A stretch of DNA of 20,000 bases from an uncultured virus (IMG/VR IMGVR_UViG_3300033463_000112). Taxonomy: Duplodnaviria > Heunggongvirae > Uroviricota > Caudoviricetes. Under the pieces are notes generated by a model that did not search any database, had not been told where the DNA came from, and was given only the letters and a program-made list of their open reading frames with translations. The first letter of the stretch is position 1; each line of letters begins with the position of its first letter. Location: the IMG/VR virus record IMGVR_UViG_3300033463_000112; one strand, 5' to 3'. Shown here one piece after another: positions 1 through 20,000 of the stretch. The translations under genes were made by a program, and so were the position numbers.

Positions 1-1248
1 ACCGATGCCGTTCACGTCGTAGGCGAAATCTTCCTCCGCAATGCCGTTCCGTTCCAAAAACGCCTTGATACGGGGCACAACGTCCTCTGCAGTAAGGAAC
101 TTTGCGGCTTCTATATCAATGATATGCCAGCCGTCCATAGCCCAGAGCACGAACCAGTCACCACGTAGGGCAATATCGCCGCCGCCGACTCTCCGGCCGT
201 TGGTCTGAGGAGCGTTGTTGAAAAACCGGTACATATCGTTGGCCGTAATCAGCGAGCCGGTATCGTCAACGTCGCGCCAGACACCGCGTATATCGTTTAC
301 GGTGCTTTTTGAGCCGCCGGAGGAAATACGGTTCATGTACTTAGGGTCGGATACGTGGAGTATCTTGTTTTCCCCAAAGTCGCCGTCAATGAACGTCAGG
401 GACGTAATAAATTCCTTATATTCCTCGTCCGGGTTGTCTGTCAAAGAGCGAATCTTGTTGCGGGCGTTCGGGTTCTCATAGACCTCCTCCGGGGAATCGC
501 CCCACGCAATCTCCGTTACGTCCTCGCCGTAGCGGCAGAAGTAACGAATCTTGCCAGAGCGTGCCGGTATAGCCTCGTCTGTTTCAGGGTCTATCCACCA
601 GTCAAGGAGCGTCCTTAGCTTGTTGGATTTACCTACCGGGTTACAGGTGCAAATGAAACGCGGGGGTACGCCGGAGGTCGAACGGTTAGAGCCCATAAGG
701 TCAAAAATCACGTTCAGGTTATCGCGCGTGAACTCTGCAAGCTCCTCAATCACGATATAGGGCATTTCAGCACCACGGAAACGGTCTTTTACGGCCTTCA
801 GGTCTGCGAGGTGCTCCATTTTCATAGTGGCCCCGGTCCCGTTGAAAAACTTTGCTTCAAAGCTGGTGTCAGCGAAGGTCGCAAAGCCCCTGAATATCGG
901 CTTACAGGACTTCCAGATACCACGCTTTACGTCGTTTTCTAAGCGCCTAAAACCGTACATATTAACGTCCGGGTTGTCGGCATAGTACAATGCTCCAATC
1001 AAGCTAATTGCGGTCTTTCCTGCGCCCCTTGCGCCGCCACAAATGGTAATATCCGCTTTGCTGGTAAGCACTTTCTCCTGAAAGCCCTCCTGCGGGATTA
1101 AATCCCAGATGCGTTTGCCGAGGCGCTTTTGTTCCAGATTCTCCTTCCGTATTTCCTGAGCAAAGTCGTAGGAGTAAACTTCCATGCCGTATTGTGCAAA
1201 TACGGGGTCCAGATATTCGCGCTCGTTTATGACGGTTTCAACGTTCAT
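1..1248 (-). CDS. terL: Terminase large subunit (3' end runs off window start; 416 codons visible)
   Basis: Manual minus-strand translation from ATG at 1248: MNVETVINEREYLDP..., Q motif LIPQEGFQ, Walker A GGARGAGKT, Walker B YIVIEE, coupling motif CTCNP, RNase H-like nuclease motifs GGDIA and YDVNGIG. No stop before position 1. Alternative start at 1185 (Met22). Confidence 0.95.
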   Translation of the reverse strand, partial: MNVETVINEREYLDPVFAQYGMEVYSYDFAQEIRKENLEQKRLGKRIWDLIPQEGFQEKVLTSKADITICGGARGAGKTAISLIGALYYADNPDVNMYGFRRLENDVKRGIWKSCKPIFRGFATFADTSFEAKFFNGTGATMKMEHLADLKAVKDRFRGAEMPYIVIEELAEFTRDNLNVIFDLMGSNRSTSGVPPRFICTCNPVGKSNKLRTLLDWWIDPETDEAIPARSGKIRYFCRYGEDVTEIAWGDSPEEVYENPNARNKIRSLTDNPDEEYKEFITSLTFIDGDFGENKILHVSDPKYMNRISSGGSKSTVNDIRGVWRDVDDTGSLITANDMYRFFNNAPQTNGRRVGGGDIALRGDWFVLWAMDGWHIIDIEAAKFLTAEDVVPRIKAFLERNGIAEEDFAYDVNGIG

Positions 1249-1253
1249 CGAGC

Positions 1254-1327
1254 GCAAAGTTATGCACGAATTTTCAATACAAATCAATATTTATTGAAAT
1301 GTATTGATTTTTTAACTATAACTTTGC
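1254..1327. promoter_or_regulatory. Dyad-symmetric bidirectional promoter: two Bacteroidota -7 elements plus two inverted 16-bp upstream boxes
   Basis: TAACTTTG on + at 1319-1326 and on - at 1262-1255, within the perfect inverted repeat GCAAAGTTAT 1254-1263 / ATAACTTTGC 1318-1327. Inner arms TCAATACAAATCAATA 1274-1289 and TATTGAAATGTATTGA 1292-1307 are 14/16 complementary. All share the axis at 1290.5. Confidence 0.85.
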
Positions 1328-1335
1328 CCGTGTAT

Positions 1336-1497
1336 ATGGACGAAAAAGCGCATATTAGCGGTGTGCAAGTGACTTGCCCCTATTGCAAGAAGTCGTTTCC
1401 TGTAAGGGTGCAATCCTTAGAGGGGCGGCTTCGGCTTTCGGTCCTGTGCAGGCACTGCAAGCGCACCGGCGAAATAACGCTTTCGGACATTAAATAG
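1336..1497 (+). CDS. Small zinc-ribbon protein (53 aa), Com-like/Ogr-like putative regulator
   Basis: MDEKAHISGVQVTCPYCKKSFPVRVQSLEGRLRLSVLCRHCKRTGEITLSDIK: basic, with CPYC...CRHC. ATG lies 9 nt after the -7 element. The longer 1129 start in the ORF track overlaps terL and the promoter and is unlikely. Confidence 0.75.
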   Translation: MDEKAHISGVQVTCPYCKKSFPVRVQSLEGRLRLSVLCRHCKRTGEITLSDIK

Positions 1498-1555
1498 CCA
1501 GCGCCCGCGAGCGCGTATAAGAGGCCACTTTGAGTTACATAGATAACCGCTTAGG

Positions 1556-1599
1556 CCCGGAGTAGAAATCCTGAAAAGGGTTTCCGCTTCGGGTTTTTT
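1556..1599 (+). terminator. Intrinsic terminator/attenuator between the zinc-ribbon gene and scaffold gene
   Basis: Stem CCCGGAGTAGAAATCCT (1556-1572) / AGGGTTTCCGCTTCGGG (1577-1593): 17 positions with one mismatch and three G-U pairs, GAAA tetraloop, then T6 at 1594-1599. Confidence 0.8.
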
Positions 1600-1625
1600 G
1601 TATAACCCAACCGCTCATTGAACAA

Positions 1626-2285
1626 ATGAAAACCAAAATTATTAACGCGCTCAGAACTAAGTATCAGCGCTTCGGGCTGAGCAACGAGGCTATTGACCGG
1701 ATTGCCTCTGCGAAAGAAAAGACCGTCACCCAAGAGAGCGAGATTGAAAGTGCGATTGCTGACGCACAGACAATGGAGCTTATCGCAAACGAGTTGCAGA
1801 AGTCGGCTGATGCCGAACGGCGTTCCCGTTCGGACCTCCAGAAGTCTTTTGACGACTACAAAAAGGAGCACCCTGAAACTCAGGTCACGCCTCCTACGCC
1901 TCCCACTCCGCCCGAAGAGCCGGAATACGTCAAGACCCTTAAAGCCCAGATGCAGCAGTTGCTGGACCGCCAGAAAGCTGACGACGATGCTAAGACCCAC
2001 AAGGAGCTTGTTTCCCGTCTGGAGTCGAAGCTCAAAGAGGCCGGGTGCAACAACCCGGGAATCCTCGCCGCCACACTGAAAGGCTTTACACTGGCCGATA
2101 AGGAAACCGAAGAGGCCGCCGTTGAACGCCTGAAAGGCGAATACAACGCGACTGTAAAGGCAACATTTGGCGACGGCCCCCAACCGCAATTCGGCGGGCA
2201 GACGTTTGGTGATGCGAAAACCGCGCTTGAAAAGAAAAACGCTTTTCTGCGCGAACAGGGACTCCTCCCCCAAGAGGAAAAGTAA
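1626..2285 (+). CDS. Capsid scaffolding protein (putative)
   Basis: 219 aa, charged and helical/coiled-coil-like with a Pro-rich linker (TPPTPPTPPEEP). First structural gene before the decoration and capsid genes. Confidence 0.75.
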   Translation: MKTKIINALRTKYQRFGLSNEAIDRIASAKEKTVTQESEIESAIADAQTMELIANELQKSADAERRSRSDLQKSFDDYKKEHPETQVTPPTPPTPPEEPEYVKTLKAQMQQLLDRQKADDDAKTHKELVSRLESKLKEAGCNNPGILAATLKGFTLADKETEEAAVERLKGEYNATVKATFGDGPQPQFGGQTFGDAKTALEKKNAFLREQGLLPQEEK

Positions 2286-2303
2286 CACCAATTTTTTACA
2301 ACT

Positions 2304-3008
2304 ATGCCTAAGTTTAGCTCTTTCAATGCTTTTGGCTCCGAGGCCAACGAAATCGGCCAGAGTCATGTGCCTGTTTGGCTCGGCGTTGTGACCCCCGTTC
2401 CCGTGGGCGGTGTTCTGGCTAAGGCTTACGCTCTGAAGGGCCTCCTGCTCAGCGCAGGCGCTCCCGTCAAGCTGGCCGAAAAGGTCATTACCCCGTTTAT
2501 CGGCTTCGAGGTGGTTGCTTACACTGGCGCTGGTGCTTCCGACACCTACGATACCGTCGTGGTTAAGCCCGTGAAGCTCGGTGACATTGAAATCGCCCCT
2601 GCTGCTGACGACGTTCTGATGAAGGTAGGCGCTACTTTCGCAACCGCCGGCGCAGCCCGTGCCATTCACTCCTCTACCCTTATCACCAGTGGCGACAACG
2701 AAGGTTGCTACACTCTTGAAATCGCCAAGAGCGCCAACCTCGGTAGCCTGACTGCCGGTGACGTTCTCACTCCCTCCGCTGAAGCCGGTGCTTCTGGTAA
2801 GGTTCCTTCCGTTATCCCTAACGGATACCTCTACAACGACATTTACTTTGGCGGTCTTTCCGGTGACAAGGACAACTACACCATTGCCGCCTCCGGCGCT
2901 GTCGTGAAGTTCCATTCCGAGGGCCTGCTCGTAGAACTGACTCCTTCTGCCGCCGTTAAGGCGCAGATGGCTGCTGCTGTTCCCGGCGTGCTTCAGGTGC
3001 TTGTTTAA
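2304..3008 (+). CDS. Head decoration/cement protein (putative)
   Basis: 234 aa, Ala/Gly/Val-rich, motifs LLSAGAPV and PNGYLYNDI. Sits between scaffold and major capsid (lambda gpD-like position) and has strongly biased codon usage. Confidence 0.65.
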   Translation: MPKFSSFNAFGSEANEIGQSHVPVWLGVVTPVPVGGVLAKAYALKGLLLSAGAPVKLAEKVITPFIGFEVVAYTGAGASDTYDTVVVKPVKLGDIEIAPAADDVLMKVGATFATAGAARAIHSSTLITSGDNEGCYTLEIAKSANLGSLTAGDVLTPSAEAGASGKVPSVIPNGYLYNDIYFGGLSGDKDNYTIAASGAVVKFHSEGLLVELTPSAAVKAQMAAAVPGVLQVLV

Positions 3009-3029
3009 TCCTGTAATTCCAAGTACACT

Positions 3030-4205
3030 ATGGACGCTTATCAGATTCAATTCTACGACCTGCTTTCCCGCGCCCTCGGCGCTGGCGAGTCTATCCAGAG
3101 CTTTCTGGATAACACTATGGCCCTGAAGTACAACAAACTTCAGCTTGACGGCTTTACCTTTGAGCCTTTCATGCAGGCCGACTTCACCTACGAACAGATT
3201 GTAGGCGACCTCCCCCTGAACGTCATGGCTCAGTATTACGACGTTGATTCCCCGGCTCTGCCCGACGGAACGACCGGCTTTAAGGCTTACACTGGCAAGA
3301 TTCCTCGCATGAAGAAAGTCGAATACTTCAACGAGGACAAACTCCGCAAGATGAAGCTCGTAGAGGACCGCAAGTCCACTACCGCCGCCCAGATTGCCGA
3401 GATTGCCTATCAGCAGCTGTTTATCACTGTTGACAAGCTCATTGGCGGTCACACCAACGCTCTGACCTATCAGCGTCATCAGGCTGTTTCCACCGGTAAG
3501 TTCGTTATCAACAACACGAACAACCCGAAGGGTATTAAGAACATTACCCTCGACTACCACATTCCTTCTGCCAACAAGACCGTTCTTCCTCAGACGAGTG
3601 TTCGCTGGTGGACCTCCACCACCCACGTTCAGGCCAACGAAGGCGCAAACTCCAATCCCGTAAAGGACCTTGTGGACATTGTTAACAAGGCTCGCTACGC
3701 TGGTGTGCGCGGCCATTTCGAGGTCGAAATCGACTATCTGAAGGAAGTCCTTGCTCACAGCAAGGTACTGGCCCAGATTGGCGTTGCCACCCTGCCCGCT
3801 TCCGACTCCACCGCTCAGGCCGCTTACGCAAGTATCCTGAGCTACGAGGCCAAGAAGTCCGCTCTGGAGAGCCTGATTGGCGCTCCCATTAAGGCCATTG
3901 ACAGCATCGTTCCTGTCGAGTCTATCGACAAGTCCGAAAAGGCTTTCACCCGTTCCAACATTAACGCCTTCGAAAAGAACGTGTTTGTGTTCGTTCCTGA
4001 CGGTGAAATCGGCGTTGTCAAGACCGTGGAGCCTATCGCTCTGGAAGGCGGTAACTACGCTTCCTTCTACGGCGGCAAGCTCCTGCTGACCGTTGGCGTT
4101 GACTTCGTTAAGAAGTGCCAGAGCTACAATACGGAAATGACCTCCGTTGTCATTCCTACTGTACCTCAGTATATGTGGTATCTCTATCCGAACAACGTTG
4201 AGTAG
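3030..4205 (+). CDS. Major capsid protein (HK97 fold, lambda gpE-like family)
   Basis: 391 aa, motifs GKIPRMK, HQAVSTGK, LDYHIP, SNPVKDL and FVFVPDGEIG resemble gpE-type capsids. Position and strong codon bias agree. Confidence 0.88.
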   Translation: MDAYQIQFYDLLSRALGAGESIQSFLDNTMALKYNKLQLDGFTFEPFMQADFTYEQIVGDLPLNVMAQYYDVDSPALPDGTTGFKAYTGKIPRMKKVEYFNEDKLRKMKLVEDRKSTTAAQIAEIAYQQLFITVDKLIGGHTNALTYQRHQAVSTGKFVINNTNNPKGIKNITLDYHIPSANKTVLPQTSVRWWTSTTHVQANEGANSNPVKDLVDIVNKARYAGVRGHFEVEIDYLKEVLAHSKVLAQIGVATLPASDSTAQAAYASILSYEAKKSALESLIGAPIKAIDSIVPVESIDKSEKAFTRSNINAFEKNVFVFVPDGEIGVVKTVEPIALEGGNYASFYGGKLLLTVGVDFVKKCQSYNTEMTSVVIPTVPQYMWYLYPNNVE

Positions 4206-4228
4206 TTTAACCGTAATTGAAGGAAGAT

Positions 4229-4603
4229 ATGGCCGACATAAGCACAAATCTGACTTTCGTAAGGTGGCTCAGGGCTAAGGCCGAGCCGTTCATGGACCTG
4301 TCCGATGATTTCCTTTTCTCTATCCTCATTGGGCGGGGAATCAATGACGACGAGTACCTGTACTCTGCCGCCACTGAGAAACAGAAAGACCTGTGCTATG
4401 CAGACGTGCTGTTTGCAGCGGCCGTATCTTCCGTCAAAACGGGAACGCAAGGCGAATCCGACGGCGGCTGGACCCACTATATCGCAATTAAGAACGCCGT
4501 AAACCGTAACGGCTTGCTCGATATGGCAAAGGCGCTCTACGACAAGTGGAATGAGCCGTTTTCCGACCCGCGCAACAAAATCAGACTGAAGCCCCTGTAC
4601 TAA
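4229..4603 (+). CDS. Head-tail adaptor/connector protein (putative)
   Basis: 124 aa from ATG 4229 (track uses TTG 4217). Motifs DLCYADVL, ESDGGWTH and AKALYDKWNE. Directly follows the capsid gene; stop overlaps the next start (TAATG). Confidence 0.7.
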   Translation: MADISTNLTFVRWLRAKAEPFMDLSDDFLFSILIGRGINDDEYLYSAATEKQKDLCYADVLFAAAVSSVKTGTQGESDGGWTHYIAIKNAVNRNGLLDMAKALYDKWNEPFSDPRNKIRLKPLY

Positions 4604-5199
4604 TGTATAACCCTCGTTGGCCCCATACTTTCGTAGTAGTCCCCGAGTATCTGGACGATAACGGCCTGCCCGTTACGGACGAAAACGGCGACCCCTGCGA
4701 GCCTACGCCCCCTGCTCCGGAGGAACAACTGGACCAGAACGGACTCCCGCTTACGGACGAAAACGGCGACCCTATCACCGTTGAGCCCGAAAGCGAGCCC
4801 GAACAGGAACAGGAACCTGCGGAGGAACCCTCTGAGGGCGAGGAACCGGAGCCCGAGCCCCAGCCGGAACCCGAACCGACCCCGGCCACGAATCCTACCG
4901 TACTGATTGCCGAGTACGATTCCAACTGGAACCCGCGCAAGGCATCTGACGGCAAGTTTGTTACTAAGGAGGTTACTCAGGTTCCGTGGGGATACAGAAC
5001 CGCAACGGGCGGTCTGAAAGCAGCCGGGGAGGTAATCGTCGCGGACTATAAGATTTCAACCCCTATGCTCCTGACGGAGCTACCGACCGGAACTATCCTT
5101 GAACTGACCGACTATACGCACACTTTCCTTGCTAAAGTAATGAAGGTCACTACCTATAATTGGGGCACTGATTTGTGGATAGACAACATTAAGAACTAA
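4603..5199 (+). CDS. Head closure/stopper-like protein with acidic Pro/Glu-rich insertion (putative)
   Basis: 198 aa, N-terminal YNPRWPHT and beta-rich C-terminus (GYRTATGG...ADYKIS...TYNWGTDLW) flanking a low-complexity insert. TAATG coupling at both ends. Function assigned by synteny. Confidence 0.6.
   Translation: MYNPRWPHTFVVVPEYLDDNGLPVTDENGDPCEPTPPAPEEQLDQNGLPLTDENGDPITVEPESEPEQEQEPAEEPSEGEEPEPEPQPEPEPTPATNPTVLIAEYDSNWNPRKASDGKFVTKEVTQVPWGYRTATGGLKAAGEVIVADYKISTPMLLTELPTGTILELTDYTHTFLAKVMKVTTYNWGTDLWIDNIKN
4651..4772 (+). repeat. Intragenic direct repeat, period 78 nt
   Basis: LDDNGLPVTDENGDP (from 4651) and LDQNGLPLTDENGDP (from 4729). Exact 22-nt repeat TTACGGACGAAAACGGCGACCC at 4673-4694 and 4751-4772. 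Confidence 0.9.
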
Positions 5200-5660
5200 T
5201 GAGCTACGCAAGCCAAAACAAGCGCACAATCAACGCGGCGTTTAAGCGTTTCGGGATTCTCACTGAAGCAATCATTGAGAACGGAATGAAACGCATAATG
5301 AACGAGGCTATGATGATTGCTCTTGCGACGCACGACGCAGACCACTGGTTCCACAAGTCCACCGGGAACTCCTACGGCTGGCTGGTGCTCCACGACGGCA
5401 AGCACGTAGCCCACAAGGTTAACGAAGGCTTGCATGGTGAGGGTGATGCCTACACTGAGCTCATGGGAGCCGCCCGGGACGTTCCGCAAGTCGGTTGGGT
5501 TGGGATATTGCTCGCCAGTATGGGCGAGGTCCACGATAACGCTAAGGGAAAGCTCTATTTCTTTCATCTGGACTACGAAATGGCGGTGCTTAACAACGCT
5601 CGCGAGGACGTAGAAAAGCTGTTTACAAGAAACTTCAGAACAATGTATGTTGCCGAATAA
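5199..5660 (+). CDS. Neck/tail completion protein (HK97 gp10-like position, putative)
   Basis: 153 aa with a TGNSYGWLVLHDGK motif; third gene of the head-tail joining block. Assignment mainly by synteny. Confidence 0.55.
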   Translation: MSYASQNKRTINAAFKRFGILTEAIIENGMKRIMNEAMMIALATHDADHWFHKSTGNSYGWLVLHDGKHVAHKVNEGLHGEGDAYTELMGAARDVPQVGWVGILLASMGEVHDNAKGKLYFFHLDYEMAVLNNAREDVEKLFTRNFRTMYVAE

Positions 5661-6045
5661 TTTTGACATAACGGACGTGGAAAAGCTCTTTTCCGACGAA
5701 GTGCGCAAGCTCGGTGTTTCTGATAACGTCTGGAACAATAGGCCGAAGGCCACCGACGACAAGATTTCCAATTTTGCCGTCGTGAAAGTTTCGGGCGGCA
5801 TATCGGATAAGGCCGCTTACGGCGATTGCCGCGTAGTGGTTTACCTGTTTGCTCGCGACGTAAAGGAAATGAAAAATTCCAAGAAACTCTCCGTGATGCA
5901 GAAGAAGCTCAGTAACCTACCGCTCTGGATTGAGCCGCTCCTTATTAACGGGAAACCGCGCGTTATTGGCGATACCGCAGACGATTTCGGATTCCATTGC
6001 CGGATAGTCAATTTCAAAGTGTTTATCAAATCTAAATCTGTATAA
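5647..6045 (+). CDS. Tail terminator protein (putative)
   Basis: 132 aa immediately before the major tail gene. Size, beta-rich pattern and C-terminal DDFGFHCRIVNF fit this role. Assignment mainly by synteny. Confidence 0.6.
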   Translation: MLPNNFDITDVEKLFSDEVRKLGVSDNVWNNRPKATDDKISNFAVVKVSGGISDKAAYGDCRVVVYLFARDVKEMKNSKKLSVMQKKLSNLPLWIEPLLINGKPRVIGDTADDFGFHCRIVNFKVFIKSKSV

Positions 6046-6048
6046 ACT

Positions 6049-6675
6049 ATGCCTGCTACTCTTACTCACGCGATGCTTGACGACCTCCATATCGGCAACG
6101 CATCTCTTTCCCTGAAGGCTTACAGCCCTTCTGGAGTAGATATTACCGCCGGTATGGATTTCTCCAACTCCGACCAGATTTACACCCTCGAGGGTTCCTT
6201 TAACCTGACCTGTGACGACGCGAGCGGCACCGACATTCGCATCGACCAGCACAAGGAGGTTATCGACACCAATATCGAAAAGGGCGGTAACTGGCGCATG
6301 ACCGGCAATATCCCCTCCATAGCCGTTGACCTCCTGAAGTACTTTTTCACCGAGGGCAAGGCTATTGCCGCCGGTACTGCCTCTTCCCCGAAGGGCATCA
6401 CTGGTGCAGACGGCTCCGCCTACTACACCGGCTTTGGCTTCCTCGCAACCCCGGAAATCATCGAGGTTTCCGTGCTTGTCGAGTCCGAGTCCAAGAACAC
6501 GGCTATCCTCTTCCCGCACGTGAAAATGGTCGTTTCTCCTGTCAAGAAGGACGACAACACCAACCCCGCTTACCTTTCCTTCGTAGGTTTCATTCTCCCG
6601 AACCCTGCCAAGTCTGGTGGCGACCTTGTTGGCGACTTCGCCGTGCTGAAGGCCGACACTCGCCCTACCACCTAA
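6049..6675 (+). CDS. Major tail tube protein
   Basis: 208 aa, beta-rich, codon bias like the capsid gene. Followed by a terminator, the chaperone and the tape measure: canonical siphovirus order. Confidence 0.8.
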   Translation: MPATLTHAMLDDLHIGNASLSLKAYSPSGVDITAGMDFSNSDQIYTLEGSFNLTCDDASGTDIRIDQHKEVIDTNIEKGGNWRMTGNIPSIAVDLLKYFFTEGKAIAAGTASSPKGITGADGSAYYTGFGFLATPEIIEVSVLVESESKNTAILFPHVKMVVSPVKKDDNTNPAYLSFVGFILPNPAKSGGDLVGDFAVLKADTRPTT

Positions 6676-6699
6676 TAGGGCCAGTAACAACCTAAACCG

Positions 6700-6730
6700 A
6701 GGGGCGGGGTCTAAAGCCCTGCCCCTTTTT
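6700..6730 (+). terminator. Intrinsic terminator after major tail gene
   Basis: AGGGGCGGGG (6700-6709) pairs with CCCTGCCCCT (6717-6726), 7-nt loop, T5 at 6726-6730. Confidence 0.8.
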
Positions 6731-6744
6731 AAAAATTCAATCTC

Positions 6745-7317
6745 ATGCAACAGCCTACACTCGAACAGAGGAAAGAGTATCTCGATATAGTGAATGACGC
6801 TGTATCAATAGTACCGATTGAGGGCACGAAAAAGAGAGTAAAACTCCATTGGATTAAGCCCTATACAATGGAGCGCATCACTAAGGTTTGGATTGAACGC
6901 GAACTTGCAAGCGCCAAGCTGGAAAGCGGCGCTGACGTTCTCAAAGACCTTGCTAAAGAGCCGTATTTCGCGTTTAAAGAGGCGGCGTTAATGATTCTTA
7001 ACCACGACATTAAGATACGCCTTTTTTACGGCATTTACTGGCGTTATCTGGCCTACAAATATAGCGAGGCTCAGATTTCCGGTATTATCGCGGAGGGTAA
7101 AAAAAAACTTCCGCTTACGGCACACTACGCGACTATGGCGTTCTCGCTGGATATGAGGACGGATTGGGTGAAGATGACAAAGACCGAAGCAGAGCAATAC
7201 CGAGCAGAACTTCTTTTGGAAGCGAAGCGGCTTTCTGCAAGGACTTCCCCGGCTACGGGCGGCCCCGTTGGCGGCTCTTCCGTTGGGAGCGCAATTTCGG
7301 CTACCGGTGTATCCTAA
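6745..7317 (+). CDS. Tail assembly chaperone (lambda gpG-like)
   Basis: 190 aa between the tail tube and tape measure genes; contains GGT AAA AAA AAA CTT (GKKKL) at 7096-7110. Confidence 0.75.
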   Translation: MQQPTLEQRKEYLDIVNDAVSIVPIEGTKKRVKLHWIKPYTMERITKVWIERELASAKLESGADVLKDLAKEPYFAFKEAALMILNHDIKIRLFYGIYWRYLAYKYSEAQISGIIAEGKKKLPLTAHYATMAFSLDMRTDWVKMTKTEAEQYRAELLLEAKRLSARTSPATGGPVGGSSVGSAISATGVS

Positions 7318-7538
7318 CCTGTGCACAAATCGAACTGATGCAAGCGGACCTGCCCCACACGCTAATCAAGCACAACGACAGGAAGGGCAAGGGCGGCGGC
7401 TCGAGTACGTTCGTTCCGAAAGCGAACGACCGGGCGTTTGAGCTTCAACAAGCGGCTAACCGCAAGGCGGCCCAGCGCCGTGCAGCAATGAACGGGGGCG
7501 AAGCTCCTTTGAGTATGAATGACATTTTTAGCAAATAG
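7101..7538 (+). CDS. -1 frame extension of tail assembly chaperone (gpGT-like)
   Basis: The -1 frame opens right after TAA 7098-7100 within the A9 tract and stays open to TAG 7536-7538, 5 nt before the tape measure ATG. The track start is only a TTG at 7164. Confidence 0.65.
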   Translation, partial: KKTSAYGTLRDYGVLAGYEDGLGEDDKDRSRAIPSRTSFGSEAAFCKDFPGYGRPRWRLFRWERNFGYRCILTCAQIELMQADLPHTLIKHNDRKGKGGGSSTFVPKANDRAFELQQAANRKAAQRRAAMNGGEAPLSMNDIFSK

Positions 7539-7543
7539 ATACA

Positions 7544-10500
7544 ATGGCAAAGGGAACTGGAACAATCGACTCTCTGAATTTTGAGGTTTTGCTTCTGGAC
7601 GACAAGTTTAAAAAGTCCGTGGAGGCCGACCTGAAAATAGCTCAGGACCTTAATACGAAGCTGACTAATGTTCTGAACCTGAAAAAGCGCCTGAACAGCG
7701 AAACGACCCAGCAGATTGTCAATGCCGAGAAGGTCCGTCAGGCAGAACAGAAAACGGCTCAGGAAATAGCCAAAACTGCCCTACAACAGCAAAAAGTAGC
7801 CACGGAGGTAGAACGCACCAGAAAGATTCAAGAAGGGCATACAGGGGCCGTAAAAAGCACCAATGCGGCACTCGGTAACACACAGGCAATCTTGCGCACG
7901 CTGAGCCAGCTTACCGGCGTAACATTCTCCGTTACCGGCCTTCGCCGTTTCCTTGCCCAGCTTATTGAAATAACGGGCCAGTTTGAGGTTCAGCGCATGG
8001 CGCTCCGGAATATGCTTCAGGACGTGGACGGCGCGGACAAAATCTTTGAGGACCTGTACCGCTTTAGCTCTGATTCGACTTATCGTTTCTCTGAGCTCGC
8101 CAAGTACGCAAAACAGCTTGCCGCTTTCAATATCGGCAAAGACTCCTTGCTGGAAACTACCAAGATGCTCGGCGACGTTGCCTCCGGCGTAGGTGTTTCT
8201 ATGGACCGCGTTATTCTGGCCTACGGTCACGTGAAATCCTCTGGATTCCTTCGTGGTATTCAGCTTCGTTCCTTCTCCCAGAACGGTATCCCGGTGCTGG
8301 AGGAACTGGCAAAGCAATTCTCCGAAATCGAAAAGCGCACCGTTTCTTTGGGTGAGATTTTCGACAAGATGATGAAGCGCGAAATCCCCTTTGAAATGGT
8401 GGAGGAAGCGTTTAAACGCATGACCTCCGAGGGTGGTAAGTTCTACCAGATGCAGGAGGTTCTGGCTAAGACGCTGGCGGGTCAGATTAACATTCTGAAA
8501 GGCCGTTGGGAAAATATGCTCGCGGCTATCGGTCAGGCTAATTCCGGTATCCTGAAAGGCACGGTAAGCTCCATAAGCAGCTTGCTTGTGCACTACGACG
8601 AACTCGGAAAGAAAATCGTCGAAATCGTTTCTCTGTACGGCGCGTATAGGGCGGCTATCTATGCTGCCGAACTGGCCGCTAAGGGCTATACCGCCGCAGA
8701 AATAGCCGAAGTTACCGTCATGGAGGTTAAAAACAAGCTGATGCTTAAAAACCCCTATGCGCTCCTTGCGGCCGCTATCATCACCGTTACCGCCGCCGTC
8801 TGGAAGATGATTGACGGCATGAAGGAGGCAACGGCTATGCAGGAAACAATGGCTAAGGAACAAAGTAAGTACACTACTGACCTTACCAAGAGCGTTTCCG
8901 AGCTTGACCTGCTGTACGGCAAACTGAAACTGGCCGCTAAGGGCACGAGCGAGTACGATACGGCCGTTCGTTCGATTCAGTCCAGATACGGCGAGTACAT
9001 TACCCAGCTTCAGAACGAAGGTGTTGCCGTATCCGACCTTGCGGCAATCTACGACCAACTTCGCCAGAAGGTTGAGGACGCGGCTAAAGCAAGATTCATA
9101 GCGTCGGCCCGTCATTCTCTGGAGCAGACTTACAGCGAGCAGATAGGTGAAATCTTCGATAAAAACGGAAGATTCTCTATGGTGCGCGTTGTAAATCAGC
9201 TTGATTTGGACGCTAAGGAGGCCGGGTTCCTGAAAATGATGATTGCCGGTGTTACCTCTGAGGAAAACCTCCGTAAGCTCGAAGAGGCCACGTCGCTATT
9301 TGAGAAAATCGACAAGGGCTTTATCAGCTATGGCGCTGGTGATACCGGCCCCGTAAAGGCAGCAAAATACATTGAAAATCTCAGGCTCCGTGTGGCTGAA
9401 CTTAACCGGGAGTTCAATGATAGCAACGATATTATTGAAACCTTTGTTAACGCGCTCACTAAGACCGACGACAACGGCGGCGGGAACCCAGATACGAACG
9501 GTGTAACCATTCGTCTTTCGAGCATAATTGCCGGTATCAGAAAAACGGAAAAGGATATTGCCCGTCTGGAGAAAAAGGCGGCCACCGTGGGGCTCTATAT
9601 CGGCAAAGATAAGAACGGCAACGAGATTAACGAAAAGCAGGAGCTTGCGAACCTTCGTGCCGCCCGGGAAGAGGACATTAAAGCCTATGAGGAAATCATG
9701 GGTAAGGGCTCTTTCAAAAAGTACGAAAAGAGCCGTGCCGACGCTGACAAGGAGGCCATTCAGGCGCTCAAAACTCAGTGTACCCTTCTCGAAAAGTATA
9801 AGGACGCTTACGACAAGCTGGAGCCGATTATGGGCCGGGACGCTACTATTGGCTTCCTGTCTAAAATGTTCAAGCAGGACGAGTCCACTTTCGCAAATCT
9901 TGACAAAGATATAGCGGACGTGGTGGAGAGCCTCCGGGCGCTTGGCGAACAGGGTAACGAGGCCGCAGACGCTATCGAGGCTCGGCTCGGGACCGACGCT
10001 GTTTCCAAACTTGTTGCGCTTGACAAGGCGGCAAAGAAGGCCGAACAGGACTTTGCAAACGCAGAGGCGAAACTCAATGAATACCTGACTAAAGATTTCG
10101 GCATTGAGGGCGAGCGTGTTGCGGCAAAAATCAGTAAGGCTCTTGCGGACCTTAAGACAAAGAACGCTGGTGTAGATGCGCACTATGGGGAGCTTGTTAA
10201 GACCCTTGAAAAAGAGCGCCAAAAAGTTGTTGACGACTATATCAAGAGCGGCCACTCGGCAGAAGAAGCAGATGCTTATTGGGACGAATATAAAACCAGA
10301 ATGACCGATGCGCTCAAAGCTCAGGCGGCAAAGGAAAAGGCCCAAAACGCCGCCGTGATGAAAGAGCGCGTCCGTGGAATGGCAAAAGCCCTATTTGACG
10401 AGCAAATGGAGGGTTTTGACCTCTCTAACTGGACCGACAAGACGCTTTCGCAGATTCAAGACATTAAGGACGCAATGGAACACGTTACGCTCCCTGATGA

Positions 10501-12034
10501 TTTGAGAAAAGCGCTCGGCGACAATCTGGAGCTTGCCGGTATGCTTTATATGGAGCTCAAAAAGATTGCCGGAGAGAACCTTACCAACACGGTTGTTCCA
10601 GAAATGAAAAAGTCGTGGGCGAGCACGGCTCAGAATGTGGCAAAGTACATTGGAAAGGCCGCAGAATCTATGCGGCAACTTGCCGAAGCAACGGGCGATT
10701 CCGCGCTCAGCGATGCGTCAAAGGCCGCTTCTGCGATTTCTGAAAACCTTTCTGCGGCCGCAGCTGGTTTTCAGGTTGGCGGCGCGTGGGGTGCTGTGAT
10801 TGCCGGTGTTTTAGACGCTATTGTGCAGATAGTAAATGGCATATCTCAGGCAGAGGCAGAGGCTATGCAGATGCGTAACACGATACGCGAAATACGCTAT
10901 GAAATGGCCGAAGCACGCTGGAGTGATAGCCTTTCTGCCGGTGATAACGGCATTTTCGGTGAGAACTTTATCGAAAACGTAAGGGCCGCCACAAAGGCAA
11001 TAGACGAGTCGAAAAATGACCTAAAGTCGGCAAACGCCTATATGGAAGTTTACCACCGTTACGTGCGCTTTAATGCCCCGTTTAATATTTGGGGACTTCT
11101 TGACAAAGAAAAGGGTCATGCGGTAATTAAGACCGACCATAGTTTCTGGAACGGCGATACGTGGACCAAGCTCGAAGATATTGCCAAAAACCTGAACATG
11201 GAACTTTACCAAGAGGGCGGGTATTTGAACCCTACGTTTTTGGAAAAGGTTATCGAGCTTTATGGCGACGCAAACGAACAGGCGCTTGACTGGCTTCTGA
11301 AAGAAAAGGAGGCCGCGAAAGAATATAATGCCGCAATAGAAACAATCCATAACTCCACGAAGGAACTTTTTGATTCGCTTTCGTCTGATATGACGGACCA
11401 GTTCATTGAGAACTTTAAGGAAATGGGGAACGCCGTTGACGACCTCGGAGATGTGTTTGAAAACCTCGGCGAAACAATCCTTCGTTCGTTGCTCCAGTCC
11501 TACATTCTTGATAAAGTGCTCAATCAGTACGAGGACGAGGCTAACTCTATGCTTGCCGCCTATGCGGCTGGCGAAATGTCGGAAGATGATTATGCTAAGT
11601 GGCTGAAGCAGTTTACAGAAAACGTGCAAAGGGATAGCGAAAACCAGTCTGCCGCTATCAACGGTCTGATTAACGCCTTTGCAAGTCGCGGGCTGATTAT
11701 TAACGACGAAGAGGACGAAAACGAGTCGAATGACAAAAATTCGCTCGGCGCTGGCATCAAGTCGATTACCGAGGAAACGGCCTCCTTGCTGGCCTCCTAT
11801 ATCAACGCCATGCGTGCGGACATTAGCTTTATGCGGACGCTTCAGGAGGCCGGGTGGGCCAATATCGAACAGCTTACCGGCGTTCTGATTCCTTCGCTTG
11901 CCGACTACGCAGAGCAGATAGCCGCGAACACCTACAACGCCTCTCAGGACACGGCCGCTATCCTGACTGAGCTCCGGAGCGTAATCGGACCTGCGGGCCA
12001 GTCCGGCGACGTTCTCAGGGTCGAAACGGTGTAA
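7544..12034 (+). CDS. Tail tape measure protein
   Basis: 1496 aa, helical and Ala/Lys/Glu-rich. N-terminal tape-measure domain (FEVQRMALRNML...LGDVASG...LAYGHVKSSGFLRGIQLRSFSQNGIP), hydrophobic segments NPYALLAAAIITVTAAVW and GGAWGAVIAGVLDAIV, C-terminal GIKSITEETASLLASYINAMR. Confidence 0.95.
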   Translation: MAKGTGTIDSLNFEVLLLDDKFKKSVEADLKIAQDLNTKLTNVLNLKKRLNSETTQQIVNAEKVRQAEQKTAQEIAKTALQQQKVATEVERTRKIQEGHTGAVKSTNAALGNTQAILRTLSQLTGVTFSVTGLRRFLAQLIEITGQFEVQRMALRNMLQDVDGADKIFEDLYRFSSDSTYRFSELAKYAKQLAAFNIGKDSLLETTKMLGDVASGVGVSMDRVILAYGHVKSSGFLRGIQLRSFSQNGIPVLEELAKQFSEIEKRTVSLGEIFDKMMKREIPFEMVEEAFKRMTSEGGKFYQMQEVLAKTLAGQINILKGRWENMLAAIGQANSGILKGTVSSISSLLVHYDELGKKIVEIVSLYGAYRAAIYAAELAAKGYTAAEIAEVTVMEVKNKLMLKNPYALLAAAIITVTAAVWKMIDGMKEATAMQETMAKEQSKYTTDLTKSVSELDLLYGKLKLAAKGTSEYDTAVRSIQSRYGEYITQLQNEGVAVSDLAAIYDQLRQKVEDAAKARFIASARHSLEQTYSEQIGEIFDKNGRFSMVRVVNQLDLDAKEAGFLKMMIAGVTSEENLRKLEEATSLFEKIDKGFISYGAGDTGPVKAAKYIENLRLRVAELNREFNDSNDIIETFVNALTKTDDNGGGNPDTNGVTIRLSSIIAGIRKTEKDIARLEKKAATVGLYIGKDKNGNEINEKQELANLRAAREEDIKAYEEIMGKGSFKKYEKSRADADKEAIQALKTQCTLLEKYKDAYDKLEPIMGRDATIGFLSKMFKQDESTFANLDKDIADVVESLRALGEQGNEAADAIEARLGTDAVSKLVALDKAAKKAEQDFANAEAKLNEYLTKDFGIEGERVAAKISKALADLKTKNAGVDAHYGELVKTLEKERQKVVDDYIKSGHSAEEADAYWDEYKTRMTDALKAQAAKEKAQNAAVMKERVRGMAKALFDEQMEGFDLSNWTDKTLSQIQDIKDAMEHVTLPDDLRKALGDNLELAGMLYMELKKIAGENLTNTVVPEMKKSWASTAQNVAKYIGKAAESMRQLAEATGDSALSDASKAASAISENLSAAAAGFQVGGAWGAVIAGVLDAIVQIVNGISQAEAEAMQMRNTIREIRYEMAEARWSDSLSAGDNGIFGENFIENVRAATKAIDESKNDLKSANAYMEVYHRYVRFNAPFNIWGLLDKEKGHAVIKTDHSFWNGDTWTKLEDIAKNLNMELYQEGGYLNPTFLEKVIELYGDANEQALDWLLKEKEAAKEYNAAIETIHNSTKELFDSLSSDMTDQFIENFKEMGNAVDDLGDVFENLGETILRSLLQSYILDKVLNQYEDEANSMLAAYAAGEMSEDDYAKWLKQFTENVQRDSENQSAAINGLINAFASRGLIINDEEDENESNDKNSLGAGIKSITEETASLLASYINAMRADISFMRTLQEAGWANIEQLTGVLIPSLADYAEQIAANTYNASQDTAAILTELRSVIGPAGQSGDVLRVETV

Positions 12035-12041
12035 AACGACT

Positions 12042-12084
12042 GGCCCTTTTAAGTTGCTGATATTCAGCGCTTACAAGGGCCTTT
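12042..12084 (+). terminator. Long hairpin after tape measure gene (probable terminator/pause)
   Basis: GGCCCTTTTAAGTTGCTGA-TAT-TCAGCGCTTACAAGGGCC: about 17 bp with one mismatch and one bulge, followed by only TTT. Confidence 0.55.
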
Positions 12085-12087
12085 CAA

Positions 12088-12140
12088 TCAATACAAATCA
12101 ATACTTTTTGGCCCTTATAGGGCCAAATTGCTTAAAATTG
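12088..12140 (+). promoter_or_regulatory. Internal promoter for tail-tip genes, same architecture as the 1254-1327 promoters
   Basis: TCAATACAAATCAATA at 12088-12103 is identical to 1274-1289. TAAAATTG (one mismatch to TAnnTTTG) is at 12133-12140, again 29 nt downstream. ATG follows at 12148. Confidence 0.8.
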
Positions 12141-12147
12141 TGACGCT

Positions 12148-12660
12148 ATGTTGTACGTTCCTCCCATATTCGACTACAAGCCGTTCTACGTTCAGTTCAG
12201 AGTCGGCAATGCTATTGATATACTCGATACTTACAAAGTTGTCGTCAAGGCGCACGACTACCCATCGGCACTCAAAGTCAAAGAGCCCTACAAAAACCAG
12301 TGGAAAGACCAGCACGGGGACGAGGAATATATCGACCCGCTCGGCCTGAAATACGAGGCGTTCACGTTCAAGCTGGAATGTGCCATGTTTGCCCGTGGCA
12401 ACGACGCTATCAGCGAGCTTAAGACGGGGCTCAGGGCTTTCCAGAACGCGCTCGCTCAGGGTTTTTTTCGCACCTACGACGCTTACACCGGATTCGGGTT
12501 CAAGGACGTTCGGCTGTCTGAGTTCCCAGCCCCTGCGGAGGACGCTTACGACCAGTACGGCCAGTACACCAGACTGATTTTCTCTGTTACGCTGAAAGTC
12601 AACGACCCGGCAACAAGCATGAAGTATAATCAGTCGCTTAACTATATCGTGGAGGGCTAA
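12148..12660 (+). CDS. Distal tail (Dit-like) protein (putative)
   Basis: 170 aa between the tape measure and the large tail-tip gene; motifs KEPYKNQWKDQHGDEEY and FSVTLKVNDP. Assignment by synteny and size. Confidence 0.65.
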   Translation: MLYVPPIFDYKPFYVQFRVGNAIDILDTYKVVVKAHDYPSALKVKEPYKNQWKDQHGDEEYIDPLGLKYEAFTFKLECAMFARGNDAISELKTGLRAFQNALAQGFFRTYDAYTGFGFKDVRLSEFPAPAEDAYDQYGQYTRLIFSVTLKVNDPATSMKYNQSLNYIVEG

Positions 12661-12664
12661 GCGT

Positions 12665-15600
12665 ATGAGATTCGACATTATCCAGAATAACGCGCCAATA
12701 GCGAACGGAGCGCCTTCTTTCACCGGGACTTACCTTAAACCCGGTGTTTTGACTTTCAGGGAGATTGCTTCGCCGTTCCCGATTCAGTGGAAGATTGGCG
12801 ACTACGTGGACTACCCCCGTACCGGGCTCCGGTACTATCTTTACAATATCCCGCAAGTCAAGAAACAGGCAGGTTACAAGACTTACGGGGGCGCATACTT
12901 GTATCAGAACGTACAACTGCACGATGCGTCCTATGAGCTTGAAATCTGCCCGTTCCGGGATTTGGTGCACAATGACAATCTGGTGCATTTTTCTACCCAA
13001 AGCGCCATTTCCGTTTTCGACGACGTGGCCGGTATAGCGGAGCGTATTCAGGCGTGCCTCGATTCGTTCCACCCGGGCGCGTGGAAGATTCAGCTTGCGA
13101 CGGCCGAAATGGGCGCTCCGACTGAGCTTCTGGCCCTGATGCAAGAGGAAAGGGAATTTTCCGTTTCCGGCGTTTCTTTGCTCGGTGTTCTGGATAAGGT
13201 CTATGAGATTTGGCCGGAGGTGGGTTGGGTCTATTCGTTTGAGAACGGGCTTAACACTATCACGATTGGCGGCGCGGGCCTTAACGGCGCGGGCGACCAG
13301 TACGAATACGGCAAAGGAAAGGGCCTTGTTTCCCTGACTAAGACGGCGGCCAACACCGAGGAAATCGCTAACCGCCTGTACGTGTACGGTTCCCAGCGCA
13401 ATATGCTGGCGAATTGGTATAACACTCAGGAAATCTACGGCGCGGAGTCCGTCGATATTCAAAACCTGATGCTTCCTTCCGACCCCGTTACCGGCGAGGC
13501 TGTCAAGTACGTTTACGACGGAAAGATATACACGTATTCCGGCAAGATTTACACGTTTGCTGGCCCTACAAGCAACTATAACGGTTGGGGCCGGACTGAG
13601 GGACTCCCGGACCCCGCAAAGGCTTATATCGAAGATTTGGCCTCTATTGCGGCTAAGGGCCTTCGGGCAAAGAGCATCTACTTTGACGGTTCCGGCGACC
13701 TGAAGGAAATCTACCCGACCCTTGAGCGCGTGACAATGGCCGAGGTTCGGGCCGCTTCGCCCGAATATGTCCCGTCGGCTATCTGGTACGATTCCGACCG
13801 CGTGGACGAGGTGCTTTCCTGTGAGAATCCTGCAGACTACGGCTTAGCCTCCGGGTCCACCGGAAAGGGCGCAGACGTTGTGGAGTACGGCACGTATAAT
13901 CACAACGGGGAATACAAGACTATCGCTGTCGGTTCTATCCTGACGACCGGGCTTTTCGAAGGCGAGTTCAACGTGGGTTCCGGTGCGGCCGAGCTTGTTA
14001 TCGAGCACCCGTCCGTTGGTATGATTGGCGGCGCTACGAACGTTCAACTCGGATTCCGGTTCTATCTGAAGCGCGGGAGCGCCGACCCGGTGCGGTTCTA
14101 CGAAACCCGTATCAATCTGACAAAGGGCGACGCGGGTTCGTATTCCACTGCGGCCGGTAGCGTTACCTGCGACGATACTCCGGTATTCCAGTCTGGCGAT
14201 AAGGTTGTAGTTCAAATGTTCCTTGACCTTTGGAACATGGGTACTGATACCAGCGCCACCGAATTGCTTACCAACTGTTCCGGTACTCTTACCTACAAGA
14301 GCAAGGTATTCCGCACAAAGACGTTCAAGCTGACTCTCAAACAGATTGGCTTTAACATTTCCGAACAGGCCGAGCTCGGTGACGGTATGACGCTGGCTAT
14401 GCGCACCGGTGATTGCGCAGGACGCGAGTTCAAGATTAAGAGCGCCACCTATGCTCAGAACACCGATACGTGGGAACTTGAAATAATCCGTTCCGAGGAC
14501 GAGTCGCTCGCTCAGTGGTTCCCGAATCTGGACTACCAGATTGCCACCGGCGACCACTTTGTATTGCTGGATATAGCAATGCCAGAAATGTATATCAAGA
14601 TTGCCGAAAAGCGCCTGCTCGCCGCCGGACAGGAAGTACTGGCCGACATGGCGAAAGAGCAGTGGCAATACGTTCCCGACATTGACGCTAAGTTTATGGT
14701 TGAAACCGGTAGGATTATCCTCCCGGCTCAGAACATAACCCTTTGCGACGATATAACCCCGAACGGCTCCCCGGTTAAGATTCTGGTTGATTCCGTCACT
14801 ATCAACGAAAGTGACGCGGCTATTCCGACCTACAAAGTGACGCTGAGGGACAAAAAGAAAAAGTCCTATTCCGACAAGGCCAGCGTTACCCAGATTTCCT
14901 CCCGTCCGGTTGAGGAAACGCCCGCTCAGGCCGAAACCCAGACCTCCGGCGGTTCGTCTGGAGGCGGTTCCGGCGACGGCCACACCCACAACAACAAGGA
15001 GGTGCTTGACAAGCTCGGCCTTAATGGCCTTTATTTGCTTGCTGACGGCTCGAAAATACAGGCGGGGTACTCTGATACCGCCGGGGACGCTACGCACGCC
15101 ACAAACGCCGATGAAGCCTTAGATGCGGCACACGCCGACGCGGCCGACGAAGCGCTCCATGCAGACGACGCAGACCACGCGGACGATGCGGACCACGCCG
15201 ACCTTGCAGACCAAGCTACGCTGGCCGACTACGCCACTGACTCCGACAAGTGGGACGGCGAGCACTTTGGCGACTACCTGAATCAGCCTGTGCGCACTAC
15301 CGACGACGTTCAGTTTGGCAAGGTAACGACCCCGGAGGTTAAGTCCGCAAACTTTACCACCGGCCCGCTCGGTGTTGGCTACTCGTTGAAGCAGATTCCG
15401 AACGGAAGCGCCACCCTCGAGCTTGACGAAATCACGGTGCGCAAGACCATGAAGGTCTTTGAACTCATTATACAGCAAATTCTGTATCAGGGAGGCATTG
15501 TGATTTACTCTGCCGCCGCGATTGAATGTACCCGCGTGGTGGAACTGGAAACGGGCTACAAATGCTTCTTTGACACGAAAGAGGATAACGACGGGCACGC

Positions 15601-18600
15601 TCAGGTCCCTAACCTCTTTGCCGTTGGCGACCAAGCCCGCTGCCAGAGGTTCCAGCTTGCGAACACCGTTGCGAAATACTACTGGAGGCTCGTCACGGAA
15701 GTTGGCACAGACTATATCATACTGAGTAAGGCCGATTGCGACACTGGCTCCGGAGTACCGGCCGCCGGTGATAACATTGTGCAACTCGGTAACAGGACCC
15801 AGACGGCCCGAATGAACGCTCAGGTTATCACTGTTAACGACGGAAACTCCCCGCGTACAGACTACTACAAGGGGATTAACTCCTACGACCTGACCGGCAA
15901 GCTCATTACCACCGTTGGCGTGAAAAACGGCGAGGTGGGTGTATGGACTAAGAACGGTTCGTTTGAGGGCGTTGTGACTATCGGGAGCGGTTCGTCCGGG
16001 TTGCAGAACATGGAGGAATGGACGGACCTTTCCAATTCGATTATTGCCGCCCAGACCGCCGCAGACAAAGCCCTGTCTTTGCTTGCGGACATTAACGACG
16101 ACGCTGTTCTGGACCTGAACGAAAAGAACGTTATCAGGACCGAATGGGTAACTATTAACGGCATCGAGAGCACCTCGTCCACGAGCCCCCGTGGTTCCTA
16201 TTCCACGCTGAAAGCTCAGTATGAGAAATACGCATCTTTGATTGGCCGTGCCAGCTATACCTACGACGGATATGTGTTTACCTACAACGGGCTTAAATTC
16301 ACGTACCGTTCCGTTGGCGTGGCCGGGCTTGATGCCGCGTATCTGGAGCTCAGGGAGTTCCTTGCGACACTGAACCTGAACAACCGCGAGGAAGTGTACC
16401 GTGGTTTTGACCGTACCAAGTTCTCTAACTTGCTGACGGCCTACTACGATGCCGAGCTCAAAGTATCCGACGCGATTTCTCAGGCGCTCCAGAATGAGAT
16501 TGCCATTACTAAGGCTGAGATTCTGGCCGACCTTGCGGCCTTTGAGGGTGTGATTAACAACACCGTCGAGGAAATGCAGGCCATTATCGACAACACGATT
16601 GAAACGTGGTTTGCCGCCGGTACTCCTACGACCAGTAACCTCCCTGCCTCCGCGTGGACCACGGAAGAGCTCAGGGAGCGCCACCTCGGCGACCTGTACT
16701 ACGATAACGGTAGCGCGGATTCTACGGACCCGGATTACAGCCCTACTGCTGGCTTTGCTTTCCGTTGGCAGAGGGTTGAGGTTGACGGGGCCTACGTCTA
16801 TTCGTGGAATATGCTCCCGGATAGCGCCGTTGCAGAGGCCCTTGCGAAAGCCAATCAGGCTCAGGACACCGCCGACGGCAAGCGCCGGACATTCCTTACC
16901 CAGCCGGGCCAGAACGACGAGTACGACCCCGGCGATATGTGGCTCCACGCCACGGCCGGTACTTATACCGATGAAACGCTCGTTGCAACCGTCCATAAGG
17001 ACGCTGGAACGGCTTTCAATATTGCCGACTGGAGCCGGGCCGATAAGTACACCGACGACACGGTAGCTAACGCTGCAGCCGCTGCCGCTCGGGCCGCGCA
17101 ATCCGACGCTACGCAGGCGCTTGCTGATGCGCTGGCCGCCGCCAATGCTGCTGCCGCCGCTCAGGGTGATGCGACCGCCGCGCTTAACAAGCTCTCAATT
17201 TGGGCTTCTGACGGCTATATTTCCCCGGAGGAAAAGTCCGCTCTCAGACAACAGAGGGCCGACATTGAAGCTGAGAAAATCCAGATTTGCGCCGATGCGG
17301 CCCTTTACCCAACCGTATCTGACACTGACTACGTGGCCGCATATAACGCGATTTGCGGCACTAACGGGGTCTTTGACAAGTACACGGCCGCTTCTCCTGA
17401 GAACATTCCCGTAGTGGCCGCAGAATTGGCCCTAATCGACGCATACTACGCCGAGCGAACGGATATACTGAACGATATTGCCGCCGCCGCCAAATCTAAG
17501 GCCGATGCGGCCCAGACCGCAGCCAACAACGCTCAGGCCGCCGCCGACGCGGCTCAGGCAGACGCAACTCAGGCACTCTCCGATGCAGCTGCAGCTCAGG
17601 CAACGGCTAATCAGGCCGTGCAAGACGCGGCCACGGCTCAGTCTAAGGCCGACAGCGCTTACTCGATTGCCACGGCCAACCAGACCAAGCTGAACACGTG
17701 GGCCTCCGACGGGTATATTTCCCCGAATGAGAAAACCGCCTTGAAGCAACAGCAGAAGGATATTCAGACCGAGGAGGCCGATATTCTTACTCAGGCGAGC
17801 AAGTACGGCGTATCTACTACGGCCTACGAAGCGGCGTACACCCTTGCGAACACCGCCCTTACCAAGTACACCGCCGCCTCTCCGGAGTCTATTCAGATTG
17901 ATTCGGACTATGCTAATATCGCGGCCTACTACGATGCCCGCACGACGATTCTTGCCGCCATTGCCACGGCCGCTAAGGCTTACGCACAGACGGCTACTGA
18001 ATTGGCCGAGTACGCCTGTGCTGCCATTAAGGATATTAACGACGACACTGTGCTCGATATATCCGAAAAGGCATCTATCCGCACGCTCTGGATTTCGATT
18101 AACGGCGACGTTGATACCGGGCGGACCGGTAGCTCCGGTACTTACTACAAGGCCAAGCAGATGCTCGCCGACGCGGCCGCTTCTGATGCGCCCCAGCTTG
18201 CCTACGTGTTTAACGACAAGATTTACACGTTTAACGGGAAGATTTACACGTACAACTCCGTTGGCGAGGCCGAGCTTGACGCGGCATATCTGGCCCTGCG
18301 CGAATATCTGGCCTCCGTCCAGCTTAACGTTAACGAGCCGTTTAGCGGGTTCTCGCGGTCGATTTACTCCGCCCGGGTGCGTGACTACAACGTAGCTCTG
18401 AATAACGTATTTAAGGTGCTTTCTGACGTGGCTCAGGCCACTGCAGACGAGGCGTTGGCTAAGTCTAATGCGGTCGAGTACCTGAAAAATGCGCTTGCGG
18501 CCGATAACACGGTGATTTCTGGCGGCATGGTCCTGTCCTCGTTCATTGGCGTTAAGGACGGCAATAACGTTAAGGCTGGTATTAACGCTTCCGGTAACAT

Positions 18601-19648
18601 TACCGGGTGGGTTGATTCCGAGCACGGCCGCCTGATGATTGCCGCCGGTATCCCCGATAACGGAGTTGCGGAGGCAAAGACCAACGCCGCAACCAGAATC
18701 TTTGAGGACGGTACGATTATTACCAATAAGCTGATTGCTGAAGGAGCTTCGTTCTCTGACGCTGTTATGGAGCAGATTGCCGCCAACGAGGCCTTCTTTA
18801 ACAACCTTGTGGCAAAACAGCTTGCTACGTCTGGCACTACGTCCCTCCAGATTGCCGAAAACGAAATTAAGGTATTCGACAGCAACGGAGCACTCCGCAC
18901 GTGGGTACATGGTAACGACCTTACGGACCGCGCTACGCAAACTACCGAGAGTATTTCCTACAATGCCGGCTCGAGCAGTTCCGGAAAAACCGGACTTTCC
19001 ACGACTAAGAATGTTGGTAGTTTCTCTATTGGGTCCTCGAGCGACACAATCAAGATTTCAGGGACAAAGGCGTTTTCGTTCGGATTCTACGGAAAGTGCG
19101 GCTCTCAGGTATCACCCAGCATCATGTCGATTGCCTGCTCTCTCCAGATTAAGATTAAGCACATACCGTCCGGAACTGTTACGACGCTGTATTCTGGAAC
19201 TGGTGAACTCACGTTTACGGCTGGTCCTAATATGACTGTCGGCAACTCGATAACGATTACAGCCTCGCAAGCAACGGCAATTTCCGGCCTTGCAACTGGC
19301 CCCTATCAGCTGCTCATTTATTGGGGAATGAACCCGAATAGTAGCCAGCTTTACTACGCAATGGATACCGCCAACTACTCCGCGTCCCAACAGAACGGAG
19401 CCGGGGCCGTAACGGTTGTGCACGAAAATACGGGTATCGAACAGCTTACCGAAATTGGTAAGAACGGTATCCAGATTTTCAAGGATTCCACTCACTACCT
19501 CCGCCTCGGCGGCTGTAACTATTCTCAGGGCCAGAACCTCGGAGGATTTGAGTTCAGGGGCGGTAACTACGGCCTGATGCTACACCCGGCCATTGGCTTT
19601 ATGAAGTATGATTCATCTTCTAATACGTGGGTAAGTATAACGCTATAA
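12665..19648 (+). CDS. Giant tail-tip/central fibre protein (Tal-like hub fused to fibre/coiled-coil repeats)
   Basis: 2327 aa. N-terminal hub-like region (YEYGKGKGL...NRLYVYGSQRNM...EIYPTL...GDHFVLLDIAMPEMY), then HTHNNKEVLD, A-x-x triplet repeats, LELDEITVRKTMKVFELIIQ domain, Ala-rich coiled coils with four repeated modules, and a Ser/Thr/Gly-rich beta C-terminus. Confidence 0.85.
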   Translation: MRFDIIQNNAPIANGAPSFTGTYLKPGVLTFREIASPFPIQWKIGDYVDYPRTGLRYYLYNIPQVKKQAGYKTYGGAYLYQNVQLHDASYELEICPFRDLVHNDNLVHFSTQSAISVFDDVAGIAERIQACLDSFHPGAWKIQLATAEMGAPTELLALMQEEREFSVSGVSLLGVLDKVYEIWPEVGWVYSFENGLNTITIGGAGLNGAGDQYEYGKGKGLVSLTKTAANTEEIANRLYVYGSQRNMLANWYNTQEIYGAESVDIQNLMLPSDPVTGEAVKYVYDGKIYTYSGKIYTFAGPTSNYNGWGRTEGLPDPAKAYIEDLASIAAKGLRAKSIYFDGSGDLKEIYPTLERVTMAEVRAASPEYVPSAIWYDSDRVDEVLSCENPADYGLASGSTGKGADVVEYGTYNHNGEYKTIAVGSILTTGLFEGEFNVGSGAAELVIEHPSVGMIGGATNVQLGFRFYLKRGSADPVRFYETRINLTKGDAGSYSTAAGSVTCDDTPVFQSGDKVVVQMFLDLWNMGTDTSATELLTNCSGTLTYKSKVFRTKTFKLTLKQIGFNISEQAELGDGMTLAMRTGDCAGREFKIKSATYAQNTDTWELEIIRSEDESLAQWFPNLDYQIATGDHFVLLDIAMPEMYIKIAEKRLLAAGQEVLADMAKEQWQYVPDIDAKFMVETGRIILPAQNITLCDDITPNGSPVKILVDSVTINESDAAIPTYKVTLRDKKKKSYSDKASVTQISSRPVEETPAQAETQTSGGSSGGGSGDGHTHNNKEVLDKLGLNGLYLLADGSKIQAGYSDTAGDATHATNADEALDAAHADAADEALHADDADHADDADHADLADQATLADYATDSDKWDGEHFGDYLNQPVRTTDDVQFGKVTTPEVKSANFTTGPLGVGYSLKQIPNGSATLELDEITVRKTMKVFELIIQQILYQGGIVIYSAAAIECTRVVELETGYKCFFDTKEDNDGHAQVPNLFAVGDQARCQRFQLANTVAKYYWRLVTEVGTDYIILSKADCDTGSGVPAAGDNIVQLGNRTQTARMNAQVITVNDGNSPRTDYYKGINSYDLTGKLITTVGVKNGEVGVWTKNGSFEGVVTIGSGSSGLQNMEEWTDLSNSIIAAQTAADKALSLLADINDDAVLDLNEKNVIRTEWVTINGIESTSSTSPRGSYSTLKAQYEKYASLIGRASYTYDGYVFTYNGLKFTYRSVGVAGLDAAYLELREFLATLNLNNREEVYRGFDRTKFSNLLTAYYDAELKVSDAISQALQNEIAITKAEILADLAAFEGVINNTVEEMQAIIDNTIETWFAAGTPTTSNLPASAWTTEELRERHLGDLYYDNGSADSTDPDYSPTAGFAFRWQRVEVDGAYVYSWNMLPDSAVAEALAKANQAQDTADGKRRTFLTQPGQNDEYDPGDMWLHATAGTYTDETLVATVHKDAGTAFNIADWSRADKYTDDTVANAAAAAARAAQSDATQALADALAAANAAAAAQGDATAALNKLSIWASDGYISPEEKSALRQQRADIEAEKIQICADAALYPTVSDTDYVAAYNAICGTNGVFDKYTAASPENIPVVAAELALIDAYYAERTDILNDIAAAAKSKADAAQTAANNAQAAADAAQADATQALSDAAAAQATANQAVQDAATAQSKADSAYSIATANQTKLNTWASDGYISPNEKTALKQQQKDIQTEEADILTQASKYGVSTTAYEAAYTLANTALTKYTAASPESIQIDSDYANIAAYYDARTTILAAIATAAKAYAQTATELAEYACAAIKDINDDTVLDISEKASIRTLWISINGDVDTGRTGSSGTYYKAKQMLADAAASDAPQLAYVFNDKIYTFNGKIYTYNSVGEAELDAAYLALREYLASVQLNVNEPFSGFSRSIYSARVRDYNVALNNVFKVLSDVAQATADEALAKSNAVEYLKNALAADNTVISGGMVLSSFIGVKDGNNVKAGINASGNITGWVDSEHGRLMIAAGIPDNGVAEAKTNAATRIFEDGTIITNKLIAEGASFSDAVMEQIAANEAFFNNLVAKQLATSGTTSLQIAENEIKVFDSNGALRTWVHGNDLTDRATQTTESISYNAGSSSSGKTGLSTTKNVGSFSIGSSSDTIKISGTKAFSFGFYGKCGSQVSPSIMSIACSLQIKIKHIPSGTVTTLYSGTGELTFTAGPNMTVGNSITITASQATAISGLATGPYQLLIYWGMNPNSSQLYYAMDTANYSASQQNGAGAVTVVHENTGIEQLTEIGKNGIQIFKDSTHYLRLGGCNYSQGQNLGGFEFRGGNYGLMLHPAIGFMKYDSSSNTWVSITL
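15068..15250 (+). repeat. Three-residue-period acidic A-x-x repeat (ADHADDADHADLAD) in tail-tip protein
   Basis: YSDTAGDATHATNADEALDAAHADAADEALHADDADHADDADHADLADQATLADYATDSDK; matching 9-nt periodicity in the DNA. Confidence 0.85.
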
Positions 19649-19669
19649 CACCTTTATTTATAATACATT

Positions 19670-20000
19670 ATGTCTGCAACCGAAAAACCAGTAACCGAAT
19701 TGACGGTTTACACCGACCCCGCAATGGTGGCCGGTAAGGCGGTCCTGCTCCATAATCCAACTACCGGTGACGCAATCGCGTTCGATGCGAGTAAGTTGGT
19801 GGCAACGGCTAAGGACCTCTCCATGTATTCGATTGACGGAACCTCCCTGATGCTCAGGGAAACCGCCAACTCGTATGTTGTGCGCACGACGGGCGTTTAC
19901 AAACTCCCTCTTGTGTACGGTAACGCTATCAAGGGCGGCCAGACCAATTCTGCCGCTTATACACGTCAGGGATCAGACTACACGGCTGAATTTGTGAACC
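19670..20000 (+). CDS. Tail fibre/adhesin-like protein, N-terminal part (runs off window end)
   Basis: Not in the ORF track. ATG 19670 follows an A/T-rich leader: MSATEKPVTELTVYTDPAMVAGKAVLLHNPTTGDAIAFDASKLVATAKDLSMYSIDGTSLMLRETANSYVVRTTGVYKLPLVYGNAIKGGQTNSAAY... Open to the window end. The CDS is clear; the product is inferred. Confidence 0.7.
   Translation, partial: MSATEKPVTELTVYTDPAMVAGKAVLLHNPTTGDAIAFDASKLVATAKDLSMYSIDGTSLMLRETANSYVVRTTGVYKLPLVYGNAIKGGQTNSAAYTRQGSDYTAEFVN

Follow-up and report, generated by a model that had tools for sequence, protein, structure and literature searches.

Results

Organization of the locus

The window, the 20,000-nt stretch of IMG/VR record IMGVR_UViG_3300033463_000112 analysed here, belongs to a tailed phage or prophage whose hosts are rumen Bacteroidales, a group dominant in gut and rumen. 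A 53-aa C4 zinc-ribbon ORF (ATG at 1336, TAG at 1495-1497), correctly identified in an earlier note on this DNA, is followed by hairpins that we designate P1, P2 and P3 and then by a scaffold-like gene. Capsid, tail tape measure and giant fibre genes lie downstream of the latter on the same plus strand, and the head and tail genes behind the element span about 18 kb. The features are as follows.

1254-1327, no strand assigned: mirror-image divergent promoter region between TerL and the zinc-ribbon gene, an inverted repeat with 36-nt arms that includes both TAACTTTG motifs
1319-1326, plus: TAnnTTTG motif, 9 nt upstream of the zinc-ribbon ATG
1336-1497, plus: 53-aa C4 zinc-ribbon protein, Com-like/Cys_rich_KTR-like, a proposed RNA-binding regulator (ORF, profile comparisons, AF2)
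1501-1514, plus: P1 hairpin, GCGC / loop CCGCGA / GCGC, a Com-type site (CC-CGC-GAG); 4 of 4 pairs have two-sided changes
1523-1526, plus: GGCC in the invariant AGAGGCY linker, 5′ strand of a predicted alternative (anti-terminator) helix (alignment, folding)
1534-1547, plus: P2 hairpin, GUUA / loop CAUAGA / UAAC, the second C..GA hairpin (42-element alignment)
1554-1595, plus: P3, a long, terminator-like hairpin capped by GAAA, with one A×C mismatch (folding, alignment)
1554-1557, plus: GGCC that could pair with 1523-1526 or, at the base of P3, with 1592-1595 (alignment, folding)
1594-1607, plus: U-rich tail UUUUUUGUAUAACC; (A/U)UUU(G)YAUAACC is conserved beyond the needs of a U tract
1608-1625, plus: conserved leader ending at the scaffold-like start codon, consensus GUUCAUUGAAA (alignment of relatives)
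1626-2285, plus: first gene behind the element, a scaffold-like protein (phrog_5824; weak phrog_172)

TerL is encoded on the minus strand (ATG at 1247) and is separated from the zinc-ribbon gene by the inverted repeat, whose arms (1254-1289 and 1292-1327) are 72% complementary and carry TAACTTTG at 1255-1262 (minus) and 1319-1326 (plus). This divergent promoter region is conserved in relatives. TAnnTTTG, which we take to be the Bacteroidetes −7-type promoter motif, stands only 9 nt from the zinc-ribbon ATG, which implies a leaderless or near-leaderless mRNA. The motif occurs 4-21 nt before the zinc-ribbon start in all 40 related loci with upstream sequence (32 counted by script and 8 by eye; 2 of 42 loci are truncated). 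Its 10 matches across the window equal the 10.0 expected, so the motif by itself is not significant.

A blastn comparison of positions 1-4300 with 50,697 phage records returned no match to a named phage, cmscan of the whole window on both strands gave no Rfam covariance-model match at E ≤ 1, and ARAGORN found no tRNA in the window. Carriers of the element form a group of cattle-rumen phages. Each of the four records searched has one element per genome, and a 60-kb record that is classed as complete and has terminal repeats carries it mid-genome.

The zinc-ribbon protein and its relatives

The knuckles of the protein are CPYC (residues 14-17) and CRHC (38-41), and C14, C17, C38 and C41 are invariant in 27/27 aligned members; the C4 zinc-ribbon trait of the Com family, two CxxC knuckles in a small protein, is thus present. 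An AF2 model has four strands at modest confidence (pLDDT 70.4). Foldseek, which the earlier note had recommended for establishing its kinship, returned nothing at E ≤ 0.001 for this model in BFVD or PDB, generic small zinc ribbons being the only matches, and a PDB sequence-profile search gave C2H2/Elf1-type knuckle matches only.

The designation of the protein as Com-like was in line with the C4 ribbon and, weakly, with profile comparison and a weak neighbour, phrog_5602, common to Com and the zinc-ribbon family, and failed at the Pfam Com model. PF10122 (Zn_ribbon_Com) was not matched by P0001 at E ≤ 1, was not among the 25 families listed for 27 members, and at E ≤ 1e-4 was matched by 0/53 remote relatives; the score of Mu Com itself is 36.8 bits, the cut-off being 22.9. 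The best Pfam scores of the family are to generic zinc-ribbon models and fall below their cut-offs. With hhalign, the family aligned to Mu Com alone at a probability of 83.9%, and the 27 members aligned to 15 Com-family proteins over 32 columns covering both knuckles at 90.7% (E 1.2e-6), although about 91% in a pairwise hhalign of 50-aa CxxC ribbons, compared here without an unrelated zinc-ribbon control, is a weak value. The second knuckle is alike in the two (RCPRCKR in Mu, family consensus RCPHCKR). We consider the similarity to be weak and probably Com-directed. Names attached to neighbouring proteins include phrog_6417, ‘translational regulator’, matched by 4/4 further members tested (E 0.003-0.04), and ‘DNA-binding transcriptional regulator’, an NCBI label on several Com-family proteins.

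Two other families had been put forward. Ogr/Delta found no backing: the Ogr_Delta model is not listed for P0001 at E ≤ 1, nor is it among the 25 families listed for 27 members. The Cys_rich_KTR family (PF14205) found backing in remote relatives and none in the family's own members, since PF14205 is not listed among the matches of the window protein or its 26 aligned relatives. It was matched at E ≤ 1e-4 by 9 of 53 short remote relatives, two above the cut-off of 25.5 bits (P0072, 26.0; P0074, 27.1) and seven just below it, and hhalign of the family with ten relatives of this kind gave a probability of 99.7%. Protein P0074 of this neighbourhood, searched alone, yielded partial 18-residue matches only. 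Cys_rich_KTR, a family of uncharacterised small proteins, is the nearest named sequence neighbourhood; a name-based literature search found no function for it in print, the family terms occurring only 1-2 times per listed text.

Two small hairpins with Com-type loops

Directly past the zinc-ribbon stop codon, the earlier note had quoted the strings CAGCGCC (1499-1505), cgc, GAGCGCG (1509-1515), tataa and GAGGCC (1521-1526) as repeats resembling Com sites. All are present as quoted. They are, however, not three direct repeats but the two strands of P1 and one strand of a longer-range helix, and the set was incomplete, since P2 (1534-1547), a second real site, had been missed. P1 and P2 each consist of a 4-bp stem and a loop of the form C-N2-6-GA. 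In the window the P1/P2 structure begins 4 nt past the stop codon; in most relatives P1 starts inside the stop codon or within about 6 nt of it, and in many it overlaps the stop, the G of UAG being the first base of the P1 stem.

According to PMC6483171, the Mu Com recognition motif is CC(N)2-3GAG in a short hairpin loop, and the Mu site AUGC/CUGCGA/GCAU can be set beside GCGC/CCGCGA/GCGC of P1. P1 of the window is a short C-G-closed hairpin with a CC(N)2-3GAG loop, and at the level of sequence the hairpins match the published motif. Only this loop form is present: the GAG(N)2CC Com SELEX word, on which the repeats had been likened to Com sites, is not matched by GAGCGCG or GAGGCCA. The proposal of Com-type sites at this position nevertheless stood, as the P1 loop matches and two 4-bp hairpins with C..GA loops occur in 37/42 related elements. 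Strict Com motifs number 1.81 per element, against 0.24 in shuffles; at least one lies upstream of P3 in 27/42 elements and one within the 5′ strand of P3 in 34/42. Paired 4-bp hairpins with C..GA loops, 10-40 nt apart, occur once on the plus strand of the window, against a mean of 0.09 and a maximum of 1 in 100 shuffles.

In the two subfamilies whose proteins diverge most, the P1 and P2 loops vary in concert: L055 and L064 have C..GC in both loops, and L070 has AAUUA in both.

A terminator-like hairpin and a competing helix

The GAAA-capped hairpin with T6 reported earlier, 26 nt before the scaffold ATG, is present at 1554-1599, and its counterpart follows the sites in 42/42 relatives. The P3 stem extends from C1556-G1593 to U1572-A1577, with the loop at 1573-1576 and the mismatch at A1564×C1585; outer G.U pairs (1554/1595 and 1555/1594) are possible, giving 16-18 pairs in total. 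P3 appears in RNAfold MFE and centroid structures alike, and its 5′ strand contains a third CC(N)2GAG string, CCCGGAG, at 1556-1562. The T6 run occupies 1594-1599 and the scaffold-like ATG is at 1626. P3 has the form of an intrinsic terminator, a stable G+C-rich hairpin followed by a U-rich tract: across the 42 elements it folds at −20 to −31 kcal/mol, and 4-7 of the 8 nt that come next are U. About one relative in three has a poor U tail (AUUUCAUA and AUCUUAUA; score 1.25-1.6). A simple terminator scan of the window did not list P3, a miss that we tentatively attribute to the internal mismatch. The lower stem is conserved in sequence as well as in pairing.

The base of P3 has a second potential partner. 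GGCY at 1523-1526 can pair with RGCC at 1554-1557 in a 4-bp helix that competes with the P3 foot; this helix is paired in 99.4% of cells and the competing foot in 97%. L040 has the sole changes at both helix columns, and they are complementary (GGUC:GACC), while L054 has lost one base from each strand. In nascent-RNA folding the helix has a median probability of 0.93 and reaches at least 0.5 in 31/42 elements; once the 3′ strand is present, P3 wins in folding. The helix takes up 4 of about 18 P3 pairs, GGCC is self-complementary, and strict two-sided covariation of the helix comes from one sequence. P2 is present in both conformations, and why loop binding would favour the open state is not obvious.

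Pairing of the tail UAUAACC with the 5′ strand of P2 was rejected because the tail stays constant while P2 covaries, and a mini-ORF in P3 or the tail was rejected by eye, as neither reading frames nor spacers are conserved. The idea that TTKYATAACC recurs as a late-promoter word was likewise rejected: the window has 2 matches against 3.8 expected and no second intergenic copy, the other match lying inside a gene start. No TAnnTTTG had been seen after the hairpin, and this held, with no occurrence on the plus strand in 1327-3154 and none inside the 42 related elements. The conservation of tail YAUAACC and GUUCAUUGAAA is not explained by the regulatory model developed below, and the two could be an unrecognised promoter.

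Four metatranscriptome runs gave few short contigs only, gaps in their coverage being uninformative. One RNA-library contig of 213 nt, identical to window positions 1416-1628, runs unbroken from the zinc-ribbon ORF across P3; it reaches about 30 nt past the hairpin, DNA carry-over is possible, and contig ends are not RNA ends. With the same proviso about its end, an RNA-library contig from a relative starts 3 nt before the scaffold ATG.

Conservation, covariation and strand

Forty-two related elements were aligned to a covariance model. Because the element was found in 42/42 related loci searched with the model, and because the hairpin pair is rare in shuffles, it is more than chance. Standard pairs make up 95.1% of 1091 cells, and two-sided changes occur in 18/26 pairs. 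Covariation across homologues, which the earlier note had asked for, is strong in P1, P2 and P3 (in P2, 100% of cells are paired and 3/4 pairs have two-sided changes). None of 500 shuffles reached the observed pairing or covariation score, and pairing falls to 23-49% when partner columns are slid. G.U pairs are conserved (column pair 68/100 is G.U in 36/42 elements and 71/97 is U.G in 30/42), indicating that the structure exists in the sense (plus-strand) RNA only. RNAfold of the whole 136-nt stretch gave z = −2.52, with 3/200 shuffles folding equally well.

A DNA-pattern scan with the 3′ part of the element only found 25 loci, and in 11/11 new ones, divergent forms included, a zinc-ribbon ORF lies directly upstream; the expectation that the sites would be conserved beside homologous genes was thus confirmed. 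The covariance model found the element in 0/6 distant tblastn loci (L025, L028, L046, L047, L048 and L050). As family members, L046-L050 (34-39% identity), L025, L028, L049 and L051 were rejected, being longer, unrelated proteins. Taken together, these data establish the anatomy of the element, its conservation, covariation and strand, its linkage to the zinc-ribbon gene and the likeness of its loops to the Com site.

Discussion

A putative gate on the virion operon

To our knowledge, detailed accounts of late-gene timing exist for a handful of model phages (lambda Q and N, Mu C, P2 Ogr, T4 gp55) and for essentially none of the Bacteroidales phages. For this locus we favour, at a probability of roughly 0.45, a reading in which a Com-like, putative RNA-binding protein opens the terminator-like P3 ahead of the virion operon. 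We infer that the zinc-ribbon protein binds RNA and that P3 terminates transcription, and likewise the sense in which the protein acts. One −7-type promoter (1319-1326) would start a near-leaderless mRNA whose first product is the 53-aa protein. Without the protein, P3 would form fully and most polymerases would be stopped or at least attenuated. Accumulated protein would bind the C..GA hairpins of nascent RNA, as Mu Com binds its hairpin, and may also bind CCCGGAG in the 5′ strand of P3. Binding would keep the P3 foot open, with RGCC paired to GGCY between P1 and P2; the hairpin would then no longer reach the U tract, and polymerase would read through into the virion operon. The earlier note had proposed a positive-feedback gate. 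This part has to be replaced: the zinc-ribbon gene lies upstream of the hairpin, so read-through would not feed back on its own transcription, and the layout would instead act as a feed-forward delay timer on particle production. It is not obviously sensible to gate the most abundantly needed proteins and to leave TerL, behind the mirror promoter, without a gate.

Related regulatory systems

Mu Com/mom (PF10122) is the closest parallel. In both, a small C4 zinc ribbon is encoded just upstream of the regulated, here putatively regulated, gene on the same transcript; in both, on the Mu side according to PMC6483171, a 4-bp hairpin has a loop that begins with C and ends in GA (CUGCGA in Mu, CCGCGA in P1) and adjoins a larger hairpin, inhibitory in Mu, with CC..GAG in its 5′ strand (Mu CCCACGGAG; here CCCGGAG). 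The window protein differs in falling below the Pfam Com model, and the hosts differ, Proteobacteria for Mu and Bacteroidales here. Mu has one hairpin and the window element two; the inhibitory hairpin of Mu holds the mom start codon, whereas P3 holds none and is followed by a U tract, so that the likely target here is termination rather than translation. The regulated unit is a DNA-modification gene, mom, in Mu and would be the whole head-tail operon in this phage.

ANTAR antitermination (EutV, AmiR, NasR), as described in PMC3369931, PMC8934654 and 10.1101/2020.09.27.315978, resembles the locus in its RNA. In each, a pair of small hairpins in tandem, their loop positions conserved, stands ahead of a terminator; the hairpins are bound by protein in ANTAR systems and, we propose, here, and are exclusive with the terminator. 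The candidate protein of this locus is instead a 53-aa zinc ribbon with no ANTAR domain, and no ANTAR model is among the Pfam matches of the 14 window ORFs scanned. Overlap with the terminator is made by a separate 4-bp helix enclosing P2, not by the second hairpin's own strand, and the operon serves late phage expression, not metabolism. By word search, ‘zinc’ and ‘phage’ are both absent from a 2025 review of RNA-binding antiterminators (PMC12591593).

The order of elements also recalls the logic of lambda Q: promoter, short transcript, terminator-like hairpin, late genes. In lambda late control (Q, pR′, 6S RNA, tR′) a promoter and short transcript are followed by a strong terminator and late genes spanning some 20 kb. 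Q, a protein three to four times the size of the zinc ribbon, is loaded at a DNA site. Small hairpins in nascent RNA as the site for a small basic protein would be closer to lambda N and nut boxB; N is an arginine-rich peptide dependent on Nus factors. Unlike in lambda, the short transcript here itself encodes the candidate factor.

Alternative explanations

The same protein-RNA pair might act after transcription, binding to P1 and P2 tuning the translation or stability of the scaffold message or, by autoregulation, of the zinc-ribbon message, with P3 as a constitutive attenuator or a 3′/5′ stabiliser. Com is a translational activator and not an antiterminator (PMC6483171); P1 abuts or overlaps the zinc-ribbon stop codon, where a terminating ribosome and the protein would compete; the leader GUUCAUUGAAA ahead of the scaffold ATG is conserved; and the weak matches to phrog_6417 point the same way. 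We nevertheless consider this unlikely, as P3 stops about 26-35 nt short of the scaffold ATG and leaves the start codon outside, unlike the translation-inhibiting structure of Mu, and neither RNAalifold nor inspection found conserved pairing that hides the scaffold start. In 42/42 elements a hairpin of −20 to −31 kcal/mol runs directly into a U-rich tail, a feature required of a terminator and not of a translational operator. Quite unlikely, too, is that the RNA acts without the protein, as a fixed attenuator setting how many transcripts are short and how many long, a put-like RNA acting in cis to render polymerase resistant to termination (put of HK022 being two stem-loops) or a 3′-UTR small RNA with its end at P3, with the zinc ribbon working elsewhere, for example by Ogr/Delta-type binding at the palindromic promoter DNA. 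The sequence conservation of the lower P3 stem would fit contact between the RNA and a conserved host machine, the 36-nt-arm inverted repeat needs some dimeric binder, and the NCBI label of several Com-family proteins names DNA binding. Yet the joint changes of the P1 and P2 loops in two divergent protein subfamilies point to a co-evolving, phage-encoded ligand and not a host machine, the loop sequences fit the RNA site of Com, and Ogr_Delta is absent from the Pfam lists of P0001 (E ≤ 1) and the 25 families listed for 27 members.

It is improbable that P3 is a plain terminator of a short zinc-ribbon transcript and that the operon has its own promoter in TTTGTATAACC...GTTCATTGAAA, dependent on a phage factor or non-canonical host sigma. 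That stretch is conserved beyond the needs of a U tract or leader, an ‘..ATTG’ 3-10 nt before the scaffold ATG stands about where the TTTG of the −7 motif stands before the TerL and zinc-ribbon starts, and the contig of the relative beginning 3 nt before the scaffold ATG would suit such a start, contig ends not being RNA ends. However, TAnnTTTG is found in 0/42 elements; TTTG is spaced 9-17 nt from GTTCATTG, where 19-21 nt is expected from the consensus; the window contains TTKYATAACC at no other intergenic position; and the identical 213-nt contig crosses P3 to 1628, a weak point given possible DNA carry-over and only about 30 nt past the hairpin. Most improbable is a DNA site next to the terminase gene, for pac/cos packaging or replication, with the hairpins as DNA cruciforms. 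Its place, flanked by TerL and the head genes, its highly conserved sequence and its inverted repeats would suit this reading; conserved G.U pairs would become A/C mismatches in the complementary DNA strand, covariation preserves pairing and not sequence, and the mid-genome position in the complete 60-kb record also argues against it.

Implications

Beyond the proposed opening of P3 by its upstream protein, and more tentatively, the locus may represent a new class of antiterminator, in which a Com-like ribbon of about 50 aa would read its own twin hairpins and open a terminator foot, and Cys_rich_KTR proteins may likewise be Com-type riboregulators with co-evolving hairpin codes. In this compact locus a protein of 53 aa is paired with an RNA of roughly 100 nt, and obvious sites for mutation are the two loop GA dinucleotides and the two complementary GGCC tetrads. 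The element is absent from Rfam and, with 42 sequences and strong covariation, can be submitted as a new motif. We know of nearly no zinc-finger riboregulator other than Mu Com. If the proposed gate is real, this would be a second Com-type system, acting on a terminator, which would mark Com-type recognition as a module that can be reused; the few known RNA-binding antiterminators would gain a further protein class, and the Cys_rich_KTR family a first lead to its function; and the entire head-tail operon of these Bacteroidales phages would be switched by the zinc-ribbon protein.

A conserved structured RNA between the zinc-ribbon and scaffold-like genes

The interval between the 53-aa zinc-ribbon ORF and the scaffold-like gene carries an RNA element consisting of two small hairpins, P1 (1501-1514) and P2 (1534-1547), and a long terminator-like hairpin, P3 (1554-1595). 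All items that an earlier note had listed here were found in place. The surrounding genes are as follows.

Predicted genes in the window
1-1247, minus: large terminase (TerL), N-terminal 416 residues; phrog_979, E 2.6e-46
1336-1497, plus: 53-aa zinc-ribbon ORF
1626-2285, plus: scaffold-like gene; phrog_5824, weakly phrog_172
between scaffold-like and major capsid genes, plus: gene of unknown product
3030-4205, plus: major capsid protein; phrog_29
after capsid, before tape measure, plus: small head/tail genes
7544-12034, plus: tape measure, 1496 aa
12665-19648, plus: fibre-like protein, 2327 aa, one third of the window; several tail-fibre-type PHROG matches (phrog_38044, E 5.5e-135; phrog_33450)

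Immediately 5′ of the tape-measure gene, the usual location of a tail-assembly chaperone pair produced by programmed frameshifting, are two ORFs (6745-7317 and 7164-7538) that overlap in different frames.

No DNA-level similarity to named phages was found, and near-identical DNA is present in cattle and goat gut metagenome runs. Two relatives lie in MAGs, one Bacteroidales (L026) and one labelled Clostridia (L027, contig JAFUJR010000033.1), and one protein relative carries a Bacteroidaceae MAG name. Because the promoter words in the window are presumably of Bacteroidetes type, the Clostridia label may reflect a binning error of a phage contig.

Protein-pattern searches gave 24 IMG/VR, 2 MAG and 17 metagenome loci, leaving out a 25th, unrelated IMG/VR locus (L025) and six metagenome rows that were unrelated longer proteins; a search limited to lengths of 28-93 aa placed 58 clusters in the zinc-ribbon family at E <= 0.001. 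A DNA pattern made from the 3′ intergenic part alone (P3 3′ strand, tail and leader) detected 25 loci. Eleven were new, all with a zinc-ribbon ORF directly upstream, and they include proteins 35-38% identical to that of the window (loci L055 and L064, CRYC..CTKC; L070, CLCC..CKFC). With a covariance model derived from 33 distinct sequences, each of 42 related sources proved to contain one full-length element. Four longer phage records, one of them a 60-kb record classed complete, contained one apiece, and six unrelated loci none. A covariance-model search of the whole window yielded no Rfam match.

The covariation check proposed in the earlier note gave a strong result. In alignment A7 (42 sequences), which was fitted to the covariance model and thereby favours structure, standard pairs fill 95.1% of 1091 cells and two-sided changes occur in 18 of 26 pairs. 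L042, L043 and L045 are misaligned by two columns in P1 and were counted there as broken. None of 500 shuffles matched the observed pairing or covariation, slid-column controls were only 23-49% paired, and the same pairs were seen in a MAFFT alignment.

P1, a 4-bp hairpin, starts in or no more than ~6 nt from the stop codon in most relatives (in the window, 4 nt past it), with two-sided changes at all four pairs (GCGC, GCGU/ACGC, GCAC/GUGC, GUGU/ACAC, GUAC, CCGC/GCGG). The linker that follows ends in near-invariant AGAGGCY. P2, also of 4 bp, is paired in 100% of cells and varies on both sides at three pairs (GUUA, GUUG, GUCG, GUUC, GUCC, GUCA). After a short linker comes P3, whose lower 10 pairs are near-invariant in sequence while the upper part covaries freely. 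Mid-P3 carries one A x C mismatch (1564/1585; A7 columns 72/96), kept in 24 of 42 sequences, the other 18 having other non-pairs or pairs; A-C pairs adjoining GA are noted for Com targets in PMC6483171. The tail (A/U)UUU(G)YAUAACC, the leader GUUCAUUGAAA and the scaffold ATG complete the order. Tail and leader (1594-1625) are near-invariant in the 42 relatives in alignments A4 and A7, which is more than either a U tract or a leader without structure would require; neither a partner sequence nor a repeated copy was found for them.

We conclude that the element is a real, conserved and hitherto uncatalogued structured RNA, linked to a Com-like zinc-ribbon gene.

P1 and P2 resemble the Mu Com site

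The targets of phage Mu Com described in PMC6483171 invariably have C-G as closing pair, and the protected residues are the first loop C and GA; the natural site lies within GAAUGCCUGCGAGCAUCCCACGGAG, adjoining and partly overlapping a translation-inhibition hairpin. As read from the Mu record, that site has stem AUGC/GCAU and loop CUGCGA. Window P1 (stem GCGC/GCGC, loop CCGCGA) has the same stem length, the same closing pair and 5 of 6 identical loop letters. Exactly two 4-bp hairpins with C...GA loops are present in 37 of 42 elements; in two more, one loop begins with A (L054 P1, L023 P2), and the remaining three belong to the two divergent subfamilies. The window plus strand contains one such pair (0.09 expected), as does the 60-kb relative. 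The strict Com word as published, CC(N)2-3GAG, averages 1.81 per element versus 0.24 in shuffles, and is also found in the invariant P3 5′ strand (CCCGGAG; 34/42), similar to CCCACGGAG in the Mu inhibitory stem. Judged by sequence, P1 and P2 are predicted Com-type sites. The motif given in the earlier note was close to the published form; the three stretches it had marked as repeats turned out to be both strands of P1 plus one strand of another helix, and P2 had been missed.

The protein has four invariant cysteines in the family alignment and an AF2 model of four strands (pLDDT 70). Fold searches with the model were uninformative, the best Pfam match was the generic Zn_ribbon_4, under its cut-off, and Zn_ribbon_Com was absent among the Pfam matches listed for the window protein, family members and remote relatives. 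Profile-profile comparison with 15 Com-family proteins gave 90.7% probability, covering both knuckles; phrog_5602 is a weak neighbour common to both families, and the Com-like phrog_6417 was touched by all four further members tested (E 0.003-0.04). An exhaustive profile search returned 76 representative clusters at E <= 0.001. Nine of the 53 short ones matched Cys_rich_KTR at E <= 1e-4, two above its cut-off, and profile alignment of the family with ten of the short relatives gave 99.7% probability. We provisionally file the protein in the part of the zinc beta-ribbon neighbourhood closest to Cys_rich_KTR; probably Com-like in activity, it is not a demonstrated Com family member.

The foot of P3 can pair in two ways

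The first four bases of P3, RGCC, pair with its 3′ end in 97% of cells and alternatively with linker GGCY, enclosing P2, in 99.4%. L040 has the sole change at each of two columns; these are complementary (GGUC with GACC) and break the P3 pair. L061 and L072 show a U.G intermediate, all three AGCC loci have GGCU, giving a U-A pair, and in L054 both strands are one base shorter. A C-to-U change in L044 is matched by a compensating change in P3, and the alternative helix accommodates it as G.U. When nascent RNA is folded before the P3 3′ strand appears, the alternative helix has a median probability of 0.93 (at least 0.5 in 31/42), and in full-sequence folding P3 wins completely. As modelled, this would be the usual antiterminator/terminator layout, in which the weaker state has to be held by some factor, with real caveats: the competition involves only 4 of ~18 pairs, GGCC can pair with itself, and a single sequence supplies the strict covariation.

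P3 folds at -20 to -31 kcal/mol in 42/42 elements, with 4-7 U among the next eight bases. The window and about half of the relatives have a good U tail (UUUUGUAU), whereas that of about a third is poor (AUUUCAUA, AUCUUAUA); a simple terminator scan of the window did not have P3 among its calls. Four RNA libraries with traces of this phage yielded short contigs only. One contig, identical to the window, spans 1416-1628 and hence the whole element, which is compatible with read-through, not proof of it. An RNA-library contig of a related phage (run X18) starts 3 nt upstream of the scaffold ATG; the end of a contig does not mark an RNA end.

The divergent promoter region

TAnnTTTG lies at 1319-1326, with the zinc-ribbon ATG 9 nt further on, and is absent from the plus strand between 1326 and 3155, where the next copy falls inside the capsid gene. 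Since its count in the whole window equals chance (10 versus 10.0), its value comes from position and conservation only. It was found 4-21 nt upstream of the zinc-ribbon start in 40/40 related loci having upstream sequence (32 scored by script, 8 by eye; the other two of 42 are truncated). Both the TerL and zinc-ribbon genes start 4-9 nt past a -7-type word, so leaderless or near-leaderless mRNAs are expected for both. For L055 and L064, a GTG located 4 nt past the promoter word is the sole possible start.

The region between these genes (1254-1327) is a mirror image with 36-nt arms, 72% complementary, in which identical TAACTTTGC words face outward, each 6-9 nt from its own start codon. The inner arms differ in sequence in L002, with the inverted repeat kept (GGAAT..ATTCC). 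The region resembles an operator at which a dimeric regulator would control both late operons.

Mechanism and alternatives

Our preferred reading, protein-dependent antitermination at P3, is tentative (probability about 0.45). The same protein-RNA pair may instead act on translation or stability; we consider this unlikely. Ranked just below it is an RNA that functions without the protein; the zinc ribbon would then work at some other site, such as the palindromic promoter. Bearing on this are the divergent loci: L055 and L064 have C-NNN-GC in both loops (stems GAAC/GUUC and GUUC/GAAC), L070 has AAUUA in both, and all three proteins are without the family strings FPVRV and SVRCPHCKR. That two sites should change jointly with the neighbouring protein is a prediction of a cognate pair and not of a host factor, although the events number only two. 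A plain terminator followed by an unrecognised promoter within the conserved tail and leader, where TAnnTTTG is missing, appears improbable. Least credible by far is a DNA site: conserved G.U pairs at two positions (36/42 and 30/42) would become A/C mismatches on the complementary strand, so the functional form is the sense RNA, neither DNA nor an antisense transcript.

The earlier note had the protein bind repeats in its own mRNA, permitting read-through as positive feedback. This interpretation is partly supported. A conserved Com-type RNA tied to a Com-like gene survives from it; the repeats were misread, and the layout is not one of positive feedback. Under antitermination at P3, because the zinc-ribbon gene lies upstream of the gate, its product would act there as a delay timer. 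No reading accounts for the invariance of YAUAACC and GUUCAUUGAAA, for the kept A x C mismatch, or for the gating of structural genes and not terminase.

A literature search mostly outside subscription journals found no prior description of the element, which does not prove that there is none. For zinc-ribbon antitermination of phage late genes, lambda Q and Nus papers surfaced; no published function for Cys_rich_KTR was found, and the words 'zinc' and 'phage' do not occur in a 2025 review of RNA-binding antiterminators (PMC12591593). The proposed gate function of the element is a clearly framed hypothesis, fit for testing at the bench.
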